Assembly: GCA_964392775.1 (NCBI GenBank)
Contig: CAYMRD010000011.1
Span: 40,410 to 104,409, forward strand
Reading direction: 5' to 3'
Source: an uncultured Bifidobacteriaceae bacterium
Lineage (GTDB): Bacteria > Bacteroidota > Bacteroidia > UKL13-3
Length of the DNA stretch: 64,000 nucleotides
Of this stretch, positions 1 to 64,000 are shown in pieces. The notes below the pieces were generated by a model that was not told the DNA's origin, did no database searches, and saw nothing but the letters and a program-made list of their open reading frames with translations. How positions within the stretch are numbered: the first letter of the stretch is position 1; every line of letters starts with the position of its first letter. The translations under genes were made by a program, and so were the position numbers.

Positions 1-75
1 TGTGTTTCCATGTCGGATTTATTTATTGTTCCAAATAAAACAATTTTATCCGTTATAACGGAATGAAAGGTTTCA

Positions 76-83
76 TATTTTTG
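76..83 (+). promoter_or_regulatory. Candidate Bacteroidota sigma-A -7 box (TATTTTTG, fits TAnnTTTG) 6 nt upstream of the ATG at 89
   Basis: Sequence motif tatttttg at 76-83. Implies a near-leaderless transcript. Confidence 0.25.
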
Positions 84-88
84 CATAC

Positions 89-907
89 ATGAACAAGGTT
101 ACCCTTTTCGATCAGATGAACCGTGTTGTAGAGGCTCCATTGCCCCCTAAACGAATTGTAAGCCTTGTGCCTTCGCAAACCGAATTGTTGTATGACTTGG
201 GGCTTGATGCTGAAGTGGTTGGACAAACCCTGTTTTGCATTCATCCACCCGCTCAGCATCAACATAAACCCAGGGTTGGGGGAACCAAGAACTTTCATAT
301 TGATAAAATAAAAGATTTGCAGCCCGACCTTATTATTGGAAACAAAGAAGAGAATGATAAGGCCGGAATTGAGCAGTTGGAGCAACTGTTTCCGGTTTGG
401 ATGAGTGATATTAGTAACCTTGCCGATGCGTTGGATATGATTCAAAGGGTCGGGAATCTGGTTCACAAACAACAAGAAGCTCAATGTTTAGTTGATCAGA
501 TTCGCAACTCATTTGAGGAGCTTCAATGTTTTGCCGTACCCAAACGAACAGCCTATTTAATTTGGCGTAAACCCTGGATGGCTGCCGGACAAGGAACATT
601 CATTGATGATATGCTAAACAGATTGGGCTTGGAAAATGTGTTTGGCAAGATGGATAGCCGTTACCCTGAAATCACTGATATTGCATTGCGAGAAGCTCAA
701 CCTGAATGTATTTTGCTTTCATCCGAACCTTATCCATTCAGGGAAAAACATATAGCCGAACTGCAGGCTGTTTGTCCGCAAACCAAAATTCTGCTTGTGG
801 ATGGCGAATTATTCAGTTGGTATGGAAGCCGCTTATTGCACAGTGTGGCTTATTTTCAAAAACTCATCAAAGAGGTTGATAACGAAAAGAATACTTTTGC
901 CGGGTGA
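89..907 (+). CDS. BtuF-like (helical backbone) periplasmic-binding-protein-family protein, cobalamin or siderophore binding type; no obvious signal peptide
   Basis: 272-aa ORF with an N-terminal IVSLVPSQTELLYDLGL motif typical of BtuF/FhuD class III substrate-binding proteins. Its stop overlaps the next ORF. Confidence 0.55.
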   Translation: MNKVTLFDQMNRVVEAPLPPKRIVSLVPSQTELLYDLGLDAEVVGQTLFCIHPPAQHQHKPRVGGTKNFHIDKIKDLQPDLIIGNKEENDKAGIEQLEQLFPVWMSDISNLADALDMIQRVGNLVHKQQEAQCLVDQIRNSFEELQCFAVPKRTAYLIWRKPWMAAGQGTFIDDMLNRLGLENVFGKMDSRYPEITDIALREAQPECILLSSEPYPFREKHIAELQAVCPQTKILLVDGELFSWYGSRLLHSVAYFQKLIKEVDNEKNTFAG

Positions 908-1809
908 ACAATATATCAACCTTTAATGTCTGGGCTGCGTATCTGGCGGTGGCCTTTTTCTGGGGAACCACCTTTTTAGCCATCCGTATTGGCGTACAAT
1001 CCATGCCTCCGTTTTTAATGGCGGGGTTTAGGCATTTTGCAGCCGGGTTACTCATTTGGGGATATTTTATGATGCGTGGATACCAACGTCCAACCCTGCA
1101 GCAATTAAAGGTGAGTGTAATCAACGGAATTTTGTTGCTGGTACTGGGAAATGGATTGGTATCGTGGGCCGAGATGTATATCAACAGCGGATTAACAGCA
1201 CTCATTTGCGCTTTATCGCCTTTGGCAATTATTGGTGCAAATGCCCTGATGGGAAACAAGGAAAAAATAACGGTAGCGGTTGTGGTGGGCATAGTAATGT
1301 GTTTGGTGGCGCAGGTTTTGATTTTTAAGAACAACCTGCACGAACTGGCCGATCCACATTATATTCAGGGTATTGTGTTTTTATTGATAGCCATTATTTC
1401 ATGGGCATTTGGTTCCATGTTCATCAAAAACAATCCAACAGGGTTGCATCCATTGTATGGGGCGAGTTTTCAGATGTTGAGTGCCGGAGCCATTTTGTTG
1501 GTTGTTGGTTCGGTGTTGGGTGAATGGCAGACATTTAGTGTTACCCAAGATGGGCTGGCCAGTATTGTGTATTTGATTGTGGCGGGATCGCTCGTTGGGT
1601 ATGGCAGTTATATGTATATTTTAAAGCACCTGCCGGCAGCCATTGTATCAACGTATGCGTATGTAAATACGTTGGTGGCAGTTGTATTGGGTTGGCTGTG
1701 GCTGGATGAGGTTGTTGATGGATGGGTATGGACAGCTGCAGTGCTTACCATTGCAGGTGTGTATTTGGTGAATAAAAGTTTTCAAAAAATGGCAGCAGCC
1801 AAGGTGTAA
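904..1809 (+). CDS. EamA/DMT-superfamily transporter (10 TM helices), GTG start overlapping upstream stop
   Basis: 301-aa ORF that is hydrophobic throughout with two EamA-like halves. It starts at GTG 904, overlapping the TGA at 905-907. Confidence 0.7.
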   Translation: MNNISTFNVWAAYLAVAFFWGTTFLAIRIGVQSMPPFLMAGFRHFAAGLLIWGYFMMRGYQRPTLQQLKVSVINGILLLVLGNGLVSWAEMYINSGLTALICALSPLAIIGANALMGNKEKITVAVVVGIVMCLVAQVLIFKNNLHELADPHYIQGIVFLLIAIISWAFGSMFIKNNPTGLHPLYGASFQMLSAGAILLVVGSVLGEWQTFSVTQDGLASIVYLIVAGSLVGYGSYMYILKHLPAAIVSTYAYVNTLVAVVLGWLWLDEVVDGWVWTAAVLTIAGVYLVNKSFQKMAAAKV

Positions 1810-1860
1810 AAAAAGCCGATTGAGATTTCAACCGGCTTTTGAAAAAGGGTAGGAGTGATG

Positions 1861-3063
1861 TTATTCAATAACGAGCTTACCGTTTATTCCAGATTGGGTT
1901 TTGTAGATATAAATCCCTTTAGGCAAAACAGAAACGTCAATAGTGTTTAATCCTGAATGGATTTGATTTGTTAATACGTTTTGTCCCATCAAATTGTAAA
2001 ATGCGATTGTTTCGGTTGTAAACTCAGGTGTTGCCTCTATTGTGATTATAGAAGTGGCCGGGTTTGGATAAACAGCCAACCGGGTGGTTTGGGATGTTTG
2101 GTTTTGAATGCCGGTATACGTGATGAAGTCGCTATATACTTCTTTTATCTGATTGATATAATAACCGGAGTCCTGGTTAAACCATTGGTTTATTCGCTGC
2201 ACCATAGCTCCGTCATTGTTATAGGTGATTAAATTTTTGTTGCCACTGCTTTTTGTCCAGTTTGTACCATCCCAATCTTCACTGTAATATTCTGTTTCAT
2301 TGTTATGGCTGTCATACGTGTATACCACACGACTCTCTAGAACATATAGGGAGTCTGCCCATCTGTAAAGATCTATCTTCGACAGCAGACTCAACTCCAA
2401 ATCGTTCGACCATTGATGCCACTGAATATTGCTATACCGCTCAGATTGTACAAATTGAAGGATTTCTTCATCCCAATACATTATTTCTACTTCTGTAGGT
2501 TCTCCGTTATTGTTGTAAGTAAAATACATCCGGGAGTCGTTTTGGTAAGTGGTGTCGGAAACCCAATATTCGCTTGTTAATTGTGAAAGCTGGTTTTGGT
2601 TATTATAAACATTTGTATTTCTGGTTGCGTCTAAAATTTCCCAAATGCCATTGTTGTATTGCGAGGACATGTAAGATGTTGAATTTCCATTTACATCATA
2701 CGTGTTAGTGCGTAAAAACGCAGAATCCCAAGTTTCAGTTTGGCCGTTAAAGATTAGAGAGAGGTGTTGAATCTCATGTCCTTTGGCATCATAGGAATAT
2801 TTGTTCTTATTATACGTTGTATTCTCTTCGATCAGTCGACCATGTGAATCGTAAACATTGTGGCTGGTATCCGTATGTTCTGTCCAATCATTTATACCAC
2901 TGCTCCACCAATTACGAAGGGTCAATTGAGGAAGGTATTGGGTAGTGGTTTTAGTGAATCCAATACTTGGCTGATGTTTAACCTTTGCAAAGGGTTTAGG
3001 TCTTGCGGAGGTTTGCTGCAAACCAAGTCCGAGTAAAGATAATAGTAGAATTTTTGTTTTCAT
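1861..3063 (-). CDS. Secreted protein with T9SS C-terminal sorting domain
   Basis: Signal peptide MKTKILLLSLLGLGLQQTSA. C-terminus has VYPNPATSIITIEA...GIYIYKTQ, the Por secretion tail. Confidence 0.75.
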   Translation of the reverse strand: MKTKILLLSLLGLGLQQTSARPKPFAKVKHQPSIGFTKTTTQYLPQLTLRNWWSSGINDWTEHTDTSHNVYDSHGRLIEENTTYNKNKYSYDAKGHEIQHLSLIFNGQTETWDSAFLRTNTYDVNGNSTSYMSSQYNNGIWEILDATRNTNVYNNQNQLSQLTSEYWVSDTTYQNDSRMYFTYNNNGEPTEVEIMYWDEEILQFVQSERYSNIQWHQWSNDLELSLLSKIDLYRWADSLYVLESRVVYTYDSHNNETEYYSEDWDGTNWTKSSGNKNLITYNNDGAMVQRINQWFNQDSGYYINQIKEVYSDFITYTGIQNQTSQTTRLAVYPNPATSIITIEATPEFTTETIAFYNLMGQNVLTNQIHSGLNTIDVSVLPKGIYIYKTQSGINGKLVIE

Positions 3064-3106
3064 ATTGTATGTGATTAAATTAGGTAGTGAAATATACAGT
3101 TAAATA

Positions 3107-3330
3107 ATGGTGATGTTGTAATATAGTGTTAATAATTCATTCAATGTATATCCGCAAGTGTTCCCAAATGCATATTTGGCACGGCTTTGTGGCGAGAGAT
3201 CTTTGCCACTAAGCCAAAGGGGCTCAAAGTATCACTAAGTTTAAATTCTACTGGTAAGCTTGCAGATATACACTTCATTTTATCCATTTAATTTGTGGAA
3301 ATTTTCTCTCAACACACTTTTACAACATAT
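3107..3330 (-). repeat. Copy 1 of a ~220-bp structured element (inverted paralogue of 25328-25545, ~95% identical), immediately upstream of the minus-strand T9SS gene
   Basis: Reverse complement aligns base-for-base with 25328-25545, with about 12 mismatches. Contains 15-bp terminal inverted repeats and internal hairpins. Confidence 0.8.
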
Positions 3331-3444
3331 AAAATAACAAAATCACCTGGATTGAGTCAGGAGGTATAAACAATAAAATCCTGTACATTTGCAGCTTAAA
3401 TAATTTCAATCATCAGGGCTATTTACCCTGTAATGTTTTGACCA

Positions 3445-4548
3445 ATGAGTAAAAAAGGAAGAATTCTGGTTGCCATGAGTGGCGGCCTGGACAGTACGGT
3501 TACAGCCGTTATGTTAGCCGAAGAGGGCTACGAAGTAGTAGGGATCACCATGAAAACATGGGACTATGCCACAGCAGGCGGGAGCAAAAAGGAAACCGGT
3601 TGCTGCAGTCTGGATTCCATCAATGATGCCCGAACCATTGCCGTTAAACACGGTATTCACCACATGATTTTAGATATCCGCGAAGAGTTTGGCGATTTTG
3701 TAATCAACAACTTTGTGGATGAGTATATCGCAGGCCGAACCCCCAATCCTTGTGTATTGTGCAATACGCATATCAAATGGGAGGCTTTGCTCAAACGTGC
3801 CAACCAGCTCGATTGTGAGTTTATTGCCACCGGGCATTATGCGCAGGTGCGTAACGAAAACAACCGTTATGTGGTTTCAAAAGGATTGGATGAAAACAAA
3901 GACCAGTCGTATGTTTTATGGGGATTGAGCCAGTCGAGTCTTGAGCGTACCCGGTTCCCGTTAGGTGGTTTCCGCAAAACGGATATTCGCCAGATGGCTA
4001 TTGATATGGGCTATGAAGAACTGGCTAAAAAAAGTGAGAGTTACGAAATATGCTTTGTGCCCGATAATGATTACCGTGGTTTCTTAAAACGCAGGGTTGA
4101 AGGACTGGAAGCGCAGGTAGAAGGCGGAGAGTTTGTAACCCGCGAAGGGAAAGTATTGGGCAAACACCGCGGATATCCGTTTTATACCGTTGGGCAACGT
4201 AAAGGGTTGGAAATTGCCGTTGGTGAACCTTTGTTCGTTTTAGAGATTCAGCCCGAAACCAATAAGGTTGTATTGGGTCGTGAGCATGAGCTGAAACGCA
4301 AAGGGATGTGGGTACGCGGACTGAATATGGGTAAATATGAATACCTTAATGAGCCGCTGGAAGCCCTGACCAAGGTGCGCTACAAGGATGCAGGTACCAC
4401 TTCAATGATTGAACAGGAAGACAACCGCATGAAGGTGATCTTTAATGATGATGTGAAAGCCATTGCGCCCGGACAATCAGCTGTGTTTTATGAAGGCAAT
4501 GATGTTGTGGGTGGAGGATGGATTGAAAAGGCGTTTGATGTTGTTTAA
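3445..4548 (+). CDS. mnmA: tRNA-specific 2-thiouridylase MnmA
   Basis: N-terminal PP-loop ILVAMSGGLDSTV and a conserved Cys-containing C-terminal domain. 367 aa. Confidence 0.9.
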   Translation: MSKKGRILVAMSGGLDSTVTAVMLAEEGYEVVGITMKTWDYATAGGSKKETGCCSLDSINDARTIAVKHGIHHMILDIREEFGDFVINNFVDEYIAGRTPNPCVLCNTHIKWEALLKRANQLDCEFIATGHYAQVRNENNRYVVSKGLDENKDQSYVLWGLSQSSLERTRFPLGGFRKTDIRQMAIDMGYEELAKKSESYEICFVPDNDYRGFLKRRVEGLEAQVEGGEFVTREGKVLGKHRGYPFYTVGQRKGLEIAVGEPLFVLEIQPETNKVVLGREHELKRKGMWVRGLNMGKYEYLNEPLEALTKVRYKDAGTTSMIEQEDNRMKVIFNDDVKAIAPGQSAVFYEGNDVVGGGWIEKAFDVV

Positions 4549-4556
4549 TACCAATA

Positions 4557-4608
4557 GACTGAAGACTGAAGACTGAAGACTAAAGACTAAAGACTGAAGA
4601 CTAAAGAT
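4557..4608 (+). repeat. Tandem heptamer array (GACTGAA/GACTAAA) x7.4, starting 9 nt after the mnmA stop
   Basis: Direct reading gives gactgaa x3, gactaaa x2, gactgaa, gactaaa, then gat. Confidence 0.9.
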
Positions 4609-5003
4609 AGGTTGCTGTCTGCAATTTTGAATGATTGGAATACGCAAAGAAAGATTCACGCAGAGCTGCAAAGGCGCGAGAGTATAGAGACGCAGGTAGG
4701 AAAGGGACTTTGGTTGATAATAAATGTTATGTATTAGTAAAGTGTTGTTTTTTAGCAATCAGTCCGGTCGAGTAGCAATTGCTGAGGATTTGTAGAGCAT
4801 TGCGTATCGAGACCAAACACTTCTCGATACGGCTTGCAGCCTACTCGAAGTGACTACCAACAACATTACATTAATACATAACCATAATAAATTGTCATGA
4901 CTATATTTTTATAATAGAAGTGAATCTGTGATAATCAGTGGCTAATACTGCCTGCCGGATATGTTTTGAGTATTGATTCCTTGCTCTGTTATCCTCACAC
5001 AAT

Positions 5004-5729
5004 TTGAAGTTTCACCAATCGTTATATATTCGTTTTATTAAAACACTTGTGCGATATACATATTATTTGTTTCTGCTGACTGCGGTTATGGCTGTTGCCT
5101 GCAGCAAACCCGCAGCCGATACTACACCCGTTGATTTAGGGTACAATTATTATCCGCTGGCAACAGGCGACACACGGGTGTATCATGTCGATTCGATTGT
5201 GTACGATAACAATTCGGGCTTTACCACCATTGATACTTTTACCTATTTTTACAAGGAAACAGTTGGTGAAATTTTTACCGATTTGGCCGGCAAACAAAAC
5301 CGGATGATTCACCGCTATTTCCGTTGGAGCGATACCTTGCCGTGGACGGAAGCCAATACCTCAACGGCTCTTATCAATGAGTTGCAGGTTCAGCGGGTAG
5401 ATGAGAATACAAGATTTGTAAAGCTGGTGTTTCCGCCCGAAAAAGCGAAAATATGGAATGGCAATATGTTTAATGCTCTTCCTCCTGAAAACTGGCAAAT
5501 TACCGCGTTGGATGAACAAGTAAAAGTAGGAAGTATAACCTACCCGCAAACCATGCAGGTGGTACAGAAAAACGAAATCAATTTTATTGAAGAAATTGTG
5601 CGCTACGAAAGGTATGCCCGAAACATTGGAATGGTTTACCTGTTGTCGGATTCAATCAATACACAGGTGGAAGGTTCAAGAGGGTATAGATATCGTTTAA
5701 CTTTGCTTTCGTTCACTCCACATTCATGA
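5004..5729 (+). CDS. Hypothetical lipoprotein (lipobox AVAC-S)
   Basis: 241-aa ORF. The signal peptide ends LLTAVMAVACSKP. Its stop overlaps the start of the next gene (ATGA). Confidence 0.55.
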   Translation: MKFHQSLYIRFIKTLVRYTYYLFLLTAVMAVACSKPAADTTPVDLGYNYYPLATGDTRVYHVDSIVYDNNSGFTTIDTFTYFYKETVGEIFTDLAGKQNRMIHRYFRWSDTLPWTEANTSTALINELQVQRVDENTRFVKLVFPPEKAKIWNGNMFNALPPENWQITALDEQVKVGSITYPQTMQVVQKNEINFIEEIVRYERYARNIGMVYLLSDSINTQVEGSRGYRYRLTLLSFTPHS

Positions 5730-7348
5730 GAAATCTGCTATGGGTTTGGCTGATGTTTCCGCTGATTGCTCCGGCTCAGCAGGTGTATTGGGTTACTTTT
5801 TCGCATAAAGATTCAACGTTCAGCATAAATGAACCACATCGTTTTTTATCGGAACGCGCCATTCAACGCAGAAGTAAAATGGGAATTTCTCTGTCATCAG
5901 TGGACCTGCCTGTTGCCCCTCAGTTTCTTGAAACCCTTCAAACAAATGGGTTTAAGATTGCCGGAAAAAGTAAATGGTTGAATGGCGCAGCCGTTGTTGC
6001 ACGAAATAAAGAAGCGCTCAAAAGCTTTCCATTCATCCAATCTGTTTTACTTTTGGGTTCATACAAAGCTCCCCGGAATACGAAGATGCAGGATGCTGTT
6101 CAGTCTGATACCGGCAGCAGGTTTGGGAAAATAGGAACAAACGATTCGAGTGGGTATGGGGTGAGCTATAAACAACTTCAACAAATTAATCTTCCGGTTT
6201 ACCATAAAAACTTTTCAGGTGAAGGCGTTTGGATTGCGGTATTGGATGCGGGTTTTTACAAGGCTCGTCAACATCCGGCATTTCAATCCTTGTTTCAATC
6301 GGGACGTGTATTGGCCACCCACGATTTTGTAACAGGCGATAGCAATGTGTTTAATGATGATGATCATGGACTGGCTGTCCTGTCATGCCTGGCTGCCAAT
6401 CAACAAGGCGTATACAAAGGTTCGGCACCCGATGCCGGTTATATCTTATTGCGTTGTGAAGATGCAGATTCGGAGATGCCCATTGAAGAGGTGTTTTGGG
6501 CCGAAGCAGCCGAGTTTGCCGATAGTATGGGCGTTGATCTGATCAACTCATCGTTGGGTTATAATGAGTTTGACGAGCCGTGGCTAAACCATACCCGAAA
6601 AGAACTTAACGGACATTCAACACTCATATCCCAAGCCGCTTCTATTGCCGTATCAACAGGAATGACGGTAGTGAACAGTGCAGGTAATGAAGGGGATGGA
6701 GACTGGAGGTATATCGCAGTTCCGGCTGACGTATCATCGGTTATTACGGTTGGAGGTGTTGATGCAAAAGGTCATTATGTGGCCTTTAGCTCGGTTGGTA
6801 CGGGGGCCAAAAAAGACATTAAACCCGATGTGGTAGCATTGGCCGATAATGTATGGGTGGCCTCTCCATCCGGCTCATATTATCAGGGTGATGGAACCTC
6901 CTATGCAGGGCCGATAATGTCCGGAGCAGTAGCTTGTTTAATGCAGCAATATCCGAATACAACACCCGGTAAACTACAGCTTGCTTTGCACCAAAGCGGC
7001 AATCAATATTATAAATCCGATCAATATGTGGGTTATGGCATTCCGGATATGGTGCTGGCTTCGGGCATACTTGGAGCCGGTTTATTAACTACAGATACCC
7101 TGATGGATGTTCGCAGGCTGAAAGACCGGAAATTGCATATCCTGTTTGTGTCCGGTACAGAACAAAAGCTGAATATAACAGTGAGCAAACCGGATGGAAC
7201 GGTACTGTTGACGGAATCGGCTGCCGTGAAAAAGGGAGCCAACCGGTTGCCTTTGCACAAATCGCGGAAGTTAGCCTCTGGAAATTATAAGGTAATTTGT
7301 AAAAGTAGTTTAACTTTGAGTCAGGAAGTTGATATCATGTTGCCATGA
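5726..7348 (+). CDS. Subtilisin-like serine peptidase (S8 family), secreted
   Basis: Signal peptide present. Catalytic triad contexts are VLDAGF (Asp), DHGLAVLS (His) and GTSYAGP (Ser). Confidence 0.85.
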   Translation: MRNLLWVWLMFPLIAPAQQVYWVTFSHKDSTFSINEPHRFLSERAIQRRSKMGISLSSVDLPVAPQFLETLQTNGFKIAGKSKWLNGAAVVARNKEALKSFPFIQSVLLLGSYKAPRNTKMQDAVQSDTGSRFGKIGTNDSSGYGVSYKQLQQINLPVYHKNFSGEGVWIAVLDAGFYKARQHPAFQSLFQSGRVLATHDFVTGDSNVFNDDDHGLAVLSCLAANQQGVYKGSAPDAGYILLRCEDADSEMPIEEVFWAEAAEFADSMGVDLINSSLGYNEFDEPWLNHTRKELNGHSTLISQAASIAVSTGMTVVNSAGNEGDGDWRYIAVPADVSSVITVGGVDAKGHYVAFSSVGTGAKKDIKPDVVALADNVWVASPSGSYYQGDGTSYAGPIMSGAVACLMQQYPNTTPGKLQLALHQSGNQYYKSDQYVGYGIPDMVLASGILGAGLLTTDTLMDVRRLKDRKLHILFVSGTEQKLNITVSKPDGTVLLTESAAVKKGANRLPLHKSRKLASGNYKVICKSSLTLSQEVDIMLP

Positions 7349-7839
7349 AAACTGTCGAAAAGCTTGAGTACTGGTTTGAAGAAGAATTGCCGGGATTGTT
7401 GTCAAAGCTCAAACCCGAAACACCACCCGAATGGGGGAGCATGAATGCCACTCAAATGCTGGATCATTTAAGTGAGGTGTTTAACCTGGCGATGGTCGAA
7501 TACATTCTTCCTGTCGAAACAATTTCGGAGAAAGCCGGTAAATACAAAACGGTTGGGTTGTTGAGCGACCGTCCGATGCCCAAAGGATTTAACAATCCCA
7601 TCTTAAAACTATTGATTAAAACTACGGAGCCGGCTTTTGATGAAGCACGTACCCGTTTAACCGAACGGTACTACGCTTTTAAAAACTATTTTGCCACGCA
7701 TCCCGGAGCAGAAACGCCTCATAATATGTTTGGATACCTCAATTATCATGAGTGGTTATGGTTTCACTACAAACATTTTCTGCACCATCTGGCACAGTTT
7801 GGTTTAGTGCCGTATCACGAGAAAATCGAACTAAAGTAG
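7345..7839 (+). CDS. DinB/YfiT-like (DUF1569-type) protein
   Basis: 164-aa ORF with His-rich C-terminus FLHHLAQFG typical of the DinB-like four-helix family. Translationally coupled (ATGA) to the S8 peptidase. Confidence 0.45.
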   Translation: MKTVEKLEYWFEEELPGLLSKLKPETPPEWGSMNATQMLDHLSEVFNLAMVEYILPVETISEKAGKYKTVGLLSDRPMPKGFNNPILKLLIKTTEPAFDEARTRLTERYYAFKNYFATHPGAETPHNMFGYLNYHEWLWFHYKHFLHHLAQFGLVPYHEKIELK

Positions 7840-8547
7840 AGCAGTTAAATCTTTAGTGCCAACAGGGCGTTTCACCGTAAAGGCTTCGGCATATTTTGCT
7901 CCGATGGGTCTTCCAAATTCACGTGCGCGGGCTTCTAAAAAGTCAAAAAAATCTTTTGTTGAAATCGGTGATTCAGGCTCGGTTGATTCGGGATTGTAGA
8001 ACTGTGACGAATATGCTTTGATGCATTCTATTTTCTGCTCAAAATAAGGTGTGATATCCACTATGATATCCGGTTTGGTATGGTAATCCTGAATATAATG
8101 GTAGATGGCTTTGGGGCGCCATTCTGTTTGGTCTTTACCTTTGTGAATGGTTTCGATCCGTCTCAACCCCGATAAAAAACAGGCATCATGCACCAATGAA
8201 GCCGCACGGCCATGGTCGATATGGCGGTCGAATTCAGAGTTACACAATACAATTTCGGGTTGGTATTTGCGTACCATCTCAATGATTTGCAATTGGTGGT
8301 GTTCGTTGTTTTCAAAAAAGCCATCGCGCATTCTCAGGTTCTCACGTACACTGATACCCATAATCTCGGATGAACGGGTAGCTTCACGGTCGCGCAAATC
8401 AGCACTTCCACGGGTGCCCAGTTCGCCACGGGTCAAATCAACAATGCCCACTTTTTTGCCTAAGGCAAGGTGAGCCAAAACGGTTCCGCAGGCGGCAAGT
8501 TCAATATCATCAGGGTGTGCAGCAAAAGCAAGAATATCCAATTTCAT
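7831..8547 (-). CDS. bshB1: Bacillithiol biosynthesis deacetylase BshB1 (PIG-L/LmbE family)
   Basis: N-terminal LDILAFAAHPDDIELAACGT motif of LmbE-like deacetylases. 238 aa. Confidence 0.8.
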   Translation of the reverse strand: MKLDILAFAAHPDDIELAACGTVLAHLALGKKVGIVDLTRGELGTRGSADLRDREATRSSEIMGISVRENLRMRDGFFENNEHHQLQIIEMVRKYQPEIVLCNSEFDRHIDHGRAASLVHDACFLSGLRRIETIHKGKDQTEWRPKAIYHYIQDYHTKPDIIVDITPYFEQKIECIKAYSSQFYNPESTEPESPISTKDFFDFLEARAREFGRPIGAKYAEAFTVKRPVGTKDLTALL

Positions 8548-8572
8548 GGCGCGAATATAGGGTTAATCAACC

Positions 8573-9643
8573 TTATTGTTGGATAATCACCTTGTCTGAA
8601 ACCGGCCAAGCCGTGCACAACAATACTCTTCCGCTGTTCACTTCACGGTCGGTAAGCACTTCATTGCGTTGCATATTTACTTTTCCGTCCACAAGGTTGG
8701 CCGAACAGGTAGAGCAAATACCTGTTTGGCAACTGTAAGGGTAATCAATCTTCTGTTCCTGTATCGCATTTAAAATGGTTTGGTTGGATGCTACTTGCAG
8801 GTGGTGTGTTTGTCCATTGGCCAATCGTACCTCCACCTTACAATTTTTGATTATGATTGGTGTTTCGTGGTGCAGCGTGCCATCATCTTCATCCGCTTCA
8901 TCTTCGTGCGGAACAAAGGTTTCTTTAAAGAGTTGGTTTTCGGCAAAGCCAAGGGTGAGCAATACAATGCGGCACATCAGCATATAATCGGCCGGACCGC
9001 ACATATAACAAAACGTGTGAGGTGTAACCGGTGCATATTGGGTAGCCAGCTCTTCAAGCATATCGCGGTTGAGGCGGGCCTTTAATAAGTTTTTGCTGTC
9101 GCTCCACAGGTAAATGATGCGCAACCGTTCGGGATAGTTGGTTCGCCACCTTTCCAGCTCATCATAAAACAAAGTATGTTCTTTGCCGTGATTGCTGTAT
9201 ACAAGCGTAATAGTTGTATTGGATTCAACTGTAAGAGCCGATTTAAGAATGGAGAAGACAGGAGTGATGCCGGTTCCGGCTGCCAGTAATAGTAAATTAT
9301 TGTGTTGATTGGCTGAGGTTGAATAGGTGAATACTCCTGATGGTTGAAGCACCGTCAATGAATCACCAACTTTGATTTGGTCATGTAAATACCTTGACAC
9401 TTCACCATTGTCAATGCGTTTGACCGAAATAGCCAAAGGCTCATTAAGTATGGGAGCATTGTGCAACGAATAAGCCCTGCGCACCAGGCGGGAGCCGAAA
9501 CGCAATTCGATGGAGATAAATTGTCCCGGTATCTGATGAAACCCGGCAGGTTTGCTCAGCTCAAATGTTTTAACATCATTGGGCTGGTTGATGATTCGGA
9601 TAACAGTTGCGGTATATTGCTTCATGCAGGGCGCAACATACAA
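8573..9643 (-). CDS. Ferredoxin-NADP reductase family oxidoreductase with C-terminal 2Fe-2S ferredoxin domain
   Basis: FAD-binding RAYSL motif, an NAD-binding LLLAAGTGITP motif, and a C-terminal CQTGICSTC ... C cluster. Confidence 0.7.
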   Translation of the reverse strand: MYVAPCMKQYTATVIRIINQPNDVKTFELSKPAGFHQIPGQFISIELRFGSRLVRRAYSLHNAPILNEPLAISVKRIDNGEVSRYLHDQIKVGDSLTVLQPSGVFTYSTSANQHNNLLLLAAGTGITPVFSILKSALTVESNTTITLVYSNHGKEHTLFYDELERWRTNYPERLRIIYLWSDSKNLLKARLNRDMLEELATQYAPVTPHTFCYMCGPADYMLMCRIVLLTLGFAENQLFKETFVPHEDEADEDDGTLHHETPIIIKNCKVEVRLANGQTHHLQVASNQTILNAIQEQKIDYPYSCQTGICSTCSANLVDGKVNMQRNEVLTDREVNSGRVLLCTAWPVSDKVIIQQ

Positions 9644-9736
9644 AAACCTAAGATTGTTGTCCGAGTTTTTTTATGCCTTTCGTCCTTTTTTCTTGATGCT
9701 TCGACCTAGCTCAGCATAAATTTCAAATGACAAAAA

Positions 9737-9757
9737 AATCAATCCCGGCTATCGGGA
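9737..9757 (-). terminator. Hairpin (cccgatagccggg) followed by a T-run on the minus strand, 3' of gpx
   Basis: atcccggctatcgggat at 9740-9756. The minus strand continues tgatttttttg. Confidence 0.5.
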
Positions 9758-10252
9758 TTACAGCAACTCTTCAATGGCTTTGCAAACTCTGTCGGAGGTA
9801 GGTTTGGTAAACGGGAAGAAATAATCAACTACTTCGCCTTTACGGTTAATGAGGTATTTGTGGAAGTTCCAGCGGGGAGTGCTGTTGAGTTTCCCATTGA
9901 GTTTTTTGCTGGCTAAAAACTGAAACAGGGGATGTGCATTTGCACCTTTGATGGTCACTTTTTCAAAAACAGGAAAGGTGGTTCGGAACTGCGACTCGCA
10001 AAATTCTTCCAATTCTTTTCCTGTGAGGGGTTCCTGCTTACCAAAATCGTTTGAGGGGAACGCCAATACCGAAAACCCCTGGTCGCGGTAGGTACGGTAC
10101 AAGGTTTCCAATTGGGCATATTGAGGTGTAAATCCACATTCGGAAGCAGTGTTCACAATCAGCAAAACCTTATCTTTAAAGGTGCTGATGGGAACTGTCT
10201 GGCCTTCAATGTGAATAGCTTCGAACGAATAGATATTGGGTACTTTTTTCAT
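9758..10252 (-). CDS. gpx: Glutathione peroxidase (Cys type)
   Basis: VLLIVNTASECGFTPQY and FPSNDFGKQEP motifs. Start trimmed to MKKVPNIY at 10252. Confidence 0.85.
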   Translation of the reverse strand: MKKVPNIYSFEAIHIEGQTVPISTFKDKVLLIVNTASECGFTPQYAQLETLYRTYRDQGFSVLAFPSNDFGKQEPLTGKELEEFCESQFRTTFPVFEKVTIKGANAHPLFQFLASKKLNGKLNSTPRWNFHKYLINRKGEVVDYFFPFTKPTSDRVCKAIEELL

Positions 10253-10296
10253 GATTGTATATCCTGCAAACATTCTGAAAATCAAATGGTTTTAAA

Positions 10297-10575
10297 ATGA
10301 GAATTGTCACCCGGAATTCAGTTTTTTATTACAGATTTGCAGCCATGGAAATGTTCGTTATTTATCCGGTGTTTTTGGGTATGTCGGTAGCCGTGGCAGA
10401 GCTTGCCCGGCAACGCGGGTATTCAGGTCGCTGGTGGTTTTTGATCTCCACATTATTGCCCATAATATCCATCTTTATCTTGTTTATGCTGAAGAAAAAA
10501 GAACGTAAACCGGGCAAAACACCGAAATGGGCTGAACAACGCCCGGTGAATGATACGGTGATTTACAGGAAATAA
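10297..10575 (+). CDS. Small hypothetical membrane protein (2 TM)
   Basis: 92-aa ORF with two hydrophobic helices and a Lys-rich tail. Start uncertain; an alternative is 10345. Confidence 0.35.
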   Translation: MRIVTRNSVFYYRFAAMEMFVIYPVFLGMSVAVAELARQRGYSGRWWFLISTLLPIISIFILFMLKKKERKPGKTPKWAEQRPVNDTVIYRK

Positions 10576-10647
10576 GGAGAATCGCCACAGATTTAGCAAA
10601 GATTAATGAGGTATGGCGTACAGTTACGTTCCTGTATTCATTACTGT

Positions 10648-10790
10648 AACCCCAGCTAATCCCACAGGGATTGTATGTTGGTAAGAGGCTGCGTCTGCAA
10701 CGTCCTGCTAACCCCGTAGGGGTTGTATATCGGTAAACAGATGACCATACTCCCGGCCGGCCCCGTAGGGGCCGCACATCGGTGGCATTG
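10648..10790 (+). repeat. Three tandem degenerate ~50-nt repeats, each with a GC hairpin (cccacaggg / ccccgtagggg / ggccccgtaggggcc) followed by ttgtatRtYggtaa
   Basis: Direct reading. The copies start near 10656, 10707 and 10757. Confidence 0.7.
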
Positions 10791-10906
10791 ATTTTTATTG
10801 CACATTGTTTGTTTTAAACGTTATGCCCGCGTGAGCGATTGCAGCGGAAATCCTTTTGCGTTGGGCTTGCAGGTAAGGAGCAAAAGATTTGAGCGAAAAG
10901 CGCGAC

Positions 10907-10972
10907 CCTGCAAGGATGTGCCACTACTTTGCCTTTTGATTAACCGAAATGCTGCTGCACATCCTTGCAGGG
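10907..10972 (+). other. Perfect 16-bp inverted repeat (ccctgcaaggatgtgc / gcacatccttgcaggg) with a 35-nt loop, 100 bp upstream of ccmC
   Basis: Arms at 10907-10922 and 10957-10972 are exact reverse complements. Confidence 0.85.
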
Positions 10973-11076
10973 ACACGCCCACTCTTAACTGTTGGTACTC
11001 TAAAAGCACTCGATATGAGGTTTTTAAATTTGCTTTCGGGTAGAGCTTCTCCCGAAATAATTCCTACATTTGCACC

Positions 11077-11736
11077 GTGATAAAATGGTGGAAATTAACA
11101 GGCGCGGTTTTGGTTTTATACGCCCTTGTTGCGGGGTTATTGCTTCCCGTTCCTGATTTAGCAATTTTACAGCAGAGCATCCGTAATTTATTTTACCATG
11201 TACCGATGTGGTTTGGGATGATTCTGTTATTGCTGGCCTCTATGGTGTATTCCATCAAACACCTCTCCTCGGGCAACCGTGAGTTTGATTTGAAAGCCAG
11301 CATCTATGCACATACCGCCATTGTATTTGGGTTGATGGGTATTGTTACCGGCATGGTTTGGGCTAAAAATACCTGGGGGGCTTACTGGACCAACGACCCT
11401 AAACTCAACGGAGCAGCTATTGGCTTGTTGATGTATATGGCCTACTCGGTATTGCGCAACAGTATTGAAGACGAAGAAAAACGTGCCCGTGTTTCGGCTG
11501 TATACAATGTATTTTGTTTCCCGGTTTTTGTGGTCCTGATTTTTATACTGCCACGCCTTACCGATTCGTTGCATCCGGGCAATGGCGGGAATCCGGGGTT
11601 TAACTCTTATGATTTGGACAGCCGTTTACGTATGGTATTTTATCCTGCCGTTTTGGGTTGGGCCCTGATGGGATTTTGGCTGGCCGATTTGCGCATCCGC
11701 CTTCGTAAACTTGAACTTAAAAAAGAAGAAGCTTAA
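11077..11736 (+). CDS. ccmC: Cytochrome c biogenesis heme exporter CcmC
   Basis: W-rich motif WAKNTWGAYWTNDPK, 6 TM, 219 aa. GTG start, the only in-frame start before TM1. Confidence 0.8.
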   Translation: MIKWWKLTGAVLVLYALVAGLLLPVPDLAILQQSIRNLFYHVPMWFGMILLLLASMVYSIKHLSSGNREFDLKASIYAHTAIVFGLMGIVTGMVWAKNTWGAYWTNDPKLNGAAIGLLMYMAYSVLRNSIEDEEKRARVSAVYNVFCFPVFVVLIFILPRLTDSLHPGNGGNPGFNSYDLDSRLRMVFYPAVLGWALMGFWLADLRIRLRKLELKKEEA

Positions 11737-11738
11737 AT

Positions 11739-11909
11739 ATGAAGAATATAACCTTAATGCTGTTGCAGCAGGTACATACCGCCCAAATGGCTGATGCAGC
11801 CCCATCGAACAAAATTGAAGTAGTGGTTGCCGTGATTGCGGTATTGTTTGTTGGGATTGTGGGTTACCTTATTGCAGTAGACCGCAGATTAAAAAAACTC
11901 GAAAAATAA
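11739..11909 (+). CDS. ccmD: CcmD-like small membrane protein (56 aa, single TM), not in the ORF track
   Basis: ATG 2 nt after the ccmC stop. Translation MKNITLMLLQQVHTAQMADAAPSNKIEVVVAVIAVLFVGIVGYLIAVDRRLKKLEK, lying between ccmC and ccmE. Confidence 0.55.
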   Translation: MKNITLMLLQQVHTAQMADAAPSNKIEVVVAVIAVLFVGIVGYLIAVDRRLKKLEK

Positions 11910-11945
11910 AAACCGTGGCCATCGGCCATTTGTTCATTTAAATAC

Positions 11946-12332
11946 ATGAAAAAGTCATCAATCATTATTATTGTTTTAATTGCCGTTGCCATTGGAGCCA
12001 TTGTGAGTTCGTATGGTGATGCCAGTACGTATGAAACCTTTTCGGTAGCAGCCGAGCACCCGGGACGAGAATACCATATTGTGGGAACACTGGATAAAAC
12101 CCGGGAGAAACATTATGATCCGCATGTGGATGCCAATCTGTTTACGTTTTACCTGACCGATGAAAGAGGTGAAACCCATAAAGTGATTTACCGCGCCCCC
12201 GAACCTCAGGACTTTGAACGCTCGGAGAAAATTGTGATCATTGGAAAGATGGAAGGCGAAACCTTCGAAGCTTCAAAGATTCTATTGAAATGCCCAAGCA
12301 AATACACCGATAACCAACAGGTGCATAGCTAA
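11946..12332 (+). CDS. ccmE: Cytochrome c maturation heme chaperone CcmE
   Basis: 128 aa with an N-terminal TM anchor plus an OB-fold domain. Position in the ccm operon fits. Confidence 0.75.
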   Translation: MKKSSIIIIVLIAVAIGAIVSSYGDASTYETFSVAAEHPGREYHIVGTLDKTREKHYDPHVDANLFTFYLTDERGETHKVIYRAPEPQDFERSEKIVIIGKMEGETFEASKILLKCPSKYTDNQQVHS

Positions 12333-12350
12333 AGGCTTAAACCCATTTAC

Positions 12351-14762
12351 ATGAACGAAATTGTTTTTGAAGGCGAGCATTTGCTGGCCGGAAATTTAGG
12401 CCATCTGGCTGTTGTTGTTTCATTTGGAACGGCTATACTTTCAACCTTAGCATACTTCTTTGCGGTACGCAACCAGCAAGACAAAAGCTGGGAAAAGCTG
12501 GCCAACAGTGCTTTTTACGTGCATACGTTTGCCGTACTTAGCATTGTGGGGATTCTGTTTTACATCATTCACCAGCATTTATTCGAGTACCATTATGCGT
12601 GGCAGCACTCTTCGCGCGAGTTGCCGGTGCAGTATATGATTTCGTGTTTTTGGGAAGGTCAGGAGGGAAGCTTCCTGCTCTGGATTTTTTGGCAGATGGT
12701 GATTGGCAATATCTTATTGCGCACCGCAGGCAACTGGAAAAATCCGGTGATGGCTGTGGTGATGCTTTCGCAAATAGCTTTAACATCAATGTTGATTGGT
12801 GTCAAAATTTTCGGATACAAATTGGGAAGCAGTCCGTTTGAGTTGCTGCGCACGGCTATGGGCAATGCACCTTTGTTTAAACGTCCTGATTACCTCTCAA
12901 AAATTACCGATGGCAACGGACTCAATCCATTGCTGCAAAACTACTGGATGGTGATTCACCCGCCTACGTTATTTTTCGGATTTGCCACAACCATTGTGCC
13001 TTTTGCGTTTGTAATTGCGGCATTGTGGAAACGCGATTATACCGGCTGGATGAAACAAGCTTTGCCCTGGGCTTTGGTGAGTGTAATGGTATTGGGAACG
13101 GGAATTATCATGGGTGGTTTTTGGGCTTATGAGAGTTTGAGCTTTGGTGGTTACTGGGCATGGGATCCGGTTGAAAATGCATCCTTGATTCCTTGGTTGA
13201 TTTTGATAGCCGGCATGCACGTATTGCTGATTTATAAACATACAGGCAACTCACTGGCAGTAGCCATGATATTATTGCTATCAACCTTTGTATTGGTATT
13301 GTACGCTACCTTCCTTACCCGCAGCGGTATTTTGGGGAACTCATCGGTGCACTCGTTTACCGATTTGGGTATGAGTGGTCAACTACTGGTGTTTTTATTT
13401 TCTTTTATTATTCTCTCCATTGCGATGCTGGTTTGGCGCTGGAAAGAGTTGCCAACATCAGCCAAAGACGAAGAGATTTATACCCGCGAATTCTGGATGT
13501 TTATCGGAAGTCTGGTATTGGTGATTTCGGCTTTCCAGATTGTATTGACCACCTCGATTCCGGTATTTAATAAAGTGCTTGGAACCAATTTGGCACCTCC
13601 TTCGGATGTGATCACGCATTACAATAAATGGCAAATGCCAATGGCTATCATTATTGCTTTGCTTACGGCTGCCGGACATATCATGAAGTATAAGAAGAAC
13701 ACGGCTGATGCCATTCGTAAGATTGGTATCTGGGCTGCTGTTTCGATGGTGCTTGCTATTGTACTTATGTTTGTGTTTAAGCTTACCAACTGGTTTTACC
13801 TTGGATTGTTATTCGCAGCCATATTTGCCATCATAGGCAATGCAAGTTTGCTCAAGCCTTTATTTACGGGAAAAGCGCAATTGGCCGGAGCTTCGGTAGC
13901 GCATATTGGTTTTGGTATTTTATTGATTGGGGTATTGGTTTCATCGGCCAATAAAAAAGTGATCTCCATCAACCAAAGCGGGGAACAACTGAACCCTGAA
14001 TTTGACAATCAGGCCAATATGGAGCATGTATTTCTCGAGAAGGGAAAAGCCCTCCGCATGGGCGATTACGAGATTGAATACAAACGTGATACTGTTGAGT
14101 GGGTGAATAATTATTATCAGGTTCACTACAAAAAGATCAATCCGCAAACCAACGAAGTGGAGTATGAGTTTGATTTATATCCGAACGCGCAGATCAACCC
14201 TAAGATGGGATTGGTAGCCAATCCCGATACCAAACATTATATCTCACATGACGTATTTACTTATGTAAGTTCTGTGCCTAAAGAAAAAAGTGCCGGCAAG
14301 TATATCAACGAAAAAACGGTTGAAATGAAAGTGGGTGATACGGTTGTAACCAATAACGGATATGCTGTATTGAAGGTGATTGACTCCAACGTAAAAGATG
14401 GCAAGGTTGATATGAGCAATATGCAATTGCTGATTTCGGCAACACTCGAAGTGCATACCCTCGATAATGTATATGAAGCCACGCCAATGTACGGGATTCA
14501 GCAAAGTCAGGTTGCGCAGTTCGAATCGGTATTGGATGAAGCACGTTTGCGTTTCCGTTTTACAGGCGTGAATCCATCCACCGGAACCATTACCATTGTG
14601 GTGGATGAAAAGGATACTTCGGGTGATTTTATCATCATGAAAGCCATTCAGTTCCCGTGGATCAATCTGGTATGGGGTGGAACCATTATTATGGTGATTG
14701 GATTTATGCTGGCCATTGCCAAAAGGTTGATGGATGTGAAAAGAAGCATTGTGAAAAGTTAA
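12351..14762 (+). CDS. ccmF: Cytochrome c-type biogenesis protein CcmF (heme lyase subunit)
   Basis: 803 aa, polytopic, with the WEGQEGSFLLWIFW tryptophan-rich motif. Confidence 0.85.
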   Translation: MNEIVFEGEHLLAGNLGHLAVVVSFGTAILSTLAYFFAVRNQQDKSWEKLANSAFYVHTFAVLSIVGILFYIIHQHLFEYHYAWQHSSRELPVQYMISCFWEGQEGSFLLWIFWQMVIGNILLRTAGNWKNPVMAVVMLSQIALTSMLIGVKIFGYKLGSSPFELLRTAMGNAPLFKRPDYLSKITDGNGLNPLLQNYWMVIHPPTLFFGFATTIVPFAFVIAALWKRDYTGWMKQALPWALVSVMVLGTGIIMGGFWAYESLSFGGYWAWDPVENASLIPWLILIAGMHVLLIYKHTGNSLAVAMILLLSTFVLVLYATFLTRSGILGNSSVHSFTDLGMSGQLLVFLFSFIILSIAMLVWRWKELPTSAKDEEIYTREFWMFIGSLVLVISAFQIVLTTSIPVFNKVLGTNLAPPSDVITHYNKWQMPMAIIIALLTAAGHIMKYKKNTADAIRKIGIWAAVSMVLAIVLMFVFKLTNWFYLGLLFAAIFAIIGNASLLKPLFTGKAQLAGASVAHIGFGILLIGVLVSSANKKVISINQSGEQLNPEFDNQANMEHVFLEKGKALRMGDYEIEYKRDTVEWVNNYYQVHYKKINPQTNEVEYEFDLYPNAQINPKMGLVANPDTKHYISHDVFTYVSSVPKEKSAGKYINEKTVEMKVGDTVVTNNGYAVLKVIDSNVKDGKVDMSNMQLLISATLEVHTLDNVYEATPMYGIQQSQVAQFESVLDEARLRFRFTGVNPSTGTITIVVDEKDTSGDFIIMKAIQFPWINLVWGGTIIMVIGFMLAIAKRLMDVKRSIVKS

Positions 14763-14911
14763 ACCGCAGCCTACACAGCGTTACACAACGACAAAGATTC
14801 TGCTTCGCAGATGTCGGTGACGGAGCCAACCGCAAAAAGGAAAGGCACAAGAACACAAGGTTTACGCAACGAAACACTGCGGTTAAAATATTGTTGACTC
14901 CAAACGGATAG

Positions 14912-15421
14912 TCATTTAAACTGCCATTCGGAGATGAACACACTGGCCATCGGTTCTTTCCAAACGATGGTGGCTGTTTTTCCTTTGGCAATATAAAGAG
15001 GTTTATCTTCTGTCCAGTCGGTTTTCCCGATTTCGAAGGCCGATACCATTACCCAGACATCTTTTTTGAGGTTGTTGGTAATGGATAATGTTACGGATGT
15101 ATGCATCACGCCACTGGCTTGTTGCGATAAATCAACAACAAAGTTGGGTTTGTGTATACTGTCGGCTTCAATACTGCGAATAGCCACAAGTTGTTTATTG
15201 CTGATAGTGGCTTCTAAAAACAATTGTTCACCTGTGTACAACTGCAATACATTATTGGCTCCTATATATGGAGTAGAGTCGAGATCCTGACCATAATAGT
15301 GTGAACTGTCAATATACATGGCTTGCATATAAGCTTCACGGTAGGGTTTGTATACCTGAGAAAATCCCTGCACAGAGGTGGTACAAAGCAGGAGGAAAAA
15401 TAAACAGCGGTGTATTTTCAT
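14912..15421 (-). CDS. Hypothetical secreted protein
   Basis: Signal peptide MKIHRCLFFLLLCTTSVQGFSQ. No recognisable motifs. Confidence 0.45.
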   Translation of the reverse strand: MKIHRCLFFLLLCTTSVQGFSQVYKPYREAYMQAMYIDSSHYYGQDLDSTPYIGANNVLQLYTGEQLFLEATISNKQLVAIRSIEADSIHKPNFVVDLSQQASGVMHTSVTLSITNNLKKDVWVMVSAFEIGKTDWTEDKPLYIAKGKTATIVWKEPMASVFISEWQFK

Positions 15422-15424
15422 GAG

Positions 15425-15619
15425 TTAGTGAAGCACTGAAGTTAATCCCCAAATGGCCAAGACAATAAGAACATACACCAAAATCGAATACGGATTTGCA
15501 AAGTTAATCGTCCACCCTAAGTTTTTGATTCGTTTGGGTGGAAAGATACGCTTGTCATTTTTGTTGAAGTAAAAAATACCCCATTTCCAGTTTGAAGGGT
15601 CTTGATGGTTATCACTCAT
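15425..15619 (-). CDS. Small hypothetical membrane protein downstream of DUF5686 gene
   Basis: MSDNHQDPSNWKWGIFYFNK...GWTINFANP with a C-terminal TM. The longer ORF (start 15697) would overlap the upstream gene. Confidence 0.3.
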   Translation of the reverse strand: MSDNHQDPSNWKWGIFYFNKNDKRIFPPKRIKNLGWTINFANPYSILVYVLIVLAIWGLTSVLH

Positions 15620-15638
15620 ATTAAAATCAAATATAGGG

Positions 15639-18164
15639 TTAAAACTGAAACACCAGTCCAACATTGATACCCCATTTACGTACATCCACATTGTCACGGT
15701 AGGTTAAACGGTGCAACACACCTACGGTCACAAAACGTAAAATATTTTCAACACCATAACCAACCTCAATATATGGTTCTTTCTTAAACTGGTTGACAGG
15801 AGAGAACAAACGTCCCTGCTCATCCACAGGTGAAAATAAGTCGAGGTTTTGTTGTGAAAGACTGCCGTAAGCACCTTTAACGAGTGCAAAATTTCTAAGT
15901 TTCCATTTGTTTAGAATGGGTACCCTGTTAAACAATAATCCTTCAAAATGTTGGGTATACCTAAACGAGTAATATTCATCCGAAGCAAACTCATACAGGT
16001 TCATCAAACTCATGTTTTGTTCGTTGTACAAAACGGTAGAGTTTCCGCGGGGCACATCCAGCAACGGATAGGGTAATGCACCGAAAATTTTTCCGGTGGT
16101 GATGCTCCAGTCGGCTGTTCCTAAGATACCGGTATTCATGTGGTGTTCGAGGTTTACCTGTATTTTATTAAATCCGAAGTCGCCATTTAAAACACCTTTA
16201 AACGCCTGCGAATACAATAAAGTAATGGCAGGATAAGGAGAACGCTGCATCCGGATACGGTCGGCACCACGTTGAACCCAAATTTCCTTAAAGGCAAAAC
16301 GAGCTTCAATGGTAGCCGAGGTATAGGTAAAATTGCTGCGGGCATTATCGGGCGAAGCCGGTTTGGTTGGGTCGGGTTTATACGCAAACACAAATGTGCC
16401 TAAAGGTTGATAATACGTGTTTTGTGCAGTGGCACGAAACGTCCAATTGCGTTTGGGTTGTGTTAGAAACGAAAGTCGATAGTCGACAGCATGATTGAGC
16501 CGGGCTTGTGGCGACAAAAAACTCAGGGTCGTAAACAGGTTGCTCATCGTGGTGCTGTGCAACTGGGTAGAGTTAGGGTCGTTGATGCCCATAATTTCAT
16601 AATCATCTTTGAATTGAACACCAATGGTCGTCCATTTTTTATGGTTCAATACCCTGTCAATCCCAGCGCCATATTTCCATTTCTCATCATAAAATCCGTA
16701 TGCCACATAGGAGCGGATAAACCAGTTTTTTGAAAATTGATTATTGGTTCTAAACCCAACACGTACCCGCCAGTGTTCAACCTGATTGTATCCTGCAAGC
16801 AAAATATTCGGGCCGAGGTCAAGCTTTCCGGCACGGTAATATCCTTCGGCAAATATCTGTATAACCTCAAGGTAAGTCTTCACCACGGGCACATTTTTCA
16901 CCGAATCAATCATGTTAATCATTTGTTTTTCGGTTACCGAAAAAGGTTCTGTTCTTACTTCATTCCAATACACACTGTCATGGTCGAGCATGTCGGGAGC
17001 TCTTTCTACCACGGCATCAAAAAACGATACGGGTTTTGGCGAATTGATAGTAAAGTTGTTATTAGACCGGTACATCTTAGCCACAAATCCACTGGCATCT
17101 TCCCCGGGTTGTGCCAGGTCGAGTATCAACCGAGTTTTAGATACCGCCCAAATACCATTGCCAACAGGTACCATCTCCTGCTGTATTTTGAGGCGGTCTA
17201 AAAAGTTGATATTGGCCGAAGGAGCCAGCTCAAGGTCCAACCGTTTTAGTGCATAGGAGGAATCAGCTATCCAAATCGTTCCTAAAAAACCAAGATCTTC
17301 TTCACGCCTGAGGTTAAGTTTTATTTTGTAACATTTTGTTCCCTCAATCTCAACCGAATCGGTGAGGGTATAGATATAAAAACTGCTTCCGCCATCGGCA
17401 ATGGGCGATAAAAAATCTTTATTCAGAAAACGTACCCAGTTTTGGTTGAAGTTAAAATCGAGCAGGGTTGGCCCGATAATATCCAGCACATAACTGCCTT
17501 GCTCAGCCAAAAATCCATTGATATCACTGGCTTTGATGACTTCTTTGGTTAAAAAAGGATTGTTCTTCCGGTAAAAACGAGAATAGGTTTCACTCACAAA
17601 AATGGGCAGGATGTATTTGCCTTCATCGTTTTTAATTTGATTGGCGGTATCAAATAAACTTTTGATTGGTTTAAATACTTGTCTGTTTTTCATCTTCTCC
17701 GAAATATTGTCCATCGAAGCATCAAACTTGGTGTATGCATCAAATTCAATATCGGTAAGGTTTTGCGGGCTGTTTCGGTATTTGTGCTCTGCCGCTCTTT
17801 TGATGATGCGCAAAGCAGGATTTTCTCCGGCTATAATCACAACCTCATCCATTACCCTGTTATCAGGCTCCAGTTCCACGTTTAAGATTTGTGTTTCACC
17901 TGCCTTAATATGCCGTGTAATGGGTCTGTACCCGATATAGCTGAATACAATACTGTCGGCAGGTGTATTGGTTTTAAGCTGATAGTTTCCCTCAAAATCA
18001 CTGGTGGTTCCGATTTGTGTTCCTTTAAAGTGGATGCTCACAAATGGTAAGGATTCGGGTTTGCCTTTTTCGGTAATCCGTCCACGGATAATAGTTGTTT
18101 GTGCGTTTGCAGTTGTAATGCAAACACAGCACAAAATACCGATCAGCAGAAGCCATTTGAACAT
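15639..18164 (-). CDS. Outer-membrane protein with N-terminal carboxypeptidase-regulatory-like domain plus DUF5686-type body (paralogue of 29016-31652)
   Basis: Signal peptide MFKWLLLIGILCCVCITTANA. CarboxypepD_reg-like IRGRITEKGKPESLPFVSIHFKGTQIGTTSDFEGNYQLK. Start trimmed to 18164. Confidence 0.7.
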   Translation of the reverse strand: MFKWLLLIGILCCVCITTANAQTTIIRGRITEKGKPESLPFVSIHFKGTQIGTTSDFEGNYQLKTNTPADSIVFSYIGYRPITRHIKAGETQILNVELEPDNRVMDEVVIIAGENPALRIIKRAAEHKYRNSPQNLTDIEFDAYTKFDASMDNISEKMKNRQVFKPIKSLFDTANQIKNDEGKYILPIFVSETYSRFYRKNNPFLTKEVIKASDINGFLAEQGSYVLDIIGPTLLDFNFNQNWVRFLNKDFLSPIADGGSSFYIYTLTDSVEIEGTKCYKIKLNLRREEDLGFLGTIWIADSSYALKRLDLELAPSANINFLDRLKIQQEMVPVGNGIWAVSKTRLILDLAQPGEDASGFVAKMYRSNNNFTINSPKPVSFFDAVVERAPDMLDHDSVYWNEVRTEPFSVTEKQMINMIDSVKNVPVVKTYLEVIQIFAEGYYRAGKLDLGPNILLAGYNQVEHWRVRVGFRTNNQFSKNWFIRSYVAYGFYDEKWKYGAGIDRVLNHKKWTTIGVQFKDDYEIMGINDPNSTQLHSTTMSNLFTTLSFLSPQARLNHAVDYRLSFLTQPKRNWTFRATAQNTYYQPLGTFVFAYKPDPTKPASPDNARSNFTYTSATIEARFAFKEIWVQRGADRIRMQRSPYPAITLLYSQAFKGVLNGDFGFNKIQVNLEHHMNTGILGTADWSITTGKIFGALPYPLLDVPRGNSTVLYNEQNMSLMNLYEFASDEYYSFRYTQHFEGLLFNRVPILNKWKLRNFALVKGAYGSLSQQNLDLFSPVDEQGRLFSPVNQFKKEPYIEVGYGVENILRFVTVGVLHRLTYRDNVDVRKWGINVGLVFQF

Positions 18165-18261
18165 AGCAGGGTTATTCACGAAGCAACCGCAAAATGCCGG
18201 AAAAAAATAAAAAAACAAACCCGGCAACAAGTGTGTGGTATAAGATTGATAAGTTTGCGCC

Positions 18262-18567
18262 ATGAGATTTGACAAACACATATTTATTTGTGCCAACCAA
18301 AAGGCAGAAGGGAAGGCTTGTTGCGGCCATGATCAGGGACTTCATTTAGTGGAACGATTCAGAGAGGTACTTGCCGAAAAAGGCTTAAAAGGAAAAGTGA
18401 GAGCGCAACGTTCGGGTTGTTTGGATGCCTGCACCAAAGGTCCCGCTTTGGTTATCTATCCCGAAGGAACCTATTATGGTAATGTGCAATTGACGGATGT
18501 GGAACGTATTGTCGACCAGCATATCATTGGCAATTCCATACTAGAAGAGTTGGAGCTGAAATACTAA
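18262..18567 (+). CDS. (2Fe-2S) thioredoxin-like ferredoxin domain protein
   Basis: Cys pattern CCGH ... C...C in 101 aa, as in thioredoxin-like [2Fe-2S] ferredoxins. Confidence 0.6.
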   Translation: MRFDKHIFICANQKAEGKACCGHDQGLHLVERFREVLAEKGLKGKVRAQRSGCLDACTKGPALVIYPEGTYYGNVQLTDVERIVDQHIIGNSILEELELKY

Positions 18568-18616
18568 ATGGTTTGTGATGTGTGAATTAGGATTTGTGAT
18601 GTTTGATTTGGGAAAA

Positions 18617-18809
18617 ACAGACGACACCATTTCGTGTCTTTCTTCCTCATTAAAATTTGTGGCCTTCGTGTACAAGTCTAATACTCTTTTTTTTGTACAC
18701 GGACACTAAAAGGAAGAAAGATGAAAGACTACGAATAAAGTTCTAATTGACAGACGACCATGCTTCGTGCCTTTCTTCCTCATTAAAATTTGTGGCCTTC
18801 GTGTACAAG
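18617..18809 (+). repeat. Two direct 60-bp repeats (18617-18676, 18750-18809, ~88% identical) with a degenerate inverted copy between them (18686-18735)
   Basis: acagacgacacc...cattaaaatttgtggccttcgtgtacaag occurs twice. The middle segment ttttgtacacggacactaaaaggaagaaag is a partial reverse complement. Confidence 0.8.
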
Positions 18810-18871
18810 ATCATCATTAACATCCTCCACAATTCCCAAACTACATAATCAACAAATACGTATTTTGCGGC

Positions 18872-20668
18872 ATGTTTACGGCACACCTCAAGAGCATCAT
18901 CAGCAGCCTTCCCGACAGTCCCGGTGTTTATAAATACTACGACAGCGAAGGGGTATTGATGTATATCGGTAAAGCCAAAAAACTTAAAAAGCGTGTCTCA
19001 TCCTATTTTACCAAATCACACGACAGCCGAAAAACGGCCGTGATGGTAAGCAAGATTGCCGATATTCAATTCACACTGGTAGATTCGGAGATTGATGCCT
19101 TGCTGCTCGAAAATTCGCTTATCAAAACCTTTCAGCCCAGATTTAATATCAGCTTAAAGGACGATAAAACCTATCCATGGATCTGCATCAAAAAGGAACG
19201 GTTTCCACGCATTTTTTCTACCCGGCAGTATATCAAGGATGGTTCAGAGTATTTTGGTCCCTATGCATCGGGAAGCATGAAACATACCATATTGGATACG
19301 ATTAGAGGATTGTATCCAACCCGGAATTGCAACCTGCATTTATCTCAATCCAATATTGAAGAAGGAAAGTTTAAGGCTTGCCTCGAATACCAGATTGGCA
19401 ATTGCAAAGCACCCTGCATTGGAGTACAGTCGGAAGAAGACTACAATGCCTCCATCAAAGAAATCAAGAGCATTCTGAAAGGCAATACCGGAGTAGTGCA
19501 ACAACAGCTTAAACAGAACATGCAGGAAGCAGCAGCAGAATTGCGTTTTGAAGCAGCAGCACAGTACAAAAGGAAACTCGATATACTGGCTAATTACCAA
19601 AGCAAATCAACTATTGTAACTTCCATTCCCAATGATGTGGATGTATTTAGTATAGTGAGTGATGATAAGTTTGCGTTCGTAAATTTCTTAAAAGTATCAA
19701 ACGGAATGGTGATTCAAACCCAAACCTTTGAACTCAAAAAGAAACTGGAAGAAACCAAGGAAGAACTGCTGGAGTTTGCCATTGGTGAAGTGCGCGAACA
19801 ATACAAAAGTGTTTCGAGAGAGGTGATCATTCCGTTTCCTCTGGAGCTGGAGGACGAGCGCATAACCTTTACCATTCCTAAGGCAGGAGATAAAAAACAA
19901 CTGCTCGATCTTTCGTACAAAAACGCGATATATTATAAGAAAGAGAAATTATCGCAGTATGAAAAACTCAACCCGGACCTGAAAGTAGAGCGGGTACTTA
20001 CCCAAATGCAACAAGATCTCCGACTCAAAACTCTACCACGCCATATCGAGTGTTTTGATAACTCCAATATACAGGGAAACTTCCCGGTGTCGGCTATGGT
20101 GGTATTTAAAAATGCCAAACCCAGCAAAAAGGATTACCGTCACTTTAATGTACAAACGGTTGTTGGTCCCGATGATTTTGCTACCATGCGTGAGGTTATA
20201 TTCAGACGGTACCGCAGGGTGCTGGATGAACAAGAATCATTGCCTGATTTAATTATTGTAGACGGAGGGAAGGGACAACTGAGTTCTGCCATTGAGAGTT
20301 TAAAAGCTCTGGATTTATACGGCAAAGTTCCAATTTTGGGCATTGCCAAGCGATTGGAAGAACTGTATTACCCCGAAGATGAATTGCCTTTGTATATTGA
20401 TAAGAAATCAGAAACCCTCAAAATTATTCAGCAACTTAGGGACGAGGCTCACCGGTTTGGAATTACCCATCACCGCAACCGTAGAAGTAAAGGAACTATC
20501 AAATCAGAATTGAGCGAAATCAAAGGTATTGGGCAGGAAACACAAAAAATCTTGCTGAGCGAGCTGAAATCGGTTAAGCGCATTCGTGAATCTACTTTCG
20601 AATTATTGGCTGATATCATTGGACCTGCAAAGGCTAAACTGGTTTGGGGACATTTTCATCAAAGCTAA
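18872..20668 (+). CDS. uvrC: Excinuclease ABC subunit C
   Basis: GIY-YIG N-terminus (GVYKYYDSEGVLMYIGKAKKLKKRVSSYF), a UvrBC domain, and C-terminal RNase H-like and HhH regions. Confidence 0.9.
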   Translation: MFTAHLKSIISSLPDSPGVYKYYDSEGVLMYIGKAKKLKKRVSSYFTKSHDSRKTAVMVSKIADIQFTLVDSEIDALLLENSLIKTFQPRFNISLKDDKTYPWICIKKERFPRIFSTRQYIKDGSEYFGPYASGSMKHTILDTIRGLYPTRNCNLHLSQSNIEEGKFKACLEYQIGNCKAPCIGVQSEEDYNASIKEIKSILKGNTGVVQQQLKQNMQEAAAELRFEAAAQYKRKLDILANYQSKSTIVTSIPNDVDVFSIVSDDKFAFVNFLKVSNGMVIQTQTFELKKKLEETKEELLEFAIGEVREQYKSVSREVIIPFPLELEDERITFTIPKAGDKKQLLDLSYKNAIYYKKEKLSQYEKLNPDLKVERVLTQMQQDLRLKTLPRHIECFDNSNIQGNFPVSAMVVFKNAKPSKKDYRHFNVQTVVGPDDFATMREVIFRRYRRVLDEQESLPDLIIVDGGKGQLSSAIESLKALDLYGKVPILGIAKRLEELYYPEDELPLYIDKKSETLKIIQQLRDEAHRFGITHHRNRRSKGTIKSELSEIKGIGQETQKILLSELKSVKRIRESTFELLADIIGPAKAKLVWGHFHQS

Positions 20669-20744
20669 TGTTGGCTATTTGTAACCTTTTAATTAAGTTT
20701 GGAAAAACTATCAGTTATTTTTTAACCCTAAAACAATCTTACAC

Positions 20745-21425
20745 ATGAAAAAACTATTACTAAGTTTATTATCTATCATTTCTCTATCGGCATTTGCCCA
20801 AAAGGACTTAAGCATTACATTATTGGAGCCTCTCGATAGTGCTGAAATTAATTCACTAAGACCATTTGACGTTGCCCTCTCTGTTAAAAATGCAGGCACA
20901 GATACCATTTTGGCAACGGATTCTTTTATTGTTATTTTGGGTATAGGTGGCAACGTAATAACCGCAGCGATGTATGGGGCGGAAATAATTCCCGGAGACT
21001 CTATTCTCCAAGGAGGAGCATTAACCATAACTCTTCCGTCAGATCTTGGCTGGGCACCTTTTTTTGCTGCCGTAAGTTTTAAAGATACTGTAGCCAATGT
21101 TGACCCAAATCTTGGTAATAACATCGACTTTAGTATAGTGAATTTGCGTGTATTCCCTACAGGTTTAGCGCAACTTCAAGCTTTGGCAAATTCCGTTACT
21201 GCTTATCCAAATCCTGCCAATACAGAGTTTACCCTTACAATGGATGCGTCAAACGCAACAGTTGAAATTATGGATATAACCGGCAGGTCAATTGAAAGTG
21301 CCGCTGTTACCATGGGTGAGGCTCGTTTGAATGTAAGCAGCTACAACAATGGCGTGTACTTCTATAACGTTCGCAATGAAGCGGGATCGATGGTGAAATC
21401 AGGTAAGTTTACCGTAAGTCACTAA
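20745..21425 (+). CDS. Secreted protein with T9SS C-terminal sorting domain
   Basis: Signal peptide present. C-terminus AYPNPANTEFTLTM...GVYFYNV. Confidence 0.7.
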   Translation: MKKLLLSLLSIISLSAFAQKDLSITLLEPLDSAEINSLRPFDVALSVKNAGTDTILATDSFIVILGIGGNVITAAMYGAEIIPGDSILQGGALTITLPSDLGWAPFFAAVSFKDTVANVDPNLGNNIDFSIVNLRVFPTGLAQLQALANSVTAYPNPANTEFTLTMDASNATVEIMDITGRSIESAAVTMGEARLNVSSYNNGVYFYNVRNEAGSMVKSGKFTVSH

Positions 21426-21447
21426 AATTATTTTTCTTTTAATAAAA

Positions 21448-21479
21448 GGCTGGAACACACAATTGTTCCGGCCTTTTTT
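21448..21479 (+). terminator. Rho-independent terminator after T9SS cargo gene
   Basis: ggctggaacacacaattgttccggcc followed by tttttt. Confidence 0.6.
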
Positions 21480-21559
21480 ATGGAATGCTCAAAAATAATT
21501 TTCACAAAAAGTTTTACATGTAAAAAGTATTTCTATCTTTGCCACCCTCAATAACAAAT

Positions 21560-21633
21560 GGTTTTGTAGCTCAATTGGATAGAGCATCTCACTACGGATG
21601 AGAAGGTTTGGGGTTCGAATCCCTACAAGACCA
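21560..21633 (+). tRNA. tRNA-Arg (anticodon ACG)
   Basis: Manual cloverleaf: acceptor GGTTTTG/CAAGACC, D-stem GCTC/GAGC, anticodon stem TCTCA/TGAGA with loop CTACGGA, T-arm TGGGG-TTCGAAT-CCCTA, discriminator A. Confidence 0.75.
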
Positions 21634-21636
21634 CTA

Positions 21637-21665
21637 ACCGCGAGCTTTGCCTCGCGGTTTTTTTA
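21637..21665 (+). terminator. Rho-independent terminator directly after tRNA-Arg
   Basis: accgcgag-ctttgc-ctcgcggt followed by ttttttt. Confidence 0.7.
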
Positions 21666-21777
21666 TGCTAAAAATCATGTAGCAATTGGCACACTGGCTA
21701 AATCTTTATGCTACTTTCGGTGTTTATAACTATTCAAGAATCACTTTTGGCTAATTACTATTTTTACAGCCTTAATA

Positions 21778-22743
21778 TTGGAATTTATGTCAAATACTCC
21801 CGAAAAAATTGAATGTTTAATCATTGGCAGCGGACCTGCCGGTTATACTGCTGCGATTTATGCTGCCAGAGCTGATATGAAACCTGTAGTTTATGCGGGT
21901 ATGCAACCCGGTGGTCAGTTGACCATCACCACTGATGTGGAAAATTATCCGGGTTATCCTGATGGAATCATGGGTCCTGAAATGATGGAAAACTTCCGCA
22001 AACAAGCCGAACGCTTGGGTGCTGATATTCGTTACGGGATGGTTACAAAGGTTGATTTTACAGGAAAACCACCCTATAAAGTTATTGTGGATGAAAAACA
22101 GGAAATCCTTGCCGAAACAGTAATCATTTCAACCGGAGCATCGGCTAAATGGTTGGGTATACCTTCCGAAGAAAAACTGAATGGATATGGTGTTTCAGCT
22201 TGTGCTGTATGTGACGGATTTTTCTTCCGCGGTAAAGATGTAGCCATTGTTGGAGCTGGTGATACCGCTTGTGAAGAGGCCAGCTACCTTGCCAAAATAT
22301 GTAACAAAGTATACATGATTGTACGCAGAGATGAGTTCCGCGCCAGCAAAGCCATGCAGCACCGTGTGATGAATACACCCAATATTGAGGTGTTGTTTAA
22401 CAGTGAAACAGATGAGATTTTAGGTGAAACCAAAGTGGAAGGAGCCCGAATCAAAAACAATCAAACCGGAGATGCCAAAGAAATCAGCATTCAGGGATTT
22501 TTTGTGGCAATTGGTCACCAGCCGAATACCGAAATTTTCAAACCATATATTACTATGGATGAAACCGGTTATATCATTACCCAGCCTGATTCTTCAAAAA
22601 CCAATGTAGAGGGCGTGTTTGCCTGTGGCGATGCGCAGGATAAAATTTACCGTCAGGCTGTTACAGCTGCAGGAAGCGGATGTATGGCAGCCTTGGATGC
22701 CGAACGTTACCTGTCGGCTAAACACCATGCCGCGGCTCATTAA
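21778..22743 (+). CDS. trxB: Thioredoxin-disulfide reductase
   Basis: FAD motif IIGSGPAGYTAAIYAAR, redox-active CAVCDG, and an NADPH motif. Confidence 0.9.
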   Translation: MEFMSNTPEKIECLIIGSGPAGYTAAIYAARADMKPVVYAGMQPGGQLTITTDVENYPGYPDGIMGPEMMENFRKQAERLGADIRYGMVTKVDFTGKPPYKVIVDEKQEILAETVIISTGASAKWLGIPSEEKLNGYGVSACAVCDGFFFRGKDVAIVGAGDTACEEASYLAKICNKVYMIVRRDEFRASKAMQHRVMNTPNIEVLFNSETDEILGETKVEGARIKNNQTGDAKEISIQGFFVAIGHQPNTEIFKPYITMDETGYIITQPDSSKTNVEGVFACGDAQDKIYRQAVTAAGSGCMAALDAERYLSAKHHAAAH

Positions 22744-22758
22744 TTAAAAATAAATGAC

Positions 22759-22856
22759 TATCGGGATATTGCCCCCCTGCCCCCTGCCCCTGGCGGGGAC
22801 TAGCCGCACACTTTCTAAAAGACTTTAGGGTTAGGGGGCAGGGGGCAATATTCCGA
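22759..22856 (+). repeat. Long GC-rich palindromic element: 24-bp arms (atcgggatattgccccctgccccc / gggggcagggggcaatattccgat, 23/24 paired) around a 50-nt loop that contains the ccgcacactttctaaaagac core
   Basis: Direct reading. It overlaps the first ATG of the downstream ORF. Confidence 0.8.
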
Positions 22857-22876
22857 TGGTCAGTAAAAATAAATCT

Positions 22877-23722
22877 ATGAAATATATTTTGGTATGGGTT
22901 GCTCTGGCAGCAGCCCAAATAAGTATCGCACAACGTAACTGTTGTTCTGTTAACAATGTAACCATGAACAATGCTGCATTGGCCATGAATGATGCCTTTG
23001 TGCAAGCCCATGCCGAACCTAAAGCCTTTACCCTCGAAAATCCTAAAGGGGAGATGGTGGAGTTTGCTACAACTGATGGTAAAATGGCTAAGGCTTACTT
23101 GATTAAGCCGGCCCGCAAAAGCAAAAAATACCTGTTTGTGTTTCACGAATGGTGGGGATTGAATGACTATATCAAAAAAGAAGCAGAGCAATATGCGGCC
23201 GATTTAAAAGATGTAAATGTACTGGCTATTGATTTGTACGATGGACAGGCTGCTACAACCCGGGAAGATGCAGCAAAACTCATGGGTGCAATGACGGATG
23301 CCCGGGCACGGGCGATTGTGAACGGAGCCTTGACCTTTGCCGGAAAAAAAGCAATGGTAGCCACAACAGGTTGGTGTATGGGCGGAGCCTGGAGCTTGCA
23401 AACAGCTATTGAAGGACAGCAAAAAGTGGTAGGATGTGTGATGTATTACGGGTTTCCGGAGATGAATGTAGAAAAGCTAAAACTGTTGCAAACAGATATT
23501 CTCGGTATTTTTGCCGAGAAAGATGCTTTCATCAATGTTGAAACAGTAAAGGAGTTTGAAGGAAAAGTGAAAGAAGCAGGGAAAAGCATTACAGTATACA
23601 ACTATGTTGCAGTTCATGCTTTTGCCAATCCGAGCAATCCTGATTATAATGCACAGGCAACGAAAGAAGCTTATGACAACAAGGTGCTTCCGTATTTAAA
23701 AGCCCGTCTTAAAGTAAAATAA
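22877..23722 (+). CDS. Dienelactone hydrolase family protein (secreted)
   Basis: FHEWWGLNDY motif, nucleophile context GWCMGGAW, and a signal peptide. Start trimmed to MKYIL to clear the palindrome. Confidence 0.7.
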   Translation: MKYILVWVALAAAQISIAQRNCCSVNNVTMNNAALAMNDAFVQAHAEPKAFTLENPKGEMVEFATTDGKMAKAYLIKPARKSKKYLFVFHEWWGLNDYIKKEAEQYAADLKDVNVLAIDLYDGQAATTREDAAKLMGAMTDARARAIVNGALTFAGKKAMVATTGWCMGGAWSLQTAIEGQQKVVGCVMYYGFPEMNVEKLKLLQTDILGIFAEKDAFINVETVKEFEGKVKEAGKSITVYNYVAVHAFANPSNPDYNAQATKEAYDNKVLPYLKARLKVK

Positions 23723-23724
23723 AA

Positions 23725-24063
23725 ATGTTGAACTGGAATCGTCTTACATCTATTGATGAGCTTGAAAAAATACATTCAGACTCGGCAGAGCAGCCTGTTG
23801 TGATTTTTAAACACAGTACACGTTGTTCGATTAGTTCGGCAGCGTTGGCCCGGTTTGAACGCTTCTGGGGTGATACTCCGGCAATCAAACCGTATTATCT
23901 CGATTTACTGGCGCACCGTGATGTGTCCAATGCCATTGCTGCAAAGTATGGCATTGAGCATCAGTCACCTCAGGCCTTGTTGATTCAAAAAGGTGTTTGT
24001 GTATACAATGCTTCGCACATGTCAATTGATGTTGATGATTTGAAAGCAGCGGTTACAGCATAA
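23725..24063 (+). CDS. Thioredoxin-like YtxJ-family (bacillithiol-system) protein
   Basis: 112 aa with a single-Cys TRCSIS motif in the context typical of YtxJ/DUF2847. Confidence 0.5.
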   Translation: MLNWNRLTSIDELEKIHSDSAEQPVVIFKHSTRCSISSAALARFERFWGDTPAIKPYYLDLLAHRDVSNAIAAKYGIEHQSPQALLIQKGVCVYNASHMSIDVDDLKAAVTA

Positions 24064-24169
24064 ATCTAAATCGTCTGTATACCAATCAGACGATTTGGGT
24101 CTATTTCTTCACAGCCTGTTGAAATCAGGCTAATCTTGTCAGAACCCCTATGGACTATTTTCGCCTATT

Positions 24170-25297
24170 ATGTTAGAACTGACGTCTACTGCTTATTTAT
24201 TATTGGGATTTTTAGCCGTGGTAATGCTTATACAAGTGTATTACCATTTGGGTATTCTTGGTAAATTCGCTTTTTACAAACCTCAACCCTCAGCCAAAAG
24301 GGAAGAAGAGCCTGTATCGGTGATTATCGCAGCTCGCAATGAATACGAAAACCTTCAGCGTTATTTACCTTTTATTCTCAATCAGGATTACCCTGAATAT
24401 GAAGTGGTGGTTGTAAACCATTGCTCATGGGATATGAGTCAGCAATACCTTGAAGAATTGCAACAGGAATACAAACACCTGAAAGTATCGCAACTGATTG
24501 AGCAGGAAAAATATCCTACCGGAAAAAAGTTTGCCCTAACCATTGGTATCAAAGCAGCAAAGTATGATACTTTATTATTTACGGACGCTGATTGCGAGCC
24601 GGCATCCAATCAATGGATTCGCCAGATGCAAAGCAGGTTTACAGGCAATAAGGAAATCGTATTGGGGCATTCACCCTTTTATACCAAACCGGGATTGGTT
24701 AATCTGTATGCACGTTTTGAAACGTTTATGACAGCCATTTTTTATTTTGCATTTGCCTTAACAGGTAATGCTTTTATGGGTGTGGGACGGAACTTAGCTT
24801 ATAGAAAGGATATTTTCTTTCGCCATAAAGGATTTGCAAGTCACCAGCATATAATGAGCGGTGATGATGATTTGTTTGTAAATGAAGCAGCCACTCCTTA
24901 CAATGTGGCAATCGAGATTTCGCCTGAAAGCTTTGTGTGGAGTGAGGCTAAAGAAACATTTGAGAAATGGTCGCGCCAAAAAGCACGTCACATGACAACG
25001 GGTAAACACTACAAAGGCAAGCACCAACGTGCTTTGGGTATTTATTACGCTACGTTGTTTTTGTTTTATGGATTGTTGACAGCAAGCTTAATCGTTGCAA
25101 TAGCCGCGTGGCCTTTGGTGCTTGGTATCTGGTTCATTCGTTTTGTGTCGCAATTTGTGGTGTATTATCAATCAGCAGCTAAGCTTCAATGCAAGTCGAT
25201 GCTGTGGGGATTGCCTTTGTTGGATATTCTTTTCACGTTCTACATGCTTGTTTTTGGAACCAAAGGTTTGTTCACCAAAAACCCTAAAGTTTGGTAA
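24170..25297 (+). CDS. Membrane-anchored family-2 glycosyltransferase
   Basis: N-terminal TM, GT-A domain (VSVIIAARNE...TDADCEP), and a C-terminal multi-TM region. Confidence 0.7.
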   Translation: MLELTSTAYLLLGFLAVVMLIQVYYHLGILGKFAFYKPQPSAKREEEPVSVIIAARNEYENLQRYLPFILNQDYPEYEVVVVNHCSWDMSQQYLEELQQEYKHLKVSQLIEQEKYPTGKKFALTIGIKAAKYDTLLFTDADCEPASNQWIRQMQSRFTGNKEIVLGHSPFYTKPGLVNLYARFETFMTAIFYFAFALTGNAFMGVGRNLAYRKDIFFRHKGFASHQHIMSGDDDLFVNEAATPYNVAIEISPESFVWSEAKETFEKWSRQKARHMTTGKHYKGKHQRALGIYYATLFLFYGLLTASLIVAIAAWPLVLGIWFIRFVSQFVVYYQSAAKLQCKSMLWGLPLLDILFTFYMLVFGTKGLFTKNPKVW

Positions 25298-25327
25298 TAC
25301 AAACTATCTTCGATGAAAAATAAACGA

Positions 25328-25545
25328 CATGTTGTAAAAGAGTGTTGAGAGAAAATTGCCACAAATTAAATGGATAAAATGAAGTGTATATCTGCAAGCT
25401 TACCAGTAGAATTTAAACTTAGTGATACTTTGAGCCTTCGTGGCTTAGTGGCAAAGAACTCTCGCCACAAAGCCGTGCCAAATATACATTTGGGAACACT
25501 TGCGGATATACATTGAATGAATCATCAACACTATCATTACAACAT
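25328..25545 (+). repeat. Copy 2 of the ~220-bp structured element, ending 14 nt before the rsmG ATG
   Basis: ~95% identical to the reverse complement of 3107-3330. TIRs gtgtatatctgcaag / cttgcggatatacat. Internal hairpins ggcttagtggc...gccacaaagcc and ccaaatatacatttgg. Contains tacatttg, a TAnnTTTG match. Confidence 0.8.
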
Positions 25546-25559
25546 CACCAAAATAAACA

Positions 25560-26192
25560 ATGGATATTCTGCTCAAGTACTTTCCCGATTTAACCGGAAA
25601 GCAACAGCAACAATTTGAAGCTGCTTTTAACACATACAAAGAGTGGAACGAAAAAATCAATGTTGTATCACGTAAAGACATTGATTCGTTATTCGAAAAA
25701 CATATTCTCCACTCGCTGGCCATAGCCAAATTTGTTCAGTTTCGCCCCGATACTCATGTGCTGGATATTGGCACGGGAGGCGGATTTCCGGGTATTCCGT
25801 TGAGTATTATGTTTCCCGAAACAAACTTTACACTTTGCGATTCAATCGCTAAAAAAATCAAAGTTGCCGAAACGGTTTCCGAAACCATCGGGTTGATGAA
25901 TACTGATTTTGTGATTGGCAGGGTAGAGCAGCTCAAAGAAAGTTTCGACTTTATTGTGAGCCGTGCCGTTGCTCCCTGTGAGCAGCTATACCGCTGGACA
26001 CAGCATTATATCAACGAAGAAAACAATAACCCTAAGTTTAATGGTTACTTGTTACTTAAAGGAGGTGATTTAAAAGAAGAGATTAAAGCCCTGCGCCAAA
26101 TCAATAAAAAATTGATTGTTGAAGAGTTTGCTTTGAGCCAGTGGTTTGAAGAAGAATTTTTTGAAACAAAAAAGCTGGTGTATATCTATTAA
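25560..26192 (+). CDS. rsmG: 16S rRNA (guanine527-N7)-methyltransferase RsmG
   Basis: GidB-family N-terminus and SAM motif DIGTGGGFPGIPL. Confidence 0.85.
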   Translation: MDILLKYFPDLTGKQQQQFEAAFNTYKEWNEKINVVSRKDIDSLFEKHILHSLAIAKFVQFRPDTHVLDIGTGGGFPGIPLSIMFPETNFTLCDSIAKKIKVAETVSETIGLMNTDFVIGRVEQLKESFDFIVSRAVAPCEQLYRWTQHYINEENNNPKFNGYLLLKGGDLKEEIKALRQINKKLIVEEFALSQWFEEEFFETKKLVYIY

Positions 26193-26198
26193 ACAAAA

Positions 26199-26230
26199 AC
26201 AGCAAGTAACGAATAGTACTTGCTGTTTTT
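26199..26230 (+). terminator. Hairpin plus T-run between convergent rsmG and the T9SS gene
   Basis: cagcaagta-acgaatag-tacttgctg followed by ttttt. Confidence 0.6.
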
Positions 26231-26248
26231 ACTTAAAAGATTTTGCAG

Positions 26249-28903
26249 TTAGTTTTTAATAAACTTATTGGCATACGATTGTTTTCCATCAGTTACCACA
26301 ACAAAATACACGCCTGATTGTAAGTGAGCTATACTAACAGATTCGTGTGCATTTCCGCTCAATAATCTTCTACCCGTAATATCCATAATTTGATAGGTGG
26401 CAGCTGGGGTTAGGCCACTTACTTGCAACGCAATACTTTGGGTTGCAGGATTAGGATATACAACAAGTGATTGGTGTTGTGCTGGTGCAGTTGTTTTTAT
26501 CCCCGTGGTCAAATCAAGGCAACTCGGGAATGATTGATTTGCATACCAGTTGCGAATCTTGTCAATATCGGTATCCAGTTTATTGAATGAACCGGTAGCA
26601 CCTCCTGAGGTAGTTCTCGAATACACAATAGCATATTCAATGGTATGTTTGTCGCCAGAAAGCACTTGACCCGGTACACTCAAGGTTGATAACATTCGTC
26701 TATCACCCGGAGTATTTCCTGAACTTCTTTCCGTCCAATCTGCTCGTCCGGCTAAGTCATTATTACCCGGGAACATAAAACTGGCTGTGTCAACTCCACC
26801 TTTTCCATCTCCACCATATGTAAGAAAGGTTCCATCTTTCCATTTGCTATTTAAATATCCCCAATAATGTTCAGGCCTTGATGGATTACCTTTGACTGAA
26901 AAATCGTTGTTGTAATACATAAAACCACTCATGTTATTGGTATTTGAGTGGTTATCTAGAATAGCAATCCCAACAGCAGGGGGATTGGCTCCATATCCCT
27001 GCATTCCTTCATCATCATCATCTCCATTATACCCAATTGCATAGTTTTTACTGGGGTTACATTCAATATAATCATCATTAAAATTTCCTAAATCAATATC
27101 TGTCCATATTCCATATTTTACCGTGTCGTATGTCTGATTGGTGCGGTTGTAAATATCGTATTGGTAAAAGGTTGTATAGTTTAAGGCAGTATTGCTATCG
27201 TTGTCTTGTATGTCATCACAGGTATACCCATAAGCCGAAGCATGAACCTCAAACTTTAAAGGAAGCCCTGTCGTTTCAGAATGAATACCTCCATTATCAT
27301 TAAAAATCCAAAACAACATTTGATCGCCTTTAATTTTAGGATAATCGCCATTCATAGGATTGTATTTGCCATCGCTATTAACATCCACAAAAGGGGCAAG
27401 CTTACTGGCATAACCATTTGCAGAGTCTCCATGAGCAGGCCAACTCATTAAGTTTTCAGGTACGGTATAGGTTCCGTCAGTAACTTTCCCGTCTGCAAAT
27501 TTTGTTTTAAATTCTTCAATAGTTTGTCTGTTTATTCTCCATATACGATCAAACTTTTGTTGGGTAGCGGCATCGGTTGAGGCAGTTCCTATGGTTAAAG
27601 GTCCGGGGAAATAATCATTCCCGCTCTGGCGATAGGTTTGCGCAGCTACATGGAGTTCATTATTGGTAACGCCCCCCATCCACAAGGCGGAGGCAAATAT
27701 TGCCCGTTTGCAGCTCCCTTTGGGTACTTCATAGCCTCCATTCTGTAAATCCCAAAACATATCCCCTCTGTTGAGAACAGGCGTACTTACCTTATTAATA
27801 TTGAGGTAGCTCATCGTTGGGACTTCGTCCACATCCGAATAGTTATTCAAATCAATCATAAATAAACTATCTCCCCCCGCATAACCATTTCTGGAACACC
27901 ACTGGAGCTGATTGGCAGAGGTAACAGCGCAGAATATACCATCCAGAGGAAAATTCGAATGCGATGGGTTTTTGTATGTGGTAGTCTTGTTTGCCTCCAG
28001 TTCTATGAATTGTATTTTACTTATATTTGAGCTCGTGAAATTTGAAGGAACAACAGGGTGAGTTCCTTTTATTCCAAACCCGTACACGTTATTCCGAAAT
28101 CCATTGCTGCCACAATAGTTGGTATATGCCTGAGCTGTACTAATCGTATTGCCTTGTACCGTATACACGCCTCCATAAATGTCGGAACCGGTCATTGTAG
28201 TGTCTGTGCCAATCCAGATTGCACCATTGGCTGTTTGTTCAATGGTATTTATTTTATCTGTTTTTAAACCGGAGTTTGTTTTGTTAAAAGTGCTCCATGT
28301 TCCATTTGACAGTTTAGATACTCCTTTGTCCGTTCCTATCCATACCTGACCGTTTTTATCAGCTAAAATAGTATTCACTTTATTATCAGCTATTGAATGA
28401 GAAGCCACGGTATAGCTCGTCCAAGTGCTTCCATCCAATTTAGAAACCCCATTGTTGGTTGCTACCCAAACAGTATTGTCGAAAACGGAAACATCGTAAA
28501 CCGAATCGCTTACAATACCTGAGTTACTTTGATTAAAGATGGTCCATGTATCACCCTCCTTTTTCACCAGACCGCTCAGGGTTCCTATCCACACTACTGA
28601 GCCTTTAATTTCTAAAGAAGTAAGAGAGTTGGTAGGTAAACTTGAGTTGTTCTTATTCCAGGTTGTCCATGTGGTTCCATCATATTTAGCCAAACCAATT
28701 GCAGAAGTCGTAAAGTTGATTCCCAGCTTACGGGTTCCAAAAGCAATCCAGGTATTGTTCTGGTCGTCAATTTTTAGGTCCGTTTTAATGCGCTTGTCTA
28801 ATGTTGTTCCGGTTGGTAATGCAACAGACGAGTAAGGACTTTGTGCCCCAATCTGTGATGTAACCACAGCTAGTCCAATCAATAGTAAAAGATGTTGTTT
28901 CAT
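26249..28903 (-). CDS. Large secreted beta-propeller (two-component-regulator-propeller-like repeats) protein with T9SS C-terminal sorting domain
   Basis: Signal peptide MKQHLLLLIGLAVVTSQIGA. Repeated W-I-G-T...G(V/L)SK-(L/F)-(D/S)G..W units. C-terminus VVYPNPATQSIALQV...GVYFVVV. Confidence 0.75.
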   Translation of the reverse strand: MKQHLLLLIGLAVVTSQIGAQSPYSSVALPTGTTLDKRIKTDLKIDDQNNTWIAFGTRKLGINFTTSAIGLAKYDGTTWTTWNKNNSSLPTNSLTSLEIKGSVVWIGTLSGLVKKEGDTWTIFNQSNSGIVSDSVYDVSVFDNTVWVATNNGVSKLDGSTWTSYTVASHSIADNKVNTILADKNGQVWIGTDKGVSKLSNGTWSTFNKTNSGLKTDKINTIEQTANGAIWIGTDTTMTGSDIYGGVYTVQGNTISTAQAYTNYCGSNGFRNNVYGFGIKGTHPVVPSNFTSSNISKIQFIELEANKTTTYKNPSHSNFPLDGIFCAVTSANQLQWCSRNGYAGGDSLFMIDLNNYSDVDEVPTMSYLNINKVSTPVLNRGDMFWDLQNGGYEVPKGSCKRAIFASALWMGGVTNNELHVAAQTYRQSGNDYFPGPLTIGTASTDAATQQKFDRIWRINRQTIEEFKTKFADGKVTDGTYTVPENLMSWPAHGDSANGYASKLAPFVDVNSDGKYNPMNGDYPKIKGDQMLFWIFNDNGGIHSETTGLPLKFEVHASAYGYTCDDIQDNDSNTALNYTTFYQYDIYNRTNQTYDTVKYGIWTDIDLGNFNDDYIECNPSKNYAIGYNGDDDDEGMQGYGANPPAVGIAILDNHSNTNNMSGFMYYNNDFSVKGNPSRPEHYWGYLNSKWKDGTFLTYGGDGKGGVDTASFMFPGNNDLAGRADWTERSSGNTPGDRRMLSTLSVPGQVLSGDKHTIEYAIVYSRTTSGGATGSFNKLDTDIDKIRNWYANQSFPSCLDLTTGIKTTAPAQHQSLVVYPNPATQSIALQVSGLTPAATYQIMDITGRRLLSGNAHESVSIAHLQSGVYFVVVTDGKQSYANKFIKN

Positions 28904-29015
28904 AATAATTAAGCGTTTAATCGTAATTATAAAAGTATGTGTAATATCGGTTAAAGTCAAGATGTATATGTATCTCTAATTAAGAAACCTTTAGTATATT
29001 GTACATTCGAACACT

Positions 29016-31652
29016 ATGCTGAGAAACTTCCTTATCAGTCTTTTGCTTCTATGTTTGGGCGTCCCTGCGTACGCCCAGCAAGGAGTACGTGGTGTTGTAA
29101 CCAATGCCAAACAGCAACCTGTTGGGTTCGTAACCATTTACTGCAAGGAGCAAAACAAAAGCACCAACAGCAATGCCGATGGTTCGTATGAACTCAAACT
29201 TCCATCCGGTACTCATCATATCTATTTTCAATCGGTTGGGTATAAAACAAATATTATTGAAGTAACCATAACAGATGGGTATGTTAAAGTTCCAATCATA
29301 TTGGAGGAAGTTGCTTATCAATTAAAGGAAGTGAACGTACAAAGTGGTGGAACCAATCCTGCTGTATGGATTATGCGTAAAGCCATTGCGGCTGCTCCTT
29401 ATTACAAACGGCAAGTGCTCATGTATCAAACAAGAGTATATGTGAAAGGAAGCGGGAAGCTGGATGAAATACCTTTTTTGTTTGAGAAAATGCTTAAAAA
29501 AGATGGTATCGAAGAAGGCCGAACATTCTTAATCGAAAGCATCAATGAGTTAAGTTTTAGTCAGCCGAATACGTATAAAGAAAAAGCCATCTCTATCAAA
29601 AGTTCGTTACCTGTAGATGGCGCTCCGCAACCCATGAGCATGCTTCGGGGAAGTTTGTACAATACATCTTCAACCGAGTTGATATCGCCCTTATCGCCTC
29701 AGGCTTTTTCAGTGTACAATTTTAAGCTGATAGGAAGTTATTACGAAGAAGGCCGCGAAATCAACAGGATTCAGGTAATTCCCAAACGTAAAGGACAGGA
29801 TGTTTTGGAAGGAACCATTTACATCATTGAAGGACTATGGTGTATTCACAGTACCGATTTGAAAAATACGGGAGGAGGATTTGATACCCGCATCGTTACA
29901 TCTTTCCGGCCTGTGGCGGGAATGGATTTTGTGTGGATGCCCGTAACATACGATATCAGTGTTCATGGCGGATTCCTTGGTTTTAAAGGTTCATTCCGGT
30001 ATCTGGCATCTGCCGGAAATTATCAAATAAACCTCAATCCCAATCTCGACCACAAATGGGTGCAAAACCAAACCAAAGAGCAAATTACCGTGATTCCCGT
30101 TGTGAAAGAGGAAGAAGAAAAAAACAAACCTCAGGTGGTGAAACCGAAAACCAAACGGCAACAGGAAATTGACCAGCTATTGGCCAAAGAAGAACTGAGC
30201 AAAATGGAAATGCTCAGGCTGGCCAATAAAATGAAACTGGAAGCCGAGGAGGAGCAACTTAAAAATCCGGAGATTCGGCAAGATTCATCCACGATGGAAA
30301 TTGATAGTCTGGCAACTAAACGCGACAGCAGCTTTTGGAACGAGAATCGTCCGGTAGCCTTAATGGAAAGTGAAGCAGTAAGCTATAAACATGCCGACTC
30401 GGTTACACTCAAACAAACAAAAGGTTCAATCTCCCGCCACCGCCATGATTCGGGATTTTATTGGCTGGATATTTTTACCGGCAAAGAAGGAACCTTCAAT
30501 AAAGGAAAAAATCAATTTGCATGGAGTGGACTGGCAGGAGAGGGTTCGGAGATATTTGTAAATACGGTTGATGGTTGGGGCGCAGCGGTGAGTTGGAGCA
30601 TCGGGAGTAAAAAAGCCGACTCAAAAGAATGGTTGTTTACCAACCGCATTCGCATTCCGTTTGAACGAGCGGCTGTCAATACAACAGGAAGGCTGGAGTA
30701 TGCTTATGCACCACAAAAGCTTGGCAAGATTGCCATTGAAGGTGGTTCGTATGTGAGTGATTTTAATGCCACAGGCGGACCTTCACCTTTCGTAAGCAAT
30801 ATTATGTTGTTATTCGACAGACGGAATTTGCTTAAACTTTACCAGCAGGATTTTGTAAAGATTGAACACGATATTGAAATCACCAACGGATTGTTGTGGG
30901 AGGTTGATTTAGGCTGGTATAACCGGTATCAGTTGTGGAATATCAACAGGTTCGCTGCTCAGGAAACACCGGATGGAAAGATTACTCCAAACACACCTGT
31001 TGCAGGATATGTAATGCCTACACATCAGGCATTGCACCTCTCCAATGTATTTACGTATACGCCTTACCAACGATACAGAATAAAGCAGGGGCAAAAAAGA
31101 TACGCACCGGGTAAATGGCCAACCTTTAAACTATCTACACACAACGGTATTCCATCTCTGTTGCAAAGTGATGTTGATTACATGAGCATGTCATTCGGCC
31201 TCACCGAAAAAATAAAACCCTTGCACTGGGTATCTGTCAAGCTTTCGGTCAATCACCAATGGTTTGTATACAACCGTTCATCATACTTCCCTGATTATTT
31301 ACAAGCAGTAGGTAACAGATCACCGGTGTTTACGGGAGAACCCTTAACGGTGTTCCGTCAACTGGATTATTATCAATTCTCAAATACTTCTCGCTTAACA
31401 TCATTCCATTCGGCATTTGATTTTAAACGGTTGCTCATTAAACGATTGCCGTTGGTGAACATGACGGATATCCACGAAGAAGTATTTTACAACCTGCTGG
31501 TTCCTCCGGGTTCGTTGGTGTATCAGGAGTTTGGTTACGGCTTAACAGAATTGTTTGGCTTTGCCAGAGTAGATGTATTTGCCGGTTTCAGAGGTTCCCA
31601 ATACAATAACTGGGGTGTACGAGCCATCTTAAACCTGAACGGATTTAAGTAA
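29016..31652 (+). CDS. Outer-membrane protein with N-terminal carboxypeptidase-regulatory-like domain plus DUF5686-type body (paralogue of 15639-18164) carrying a ~90-aa charged insert
   Basis: Signal peptide present. GVRGVVTNAKQQPVGFVTIYCKEQNKSTNSNADGSYEL N-domain. Lys/Glu-rich segment VVKEEEEKNKPQVVKPKTKRQQE... Confidence 0.7.
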   Translation: MLRNFLISLLLLCLGVPAYAQQGVRGVVTNAKQQPVGFVTIYCKEQNKSTNSNADGSYELKLPSGTHHIYFQSVGYKTNIIEVTITDGYVKVPIILEEVAYQLKEVNVQSGGTNPAVWIMRKAIAAAPYYKRQVLMYQTRVYVKGSGKLDEIPFLFEKMLKKDGIEEGRTFLIESINELSFSQPNTYKEKAISIKSSLPVDGAPQPMSMLRGSLYNTSSTELISPLSPQAFSVYNFKLIGSYYEEGREINRIQVIPKRKGQDVLEGTIYIIEGLWCIHSTDLKNTGGGFDTRIVTSFRPVAGMDFVWMPVTYDISVHGGFLGFKGSFRYLASAGNYQINLNPNLDHKWVQNQTKEQITVIPVVKEEEEKNKPQVVKPKTKRQQEIDQLLAKEELSKMEMLRLANKMKLEAEEEQLKNPEIRQDSSTMEIDSLATKRDSSFWNENRPVALMESEAVSYKHADSVTLKQTKGSISRHRHDSGFYWLDIFTGKEGTFNKGKNQFAWSGLAGEGSEIFVNTVDGWGAAVSWSIGSKKADSKEWLFTNRIRIPFERAAVNTTGRLEYAYAPQKLGKIAIEGGSYVSDFNATGGPSPFVSNIMLLFDRRNLLKLYQQDFVKIEHDIEITNGLLWEVDLGWYNRYQLWNINRFAAQETPDGKITPNTPVAGYVMPTHQALHLSNVFTYTPYQRYRIKQGQKRYAPGKWPTFKLSTHNGIPSLLQSDVDYMSMSFGLTEKIKPLHWVSVKLSVNHQWFVYNRSSYFPDYLQAVGNRSPVFTGEPLTVFRQLDYYQFSNTSRLTSFHSAFDFKRLLIKRLPLVNMTDIHEEVFYNLLVPPGSLVYQEFGYGLTELFGFARVDVFAGFRGSQYNNWGVRAILNLNGFK

Positions 31653-31655
31653 CGG

Positions 31656-32933
31656 TTAACGCATAAAAAACCATTTCACCAGTTCTTTATAATTTGCTTT
31701 TTTGCCATACATCAAAATACCAACACGGTAAATGCGGGAGGCAACCCATACGGTGAAGGTAAATCCGAGTACCATCAAAACCATTGACAATGCAAGTTCC
31801 CAGCCATCAACACCAAACGGAATACGCACCATCATGGCTATAGGCGATGTAAATGGAACGATGGATAACCAAAAGGCAAGGGGGCCGTGCGGGTTTGAAA
31901 TGATGGCGCTTTGAGCCAATACCAGCGACAACACAAGCGGCATGGTAACGGGCAGCATAAATTGTTGAGTGTCGGTTTCCGAATCAACAGCAGAACCAAT
32001 TGCGGCAAACAATGCACCGTAAAACAAATAACCCGACACAAAATAAAATACAAACACCATCAGCAGATAGGCATAATCAAACGAACCAAGAGCCTGCAAT
32101 ATTTGGCCAATCTCTCCGGTATTAGCCAATTCGGGCGCACTCGAAATCGCATCCCTGCTCATCATTATTCCGCCTGACCCGGTGAATATTAAAATCAGCA
32201 ATACCCAAATGCAAAACTGTGTAAGACCAACTAAAGCAATCCCGATAATCTTACCCATCATCAATTCAAAAGGAGATAAGGAAGATATAATGACCTCAAC
32301 AATACGGTTTGTTTTTTCTTCGATAACACCCCGCATCACCTGCACTCCATACATAAAAATAAAGAGATAAATAATCAATGCGCTGATATATCCAATCACT
32401 GAACTGGCTTGAGTACTGCTGCTTTCCGCACCGGTTTCGGTAACGGTGGAGGTTGAAATAGTAACCGATTGATGAATGATGTCTTCGAGTGCTTTATTGT
32501 TCAGTCCAAGTTTTTCGAGACCGGCTTGTTTCTTAATCGAAGCCAGTTGGTCTTCAATTGCATTCATGAGCGTAATACTGGGCTGATTAACCGCCAGCAA
32601 TGAAACATTGGACAAAGAAGTGTCGGGGATAATCAATACGGCATCGGTATTGGTGGTGGCAAAAAACGTTGTTGTGTAACCATCTTTAGGTTGTGTTCCC
32701 TGAATAAAATCGAGGTGCCCGGTTGATTGCAGTTTATCGGCAATTATCCCTGATGCATCTTCAACATAAATTGTTTTGAGCGAATTGCCAATATCGCGGT
32801 TCACCGCAAAATAAATGATGATACCATAAAACAAAGAAAGCAGCAAAGGAGCCACCAGCGTCATAATAACAAAGGAGCGTTTGCGCACGCGGGTCAGGTA
32901 TTCCCGCTGAATCACCAGAATGATTTTTTGCAT
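31656..32933 (-). CDS. ABC-2-type transporter permease (no adjacent ATPase gene)
   Basis: N-terminal cytoplasmic region, a large extracytoplasmic loop, and C-terminal 5-6 TM typical of ABC-2/NatB-like permeases. Start trimmed to MQKIILV. Confidence 0.6.
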   Translation of the reverse strand: MQKIILVIQREYLTRVRKRSFVIMTLVAPLLLSLFYGIIIYFAVNRDIGNSLKTIYVEDASGIIADKLQSTGHLDFIQGTQPKDGYTTTFFATTNTDAVLIIPDTSLSNVSLLAVNQPSITLMNAIEDQLASIKKQAGLEKLGLNNKALEDIIHQSVTISTSTVTETGAESSSTQASSVIGYISALIIYLFIFMYGVQVMRGVIEEKTNRIVEVIISSLSPFELMMGKIIGIALVGLTQFCIWVLLILIFTGSGGIMMSRDAISSAPELANTGEIGQILQALGSFDYAYLLMVFVFYFVSGYLFYGALFAAIGSAVDSETDTQQFMLPVTMPLVLSLVLAQSAIISNPHGPLAFWLSIVPFTSPIAMMVRIPFGVDGWELALSMVLMVLGFTFTVWVASRIYRVGILMYGKKANYKELVKWFFMR

Positions 32934-32984
32934 AGCCAAATCAAATATATACAAAAAAGCACCACCCGCAGGCAGTGCTTTTTG

Positions 32985-34418
32985 TTATTCTGTAATTCCT
33001 TTTTCAATAAATTCTCTGACTTGTTCAATCGACAATCGTTTGGCGATAATCTTTTTGTCTTTACCCAACAGATACACAACCGGAGTGCTGTATACATCAA
33101 AGTGCCGCCTGAAATTTGATTCATGGTTAGGGTCATGAACATTGGTCCACGGGAGTTTGTTTTCGCGTATATAATCTTTCCATGTTTTAGGTTCAGTGGT
33201 TAAGCTCAAAGCAAATACGTCTATTTTATTAGCAGCTTTAGTTTTTACACTTTTGTTTTGTTCGTTATAGAGTTCGAGTAGTTTTGGCATTTCCTCTTTA
33301 CATCTTCCGCATGTAGCATCCCAAAATATAACCACTGTGTAATCACCTTTAAGGTTGTAAAGCGACTGATAAACATCGGCACTATCAGGCAGGTTGATGT
33401 TCTGAGCTTTTTTACCCAACAGGTTATAGCTTAAGATGTCGGCACGGTCAGTAATTTTGTAACGCAGGGCATCATCCACCCAATAGGTAGCCTTTTTATC
33501 GGCATAATATTTTTGTGCCATGTGTACAAACACAGCATCCATTCCCATGTATTGCGAGGTTTCGTAATAATTGGTAATCCAGAAAATACACCATTTCGAA
33601 ATTTCTTTAGACGCTTTCGCTTTATTAATCACAAAATCGGCAGCCTTGTTAATCGAATCCGGAATTTGCAGTGTCACCTTCAATATATAGTTCTGCAAAC
33701 GAGGATGAAAAATAGGAGTGCGCACAATGCGGTCATCCGTAAAGTCGAAGTTGTCGAAATAATGTTCGCGGTAATAATTATACTGAAACATCGAGTCGAT
33801 GATGGTTCCATCAGGATGTGTAGGCGCATCCGGAACTTGTATTTCAATCATCATCTTAAATATTTTAGCGATGAGCAGGTTCGGATTTTCATTCACCACT
33901 TTTTTGCGGTAGTCCATCACACTTTGCTCAATTTTTCTAATCTGTTCAGCCTTCATACGAACCGCAACCGTATCACCTTTGGCTTTTAACTCCTTCATCT
34001 CTTTCTCAAGTTCATACGCTTTTTGTCCGGCATCATTGGCTATTTTGGAATAGGCAAAGAATGCCGTATTCTCGGCAGATCCTTTTACAACCATGTGGTT
34101 TACATAAGCAGTAGTATCGGTTTCAAGTGAAAATACCTGCTCGGTTACAACAAAATCAAATAACAGGTTTTTGCTTTGATTGGCAATCAGGTAAATACCA
34201 CCTTCTAAAACGCTGTCACGCTTAAATATTGCTTTACCGGAGGCATCTGTCATGGCGCTGTCGCGTATGTATTGTTTGTCTCCGTAATAGTAGCCCAACA
34301 ATAATTTTTGATTGGGCATGTCCTTAATTTTGATGGTTATCTGGTAACCGTCTTTGGCTAAAATAGTAAAGGATGTAAATAGCAGGAGTGTGGCAATGTA
34401 GAGCCTGATTTTATTCAT
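32985..34418 (-). CDS. TlpA/redoxin-family thiol-disulfide oxidoreductase with N-terminal DUF4369-like domain
   Basis: Signal peptide present. Thioredoxin fold with active site WDATCGRCKEE (CxxC). Confidence 0.7.
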   Translation of the reverse strand: MNKIRLYIATLLLFTSFTILAKDGYQITIKIKDMPNQKLLLGYYYGDKQYIRDSAMTDASGKAIFKRDSVLEGGIYLIANQSKNLLFDFVVTEQVFSLETDTTAYVNHMVVKGSAENTAFFAYSKIANDAGQKAYELEKEMKELKAKGDTVAVRMKAEQIRKIEQSVMDYRKKVVNENPNLLIAKIFKMMIEIQVPDAPTHPDGTIIDSMFQYNYYREHYFDNFDFTDDRIVRTPIFHPRLQNYILKVTLQIPDSINKAADFVINKAKASKEISKWCIFWITNYYETSQYMGMDAVFVHMAQKYYADKKATYWVDDALRYKITDRADILSYNLLGKKAQNINLPDSADVYQSLYNLKGDYTVVIFWDATCGRCKEEMPKLLELYNEQNKSVKTKAANKIDVFALSLTTEPKTWKDYIRENKLPWTNVHDPNHESNFRRHFDVYSTPVVYLLGKDKKIIAKRLSIEQVREFIEKGITE

Positions 34419-34579
34419 GTGTATGAAATATTGAGCCGGTGAAAATACTGAATAATAGCAGATGCAAAAATAACGGCTAAATGGATTAATAAAATTTTAA
34501 GTAAACATGACAGGTGTCATAACTAAATAACCTGAAAATAAACATTTTTGATAGACCAAACCTATAAATAATAAAACAC

Positions 34580-34963
34580 ATGGAAAACAGGATGTACCTT
34601 ACGGATTTACACGAAGAAAGAAGAAACTGGCTGAATATTCTTCAATTTACGATTGATGAGATAGAGAGTATGAAGAACCGTTTGGCTGAGATTGTGGCCG
34701 CCAATACCAAAACAGAAATTACTGCTCAGGTTGAACATTTTCAAAACCAGTTTATTTTGCAACGTGATGTTTTAGATGTATTGCGCCATGATATCAATGA
34801 AACAGAAATGATGATGGCAAAACAAATTGAGGCCAATCCTGTGGCTACTGAGCGCAAAACAGCTCCCGATCATGCTCCGTTGCGTGAACGTATGGATACT
34901 TTTGAGCGCCTGTTCAATGAATTAAAGCAGGAATTCAATACCTTCGCAGCCAAAACGCTGTAA
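34580..34963 (+). CDS. Hypothetical helical protein
   Basis: 127-aa ORF with coiled-coil character. Tightly followed, 2 nt later, by the rsmF-like gene. Confidence 0.4.
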   Translation: MENRMYLTDLHEERRNWLNILQFTIDEIESMKNRLAEIVAANTKTEITAQVEHFQNQFILQRDVLDVLRHDINETEMMMAKQIEANPVATERKTAPDHAPLRERMDTFERLFNELKQEFNTFAAKTL

Positions 34964-34965
34964 GT

Positions 34966-36336
34966 TTGGAACCGCAATACCCGCACGATTTTATACAACA
35001 AATTCGGACCCTCATGGGAGAGGCGTCCGAATTTTTTTTAGCATCCATCCAACAGCCTCCTGCAACATCTGTGCGGCTTAATCCTTACAAACCGGGTGCG
35101 AATTTTGTAAATGCAGCAACAGTTCTCTGGTGTAATCAGGGGTTTACGCTGGCCGAACGTCCTGAGTTTATTTTTGACCCGCTGATTCATGCCGGAGCGT
35201 ATTATGTGCAGGAAAGCTCATCCATGTTTCTGGATTATGTGTTTAGAAACTTGCCTCACAACAATCAGCAACCCCGCAAAGTGCTTGATTTATGTGCCGC
35301 TCCGGGAGGTAAAAGCACACTCATAAGCAGTTGTTTGCGGCCCGGAGATTTGCTGGTGAGCAATGAGATTATCCGTACACGTGCTGCTGTTTTGGAGGAG
35401 AATCTCATGAAATGGGGACAGCCCAATACCATAGTGACTCAAAACGACCCTAAGGATTTTGCTCCTCTTAAACATTTCTTTGATGTGGTAGTGGTAGATG
35501 CTCCCTGTTCGGGTGAAGGGCTTTTTAGAAGAGATAAAAACGCAATGAACGAATGGAGCCTTTCCAGTGTGGCTCTGTGTGAAGCCCGCCAACAAAGGAT
35601 TGTTGCCGATATTATTGACTGTTTGAAACCGGGAGGTTTCATGATATACTCAACCTGCACCTATAACCTCAACGAAAACGAACACAATGTGAGGTGGATG
35701 AAACAGGAGTTTGGTTTGTTGGATGTAAATATTCCGATTCCGAATGATTGGCCTGTTGTTTCTTCGTTAACAGAAGATGTGGTGGCGTATCGTTTTTTAC
35801 CACACAAGGTAAGTGGCGAAGGGTTGTTTATGGCTTGTTTGCAAAAACCGGAAGGAGAGATTACTGAACACCGCTTCAGACCTGTACAAAGCAAAAATAA
35901 AATAAGCGCAACGCAAGTTGATAGTTTGAAACGTTGGGTGAACGAAGCGGAACAGTTTTCATGGTTCGATTTAGGCTCCGAAATTTTAGGTATTCCAGCT
36001 CAACATGTACAATCATTTTCGGTTTTATCAAAACACCTGTACCTCAAAAATGCAGGTATCAATATGGGCAGTTTTGCAGGTTCCGATTTAATTCCTTCAC
36101 ATCATCTGGCATTGAGCAGTTGTTTGTCGCAATCGGTGCAACGCATTGAATTAACTAAAGAAGATGCCATTCGTTACCTGAGAAAAGATGTCTTACAGGT
36201 ATCATCCAACTTAAAAGGATGGACAGCTCTCACGTACCAAAACCTGCCATTGGGCTGGGCCAAATTACTCCCGAACCGATTAAACAATTATCTTCCTGCC
36301 AATCTCCGTATTCTTAAAGAATACAAATATTCATAA
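34966..36336 (+). CDS. RsmB/RsmF (NOL1/NOP2/Sun) family rRNA m5C methyltransferase, RsmF-like
   Basis: SAM motif VLDLCAAPGGKSTLI, catalytic DAPCSGEG and TCT motifs, and a C-terminal PUA-like extension. Confidence 0.75.
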   Translation: MEPQYPHDFIQQIRTLMGEASEFFLASIQQPPATSVRLNPYKPGANFVNAATVLWCNQGFTLAERPEFIFDPLIHAGAYYVQESSSMFLDYVFRNLPHNNQQPRKVLDLCAAPGGKSTLISSCLRPGDLLVSNEIIRTRAAVLEENLMKWGQPNTIVTQNDPKDFAPLKHFFDVVVVDAPCSGEGLFRRDKNAMNEWSLSSVALCEARQQRIVADIIDCLKPGGFMIYSTCTYNLNENEHNVRWMKQEFGLLDVNIPIPNDWPVVSSLTEDVVAYRFLPHKVSGEGLFMACLQKPEGEITEHRFRPVQSKNKISATQVDSLKRWVNEAEQFSWFDLGSEILGIPAQHVQSFSVLSKHLYLKNAGINMGSFAGSDLIPSHHLALSSCLSQSVQRIELTKEDAIRYLRKDVLQVSSNLKGWTALTYQNLPLGWAKLLPNRLNNYLPANLRILKEYKYS

Positions 36337-36340
36337 CTGT

Positions 36341-37573
36341 ATGTCTACACTTACCAAATACCACAAACAACGATTGTTTCCCAATTTGATGGATGCCGTG
36401 CTCAACTGTACCCGTCAGATATTTTTTGAGAAACGGTATGCCGATAAAGCCATTGAACGGATGCTGCAAAGCAATCCTAAATGGGGAGCCCGCGATAGAG
36501 CCTTTATTGCCGAATACACGTATGATATGGTTCGCTGGTGGCGGTTATTGGCATATATAGCCGGTGTGCCCGAAACGGAAACCGGAACACGTATGCACCA
36601 GTTGTTTGCTGCTTTATGGGTGTGGAATGGCAACGACTTACCCGATTGGGATGTGTTCAGAGGATTCGACAAAGTTAAAATGCTGAAACGTTTTGATGAT
36701 GCCCAACATATTAGAACCATTCGCGAATCCATTCCTGATTGGCTGGATGCCCTTGGTGAGCGTGAGTTAGGAGATGCGTGGGATGCTGAAATAAAAGCCA
36801 TGAACGAGCAGGCTCCGTTAATTGTAAGAGCCAACCGTTTAAAAACAAGCAAGGCCAAATTGCTTTCGCGCATGGAGCAGGAAGGCATTGAAGTATCGGA
36901 AGTGGCCGGGGTTCCCGATGCGATTGAAATTCACAAACGCATTAATTTGTTTACCACTCCTTTTATCAAAGAAGGATGGATAGAAGTGCAGGATGCAGCC
37001 TCACAACTGGTGGCCGGGTATGTAGATGTAAAACCCGGAATGCGGGTGATTGATGCCTGTGCCGGTGCCGGAGGAAAATCGTTGCATCTGGCTGCATTGA
37101 TGGAAAACAAAGGGCGTATCATCTCTATGGATGTAGAATCCTTTAAACTCGAAGAACTCAAACGCAGGGCACGCAGGGCAGGAGCGGGAATCATCGAAAC
37201 ACGTGTGATTGAATCGGCTAAAACCATTAAACGTTTACAGGAAACAGCCGATAGGGTATTGCTGGATGTACCTTGCAGCGGCTTGGGTGTATTGCGCAGA
37301 AACCCTGATGCCAAGTGGAAACTGGGCCTCGATTTTATTGTTTCAGTTCGCAAAACACAGCAGGATATTTTGAACCAGTATTCGCAAATGCTGAAACCCG
37401 GAGGTAAATTGGTGTATGCTACTTGCAGTATTTTGCCGAGTGAAGATGAACATCAGGTAGAGCAGTTTTTAGCTGCTCATCCCGAATATACACTGGAAGA
37501 ACAATACCGTGTATCGGTTGCCGAAACAGGGTTTGACGGATTTTTTATGGCCCGCCTGAGCAAAAAAGGTTAG
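36341..37573 (+). CDS. rsmB: 16S rRNA (cytosine-C5)-methyltransferase RsmB with NusB-like N-domain
   Basis: NusB-like N-terminus, VIDACAGAGGKSLHLA, LLDVPCSGLGVLRR and ATCS motifs. Confidence 0.75.
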   Translation: MSTLTKYHKQRLFPNLMDAVLNCTRQIFFEKRYADKAIERMLQSNPKWGARDRAFIAEYTYDMVRWWRLLAYIAGVPETETGTRMHQLFAALWVWNGNDLPDWDVFRGFDKVKMLKRFDDAQHIRTIRESIPDWLDALGERELGDAWDAEIKAMNEQAPLIVRANRLKTSKAKLLSRMEQEGIEVSEVAGVPDAIEIHKRINLFTTPFIKEGWIEVQDAASQLVAGYVDVKPGMRVIDACAGAGGKSLHLAALMENKGRIISMDVESFKLEELKRRARRAGAGIIETRVIESAKTIKRLQETADRVLLDVPCSGLGVLRRNPDAKWKLGLDFIVSVRKTQQDILNQYSQMLKPGGKLVYATCSILPSEDEHQVEQFLAAHPEYTLEEQYRVSVAETGFDGFFMARLSKKG

Positions 37574-37589
37574 CGGATTAATCGCGGTA

Positions 37590-37705
37590 TTGTCCTCCGC
37601 ACCCTCTAATCCAAAATGGAGTTCCGCACACAGTTCTAATTGACAGGCGTAGGCATGCGGCTGGCCCCCTTTCAGGGGCAGGGATGAGCGGGGGGAGCTG
37701 ACAAA
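37590..37705 (+). repeat. Intergenic mosaic repeat (member B): tandem ccgcacMc..tctaat half-sites, gttctaattgacagg block, ccccctttcaggggcaggg palindrome
   Basis: Shares an exact 14-nt gttctaattgacag with 18740-18753 and the ccgcacac core with 22803 and 40123. Confidence 0.7.
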
Positions 37706-37710
37706 AACGG

Positions 37711-38784
37711 TTAAGCTTCGCTTGTATGCGGTTCTCCGGGGTTATTGATCCAAGCCGTTAACAATTTGTATCCAATAGAAAGCACAATGGCTCCGGTAAA
37801 CAAACCAATAAAGCCCGACATCATAAACCCTCCGATAACCCCTAAGAAGATTACAAGCATGGGAACGGGAGCGCCTTTACCCAATAAAATGGGTTTTAAA
37901 ATATTATCGGAGGTAAGCACCACCGCAAAATAAATGCTCCATAAAGTGGCAGTCATCGTATCGCCCTGCATAAAAAGGTAAATGGCGGACGGAATCAGAA
38001 CCAACGCAGGACCCACCTGTACAATGGATAAAATCAGGCACGCTAAAATCCAAATGCCGGCATGTGGAATATGGGAAAGGTATAATCCGAATCCGGCAAG
38101 GATGGATTGTATAACGGCAACACCCAACACCCCTTTTACCACATTGCGGATAGTAGCTGTTATCAATTTCACAAACTCCTCTCCGCGGTCGTCAATGAAC
38201 TTATTCAGAATGGTATGGGCGGCCTGCTCGGTACCTCCTGTTGCCAGTAATACTCCGGCAATAATGATGGATAACAATACCTGAAGAATACCCAGTCCGG
38301 TGCCTACAATGGCATTTAACACATTACGGGAAACATTGGTGATTTCCGACTGGTATTGCTGAACAAACACTTCTGTATTTTCGGTAAGCAAGGTGAGTAT
38401 ATCATACAGTTTTTTGCCAATAACAGGCCAGTCTTTAACCGATTCTTTGGGACCATAAATGGTCAGAGTGCCATTGTCAATTTGCTCTTTAAAGAATGTA
38501 GCACTATCGGTAAGTGAGCTTACAAACATTGAAACCGGAATAATTAAAACAGCCAGCATAAAAAGTGTAAGCAGTACGGCTGTCAGGGTTTGTTTATTGC
38601 CCAAACGTTTTTGGAGCATCATCTGAAGCGGGTATACAGCCACGGCAATAATGATTCCCCACAAAACGGGTTGGATAAAAGGAGATAAGATCTGGAAACA
38701 CCAATATAAAATAAGGATGAGTAAGGCCAGACGGAGAAAAATTTCAATGGCCTGAGTGGTGGGTTTGTTGGATGGAGTAGTCAT
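37711..38784 (-). CDS. AI-2E family (PerM/YhhT-like) transporter
   Basis: 357 aa, 8 TM, with the characteristic loop/TM arrangement. Confidence 0.75.
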   Translation of the reverse strand: MTTPSNKPTTQAIEIFLRLALLILILYWCFQILSPFIQPVLWGIIIAVAVYPLQMMLQKRLGNKQTLTAVLLTLFMLAVLIIPVSMFVSSLTDSATFFKEQIDNGTLTIYGPKESVKDWPVIGKKLYDILTLLTENTEVFVQQYQSEITNVSRNVLNAIVGTGLGILQVLLSIIIAGVLLATGGTEQAAHTILNKFIDDRGEEFVKLITATIRNVVKGVLGVAVIQSILAGFGLYLSHIPHAGIWILACLILSIVQVGPALVLIPSAIYLFMQGDTMTATLWSIYFAVVLTSDNILKPILLGKGAPVPMLVIFLGVIGGFMMSGFIGLFTGAIVLSIGYKLLTAWINNPGEPHTSEA

Positions 38785-38921
38785 GCTGATAGGATTTAGA
38801 TTATCGAAAATAGGGATTCACCATTAAATCCAATGGAGAAATAAGTAACACCTGTGGAAATGATGCAGGTTCGTTCCTATCGAATAAAATGATACTTTTG
38901 CCACGCTAAATAATTGCATGC

Positions 38922-39665
38922 ATGCTCAATCATAAAAAAGTAGTAGTGGTAATGCCGGCCTATAATGCCGCTCTCACCCTTAACAAAACATATAAAGAGA
39001 TTCCTTTTGATATTGTGGATGAGGTGATTTTGGTGGACGATGCAGGAAAAGACAATACGGCCGAGGTGGCACGCAATCTTGGTATTCAGCATGTAATCAG
39101 GCACGAACGCAACAAAGGATACGGAGGCAACCAAAAAACCTGCTACAACAAAGCGCGTGAGATTGGAGCCGATATTGTTATCATGCTGCACCCGGATTAT
39201 CAGTACACACCCAAGCTGATAACGGCTATGGCCAGCATTATAGCCAACGATTTATACCCTGTTGTGTTTGGCTCTCGTATTTTGGGAATGGGAGCCCTCA
39301 AAGGAGGTATGCCCATGTATAAGTTCATTTTTAACAGATGCCTCACCTTATTCCAGAATATTATGATGCATCAGAAACTTTCTGAGTACCATACCGGTTA
39401 CAGAGCTTTTAGCAGAGAGGTTTTGGAAAAAGTGAATTATGAATTATGTTCGGATGATTTTGTATTCGATAATCAGATGATTGCTCAGATATTTTATGCA
39501 GGTTTCGAAATAGGAGAGGTTACTTGTCCAACCAAGTATTTTCCGGAGGCTTCATCCATTAATTTCAAACGAAGCAGTATTTATGGGTTAGGTGTATTGC
39601 AAACTTCCATTATTTACCGCCTCCAAAAATGGGGTCTGGGGTCGTTTAAAATCTTTGGTTCGTAA
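38922..39665 (+). CDS. Family-2 glycosyltransferase, polyprenol-phosphate sugar synthase type (DPM1/ArnC-like)
   Basis: [29 protein letters not shown] (DxD) and a soluble GT-A fold. 247 aa. Confidence 0.75.
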
Positions 39666-39666
39666 A

Positions 39667-40026
39667 ATGAAGAAATTCAATGCCTTGTTTCTGTTATCCT
39701 TATTCCTGCTGGTAATTGCCTTTCCGGGATACGGTCGCAGTGTGCAAAGCAGTTCCGGAAGCTGTAAGGAGCAATTTTCCGAAACATCCACATCCCTTGA
39801 TCAATTACTCAAACGTTGCCTGCAAACGGGAATTAACCTCATGGAAGAAGAACGGGTCAACGAAGAAGGGGATGATTCATCTTCCTCAGCTCTTTGTTTT
39901 ATATTAGACAGACAGGCTTCGCTCTTAGAGTTTAAAGCAGATATACTGAGCTATTTTACCAATCATTCCTTTAGTTTATTAGAGATTACACTGATGGGTA
40001 ACTACCCGCCTCCCGATTGTATTTGA
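39667..40026 (+). CDS. Hypothetical secreted protein (119 aa)
   Basis: Signal peptide MKKFNALFLLSLFLLVIAFPGYG. Starts 1 nt after the GT2 stop. Confidence 0.4.
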   Translation: MKKFNALFLLSLFLLVIAFPGYGRSVQSSSGSCKEQFSETSTSLDQLLKRCLQTGINLMEEERVNEEGDDSSSSALCFILDRQASLLEFKADILSYFTNHSFSLLEITLMGNYPPPDCI

Positions 40027-40094
40027 TTGTCTTTTTGTTTTTTAGGCTATCTTAGATAAAGGTAGTTGTATTTATTAAGTGACTGTGGGGAAGA

Positions 40095-40185
40095 TGTCAA
40101 TTTACCCCTGAAAGAGAACCAACCGCACACCTTCTAAAAAACTTGTACGAGGAATTCCCTTTGGGGTCGGGTGGGGCGGAGGATA
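40095..40185 (+). repeat. Intergenic mosaic repeat (member C): cccctgaaag ... ccgcacaccttctaaaaaac ... ccctttggggtcgggtggggcgg
   Basis: The core ccgcacacYttctaaaaRac is shared with 22803-22822. Confidence 0.7.
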
Positions 40186-40234
40186 AAAGAAGTTTACCTG
40201 AAACAGTTTTCATTATATAGCACATCAATCATAC

Positions 40235-42475
40235 ATGAGAGACGAAGTTAATATACAGTCTGTATCGACAAAGTATTTAAGATATGACCTTCCGGCAGGT
40301 ATAGCCGTGTTTTTTGTGGCGGTTCCACTCTGTTTAGGAATTGCCCACGCCTCGGGAGCCCCTCTTATTTCGGGTTTAATTACCGGAATTATCGGAGGTG
40401 TCATTACCGGGCTTATCAGCAACTCACAGCTAAGTGTAAGCGGGCCGGCCGCAGGTTTAACAGCCATTGCCATTGCCGGAATCGCAAGCCTGGGTTCTTT
40501 TGAAGCTTTTTTACTGGCTACCGTTATTGCCGGACTTATACAAATTGTTCTGGGGTCTTTAAAAGCCGGCTTCATAGCCACCTATATTCCCAATACCATA
40601 ATCAAGGGAATGTTATCAGCCATCGGATTAATCCTTATTATTAAACAGTTTCCCCATCTGATAGGATACGATATTGAGGCCATGGGGGTACAGGAATTTA
40701 ATGACACCATTCAGGATATGAATGTGCAGCATGCTCCGGGGTCCAATTCGTTTACCATCTTTTTAGAAGGTTTCAACAACTTACATTCCGGAGTTTTGGT
40801 TATTGGATTGGCGAGCGTGTTTTTTCTGGTGATCTGGGACAAATTTTTCCAACACCGCTTCAAAACCTTACCGGGTTCGTTGCTGGTGGTTTTATTAGGC
40901 GTTGCCATTAATTATATCGTTGAACACTGGCTGTTTAATATGCCTTTAGGAGCTGATCATTTTGTGAATATTCCTAAAATCGACAATATTTCGGAGTTTA
41001 TGTATATCAGCACGTTTCCCGATTGGAAATCACTGGCCAATTACTCCGTGTATACTACGGCCTTTACCATTGCGGTGGTTGCATCCATCGAAACCTTGTT
41101 ATCGGTAGAGGCGGTTGATAAACTGGATCCGATGAAACGAAGCACTCCGGCCAATCGAGAACTCGTGGCGCAGGGGATTGGAAATACGCTTGCCGGATTA
41201 TTCGGAGGATTGCCTATGACAGCCGTTATTGTTCGGGGTTCGGTGAACGTTTCGGCAGGAGCGCACACCAAACTGTCAGCCATATTGCATGGTACATTTA
41301 TTTTGGTAGCCGTTATTTTTCTGTCATCGCTGATGAACATGATTCCGTTAGCCAGTCTGGCAGCCGTATTGATTTACACCGGATATAAATTGCTGGCTCC
41401 TCAGTTGCTGGTGGAGCAATACCGCAAAGGATTGGGTCAGTTTGTTCCGTTCATTGTTACCGTTGTAGCGATTGTGTTTACGGATCTGCTTATCGGAGTA
41501 GGGTTGGGTATAACCATATCCTTGTTTTTTATTGTCAAAGAAGACTATAAAGGCACAGTGCTGAAAGTAAGCGATATGGGCAGACGTAAACGGATTGTAT
41601 TAGGTGAAAATATCACCTTCCTGCACAGGCCTAAATTCGTCAAAATATTAAGTCAGATACCCGAAGGGAGTATCCTCGAAATTGACGGATCCCGAAACCA
41701 TTTTATCGATAAAGACATCCTTGAACTTATTACCAGCTTTAAAGAAAAAGCAGCTCAACAAAATATTGAACTCATTATCGGAGGACTAAAACAAATGCAA
41801 AACGAAGATTTAAAAGAAAGCATGCGCAAATCATACGAGCGCTTATTTGAAAATAACGAAAAGTGGATCGCTAACCGCCAAAAAGAAGATCCTGAATACT
41901 TTAATAAATTGTCGGTGGGGCAAACACCACAGTATTTATTCATTGGATGCTCGGACAGCCGGGTTCCGGCAAATGAGATTACCGGAACAGATGCCGGTGA
42001 CATGTTTGTACACCGCAATATTGCCAATATGGTTGTCAATACTGATATCAACATGTTGTCGGTGGTACAATATTCGGTTGAAGTATTAAATGTAAAACAC
42101 ATCATTGTTTGTGGTCATTATGGTTGTGGTGGAGTGAAAGAAGCCATGCATCACCGCTCAAACGGTATTATTGATAAATGGTTGCGAAACATCAAAGATG
42201 TGATGCGTTTGCACAAAGCCGAACTGGATCATATACATGATGATGATCAACGCTACCGCAGATTGATTGAGTTGAATGTAAAAGAGCAGGTAGTAAACCT
42301 GATGAAAATATCATTCATTCAAAAAAACAGGGCCCAATACGGGTTTCCCGAAGTACACGGCTGGGTGTATGACATCAGCAACGGAAAACTTATTGACATG
42401 AAGGTTGATATTGAAAAAGAGTTCCCTGAGTACAATGATTTGTACAAGATTGACACCGAAGAAAATTCTATTTAA
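40235..42475 (+). CDS. SulP-family anion transporter with STAS domain fused to C-terminal beta-carbonic anhydrase
   Basis: N-terminal SulP TM core and a STAS region. C-terminal CSDSRV...HxxCGG beta-CA zinc ligands (aa ~530-746). Confidence 0.8.
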   Translation: MRDEVNIQSVSTKYLRYDLPAGIAVFFVAVPLCLGIAHASGAPLISGLITGIIGGVITGLISNSQLSVSGPAAGLTAIAIAGIASLGSFEAFLLATVIAGLIQIVLGSLKAGFIATYIPNTIIKGMLSAIGLILIIKQFPHLIGYDIEAMGVQEFNDTIQDMNVQHAPGSNSFTIFLEGFNNLHSGVLVIGLASVFFLVIWDKFFQHRFKTLPGSLLVVLLGVAINYIVEHWLFNMPLGADHFVNIPKIDNISEFMYISTFPDWKSLANYSVYTTAFTIAVVASIETLLSVEAVDKLDPMKRSTPANRELVAQGIGNTLAGLFGGLPMTAVIVRGSVNVSAGAHTKLSAILHGTFILVAVIFLSSLMNMIPLASLAAVLIYTGYKLLAPQLLVEQYRKGLGQFVPFIVTVVAIVFTDLLIGVGLGITISLFFIVKEDYKGTVLKVSDMGRRKRIVLGENITFLHRPKFVKILSQIPEGSILEIDGSRNHFIDKDILELITSFKEKAAQQNIELIIGGLKQMQNEDLKESMRKSYERLFENNEKWIANRQKEDPEYFNKLSVGQTPQYLFIGCSDSRVPANEITGTDAGDMFVHRNIANMVVNTDINMLSVVQYSVEVLNVKHIIVCGHYGCGGVKEAMHHRSNGIIDKWLRNIKDVMRLHKAELDHIHDDDQRYRRLIELNVKEQVVNLMKISFIQKNRAQYGFPEVHGWVYDISNGKLIDMKVDIEKEFPEYNDLYKIDTEENSI

Positions 42476-44096
42476 CGGGTTCCCGTTTCCAAAAAATAAA
42501 ACCGCCTTTGCGACCGATTTCAAGGACTCCATAGTCTTTGACTTCGGTCTCTCCGGTAATCTTAGAAACAAAATAAGCCGGCTTGTCGGTATTGCCAAAC
42601 AGTAACCAGTTTCTGTCATTGTATTCAGGATGAGTATGAGGCTGGGTTTGAGCATAAAAATACTGCGCATAACTTTTCATGCCCAGGGTTTCTACATAAC
42701 AATCCTTGCCTTGTAAACTTTCATAAAACTCAATAGCGGGCCGTTGTGTATAAGCTTCAATTTTGGGTACAACCCATGCCAGATATGCCGGTAAAGCAAT
42801 CATAATACCTGCCAGCAAACCAACCACACCTTTCATGGTTTCTCCTTTTGCCTGCAATACCAGTGTTCTAATCAATAATCCGAGGAGAAGAATACCAATA
42901 GTCCATTCAAATCCGTTCCACCCGGCACTCACCGAAAGGCAAGCCACAGCAAAATCATCTTTTATGTACGGAATCAACAGGTGTTTATAATGTCCAATCA
43001 GGGGTAAAGCAGCCATTGCTGCACTCATTGCGATGCCAATAATACCCATCAATCCAAGCAGCCATTTAGGAACCTGTTTTTCCTTTAGCAATAATTGGTC
43101 AACACCAAAGGCTGCCATAAACGTGAGGGGCATCCAGCATAAGGAACTGTAGTGAACAATTTTGGTGGTAACAGCCGAAAACAATATCAAAACCACCCAA
43201 AACAGGGTATTCATCCAGCGTTTTAAGATGATTTCTTCGGGGTTAACTGTTTTGGAAAGAAACCCCTGAATGCTGAAAACAGAAGCAGGGAAAGCTCCAA
43301 ACAATAACACTACCGGATGGTAATACCAGGGCTGGCCGTGACCTGCGACAGGGTTTTTAAACAAGTCGATTTGGTAAACGATAAAATCTTTGAGCACTCC
43401 AAATCCATTTTGACTGACTTCAACGGCTACCCATAAACTTGAAACGCCAAGAATAATGAGTACACATAATACCACCTGATACCAGTTAAAGAAAAACTCA
43501 AACCGGTTGCGTATCCAAAATACCAACACACATAAGGCTGCCACCAGTAAGGCTACGGGGCCTTTGGTGAGAACCGCCAATCCCAGGCTTAACCCGATGA
43601 GGGCAAAACGTTTGGTGCGGTTTTCTTTTTCCTGTTTGAGAGAAGCCTGACTAAGCTGCCAGATTGCATAAAAAATAAAGAGATTGAACCAGGGGTCGAT
43701 AATGCCGCTTTTAAAATACAATGCAGGGGTGAATGAGCCGGCCATAAACAATACCCAAAGCCAGGCAAAGCGGGTATTTACCTTTGTTTTACCAATATGA
43801 AAAAGTAAACAAAGCGACAAAATACCACAAACAGCATTGGGGAAACGGGCAGCAAATTCATTGATGCCAAAGGCTTTCATGCTCAGGGCCTGAAGCCAGA
43901 AGAACAGAGGTGGTTTTTCCCAGAAAGGCTGAAAATTGATTTGTACCCTGAAGTATTCGCCCGAAACCAGCATCTCACGTGCCGATTCGGCAAAATTGAT
44001 TTCGTCCCAATCAAACAAATGAACAGCGCCCAAAAAAGGTATAAACAACAAAGCAGCAAGTGCAGCAACAACTGATGTATGTTGTGGGAATCTCAT
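42468..44096 (-). CDS. GT39/GT83-family (ArnT/PMT-like) polyprenol-phosphate-sugar-dependent glycosyltransferase
   Basis: N-terminal loop motif LFDWDEINFAESAREM (DE), 11-13 TM, and a C-terminal periplasmic domain. Confidence 0.75.
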   Translation of the reverse strand: MRFPQHTSVVAALAALLFIPFLGAVHLFDWDEINFAESAREMLVSGEYFRVQINFQPFWEKPPLFFWLQALSMKAFGINEFAARFPNAVCGILSLCLLFHIGKTKVNTRFAWLWVLFMAGSFTPALYFKSGIIDPWFNLFIFYAIWQLSQASLKQEKENRTKRFALIGLSLGLAVLTKGPVALLVAALCVLVFWIRNRFEFFFNWYQVVLCVLIILGVSSLWVAVEVSQNGFGVLKDFIVYQIDLFKNPVAGHGQPWYYHPVVLLFGAFPASVFSIQGFLSKTVNPEEIILKRWMNTLFWVVLILFSAVTTKIVHYSSLCWMPLTFMAAFGVDQLLLKEKQVPKWLLGLMGIIGIAMSAAMAALPLIGHYKHLLIPYIKDDFAVACLSVSAGWNGFEWTIGILLLGLLIRTLVLQAKGETMKGVVGLLAGIMIALPAYLAWVVPKIEAYTQRPAIEFYESLQGKDCYVETLGMKSYAQYFYAQTQPHTHPEYNDRNWLLFGNTDKPAYFVSKITGETEVKDYGVLEIGRKGGFIFWKREPVK

Positions 44097-44758
44097 GACT
44101 GAGCCGGATTAAATGTTTTATAAGCGGCAAATAACAAGGTGCTGAACAAGGTTCCGATTATCGCTCCGGCCAATACATCCATCCAGAAATGTTGTAGTAA
44201 ATAGATGCGTGAAACCCCCACCAGTGTTGCGATAAAAGCCCATACCCATCCAATCTTTTTGGGTTTTAACAACAAAGCCAATAATGTATACAAAGAAAAC
44301 CCTGCTGTGGTATGACCGGATGGAAAACTGTTCAGATGATTCATCTCCACACCCGGAACAAAATACAAACCACTGATGCCCTCCATTAATACAGCCGGAC
44401 GGTGGTAGTCGTCAAATACCTGATGTTTTAAAAATTGGGTAATCAACGATGGAATCACCAAACACAATACTACCGGAATAAACCAGCTTCGTTTATAAAC
44501 GATTAAAACCAAACCGACAAGGGTTAAAAACCACCCATCGCCTAAATACGTCATGAGTATCATTACCTGATCGAGCAGGGGAGTATGGGTATTGTTAATC
44601 CAAATGGATAAGGCAAACTGAGAATACAAAAGCTGATAGTAAAGTCCTAATAGCCAAATGAGAGCAAATGCCAGATAATAATTTCTGTTGAGTTGGAGGG
44701 TTGCGCGAAGCTGTTGAAGGTACACAAGGGCAAATTTCAACGAAAAAATGTCAAACAC
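44093..44758 (-). CDS. PAP2-family membrane phosphatase
   Basis: PSGH and SR..H acid phosphatase motifs. 4-nt overlap with the GT39 gene. Confidence 0.75.
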   Translation of the reverse strand: MFDIFSLKFALVYLQQLRATLQLNRNYYLAFALIWLLGLYYQLLYSQFALSIWINNTHTPLLDQVMILMTYLGDGWFLTLVGLVLIVYKRSWFIPVVLCLVIPSLITQFLKHQVFDDYHRPAVLMEGISGLYFVPGVEMNHLNSFPSGHTTAGFSLYTLLALLLKPKKIGWVWAFIATLVGVSRIYLLQHFWMDVLAGAIIGTLFSTLLFAAYKTFNPAQS

Positions 44759-44863
44759 AAAAAAAATATATTATTGAAAATCAAATATGTAAATAATTAA
44801 TAGTACCATGTATTGCAAAGTACCTTGTTGGTTTTACATTTGTTCCCGAAAATAAGAGTTTAT

Positions 44864-45214
44864 ATGGCAATGAATATCGATAACTCAAAAGCACAGATGA
44901 AAAAGGGAATACTCGAATTGTGTATTCTAAGCATCATCTCACGTGGTGAAGCGTATGCCTCTGATATTATTGAGGAGCTAAAATCGTCAAAGCTGATTGT
45001 GGTAGAAGGAACCCTGTATCCTTTACTCACCCGGTTGAAAAATGACGGATTGCTCAGTTATCAATGGGTAGAATCTTCGGCAGGTCCGCCCCGGAAGTAT
45101 TTTACGCTTACGCCCGAAGGCGAACAATTTTTAAACGGCCTCAACGATACCTGGTCGGAACTTGTTGAAGCGGTTTCCAATCTTACCCAAAATAATACAC
45201 CAAGCTATGAATAA
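44864..45214 (+). CDS. PadR-family transcriptional regulator
   Basis: Winged-HTH GILELCILSII...GTLYPLLTRLKNDGLL. Start uncertain (44813, 44864 or 44897). Confidence 0.75.
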   Translation: MAMNIDNSKAQMKKGILELCILSIISRGEAYASDIIEELKSSKLIVVEGTLYPLLTRLKNDGLLSYQWVESSAGPPRKYFTLTPEGEQFLNGLNDTWSELVEAVSNLTQNNTPSYE

Positions 45215-47048
45215 AGTTGTAAACATGAACCTCAATGGCATTGTATTCAATATAGATGAATCGGCCTATGAGCAGCTCAAAAAATATCTGGATGGTTTAA
45301 AGACTTATTTCAGCGGACAAGAAGGGGCTGCCGAAATTATTCAGGACATAGAAGCCCGTATTGCTGAACTGCTATTAGAAAAACGTGTCCACAAACATGT
45401 TGTTATAACTGTAACCGACATCTCCGATATTATAGCCATCATGGGCGAACCCGGACAAATGGATGGGGATGCACCGGATAAAGAAGCGGAACAGGAAAAA
45501 GTTCAGGAGCCTGAAAACGATGGATACAAACAATTGCGCAGAGATCCCAACCACAAAACCCTGGGAGGGGTATGTGCGGGTATCGCCAATTATTTCAACA
45601 TCGACATGATGATTCCCCGCATTTTATTTCTGATTGCCTTCTTCATGTTTGGAACCGGTATTTTGGTGTATATCATCATGTGGGTTGTGATCCCGGAAGG
45701 TACCGGAAATGAAACCGAAAATTCTCAAATGCAGGTTAAACGTTTGTTTCGAGATTCGGAAAACAGTCGTATAGGGGGCGTGTGTGCAGGTATTGCCGAA
45801 TACCTGTCGATTGATGCAGTTTGGCTTCGACTCGGATTTTTGATCGCCTTATTTGTATTTGGAACCGGATTTTTAGCTTATATCATCTTGTGGATTGCCA
45901 TTCCTCAGGCCAAAACATCAGCCGAAAAATTACAGATGCGCGGCAATCCTGTGGATGTGTCAAATATCGAGAAGGTGGTGAAAGATGCGATTGGAAAACA
46001 GTCTGCAATTTCCAAACCGGGTGTACTGAGTGAAATCATCCGCATCTTTTTTAAGATCACCTCCAAACTTATTGGTTCCTTTTTGTTGCTTCTGGCTATC
46101 ATACTTCTGGGAAGTGTATTGTTTTTGTGGAATAACTCGTTTGTTGAAATACTCGAGAAACTTGATATCACTTCAATTTACGGGTATTTTGAGTACGGGT
46201 TCGGTATGTTTTGCTTTTCGGTAGCTACACTCATTTTTGTGGTGGGATTGAAGTTTATGTTTCACACCCGCATCAAAATTGGTGTCCTCTCGCTGGTATT
46301 AACGTTTGCTTCTCTTATTGGGTTAGGATTGATGTTGTATTTTGGATTGCAATACAGGAACAGCGTTGCACGCAAAGCAACGGTTAAAGAAAAGGTGATA
46401 CGCACCATTGCTCCCGATACACTGTATATCAAATCAGATATAACCTATGGCGAAGAAGATGAAGATAGTCATGATGTTTCGGTAGCCATCAACAAAAACA
46501 CCGAAAGCCGCAGGTATAAAGTTTCAGGCTCGGTGAATGACTGGGTGAAGGTATTTTACAATACGCGCTTGTCGGTCAGTCCTTCTCAAAAAGATAGCAT
46601 GCAGTTGGTATTGGTGAAAAATGCCCGGGGTAACTCGGATGAAACCGCACAACAAAATGCCCGTGATATCGCTTTTAAATCGGAGTTGACAGGCAATGTA
46701 TTAACGATTGATGCGGGTATTCGCCTCGATCAAAGCAAATCATTCAAATACCAGCAGGTACTGGTTAAGCTGCGTGTACCTGTTGGAACCATCATCAAGG
46801 TTGATAAAACGGTAATGAAAATGATTGACAAACAATACGAAGAAGACTTTGATTTGGGTGAAACGTTTAAGATGACAAGTAAAGGATTGCGTTGTCTGGA
46901 TTGTTTGGATACCGAAGATGATGAAGAGGAAAGGATAAACATTGAATGGAATGTTGATGAAGACGATGGAGAAGTGAATATTAAGATTCGCAAAGAGGAA
47001 AAAAATACCGTAGCGGATTCGGTTACAACGGGAGCTAAAGCAAAATAA
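45207..47048 (+). CDS. PspC-domain membrane protein (two PspC domains plus a large C-terminal beta-rich domain)
   Basis: Two LGGVCAGIANYF... / IGGVCAGIAEYL... PspC domains. Its start overlaps the PadR stop. Confidence 0.7.
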   Translation: MNKVVNMNLNGIVFNIDESAYEQLKKYLDGLKTYFSGQEGAAEIIQDIEARIAELLLEKRVHKHVVITVTDISDIIAIMGEPGQMDGDAPDKEAEQEKVQEPENDGYKQLRRDPNHKTLGGVCAGIANYFNIDMMIPRILFLIAFFMFGTGILVYIIMWVVIPEGTGNETENSQMQVKRLFRDSENSRIGGVCAGIAEYLSIDAVWLRLGFLIALFVFGTGFLAYIILWIAIPQAKTSAEKLQMRGNPVDVSNIEKVVKDAIGKQSAISKPGVLSEIIRIFFKITSKLIGSFLLLLAIILLGSVLFLWNNSFVEILEKLDITSIYGYFEYGFGMFCFSVATLIFVVGLKFMFHTRIKIGVLSLVLTFASLIGLGLMLYFGLQYRNSVARKATVKEKVIRTIAPDTLYIKSDITYGEEDEDSHDVSVAINKNTESRRYKVSGSVNDWVKVFYNTRLSVSPSQKDSMQLVLVKNARGNSDETAQQNARDIAFKSELTGNVLTIDAGIRLDQSKSFKYQQVLVKLRVPVGTIIKVDKTVMKMIDKQYEEDFDLGETFKMTSKGLRCLDCLDTEDDEEERINIEWNVDEDDGEVNIKIRKEEKNTVADSVTTGAKAK

Positions 47049-47172
47049 TGTTCATAACTGCCTTTATTGGCAAGTATTTACGGTTGTTGTATCAAAAACA
47101 TTCTGTAAAACTTGCAAATAAGATTAAAAACACATTATTTGCCAGCACTGGTTTTTTTGAAACATTCCGACA

Positions 47173-47553
47173 ATGACTAAAAAGAAAAAAATAAGACTGG
47201 AGTTCCCGATCAAAGCTTCTCCCGGGTTGCTCTATAATTACCTGAGCACACCTTCGGGTTTGGCTCAATGGTTTTGTGATGACGTTGATATTTATAACGA
47301 CTTCTATAAATTCAAATGGGGCAAGGATGAGCAGGTTGCACAGGTACTTAAAAAATCGGCTAATAAAGGCATTCGTTTTCAGTGGCGCGATGGAGAAGAC
47401 GATGAGTTTTTTGAATTTGAAATTATTCAGGACGAATTAACCGATGATGTTGCTTTAGTGATAACAGAATTTGTGGATCCGTCAGATGAGAAGAATACCT
47501 TCCAGCTCTGGGACAGCCAGATACACGAACTTAAAATGAGTATAGGAGCCTAA
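47173..47553 (+). CDS. START/SRPBCC-like small protein
   Basis: 126 aa. Weak similarity to the START-like domain family common in Bacteroidota. Confidence 0.4.
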   Translation: MTKKKKIRLEFPIKASPGLLYNYLSTPSGLAQWFCDDVDIYNDFYKFKWGKDEQVAQVLKKSANKGIRFQWRDGEDDEFFEFEIIQDELTDDVALVITEFVDPSDEKNTFQLWDSQIHELKMSIGA

Positions 47554-47567
47554 AGGCTCCTTTTTTT
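47545..47567 (+). terminator. Rho-independent terminator (ggagcc-taaa-ggctcc + T7) enclosing the stop codon
   Basis: Direct reading. Confidence 0.65.
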
Positions 47568-48153
47568 ATGCCCATACAAGGGTTTCCATCCATTGCTCAT
47601 ATTGTTTCACCGCAATGCTGTCAAACGTATTGAATGTGTTGATATGGTGAGCAGAGGCCAGTTTAAGGTGGGATTGCTGTTGTAAATACGTTTGAATCTG
47701 TTCTGCCGACAGGTGTTTGAGTTTGGTGAACGCCTCCGATTTACAATCGTGGTTCCATACATCCTGGCCTGTACACAACCTCGTTTTTCGCTTACCTGCA
47801 AGGTTGTGTGCTGTTGCCTCAATATGCAATTGGGCTGTTTGAACAATCAACTGACAACTGATAAAATGTCCCCACCAAAATAGTGTGCGCAATACCAGCT
47901 TAAACTCTTTATCCTGTATTTGCGGGTAATCCAATACCATATACGGCATCAGTTTATAGTTTTCGCCTCTGGTGATTTTATAGTTTTGGTTTCGGTATGA
48001 TGAAGGAATAGCCTCCAACTGACTTAGTTTTTGACCGAGGCCGTTGAATAAAACGTTTGTTTTTTGCATCACCTCGTGTTTTATTTGAGGATAGGAGGAG
48101 GAGGAAGCATAATTGCATTCGTGTTTTGTCAGTTTATTTGCTGATTTTCGCAT
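47566..48153 (-). CDS. Hypothetical protein
   Basis: 195-aa ORF without recognisable motifs. Start could be the internal MQKTNV. Confidence 0.4.
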   Translation of the reverse strand: MRKSANKLTKHECNYASSSSYPQIKHEVMQKTNVLFNGLGQKLSQLEAIPSSYRNQNYKITRGENYKLMPYMVLDYPQIQDKEFKLVLRTLFWWGHFISCQLIVQTAQLHIEATAHNLAGKRKTRLCTGQDVWNHDCKSEAFTKLKHLSAEQIQTYLQQQSHLKLASAHHINTFNTFDSIAVKQYEQWMETLVWA

Positions 48154-48177
48154 CGCTTTAACAAAGGACCAATATCA

Positions 48178-49602
48178 TTGAAAAAACTCAATAAACTTAT
48201 AACCCTTCAGTTTTTCCGGAGTTTTGTGCCCACTTTTTTGGTGGTGCTGTTTATCCTGCTTATGCAGTTTATCTGGTTGTATATTGATGATCTGGCCGGA
48301 AAAGGATTGACATGGTTTACATTGGCCCAGCTGATGTTTTATTTCTCGGCCAGCATTATCCCGCTGGCCATGCCGCTGGCTATTTTGCTGGCTTCCATCA
48401 TGACGTTCGGAAATCTGGGAGAAACCTATGAACTCATCGCAGCCAAATCAGCCGGAGTATCCATTTGGCGTATTTTTCGTCCTATGTTTTATGTGATGTT
48501 TGTGCTGAGTGTGTTTGGCTTTTTTGTATCTAATGTGTTGATTCCTAAAGCCACCCTCAAATACAAAGCCTTACTGTACGATATCAAACAACAAAAGCCT
48601 GCATTGCTCATCAAAGAAGGAATTTTTTACAATGGCATCGAAGGTATCAGCATGCGGGTAGGCGGTAAAAACGCGTCTACCAACGAGTTGCTGGATATTA
48701 TTATTTATGATAACCGCAGCATGAGCGGACACCCCATTGTGATTGTGGCCGAAAGCGGCAGGATGGCCATGAGCGAAGGCGACCGTTATCTGTTTTTTAC
48801 CTTGTATAACGGAGCGCGGTACGAAGAAATGGACAAGCAACAAGGCTACGACCGAACCATGCCACATTCGATGCTTAGCTTTTCGGAAGAAGAAATAGTA
48901 TTTGATATGTATGCCTTTAACCTCAACCGCTCGGATGAGAGCATGTTTAAGGAAGGGTATCAAATGTTGAATGTGATTCAGTTGCAAAACAAAATTGATT
49001 CACTAAAACTGTTAAGTCAAGGTAAAAAAGAAAACGTACAAACGTATTTCAACATGTATTACAAACTCAACGACTCAACCTATGGTAAGTATAAACCTGT
49101 GGTTATGACACCCGAAAAAGACGACCTGTTGAGTGCTGTAACCGGCTCTAAACAATCAATTATAGGCAACGCACTCAATACGGCCCGCACGGTTAAATCG
49201 GTTGTTGATTATACGTCAACAGACGTGTATGAAGTGAATAAACTGGCTGTTAGATATACTATTGAATGGCATAAAAAATATACATTGGCAGTGGCCTGCT
49301 TCATTATGTTTTTCATTGGCGCTCCGCTTGGAAGCATTATCCGTAAAGGAGGTTTTGGTACTCCGGTGGTGGTTTCCATCTTGTTGTATATCGTCTTCCA
49401 TATTATTTCCATTACGGGCGAGAAGATGGCCAAATCGTTTACAGCTACTCCGGCTTCGGGCATGTGGCTGGCCATTATGGTGCTCCTGCCGTTGGGCTTG
49501 TTTTTTACCTATCAGGCCGCCAACGATTCGGGTTTGTTTGACAAGAGCGCTTATGTCAAACTGGTGAACAGAATCAAACGCAAATTTGGTAACAGAGATT
49601 AA
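48178..49602 (+). CDS. LptF/LptG-family LPS export permease
   Basis: YjgP/YjgQ architecture: 3 TM, large periplasmic domain, 3 TM. Confidence 0.75.
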   Translation: MKKLNKLITLQFFRSFVPTFLVVLFILLMQFIWLYIDDLAGKGLTWFTLAQLMFYFSASIIPLAMPLAILLASIMTFGNLGETYELIAAKSAGVSIWRIFRPMFYVMFVLSVFGFFVSNVLIPKATLKYKALLYDIKQQKPALLIKEGIFYNGIEGISMRVGGKNASTNELLDIIIYDNRSMSGHPIVIVAESGRMAMSEGDRYLFFTLYNGARYEEMDKQQGYDRTMPHSMLSFSEEEIVFDMYAFNLNRSDESMFKEGYQMLNVIQLQNKIDSLKLLSQGKKENVQTYFNMYYKLNDSTYGKYKPVVMTPEKDDLLSAVTGSKQSIIGNALNTARTVKSVVDYTSTDVYEVNKLAVRYTIEWHKKYTLAVACFIMFFIGAPLGSIIRKGGFGTPVVVSILLYIVFHIISITGEKMAKSFTATPASGMWLAIMVLLPLGLFFTYQAANDSGLFDKSAYVKLVNRIKRKFGNRD

Positions 49603-49605
49603 TTC

Positions 49606-50808
49606 ATGCGTATCCTGCAACTGTTAAACCGTGTACCGTGGCCCCTTCATGATGGAGGTTCGGTAGGGTATTATAATTTTATCAAAGGATATGCAGAAGC
49701 GGGGTGTGAAGTAACGGTATTGGCCATGAATACCAGCCGCCACAAAGTATCAGCCTTGCCCAAAGAACTTACGGATATTGCCAACTGGCATTTGGTGAAT
49801 GTCGACAATCGCATCAAACCCCTGGATGCTTTCCTGAATTTATTGGGTTCCAAATCATACCATATCCAGCGTTTCGAATCAGTTCCATTTGAAACAAAAC
49901 TTAAAGAACTACTAACCACTCAACAATTTGATGTGGTGGTATTTGAGTCTCTGTTTGTGATGCCTTACTTCAATATGGTATCATCGCAGGCATCAGCCTT
50001 AACCGTGCTGCGCCAGCACAATGTGGAGCATGTTATTTGGAATACCCTTGCCAACCGAACCGTAAACCCAATCAAAAAATGGTATCTGCAATTGTTGGCG
50101 GACCGTCTTAAAATATATGAGCAGCAGGCAATCAATAAGGTTGATGCACTCACAACTGTAACGGCTGAGGATAAACAAATTCTGATGCAACTGGGTTGTA
50201 CCAAACCTGTTCATGTTACCCCGCTGGCCGTTTCCATCAATACCCAAACATCTAAACCAATACCTGCAAGTGTTTTTCATCTTGGCTCGATGGAGTGGAT
50301 GCCCAATGTTGATGGGATTAAGTGGTTTATCAAAGAGGTTTGGCCTCGGGTAGTTTCAGCAGTGCCGGAGGCAGTATTGCACCTGGCCGGGCGCGGTATC
50401 AACTCTGTTTTAACTTCTCATCCTGAGCTTAATATTGTGGTGGACGGAGAGGTGGATGATGCCGCAGCTTATATGAGTGCCCATCAAATCATGGTTGTTC
50501 CCCTGTTTTCGGGAAGTGGCATCCGTGTTAAGATTTTAGAAGGCATGGCAGCAGGTAAGCCCATTGTTTCTACCTCTTTAGGCGCACAAGGCATTCAATG
50601 TACCCATGCCGAAAATATACTGATTGCCGATACGGCTGATACCTTTGCTGAGGCTTTAATCGGCCTCCTTAAACACCCTCAAAAGGCAGAGCAACTGGGA
50701 GAATCAGGCAAAAAGCTTATCCGTGAAACGTATAGCTATCCTAAAGTAATCGGTGAAGTTGTTGATTTTTATCGCATTCAAATCCAAAAGAAGGTTAAGG
50801 ATGTTTAG
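49606..50808 (+). CDS. Family-4 (GT-B, group 1) glycosyltransferase
   Basis: C-terminal E-X7-E-like region with GSGIRVKILEGMAAGKPIVST. Confidence 0.75.
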   Translation: MRILQLLNRVPWPLHDGGSVGYYNFIKGYAEAGCEVTVLAMNTSRHKVSALPKELTDIANWHLVNVDNRIKPLDAFLNLLGSKSYHIQRFESVPFETKLKELLTTQQFDVVVFESLFVMPYFNMVSSQASALTVLRQHNVEHVIWNTLANRTVNPIKKWYLQLLADRLKIYEQQAINKVDALTTVTAEDKQILMQLGCTKPVHVTPLAVSINTQTSKPIPASVFHLGSMEWMPNVDGIKWFIKEVWPRVVSAVPEAVLHLAGRGINSVLTSHPELNIVVDGEVDDAAAYMSAHQIMVVPLFSGSGIRVKILEGMAAGKPIVSTSLGAQGIQCTHAENILIADTADTFAEALIGLLKHPQKAEQLGESGKKLIRETYSYPKVIGEVVDFYRIQIQKKVKDV

Positions 50809-50820
50809 TATATTTGACGC

Positions 50821-51000
50821 ATGAAAGGGCAAGTTAATCATATACAATCAGAGGAAGATAAATTCATTATGCGAATGAATATGTCTTATGAAGAACGTTT
50901 CAGGGCCTTTATGAAAGCATTGCGTTTTAAAGCAAAACTAAAGAAAGCTACAATCATTAAACCTGTTGTGGATGATGAAATGAGTCTGATCAAAAAATAA
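50821..51000 (+). CDS. Possible 59-aa small ORF between GT4 and ribBA
   Basis: ATG to TAA open frame MKGQVNHIQSEEDKF...DDEMSLIKK, basic and helical. No homology could be asserted. Confidence 0.2.
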   Translation: MKGQVNHIQSEEDKFIMRMNMSYEERFRAFMKALRFKAKLKKATIIKPVVDDEMSLIKK

Positions 51001-51015
51001 GAATAATAACAATAC

Positions 51016-52215
51016 ATGAGTTTTCAGTTTAATACCATCGAAGAGGCCATTGAAGATATTCGCAATGGCAAAGTTGTGATTGTTGTGGATGATGAAGACC
51101 GCGAGAATGAAGGAGACTTCCTCACGGCCGCCCGCAATGTAACGCCCGAAGTCATCAATTTTATGGCTACACATGGCAGAGGATTGATTTGTACACCCAT
51201 CACCGGACAACGTTGCGAGGAGCTGGGTTTGAACCTGATGGTGAAAGACAATAATGCTGTTCACGAAACGGCTTTTACGGTTTCCATTGATTTATTGGGC
51301 AAAGGTTGTACTACCGGTATCTCGGCTCACGATCGTGCCAAGACTGTACAAGCCCTGATAGACCCTGACACCAAACCTGAAGAGTTGGGTAAGCCCGGAC
51401 ATATTTTTCCATTGAAGGCACAGGCAGACGGAGTATTGCGAAGAGCAGGACATACAGAAGCAGCCATTGATCTGGCGCGGCTGGCAGGGTTTGAACCGGC
51501 CGGTTGTATAGTGGAAATATTGAATGAAGATGGCAGCATGGCTCGTTTACCTGATTTGATTAAAGTAGCCGAACGTTTTAATCTCAAGCTTGTTACCATC
51601 AAGGATTTGATTGAGTACAGGCTCAAAAATGAATCGCTGGTAAAGCGCATGATTGCAGTGGATATGCCTACCAAACATGGAAACTTTGAGCTCATCGCGT
51701 TTGAGCAAAAAGATACCGGACAAGAACATGTAGCGTTGGTGAAAGGCAAATGGGAACCCAATGAGCCTGTTTTGGTTCGGGTGCATTCATCATGCGTTAC
51801 AGGAGATATTTTTCATTCGATGCGCTGCGATTGTGGCGACCAGCTCGAAAAAGCCATGGAGATGATTGAAGAGGAAGGAAGAGGCGTGGTTATTTATATC
51901 AATCAGGAAGGCCGTGGCATTGGGCTGCTCAACAAACTAAAAGCGTATAAACTACAGGAGCAAGGGTTTGATACGGTTGATGCCAACGTACAACTGGGCT
52001 TTAAACCCGATGAACGTGATTACGGAGTAGGCGCTCAAATGTTGCGCGATATTGGCGTGCACAAAATGCGCCTGATGACCAACAATCCTACCAAACGTGC
52101 AGGCTTAATCGGTTACGGACTCGAGATTATTGAAAATGTGCCGATTCGCGTAACACCCAATCCACACAACAAAAAATACATCGAAACCAAACAAACCCGT
52201 ATGGGACATGATTAG
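51016..52215 (+). CDS. ribBA: Bifunctional DHBP synthase / GTP cyclohydrolase II
   Basis: RibB motif [12 protein letters not shown]. RibA zinc site CDCG and [10 protein letters not shown]. Confidence 0.9.
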
Positions 52216-52288
52216 TTCATTCACTTCTTAATACTTCAGTCTTTCTTCTTTTTTCTTAAATCTTTCCTCTTAAATCTTACATCCATCT

Positions 52289-52678
52289 ATGTTATTCCCC
52301 TTTCAGGTCGGCTCAGTCAAAACATTTACCAGATTGGTTGAACTGGCCGATACTGCCGCGTTTGACACAGGGGCTGTGCATCCCGTATATGCAACCTTTG
52401 CGCTGGGGCGCGATGCCGAGTGGGCTTGCCGTTTGTTTGTACTGGATATGAAAGAAGATGAGGAAGAAGGAATCGGAACGTTTCTTAAAATAGAACATGT
52501 ATCACCTGCTTTGCTTGGTCAAACAGTAATATTCGAAGCAACACTTCAATCTGCTATCGGAAATTCTGTAATTTGCAGTTTTACAGCCAAAGTAGGAGAG
52601 CGTTTGGTGGCATTTGGAGAAACAGGACAGAAGATTCTTAGGAAAGAAAAATTAAACGCTATTTTTGGCGCTCTATGA
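52289..52678 (+). CDS. Hotdog-fold thioesterase-family protein
   Basis: 129 aa. Weak FlK/4HBT-like pattern. Confidence 0.4.
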   Translation: MLFPFQVGSVKTFTRLVELADTAAFDTGAVHPVYATFALGRDAEWACRLFVLDMKEDEEEGIGTFLKIEHVSPALLGQTVIFEATLQSAIGNSVICSFTAKVGERLVAFGETGQKILRKEKLNAIFGAL

Positions 52679-53475
52679 ATATCTTAATGAATATAAATTT
52701 ACAAGGAAAAAATGCGCTGGTATGCGGAGCTTCGCGCGGAATCGGAAATGCGATTGCCAAACAATTTGCTGCTTTGGGAGCCAATGTAACGCTGGTGGCA
52801 CGCAACGGTGATTTGCTCGAGCGGCTGATTCGCGATTTGGATACTTCGGCTGGACAGGTGCATGATTTTATTGCTGCCGATTTTAATAAGCCCGATGAAT
52901 TGCGTGAGAAAGTTCAGGCTAAAACACATGAACCTAAAGTATACCATATTCTGGTAAACAATACAGGTGGGCCTCCGGCTGGTTTGGCCATTGATGCCGA
53001 ACTGCATGATTTTACGACTGCGTTTACGCAACATTTATTGTGCAATCAGGTATTGGTGCAAAGTGTGGTGGATGGCATGCGTGCTTCGGGTTACGGCCGT
53101 ATCATCAATATCATTTCTACATCGGTTAAAATTCCGTTGAAAGGGTTGGGTGTGAGCAATAGTATCCGCGGAGCGGTAGCCAACTGGAGCAAAACCTTAG
53201 CAAATGAATTAGGTCAATATGGTATTACCGTAAATAATATTTTACCGGGCGCTACTGCAACCGACAGGTTAACACAAATTATTGAAGGCAAAGCATCCAA
53301 ACAAAACCATAGCATTGATGAGGTGAGCAAAGAAATGACGGATGAAATTCCATTGGGTCGTTTTGCAAAACCAGAAGAACCTGCTTATGCCGCTGCCTTT
53401 TTGGCCAGCGAATATGCCGCATATATAACCGGAATTAATATTCCTGTTGATGGCGGACGAACCGGAAATTTATAA
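52675..53475 (+). CDS. SDR-family oxidoreductase
   Basis: Rossmann motif CGASRGIGNAIA and catalytic NxxS...Y...K spacing. Confidence 0.8.
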   Translation: MNILMNINLQGKNALVCGASRGIGNAIAKQFAALGANVTLVARNGDLLERLIRDLDTSAGQVHDFIAADFNKPDELREKVQAKTHEPKVYHILVNNTGGPPAGLAIDAELHDFTTAFTQHLLCNQVLVQSVVDGMRASGYGRIINIISTSVKIPLKGLGVSNSIRGAVANWSKTLANELGQYGITVNNILPGATATDRLTQIIEGKASKQNHSIDEVSKEMTDEIPLGRFAKPEEPAYAAAFLASEYAAYITGINIPVDGGRTGNL

Positions 53476-53501
53476 ACAACCTTAACCCAAATCAAATACA
53501 C

Positions 53502-54374
53502 ATGAAAAAAATTATTTTAATGCTTGCCATAGCAGCAAGCGTAAGCACACAAGCTCAACAAAGCATTCCATTTCCTCAACCCAGCCCAACGGCAAGTTTC
53601 TCACAAAACTTCGCTACTTCTAAAATTGAAGTAAGCTATTCTCGTCCGGGTGTAAAAGGTCGCAAGGTTTTCGGAGATGTGGTTCCTTTTGGCAAGGTAT
53701 GGCGTACAGGTGCCAACGGTGCAACTACAATCAGCTTTGGTGAAGATGTTCAGGTAAACGGTGCCGATGTAAAAGCCGGAAAATACGGTTTGTTAACGAT
53801 TCCGGGTGAAACTGAATGGACGATTATCATCACCAAAGATTTAAGTGTAACAAGCGAAAGTGCTTATAAACAAGACAATGATGTAACCCGTTTTGCTGTA
53901 AAACCTGCCCGTTTGAATGATATGGTTGAAACATTTACCATTGAAATGGCTAATATTAAAAACAAAGAAGCCGATGTAGTTTTGAAATGGGAAAATACTG
54001 CCGTGAGCTTCAAAGTAGCATCTAACTATGATGCACGTTTGAGCAAACAAATTGAAGATGTTATGGCCAAGGATACTCGCCCTTATTCACAATCTGCAAG
54101 TTATTACCTTGATAACGGAAAAGACCTGAACAAAGCGTTGGTGTGGATTAATATGGCCATCGAATCGAATCCCAAAGCATATTGGAATGTATTGACCAAA
54201 GCTAAAATTCAAAAAGCATTGAAAGATTATGATGGGGCTTTGGCTACTTCTGCTCAATCTTATGAGTTGGCTAAAGCCGCAGGCGATGGTGCCTATATGA
54301 AAAACAATGAGAAGTTTCAGGCCGAGTTAAAAGCATCAGCTGAATACAACGCCACACAAGGTAAAAAGAAATGA
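53502..54374 (+). CDS. DUF2911-like secreted protein with C-terminal TPR-like region
   Basis: Signal peptide present. N-terminal beta domain VSYSRP...WRTGANGATTI. Confidence 0.5.
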   Translation: MKKIILMLAIAASVSTQAQQSIPFPQPSPTASFSQNFATSKIEVSYSRPGVKGRKVFGDVVPFGKVWRTGANGATTISFGEDVQVNGADVKAGKYGLLTIPGETEWTIIITKDLSVTSESAYKQDNDVTRFAVKPARLNDMVETFTIEMANIKNKEADVVLKWENTAVSFKVASNYDARLSKQIEDVMAKDTRPYSQSASYYLDNGKDLNKALVWINMAIESNPKAYWNVLTKAKIQKALKDYDGALATSAQSYELAKAAGDGAYMKNNEKFQAELKASAEYNATQGKKK

Positions 54375-54391
54375 AGAACCATTGAAATAGG

Positions 54392-54433
54392 TTTTTAACC
54401 GAAACGCGTCAGTCCCAAAAGGCTGGCGCGTTT
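54392..54433 (+). terminator. Rho-independent terminator after DUF2911 gene
   Basis: aaacgcgtcag...ctggcgcgtt followed by tttgttttg. Confidence 0.55.
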
Positions 54434-54439
54434 TTGTTT

Positions 54440-54833
54440 TGTAATACTTTGTACACGAAGACACGAAATCTGAATAAAGAGGAAAGGCACTAAGTATTGC
54501 CATCAAAAAAGACACGCCTTGTCCTGATGTTGTAACTGTCACACTGAGTTTATCGAAGTGTGCATAGGTGGGGAATATTCAATTCTTGGCGGGCTCCGGA
54601 GGAGCCTAATCTCTCTATAAAAACCAAACCCAGGGTATTCGCGCTCCGTAGGTGCGCAATCGCAATACAATGTTTTCTGTTTTTTAGAAATAGGAAGAAG
54701 AAAGGTTTCGCTCCTCTGGAGCTCCTGTCTTTTACGTGGTTTAATGGGCTATAGAGATTGACCTCATCAGGAGGCGGATGCTACCATTTAAGCACTCATT
54801 CTTAGTGTTATTAAATTGCTCTTCTCCCGATAG
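54440..54833. repeat. 390-bp non-coding convergent spacer dense in hairpins, carrying a copy of the tttgtacacgaag...acacgaaat repeat family
   Basis: 54447-54480 matches the 18.6-kb repeat arms. Hairpins ggctccggaggagcc, gcgctccgtaggtgcgc, gctcctctggagc, cccgatagttatcggg. Confidence 0.6.
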
Positions 54834-56552
54834 TTATCGGGATGTCTTCGGTACAAAAAATTGAAATAAAGAAGCAATGAGCACAACCAGTAAACACCCG
54901 ATTACATTGAGCCACAAGAAGGAAACAATATCAGATACATAAATACCAATCACCCCGGCTTCGGCCAGTAAGGCGGCATAAAATACAGCTTTGCTGCCAA
55001 TTCGTTTCAGGTAGAAGGCAACCACAAAAATGCCAAGCATTGTTCCGTAAAACAAACTTCCCAATACGTTCACCGCTTCAATCAAACTGCCAAGTTGAGA
55101 AGCAAACATGGCTGTTGCAATGCAAAACAAACCCCAAAATAAGGTGATCCACTTAGATGCTTTGTAGTAATGAAGGTCATTTTTGTTGGGATACCACATC
55201 CGCTTATACAAATCAATAACGGTAGAAGAGGCCAGCGAATTAAGTGCAGCGGCAATACTTCCCCAGGCTGCCAAAAAGATAACGGCAATCAGTAACCCGA
55301 TTAAACCTTTGGGTAAATGGTGTACCACAAAATATAAAAAGATATAATTGGTATCATTTACATCCGCTGTTTTGTCGGCTTGTTTAATGGCATCAAGGGT
55401 TTGTTTACGTACTTCTTGTTTGTTGCTTTCGATGGTTTTAAGTTCCGTTTGCAACGTGCTTATCTGAGATTGAGAATTATCTTTAATCGCATTACTCAAC
55501 AGCACAACCTGTGATTGCGACATACTGCTCAATGAATCGTATTGTGTAGCTAATCGCGTGAGATTTTCCCTGCAATCCACACAATCGGTTTTGTATGCTT
55601 TTTGCAATTGAGCATCATTAAAAAATACGGGAGCCTTGTAAAATAAATAGAATGAAAACACCAATGCACCAATCAGCAAAATTAAAAACTGCATGGGCAC
55701 TTTTACCAGTCCGTTCATCAATAAACCCATCCGGCTTTCTTTAATGCTCTTAGCGGTAAGGTATCGCCCAACCTGACTCTGGTCTGTTCCAAAATAGGAG
55801 AGTGCCAGAAAGAAACCACCAATCAGTCCGCTCCAGATATTGTATTTGTCTTTCCACCAGGCACTGTCGGTTACATCAATTTTTGTTTCGATGATATTGA
55901 GCTTGCCCATTTTGCCTGCTACCTGCAACGCATCTGTAAACCCAACACCTTCGGGTAATAAATGCACCACCATGTATCCGGCTAAAAACATCCCGATAAA
56001 CACGATAAACAACTGCTGCATCTGTGTATAGGCTACGGCTTTGGCTCCACCTGTTAACGTGTACACAATCAGCAAACCACCCATTACAATATTGGTGAGG
56101 TAAATATTCCAGCCCAATAAAGACGATAAGATGATAGACGGAGCATAAATGCTGATTCCGGTTGAGAGTCCGCGGGATACCAGAAAAAGGGCAGAGGTAA
56201 GCGCCCGTGTTCTCAAATCAAACCGTTGTTCCAAATACTCGTAAGCCGTATATACTTTGAGTTTGTGAAAGATGGGCACAAACGTAATGCAGAGCACAAC
56301 CATCGCCAGCGGCAAGCCAAAATAATATTGTACAAACCGCATTCCATCGGTATAGGCCTGTCCGGGTGCCGATAAAAACGTGATGGCACTGGCTTGTGTT
56401 CCCATAATCGACAGCAGGATGAGAAACCAACTCATGGAGTTATTGCTCTTGAAATAACTGTCCAGATTTTTCTCATGGGTGCTTTTATACACGCCATAGC
56501 TCACCACGGCTGCCAGTGTTACAGTCAGTACAATCCAATCAATTAAGCTCAT
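54834..56552 (-). CDS. Sodium:solute symporter (SSS) family transporter with ~90-aa hydrophilic coiled-coil insert
   Basis: 13-14 TM with an SSS signature region. Insert at aa 311-402 (nt 55347-55622). Confidence 0.8.
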   Translation of the reverse strand: MSLIDWIVLTVTLAAVVSYGVYKSTHEKNLDSYFKSNNSMSWFLILLSIMGTQASAITFLSAPGQAYTDGMRFVQYYFGLPLAMVVLCITFVPIFHKLKVYTAYEYLEQRFDLRTRALTSALFLVSRGLSTGISIYAPSIILSSLLGWNIYLTNIVMGGLLIVYTLTGGAKAVAYTQMQQLFIVFIGMFLAGYMVVHLLPEGVGFTDALQVAGKMGKLNIIETKIDVTDSAWWKDKYNIWSGLIGGFFLALSYFGTDQSQVGRYLTAKSIKESRMGLLMNGLVKVPMQFLILLIGALVFSFYLFYKAPVFFNDAQLQKAYKTDCVDCRENLTRLATQYDSLSSMSQSQVVLLSNAIKDNSQSQISTLQTELKTIESNKQEVRKQTLDAIKQADKTADVNDTNYIFLYFVVHHLPKGLIGLLIAVIFLAAWGSIAAALNSLASSTVIDLYKRMWYPNKNDLHYYKASKWITLFWGLFCIATAMFASQLGSLIEAVNVLGSLFYGTMLGIFVVAFYLKRIGSKAVFYAALLAEAGVIGIYVSDIVSFLWLNVIGCLLVVLIASLFQFFVPKTSR

Positions 56553-56650
56553 GAGAAATACTGTGTAAATACGTAAAACAATACCACCTCAATGGCCAGC
56601 GCAGCAACTATAGCTATATACCAGTGATTGAAATTTTCTTTTTTATCCAT
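56549..56650 (-). CDS. 33-aa single-TM peptide translationally coupled (ATGA overlap) to the SSS transporter
   Basis: MDKKENFNHWYIAIVAALAIEVVLFYVFTQYFS. Its TGA stop overlaps the transporter ATG. Confidence 0.4.
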   Translation of the reverse strand: MDKKENFNHWYIAIVAALAIEVVLFYVFTQYFS

Positions 56651-56769
56651 TTTTCTTTTTTTACCGCAGCGAAGATGCAACGTCCAGAGCAGATGTTTAT
56701 CCTTTTTTTATTTACCACAAGGTTCACGAAGAACGTACAAAGGCTCCAAGACACGAGGCTTCACGAAGT

Positions 56770-57336
56770 TTAAATATAAAGAATGGATTCAATTAAAATG
56801 CAATTTGTGCTTGCTTCAAATGTCAGTGATTCATGGGGGGTGATGAGACATGCATCAAGTGTATTGCAAACAAGAGTTTCATCCGCATTCGATACGGTTC
56901 CTTGTCCCTGATACAAAAACCAATGGGTATATGCCGGTGAGGATATTGCTTCATGGATTTGTTCCGGTTGCAAAACGCGGGCTCTGAGTGAAGCTTTAGC
57001 TTCCGGTTTGTGTATGATATTAAAGTCGGTAGCCAAACCTTCGGAAGATGTTTGCCAGTTGCCGCTAAAATGGTCTGTGTCGAATGGTTGCAGCTGGATG
57101 GTATGGGCTTCCTGATGGGTGATGGTTAAACTGCCTTCGAGTACCATGAGGATGCGGTTAAAGCCGGGCAGGGCAGTAAAACAGGATTGCGGAATGCGAA
57201 TGGTGGCGGTACTGATTCGAACCTTAAAGTCGCGTTCGGTATACAATGAACCGGGAGGAAAGATGAATAACTGAGTGGTTGTTCCTCCGGTCCACTCCGA
57301 GGTTTGCTGTTTATGAAAAGGAATGACTTGAACCAT
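56770..57336 (-). CDS. HutD/Ves-family (cupin) protein
   Basis: 188 aa. W-GG...L..FP ... RIS.A.I ... F..LPG motif order typical of HutD. Confidence 0.55.
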   Translation of the reverse strand: MVQVIPFHKQQTSEWTGGTTTQLFIFPPGSLYTERDFKVRISTATIRIPQSCFTALPGFNRILMVLEGSLTITHQEAHTIQLQPFDTDHFSGNWQTSSEGLATDFNIIHKPEAKASLRARVLQPEQIHEAISSPAYTHWFLYQGQGTVSNADETLVCNTLDACLITPHESLTFEASTNCILIESILYI

Positions 57337-57480
57337 GAGAATACGTTTTACCTGTCATTGCATAGTTAATGCAAAACCCGAAACGATCATAAAAATAAAA
57401 CAGTAAGTTTGGTTTGAATCGTATAAATTCGGTGTCGGCAATAATAACGGTAACGGTTAATATTATTAAGTCAGTTCATT

Positions 57481-58383
57481 ATGAAGGGAAAAGCAACTAA
57501 ATACCTCGACTCACTAAGAGTAAAGCCCGGTAAGAAAATTTCATTGCGTAAAGATTTTGAAACAGGAAATACCCAGAAATTTATTGACAAAGAGATGGGG
57601 CAGAAGATGCTGGAAGACGGGATTATCAACCTGGCTAAATTACAGGATAAACTGTATGCTCATGATGAGTTTAGCGTATTGATTGTGTTGCAGGCGATGG
57701 ATGCCGCGGGGAAAGACGGAGCCATCAAGCATGTGATGAGCGGACTGAATCCGCAAGGGGTAAAAGTAACGTCTTTTAAAACACCTTCATCTCAGGAACT
57801 GGACCACGATTATTTCTGGAGACATTATAAGGCCCTGCCTTCCCGTGGCGAGATAGGTATCTTTAACCGCTCGCATTACGAAAATGTGCTGGTCACAAGG
57901 GTTCATCCCGAATATGTGCTCAATGAACGTTTGCCGGAAGTAAATTCCATCAGGGATGTAGACAAGAAGTTTTGGGAACGCAGGTATAAACAAATCAACC
58001 GGTTCGAGAAAAATCTGGCCGAAAATGGAACCATTATCCTTAAGTTTTTTCTCAATGTATCGAAGGATGAGCAGAAAAAACGTTTCCTGGAACGTATTGA
58101 TAATCCGGCTAAGAACTGGAAGTTTTCGACAGCCGATGCCCGCGAGCGGGAGCATTGGGACGAATACATGAACGCGTATGAGGAGATGCTGTCGGCAACG
58201 TCAACAGATGAAGCCCCGTGGTTTGTATTGCCTGCTGATGATAAGTGGCTGACGCGTTTGTGTCTGGCAGCGATTATCTACCGTGAGTTTGAAAAATTAA
58301 ACTTGTCGTATCCCGAAGTGGGCAAGGAGCAGGCAGACAAATTGCAGGAAGCAAAAAAAGCGTTGTTAGCTGAGAAAAATTAA
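57481..58383 (+). CDS. Polyphosphate kinase 2 family (polyphosphate:nucleotide phosphotransferase)
   Basis: Walker A GMDAAGKDG, the lid, and Walker B of PPK2. 300 aa. Confidence 0.85.
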   Translation: MKGKATKYLDSLRVKPGKKISLRKDFETGNTQKFIDKEMGQKMLEDGIINLAKLQDKLYAHDEFSVLIVLQAMDAAGKDGAIKHVMSGLNPQGVKVTSFKTPSSQELDHDYFWRHYKALPSRGEIGIFNRSHYENVLVTRVHPEYVLNERLPEVNSIRDVDKKFWERRYKQINRFEKNLAENGTIILKFFLNVSKDEQKKRFLERIDNPAKNWKFSTADAREREHWDEYMNAYEEMLSATSTDEAPWFVLPADDKWLTRLCLAAIIYREFEKLNLSYPEVGKEQADKLQEAKKALLAEKN

Positions 58384-58429
58384 ATCATACCAGGATGCTT
58401 TCTTATAAATTAATGGGTTCATCATTTTA

Positions 58430-59563
58430 ATGATACAACAGATGCTTAAATATTACAGGATACTTTGTGTGATTATATTGGCAGGATGCGGTTCATCAAC
58501 TGCCCCCACAACAACCGGAGATACAGAGGTTCCGGTTACCTACGTCAACACTATGAACGTGGAAACAGATGTATTGTTTGTGGCTGATATCAATGCCATT
58601 CAAAATGTTGAAATCAGGGCGCGCGTAAATGGGTATCTCGAACATATTTATGTTGATGAAGGAAAACCGGTTGAGAAAGGACAACTGTTGTTTAAAATCA
58701 ATGATGAAGAATACCAGGCTGCCCTGCACCGTGCCGAGGCTAATTTGAAAAGTGCCGAAGCTGAATACAAATCGGCACAGGTGGAACGCGAGCGGGTGCG
58801 ATTGCTGGTGGAAAAAGAGGTAATCGCCAAAACTGAAATGGATCTGGCCATCGCCAAAATTGATGTGGCGCTGGCCAAAATAGAACAGGCCAAAGCCGAT
58901 GCTATTGCCGCCCGTGTGAAGCTGGAGCATACCAATATCCGTTCTCCGTTTGCAGGTGTTATCGATCGTATTCCTTATAAATTAGGAAGTCTTATTTCAC
59001 AGGGAACATTGCTTACAACTGTTTCCGATGCGTCTTTTATCAATGCCTATTTTAGTATTTCGGAAGTTGAATACCTGCGTTACCTCGAAACACATCCCGA
59101 ACTGAGTGATTCCATCAACGGGCAGGAAGTGGAGCTTACCCTTGCCGATGGCTCGGTCTATCCGGTGAAAGGAAAAATTGAAACCATGGAGAGCCAGTTT
59201 GATGAAGCTACCGGAACCATTGCCATCCGTGCTCGCTTTGAAAACAAACAGGGACTGTTGAAACATGGCTCCAACGGAAAAATTAAGGTTCGCAGAAAGC
59301 TGAATAAGGTGATGGTGATTCCGCAAAAATCGGCTATGGAAATTCAGGATCGAAACTTTGTATTTGTAGTCAACGAACAAAATATGGTTGTGATGCAAAG
59401 CTTTATCATCCTGCAGCGGTACAAGGATTTTTATATTGTGAAATCAGGTCTTAAGCCCGGACAAAAAATTGTGTACGAAGGTGTGCAGAATATACGTGAA
59501 GGAAGCGTCATTAAACCCCGCTCCACCAATCTGAAAGAGATCTATAATTTTACAACCCAATAG
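58430..59563 (+). CDS. RND efflux periplasmic adaptor (MFP) lipoprotein
   Basis: Lipobox ILAGC. Biotinyl/lipoyl-like hairpin and coiled coil. Confidence 0.85.
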   Translation: MIQQMLKYYRILCVIILAGCGSSTAPTTTGDTEVPVTYVNTMNVETDVLFVADINAIQNVEIRARVNGYLEHIYVDEGKPVEKGQLLFKINDEEYQAALHRAEANLKSAEAEYKSAQVERERVRLLVEKEVIAKTEMDLAIAKIDVALAKIEQAKADAIAARVKLEHTNIRSPFAGVIDRIPYKLGSLISQGTLLTTVSDASFINAYFSISEVEYLRYLETHPELSDSINGQEVELTLADGSVYPVKGKIETMESQFDEATGTIAIRARFENKQGLLKHGSNGKIKVRRKLNKVMVIPQKSAMEIQDRNFVFVVNEQNMVVMQSFIILQRYKDFYIVKSGLKPGQKIVYEGVQNIREGSVIKPRSTNLKEIYNFTTQ

Positions 59564-59565
59564 GT

Positions 59566-62500
59566 ATGTTTAGTACGTTTGTCAACCGTCCGGTACTTTC
59601 ATTGGTGATTTCCTTGTTCATCACCTTGCTGGGTATTCTTGCTTTTTTCGGATTGCCCATCACGCAGTTTCCCGAAATTGTTCCGCCTTCGGTAACGGTT
59701 ACTGCAAAATACATCGGGGCCAATGCCGATGTATGTATCAAAACGGTAGCGACTCCCATTGAGCGCGCCATCAACGGAGTGCCGGGCATGACGTATATGT
59801 CGTCCGTTTCCAGCAATAATGGTATCACCATCATCACCATTTTTTTTGAAGTGGGAACCGATCCCGATTTGGCTGCGGTAAACGTACAAAACCGTGTGAG
59901 CACGGTGGTGGATGAATTGCCCGAAGAAGTAATCAGAGCGGGTGTAAAAACAGAGAAAGAAGTAAACAGCATGTTGTTATACCTCAACCTGTATAGTGAG
60001 GATGATGGTGTAGACGAAAAGTTTGTATACAATTTTGCCGATATCAATATTGTGCCTGAGCTCAAACGGATTGATGGAGTGGGGATGGCGCAGATCATGA
60101 GCGCCCGCGATTATTCGATGCGTGTTTGGCTCAATCCGCTTAAGATGAGTTCGTATCAGGTGGCTACGCAGGAAGTGATTGATGCCATCCGCGGACAAAA
60201 CGTGGAAGCGGCACCGGGAAAAACAGGAGAGAGCTCAGATAAAACCAAACAAACCCTGCAGTATGTATTGCGTTATACCGGAAAATTTATTGAGCCCGAA
60301 CAGTATCGTAATATTATCATTCGCTCCAATCCCGATGGGTCATATTTAAAACTGAGAGATATTGCCGATGTTGAGTTTGGTTCCCTCAACTATAATATGG
60401 AATCCAAAGCGGATGGGAGACCTTCGGCTTCCATCATGCTCAAACAACGTCCGGGTTCAAATGCCAGCGAAGTAATTAAGAATGTTAAAAAGCGTATGGG
60501 CGAATTGGAGAAAACAGCTTTTCCTCCTAAAATGAAATTTAACTTAGCGTATGATGTGTCAAGGTTTTTAGATGCATCCATCGAAGAGGTTTTGCATACG
60601 TTTTTCGAAGCCTTGATCCTGGTATTTATTGTGGTGTTTATCTTCTTGCAGGATTTTCGCTCTACACTCATTCCGGCTTTGGCTGTTCCGGTATCGTTGA
60701 TCGGAACGTTTGCGTTTATGAGTTTGCTTGGATTTTCCATCAACCTGCTTACGTTGTTTGCCATGATTTTGGCCATTGGTATTGTGGTGGATGATGCCAT
60801 TGTGGTGGTGGAAGCCGTGCATGCCAAGATGCACCAGAAAAAATTGGGGCCTAAACAAGCCACCATCGAGTCGATGCAGGAAATTGGCGGAGCCATTGTA
60901 GCGATTACGATGGTAATGGCTGCGGTGTTTATTCCGGTTTCATTTTTAAGTGGTCCTGTGGGTGTATTCTACCGCCAGTTCTCCCTTACGTTAGCCATTG
61001 CCATTTTGATTTCGGGTATCAATGCGCTTACGTTTACTCCGGCTTTATCTGCTTTAATTTTAAAACCTTCGCATGGTGAGAAAAAAGGATGGCTGCAACC
61101 CTTCTTTAATGGGTTTAATAAAGGGTATGATAAAGTAGAGGCTGCTTACAAACGCCTTGTTGAACGCTTTAGTGTGAAGCCTGTTTTTACATTGATAGCC
61201 TTGGTTGTATTTATTGTGGCGGCATGGGGCATTACGTTTTTCCTTCCTTCGGGATTTATTCCCACTGAAGATCAGGGTGTGATTTATGTGAACGTTACAA
61301 CACCTCCGGGTTCTACGGTTGAACGTACTGCCAAGGTGCTCGATAAAATTGCACAAGTGAGCAAGGCACATCCGTCCGTTGAAAATATATCGACCTTAGC
61401 CGGGTATAGTTTGATTACCGAATCGGCTGGTGCTTCGTATGGAATGGCCATGCTCAATCTCAAGCCTTGGGATGATCGGGAAGAATCGGTGAATGATATG
61501 ATTGAAATTCTCTCTGAACGTACCAAGTTTATTTCGGATGCTAAGATTGAATTTTTTCCGCCACCAACCGTTCCGGGTTTTGGTAATGCCAGTGGTTTTG
61601 AAATTCGCTTGCTTGATAAAACAGGTTCGGGAAACCTTGCTCAGCTTGATGCTGTGGGCAAAGAGTTTATGCAGAAATTGGAGAACACTGATGTGATTGG
61701 AAATACGTTTACAAGTTTTGATCCAACGTTTCCGCAATACCTGATTCATATCGATTATGATATGGCTGCCAAAAAAGGCATCACGGTTGCCGAAGCCATG
61801 AATACGTTGCAGGCGCTCATTGGAAGTTATTATGCCAGCAATTTTGTGCGGTTCGGGCAAATGTATAAAGTGATGATTCAGGCATCGCCTGAGTTTAGAG
61901 CCAAGCCCGAAGATTTGTTGCAGCTCTATGTAAAAAACAAAACAGGAGAGATGGTACAGTATGCAACGTTTATGCATATCACAAGGGTTTACGGTCCCGA
62001 ACAAATTACACGCTACAATATGTTCAACGCCATTATGATTAATGGTGATGCTGAAAAAGGTCATAGTAGTGGAGAAGCGATTAAGACGATTCAGGAAGTT
62101 GCAACAACATTGCCTCGTGGTTTTGTGGTGGAGTTCTCGGGTATTACACGCGAGGAAGTATTATCGGGCAATCAGGCTATTTATATTTTCATTCTGTGTA
62201 TTGTATTTGTCTACCTCTTGTTGGCTGCGCAGTACGAGAGTTTCTTATTACCGCTGTCGGTATTACTCGCTTTGCCAACTGGGGTGTTCGGAGCGTTTTT
62301 CTCATTAACCGTTCTCGGATTGGAAAACAATATTTATGCGCAAGTTTCGATGGTGATGCTCATTGGGTTATTGGGTAAAAATGCAATCTTAATTGTGGAG
62401 TATGCCTTGATGAAACAAAAGGAAGGAGCGAGTATTAAGGATGCGATGGTTGAAGGAGCTGTTGCCCGTTTGCGCCCAATCCTTATGACCTCATTTGCCT

Positions 62501-62706
62501 TTAATGCAGGATTGATTCCACTGGTGATAGCAAGTGGTCCGGGTGAAATTGGAAACCGCTCCATTGGAACTTCGGCAGCAGGAGGGATGCTGATTGGAAC
62601 CCTCTTTGGTGTCATCATCATTCCGGGATTATTCCTCATTTTTGCTTCACTTGAAGCGCGTATCAAAAATAAATCAGCTGTGAAGGAGAAGGTGCATCAT
62701 GAATAA
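59566..62706 (+). CDS. RND efflux permease (AcrB/HAE1 family)
   Basis: 1046 aa with a 12-TM topology and two large periplasmic loops. Confidence 0.9.
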   Translation: MFSTFVNRPVLSLVISLFITLLGILAFFGLPITQFPEIVPPSVTVTAKYIGANADVCIKTVATPIERAINGVPGMTYMSSVSSNNGITIITIFFEVGTDPDLAAVNVQNRVSTVVDELPEEVIRAGVKTEKEVNSMLLYLNLYSEDDGVDEKFVYNFADINIVPELKRIDGVGMAQIMSARDYSMRVWLNPLKMSSYQVATQEVIDAIRGQNVEAAPGKTGESSDKTKQTLQYVLRYTGKFIEPEQYRNIIIRSNPDGSYLKLRDIADVEFGSLNYNMESKADGRPSASIMLKQRPGSNASEVIKNVKKRMGELEKTAFPPKMKFNLAYDVSRFLDASIEEVLHTFFEALILVFIVVFIFLQDFRSTLIPALAVPVSLIGTFAFMSLLGFSINLLTLFAMILAIGIVVDDAIVVVEAVHAKMHQKKLGPKQATIESMQEIGGAIVAITMVMAAVFIPVSFLSGPVGVFYRQFSLTLAIAILISGINALTFTPALSALILKPSHGEKKGWLQPFFNGFNKGYDKVEAAYKRLVERFSVKPVFTLIALVVFIVAAWGITFFLPSGFIPTEDQGVIYVNVTTPPGSTVERTAKVLDKIAQVSKAHPSVENISTLAGYSLITESAGASYGMAMLNLKPWDDREESVNDMIEILSERTKFISDAKIEFFPPPTVPGFGNASGFEIRLLDKTGSGNLAQLDAVGKEFMQKLENTDVIGNTFTSFDPTFPQYLIHIDYDMAAKKGITVAEAMNTLQALIGSYYASNFVRFGQMYKVMIQASPEFRAKPEDLLQLYVKNKTGEMVQYATFMHITRVYGPEQITRYNMFNAIMINGDAEKGHSSGEAIKTIQEVATTLPRGFVVEFSGITREEVLSGNQAIYIFILCIVFVYLLLAAQYESFLLPLSVLLALPTGVFGAFFSLTVLGLENNIYAQVSMVMLIGLLGKNAILIVEYALMKQKEGASIKDAMVEGAVARLRPILMTSFAFNAGLIPLVIASGPGEIGNRSIGTSAAGGMLIGTLFGVIIIPGLFLIFASLEARIKNKSAVKEKVHHE

Positions 62707-64000
62707 GGTTTTGATCTGTTTACTGTTGGTTGTTGCTGCGTGTCGTGTTCCAAAAGAACTCAATCCTGAAAAAGATATAACAGTACCTACTGCTTTTAAA
62801 GCGGATTCTACATACAACGGTAATCAGGCTGTGGTTAAATGGAAAGAGTATTTTAAAGATCCGTACTTGGTCCAATTGATTGATACCGCACTCAAATACA
62901 ATATGGATTTGCAGATTGCCAACCAGCGTATTTATGCAGCCCAATCACAATACCAGAGTAGCCGCAATATGTTGTTTCCGCAAGTAAATGCAGCCTTATC
63001 AACCGGTGTAACCAAGTATGGCGATTATACCACCGATGGAGTGGGTAATTACGATACCAACAAATCGCCTAATATTACGAGCGACCAAAAAATTCCTGAA
63101 CCTGCTGTGCCCGATTTTTATGCCGGACTGCGGGCCTCGTGGGAGATTGGCTTTAGCGGCAAACTGCAAAACAAACGCAAGGCACAGGTCAACCGGTACA
63201 TGGCCTCCGAAGATGGACGCAAATATCTGACCACCCAGTTGGTGGCCGAAATTGCCAAAACGTATTATGAGCTTTTGGCCTTGGATGCTGAGCTGGAAAT
63301 CATCCGCAAGAATATTGAAATCCAGACCAAGGGATTGGAGATTATCAAAATTCAAAAACAAAGCGGGCGAAACAACGAGTTGGCGGTTAAACAATTTGAA
63401 GCGCAAGTGCTTCGCTCAAAAGCCATGGAGTCGATGACGATGATGGATATTGTAGCCACCGAAAATAAATTGAATACGATGATGGGTAGGTTCCCGCAAA
63501 CCATTCCACGTAAGGATAGCATCGACATGAATGATATTCCACCCATGTTATCATCGGGTATTCCATCAGAGTTATTGAAAAACCGTATGGATGTGCAACA
63601 AGCCGAAAAGGAGTTTGTAGCTTCTAAGTATGATTTTAAAAGTACCAAAGGAGCCTTTTACCCAAGCATCAATATTACGGCTTCGGTAGGTGCCAACGCC
63701 TTTAAAAGCGCATTGTGGTTTGATCCGGCATCGCTTGCTTACAATGTATTGGGAGGCATTAGTGCACCGCTGTTTAACCGCCCGGGTATCATGAACAATT
63801 ACCGCAATGCGTATGCTGCCAAAAACGAATCCTTCCTCAACTACCAAAAAGTAGTGCTCACCAGTGTTGAAGAAGTATCGACCGAAATGTACCGCCTGCA
63901 GAGCTACCAAAAAGTGAGCAACCTTAAAGCCGAAGAAGTAAAAACGATGAATGAAGCGGTGGCGATTTCCAATGAGTTATTTGTAACAGGATATGCCAAC
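62699..64000 (+). CDS. Outer-membrane efflux protein (TolC/OMF family) lipoprotein, 3' end beyond window
   Basis: ATG at 62699 overlaps the RND stop by 8 nt. Lipobox LLVVAAC. Open to the window end. Confidence 0.8.
   Translation, partial: MNKVLICLLLVVAACRVPKELNPEKDITVPTAFKADSTYNGNQAVVKWKEYFKDPYLVQLIDTALKYNMDLQIANQRIYAAQSQYQSSRNMLFPQVNAALSTGVTKYGDYTTDGVGNYDTNKSPNITSDQKIPEPAVPDFYAGLRASWEIGFSGKLQNKRKAQVNRYMASEDGRKYLTTQLVAEIAKTYYELLALDAELEIIRKNIEIQTKGLEIIKIQKQSGRNNELAVKQFEAQVLRSKAMESMTMMDIVATENKLNTMMGRFPQTIPRKDSIDMNDIPPMLSSGIPSELLKNRMDVQQAEKEFVASKYDFKSTKGAFYPSINITASVGANAFKSALWFDPASLAYNVLGGISAPLFNRPGIMNNYRNAYAAKNESFLNYQKVVLTSVEEVSTEMYRLQSYQKVSNLKAEEVKTMNEAVAISNELFVTGYAN

What the first reader, a model, noticed from the sequence alone, without database searches (positions are those of the whole stretch)
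25328..25545. Internal architecture of the element: 15-bp terminal inverted repeats, two conserved hairpins, a -7 promoter box and a decaying 45-codon frame
Copy 2 has TIRs gtgtatatctgcaag (25388-25402) and cttgcggatatacat (25506-25520). Inside are an 11-bp stem, ggcttagtggc ... gccacaaagcc, and a palindrome ccaaatatacatttgg. The palindrome contains tacatttg, the Bacteroidota TAnnTTTG -7 consensus, pointing at rsmG; copy 1 has tgcatttg there. A 45-codon ATG to TGA frame (MKCISASLPVEFKLSDTLS...) is open in both copies. It differs by non-conservative multi-nucleotide changes (SLRGL versus SPFGL), so it is probably not coding. TIRs around a promoter resemble Bacteroidota invertible-promoter switches as well as MITEs.
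Basis: partly seen in the sequence, partly recalled or inferred. Interest (0 to 1): 0.55.

Follow-up and report, generated by a model that had tools for sequence, protein, structure and literature searches.

The report
Small mobile DNA repeat (MITE)
The feature is a 224-bp non-coding mobile-element relic (a MITE) that inserted, with a 9-bp target duplication, just upstream of rsmG in an uncultured freshwater Bacteroidota bacterium; it is an ordinary kind of element, not a demonstrated promoter switch.

Summary
The quoted "TIRs" are internal, not terminal. The element is 224 bp (25326-25549, + strand). A second copy, about 95% identical, lies at 3109-3331 (- strand) with unrelated flanks. The true termini are an imperfect inverted repeat, ATGTTGTAA-N4/5-GTGTTGA. 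Copy 2 is flanked by an exact 9-bp direct repeat, AAAATAAAC. Six contigs of a sister species (about 80% nt identity) have only a 30-bp spacer between the same glycosyltransferase gene and rsmG. Removing the element plus one repeat copy restores a colinear spacer, so this is a clean insertion with a target-site duplication. The 48-codon frame has no protein homologue, and the copies differ in it by 4 amino-acid changes and no synonymous change. TAnnTTTG occurs at chance frequency in the window and is broken in copy 1. No recombinase or transposase was found in 50 of 54 window ORFs. There is no Rfam match. Two copies cannot test covariation. No homologue turned up in exact-pattern scans of genome and metagenome collections, or in about 280 kb of related contigs searched with a covariance model. 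Verdict: a new MITE family of a known kind. An effect on rsmG expression through a strongly folded leader is plausible but unshown. Inversion is not supported and not excluded.

The parts
25326..25549 (+). Copy 2 of the element (224 bp, 36% G+C against 42% for the window), inserted between the GT2 glycosyltransferase gene (24170-25297) and rsmG (25560-26192)
   Evidence: Alignment of the two copies. Empty site in sister-species contigs L210-L215. GC.
25317..25325 (.). Left copy of the 9-bp target-site duplication AAAATAAAC
   Evidence: Read. A flanking 9-mer repeat with +-4 nt slack occurs at 0.1-0.2% of window positions.
25550..25558 (.). Right copy of the 9-bp target-site duplication AAAATAAAC
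   Evidence: Removing 25326-25558 restores a spacer colinear with the sister species.
25329..25348 (+). Left terminal inverted repeat: ATGTTGTAA, 4 nt, GTGTTGA
   Evidence: the repeat finder I4 and I6. Outer stems.
25525..25545 (+). Right terminal inverted repeat: TCAACAC, 5 nt, TTACAACAT
   Evidence: the repeat finder I4 and I6..
25384..25398 (+).
   Evidence: I2.
25499..25513 (+). Internal inverted repeat, right arm CTTGCGGATATACAT. It has two G.T positions against the left arm (25504 and 25513).
   Evidence: I2.
25398..25435 (+). Predicted imperfect hairpin in the left part of the core
   Evidence: MFE and consensus fold.
25442..25474 (+). Hairpin GGCTT-A-GTGGC ... GCCAC-A-AAGCC (5+5 bp, A.A mismatch); the loop differs between copies (A/T at 25458)
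25478..25493 (+). Palindrome CCAAAT-ATAC-ATTTGG. It carries TACATTTG (25485-25492, +) and TATATTTG (25479-25486, -). The A/G difference at 25486 removes both in copy 1.
25370..25516 (+). 48-codon open frame, judged non-coding
   Evidence: No homologue among 5.8 billion proteins. 4 amino-acid differences and 0 synonymous differences between copies.
3109..3331 (-). Copy 1 of the element (223 bp). It lies 45 nt upstream of an orphan 400-aa T9SS-tail gene (3063-1861, -) and is divergent from mnmA (3445-4548). Its target duplication is unclear: a TTATTT core on both sides, out of register.
   Evidence: Gene identities.

Best explanation

Anatomy. It has imperfect terminal inverted repeats of about 20 bp (ATGTTGTAA-N4/5-GTGTTGA). 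Inside these is a further 15-bp inverted repeat and three small hairpins, so either strand can fold into one long branched stem-loop. It encodes no transposase.

How it moved (inferred). It was mobilised in trans by a DDE-type transposase of a related insertion sequence that makes 9-bp staggered cuts. That partner was not found.

What is shown. Copy 2 landed in the A/T-rich 30-bp spacer between a GT2 glycosyltransferase gene and rsmG. This happened after the split from the sister species, and it duplicated AAAATAAAC.

Likely consequence (inferred). The spacer is very short in relatives and lies just downstream of a conserved TATCTTC(G/C) box. The element is therefore most likely transcribed as part of the rsmG leader or intercistronic RNA. 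There it would form a stable structure of about -66 kcal/mol ending 10 nt before the start codon. That structure could alter mRNA processing, stability or translation, as described for Correia and ERIC elements. An element-borne outward promoter is possible but not indicated.
For: (1) Two copies are 95% identical over 221 bp with unrelated flanks and sharp boundaries.

(2) Empty site. Six contigs of a sister species (rsmG at least 90% aa, about 80% nt identity) have the same GT2->rsmG synteny with a 30-bp spacer and no element. More distant relatives L003, L005 and L007-L010 have 30-64 bp spacers and no element. Deleting 25326-25558 from the window gives a spacer colinear with the sister species, 115/140 identical with only single-nt gaps.

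(3) An exact 9-bp direct repeat abuts both ends. The chance of this is about 0.1-0.2%.

(4) Terminal inverted repeats are 9/9 plus 8/8.

(5) No coding capacity. The ORF has no homologue and shows 4 non-synonymous against 0 synonymous differences.

(6) The element is AT-rich (36% against 42% G+C) and intergenic.

(7) k=31 Logan contigs of the same organism break inside the element at the positions expected for a repeat: L203 ends at 25388 = 25358+30, and L204/L216/L217 start at 3164 = 3134+30.

(8) These features match the published definition of prokaryotic MITEs: under 500 bp, TIRs of 4-30 bp, flanking direct repeats in young copies, AT-rich, intergenic, and transcripts that form stable stem-loops (PMC10969869).
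Against: Only two copies could be seen.

No autonomous partner or transposase was found. There is none in 50 of 54 window ORFs. Exact-pattern scans of the genome and metagenome collections returned nothing.

Copy 1 has no clear target duplication and no empty site to compare with.

The differences between copies fall mostly in unpaired positions: 10 of 13 columns, while 64% of columns are paired. One G-C becomes G-U on the + strand. This hints weakly at selection on the fold rather than neutral decay (roughly p=0.03 by my binomial estimate).

Both copies point at the downstream gene.
Confidence: 0.8

Rival explanations
1. Invertible promoter (inverton). A site-specific recombinase flips the segment between the 15-bp internal repeats, or between the outer repeats. 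This would switch transcription of the downstream gene on and off. Both loci would be served by one global invertase, as Mpi does in Bacteroides fragilis.
For: Inverted repeats flank 100 bp (inner) or about 190 bp (outer), within the usual inverton size; over 75% are under 300 bp (PMC11602134). Both copies sit directly upstream of a gene, and copy 1 precedes a T9SS-secreted surface protein. A TAnnTTTG motif lies on both strands of the central palindrome in copy 2. Contig L001 starts at 25505, immediately after the G.T mismatch position 25504 of the inner repeat, rather than at the 25493 expected from two copies alone. Correia MITEs have been reported to invert (PMC10969869).
Against: A 9-bp target duplication and an empty orthologous site are signatures of transposition, not of a resident switch. 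No recombinase was found among 50 of 54 window ORFs. The -7 motif is at chance frequency, lacks a -33 TTG, and is destroyed on both strands in copy 1. rsmG is a housekeeping gene. The start of L002 (25511) does not fit the mismatch positions. No contig with the flipped orientation was seen.
Confidence: 0.06
2. A structured non-coding RNA: a cis-acting leader or small RNA gene selected for its fold on the + strand and duplicated to two loci. The 'TIRs' would be RNA helices rather than transposase sites.
For: The + strand folds better than the - strand: -66.2 against -61.8 kcal/mol, z -5.6 against -3.7. In the predicted folds the 15-bp internal helix is uninterrupted on the + strand but bulged on the - strand. 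10 of 13 differing columns are unpaired, and one paired change is G-C to G-U. Both copies are in sense orientation just upstream of a start codon.
Against: No Rfam family matches even at E<=10. There are 0 compensatory pairs. The element is absent from the orthologous site of every relative examined, and a covariance model finds nothing in about 280 kb of relatives' contigs. Bounded 95% identity with a target duplication is not how cis-regulatory RNAs usually spread. MITE transcripts fold stably anyway (PMC10969869).
Confidence: 0.07
3. A small protein gene (48 aa, MDKMKCISASLPVEFKLSDTLS...) carried by a repeat.
For: The frame is open in both copies.
Against: No homologue in 5.8 billion proteins, and the frame was never called as a gene. 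All four differences are amino-acid-changing, two of them radical (L>P, R>F), with none synonymous. The frame runs straight through the helices of the fold.
Confidence: 0.02

Closest known systems
Prokaryotic MITEs in general (definition in PMC10969869). Within Bacteroidota, the Porphyromonas gingivalis MITEs such as BrickBuilt (PMC4596501).
   Same: Under 500 bp, terminal inverted repeats, flanking direct repeat, no transposase, AT-rich, intergenic, and a transcript predicted to fold into a long stem-loop.
   Different: No sequence similarity was detected to anything in the phage and plasmid BLAST collections, no exact-pattern match in the genome and metagenome collections, and no Rfam match. 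It carries no minisatellite. Copy number appears low. The host is an uncultured freshwater lineage (UKL13-3-like MAGs).
Correia (CREE/NEMIS) elements of Neisseria and ERIC/IRU of enterobacteria
   Same: What it probably works like: a small TIR-bounded repeat sitting between promoter and start codon, co-transcribed with the gene, forming a hairpin that can be processed or can change expression. Correia elements can also carry promoters (PMC10969869).
   Different: Not a member. It has a 9-bp target duplication rather than the TA of Correia (from my own knowledge), and unrelated sequence. No promoter, IHF site or RNase III cleavage has been shown here.
IS5-family, IS903-group insertion sequences (lead from memory only)
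   Same: A 9-bp target duplication. One terminus reads GGTGATGTTGTAA..., which resembles the IS903 end GGCTTTGTTGAATAAATC as I recall it (GG at positions 1-2, TGTTG at 6-10).
   Different: The similarity is about 10 of 18 positions, recalled rather than tested. The left terminus begins GACATG. No transposase was found. Other families also give 8-10 bp duplications.
Bacteroides invertible promoters (Mpi-type invertons)
   Same: Inverted repeats flanking 100-200 bp upstream of genes, with several similar copies per genome.
   Different: Here there is a target duplication and an empty orthologous site. There is no nearby recombinase, no conserved promoter motif, and no evidence of two orientations.

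Membership tests
Prokaryotic MITE | Short (<500 bp) and without transposase coding capacity | tested here: met
   224 bp. The only ORF is 48 codons, has no homologue, and shows 4 non-synonymous and 0 synonymous differences.
Prokaryotic MITE | Terminal inverted repeats (about 4-30 bp) | tested here: met
   25329-25337/25537-25545 pair 9/9 and 25341-25348/25525-25532 pair 8/8. The same holds in copy 1 (18 nt, 83%).
Prokaryotic MITE | Target-site duplication flanking the element | tested here: met
   Copy 2: an exact 9-bp AAAATAAAC on both sides, chance about 0.1-0.2%. Copy 1 is inconclusive: a TTATTT core, out of register.
Prokaryotic MITE | Insertion polymorphism: empty site in related genomes | tested here: met
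   L210-L215 have a 30-bp spacer colinear with the window minus the element and one repeat. L003 and L005-L010 also lack it.
Prokaryotic MITE | Multiple dispersed copies in the genome | tested here: inconclusive
   Two copies in 64 kb. Contig-break positions argue against further copies identical to either copy's left end.
Prokaryotic MITE | A cognate autonomous IS with matching termini supplying transposase | tested here: not met
   No transposase in 50 of 54 window ORFs. Exact-pattern scans for the termini and core found nothing in the genome or metagenome collections. Many described MITEs also lack a known partner, so this lowers the claim but does not exclude it.
Inverton (invertible promoter) | Both orientations present in a population | not testable with these tools
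   No read-level data. All Logan contigs stop inside the element.
Inverton (invertible promoter) | Site-specific recombinase (tyrosine or serine) acting on the repeats | tested here: not met
   No recombinase or integrase domain in 50 of 54 window ORFs. The remainder of the genome was not testable.
Inverton (invertible promoter) | A promoter inside the invertible segment | tested here: inconclusive
   TACATTTG is present in copy 2 only. The motif is at chance frequency (65 against 71.7 expected). There is no sigma-70-type site and no TTG about 19-21 nt upstream.
Curated structured RNA family (Rfam 15) | Match to a covariance model | tested here: not met
   No hit at gathering thresholds, and none relevant at E<=10.
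Structured RNA (any) | Compensatory base changes supporting helices | tested here: inconclusive
   69 predicted pairs: 0 compensatory and 1 G-C to G-U. Only two sequences are available.
IS5 family / IS903 group derivative | 9-bp duplication and GG(C)-type termini shared with a transposase-bearing IS | not tested
   The 9-bp duplication is met. The terminus comparison rests on memory. No reference IS sequence or transposase was examined.

The most novel reading that the evidence does not exclude
The element is a MITE that has been domesticated. Its sense-strand transcript would act as a selected, structured 5' leader, or the segment would flip between its nested inverted repeats. Either way it would control a 16S rRNA methyltransferase gene (rsmG) and a lineage-specific T9SS surface protein. 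Three observations would then be signal rather than noise: the substitutions that avoid helices, the G.U pairs specific to the + strand, and the odd contig break at the repeat mismatch position 25504.
Probability: 0.1. Interest if true: 0.55.

Novelty: new member of a known kind. Interest (0 to 1): 0.22.

Why it matters
It matters modestly. It documents a previously undescribed MITE family in an uncultured freshwater Bacteroidota lineage, with an unusually clean before-and-after pair (empty site and 9-bp duplication). It shows that this family can land between a gene and its upstream signals without destroying a housekeeping gene. In practice it explains why short-read assemblies of this organism break at these two loci. 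It also warns that nested inverted repeats plus a chance TAnnTTTG can mimic an inverton. If the leader structure or an inversion proved functional, it would be an example of MITE exaptation controlling rsmG, a gene whose loss gives low-level streptomycin resistance (from my own knowledge). Nothing here shows that.

Tried and rejected
Searches for more copies.
- Exact-pattern scan for the hairpin GGCTTAGTGGC-N8-14-GCCACAAAGCC in genome contigs and in metagenome contigs: 0 hits each.
- Three-block terminal pattern ATGTTGTAA-N4-7-GTGTTGA-N172-202-TTACAACAT in metagenome contigs: 0 hits.
- The 16-base terminal pattern in viral contigs gave only single matches per contig, taken as chance.
- blastn 'distant' against plasmids and phages gave only chance hits.
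- Protein search with the 48-aa frame found nothing.
- Covariance model R1, built from the two copies, found only the two copies and the truncated contig ends when searched in the window plus 26 related or same-organism loci (about 280 kb).

Empty site for copy 1. This was not obtainable. The downstream 400-aa T9SS gene has no homologue but itself. The region upstream of mnmA is rearranged in relatives.

Extending the window with Logan contigs. About 10 kb to the left and 2 kb to the right held no further copy. One look-up failed on a wrongly guessed start codon.

Other checks.
- Recombinase or transposase in the window: none in 50 of 54 ORFs.
- Sigma-70 promoter and intrinsic terminator scans: nothing inside the element.

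Rejected readings: a coding gene, a known Rfam RNA, and the 15-bp repeats as the element's termini.

Full report
**What is there.**
The 15-bp inverted repeat is at 25384-25398 and 25499-25513, not 25388-25402 and 25506-25520. It pairs 13/15 as Watson-Crick plus two G.T positions. The '11-bp stem' (25442-25474) is 5+5 bp around an A.A mismatch. The palindrome CCAAATATACATTTGG (25478-25493) is a 6-bp stem with a 4-nt loop. The open frame runs 25370-25516, 48 codons from the first ATG.

**The second copy and the true boundaries.**
A second copy lies on the minus strand at 3109-3331. The two copies are 95% identical over 221 bp, E=1e-97, with unrelated flanks. It ends in a second, outer inverted repeat, ATGTTGTAA (25329-25337) / TTACAACAT (25537-25545) and AGTGTTGA (25341-25348) / TCAACACT (25525-25532). 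The element is 25326-25549, 224 bp, at 36% G+C against 42% for the window.

**It is an insertion.**
rsmG relatives were fetched from genome collections. Closer ones came from the 90%-identity cluster of the window's RsmG. In six contigs of a sister species (about 80% nt identity, L210-L215), the same GT2 glycosyltransferase gene is followed by rsmG after only 30 bp: TAA-TACACACTATCTTCCACAAAAATATTACAC-ATG.

The window reads TAA-TACAAACTATCTTCGATGAAAAATAAAC-[224-bp element]-AAAATAAAC-A-ATG. Deleting the element and one AAAATAAAC leaves a spacer colinear with the sister sequence, 115/140 identical across the junction region with only single-base gaps. More distant relatives (L003, L005, L007-L010) also have 30-64 bp spacers and no element.

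The exact 9-bp direct repeat sits at 25317-25325 and 25550-25558, abutting the ends. A flanking 9-mer repeat with +-4 nt slack occurs at only 0.1-0.2% of window positions. An empty orthologous site together with a target-site duplication is the signature of transposition.

**Assembly behaviour.**
Logan (k=31) contigs of the same organism, from four sequencing runs, all stop inside the element. L203 ends at 25388, which is 30 nt past the last left-hand difference between the copies. L204, L216 and L217 start at 3164, 30 nt before the first right-hand difference. L205 starts at 3269. This is what a two-copy repeat gives. It also argues against further copies identical to either copy's left end.

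One detail does not fit. L001 and L002 start at 25505 and 25511 rather than 25493. Position 25504 is the G.T mismatch position of the inner repeat. A population variant, a third copy or an inversion could cause this. L002 does not fit the inversion reading, and the point stays unexplained.

**Coding potential.**
The 48-aa frame shares no words with any of 5.8 billion proteins. The copies differ in it by L>P, R>F, N>I and I>M, with no synonymous change.

**Promoter claim.**
TACATTTG (25485-25492) fits TAnnTTTG. That pattern occurs 65 times in the window against 71.7 expected from shuffles, roughly a one-in-four to one-in-five chance for any 224-bp stretch on two strands. The single A/G difference at 25486 abolishes the motif on both strands in copy 1. 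No TTG lies 19-21 nt upstream. No sigma-70-type promoter or intrinsic terminator lies inside the element.

A box TATCTTCG (25305-25312) just after the GT2 stop codon is conserved in the sister species (TATCTTCC) and in L009/L010 (TACCTTCG). L007 and L008 have TACTTTTG there. If that box is the native -7 element, or if rsmG is co-transcribed with the GT2 gene across a 30-bp spacer, the insertion lies within the transcript. This step is inferred, not shown.

**RNA or DNA structure.**
The + strand folds at -66.2 kcal/mol (z=-5.6) and the - strand at -61.8 (z=-3.7). In the predicted folds the 15-bp internal helix is uninterrupted on the + strand but bulged on the - strand. Total G.U counts do not favour the + strand.

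Of 13 differing columns between the copies, 10 are unpaired in the copy-2 fold, although 64% of columns are paired. One paired change is G-C to G-U, and none is compensatory. Counting events, this is roughly p=0.03 by my own binomial estimate. It is a hint of constraint on the fold, not evidence.

Rfam has no match at gathering thresholds or at E<=10.

**Search for relatives and for enzymes.**
- Exact-pattern scans for the core hairpin in the genome and metagenome collections found nothing.
- A scan for the termini in the metagenome collection found nothing.
- BLAST against plasmids and phages found nothing.
- A covariance model of the two copies found only them, and the truncated contig ends, in about 280 kb of window, relatives' and same-organism contigs.
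- Pfam scans of 50 of the 54 ORFs of at least 90 aa in the window found only housekeeping functions, with no transposase and no recombinase.

The autonomous partner is therefore unknown. The 9-bp duplication and a terminus reading GGTGATGTTGTAA recall the IS903 group of the IS5 family. That is memory, not a test.

**Copy 1.**
It lies 45 nt upstream of a 400-aa protein with a T9SS sorting domain. That protein has no homologue anywhere but itself. The copy is divergent from mnmA. Relatives have different genes upstream of mnmA, so no empty site could be reconstructed. Its flanks share only a TTATTT core, out of register. Just outside its left end, GGTGATTTTGTTAT matches the element's own right terminus at 12 of 14 positions. 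This may be a relic of another end.

**Interpretation.**
The anatomy meets the published description of prokaryotic MITEs: under 500 bp, TIRs of 4-30 bp, direct repeats in young copies, AT-rich, intergenic, and stably folding transcripts (PMC10969869).

I put 0.8 on a MITE mobilised in trans by an unseen DDE transposase. Its most likely present-day effect is a long structured leader in front of rsmG and of the T9SS gene, working like Correia or ERIC elements (PMC10969869) without being a member of those families.

The rivals are an inverton (0.06), a selected non-mobile RNA (0.07) and a small protein (0.02). Invertons are of similar size (PMC11602134), but the target duplication, the empty site, the missing recombinase and the non-conserved promoter motif speak against one here.

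**Verdict.**
This is a new member of a known kind, and ordinary in nature. Interest is low to moderate (0.22).

Noticed in passing
window 18617-18676, 18750-18809 (+), 18690-18722, and 54440-54490 (-): A second, unrelated small repeat family. A 60-nt unit (…TTTCGTGTCTTTCTTCCTCATTAAAATTTGTGGCCTTCGTGTACAAG) occurs twice, 133 bp apart, upstream of uvrC, with a partial inverted copy between the two. A related fragment lies in the 460-bp spacer at 54.4 kb. CTTCGTGTACAA occurs 3 times against 0.24 expected. There is no Rfam match. A Logan contig also starts in that spacer (about 54697).
   Followed up: partly
window 10821-10911 (+): Flavo-1 RNA (RF01705), 55.7 bits against a gathering score of 42. 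This is consistent with a Flavobacteriia-like or related Bacteroidota host.
   Followed up: no
window 26249-28903 (-): An 884-aa protein with a T9SS sorting domain and Reg_prop repeats lies between rsmG and the DUF5686 gene. It is absent in the sister species, where rsmG is followed directly by the DUF5686 gene. This is a second lineage-specific insertion next to the element.
   Followed up: partly
window 1861-3063 (-): The 400-aa T9SS-tail protein downstream of copy 1 is an orphan. Among 5.8 billion proteins, the only hit at E<=1e-20 is itself.
   Followed up: partly
window 3414-3440 (+): Hairpin CAGGGCTATTTACCCTG followed by TAATGTTTTG in the mnmA leader, just before the start codon. It is conserved almost unchanged in relatives L206-L209 and may be a leader or attenuator structure.
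   Followed up: no
window 3334-3347: Immediately outside copy 1's left end, GGTGATTTTGTTAT (read on the - strand) matches the element's right terminus (GGTGATGTTGTAAT, reverse complement) at 12 of 14 positions. It may be a remnant of another element end.
   Followed up: no
L001 and L002 (Logan contigs) against window 25493-25511: Contigs entering copy 2 from the rsmG side start at 25505 and 25511 instead of the 25493 expected for a two-copy repeat at k=31. Position 25504 is the G.T mismatch position of the inner inverted repeat. The cause is unresolved: a variant, a third copy, an inversion or a coverage gap.
   Followed up: partly
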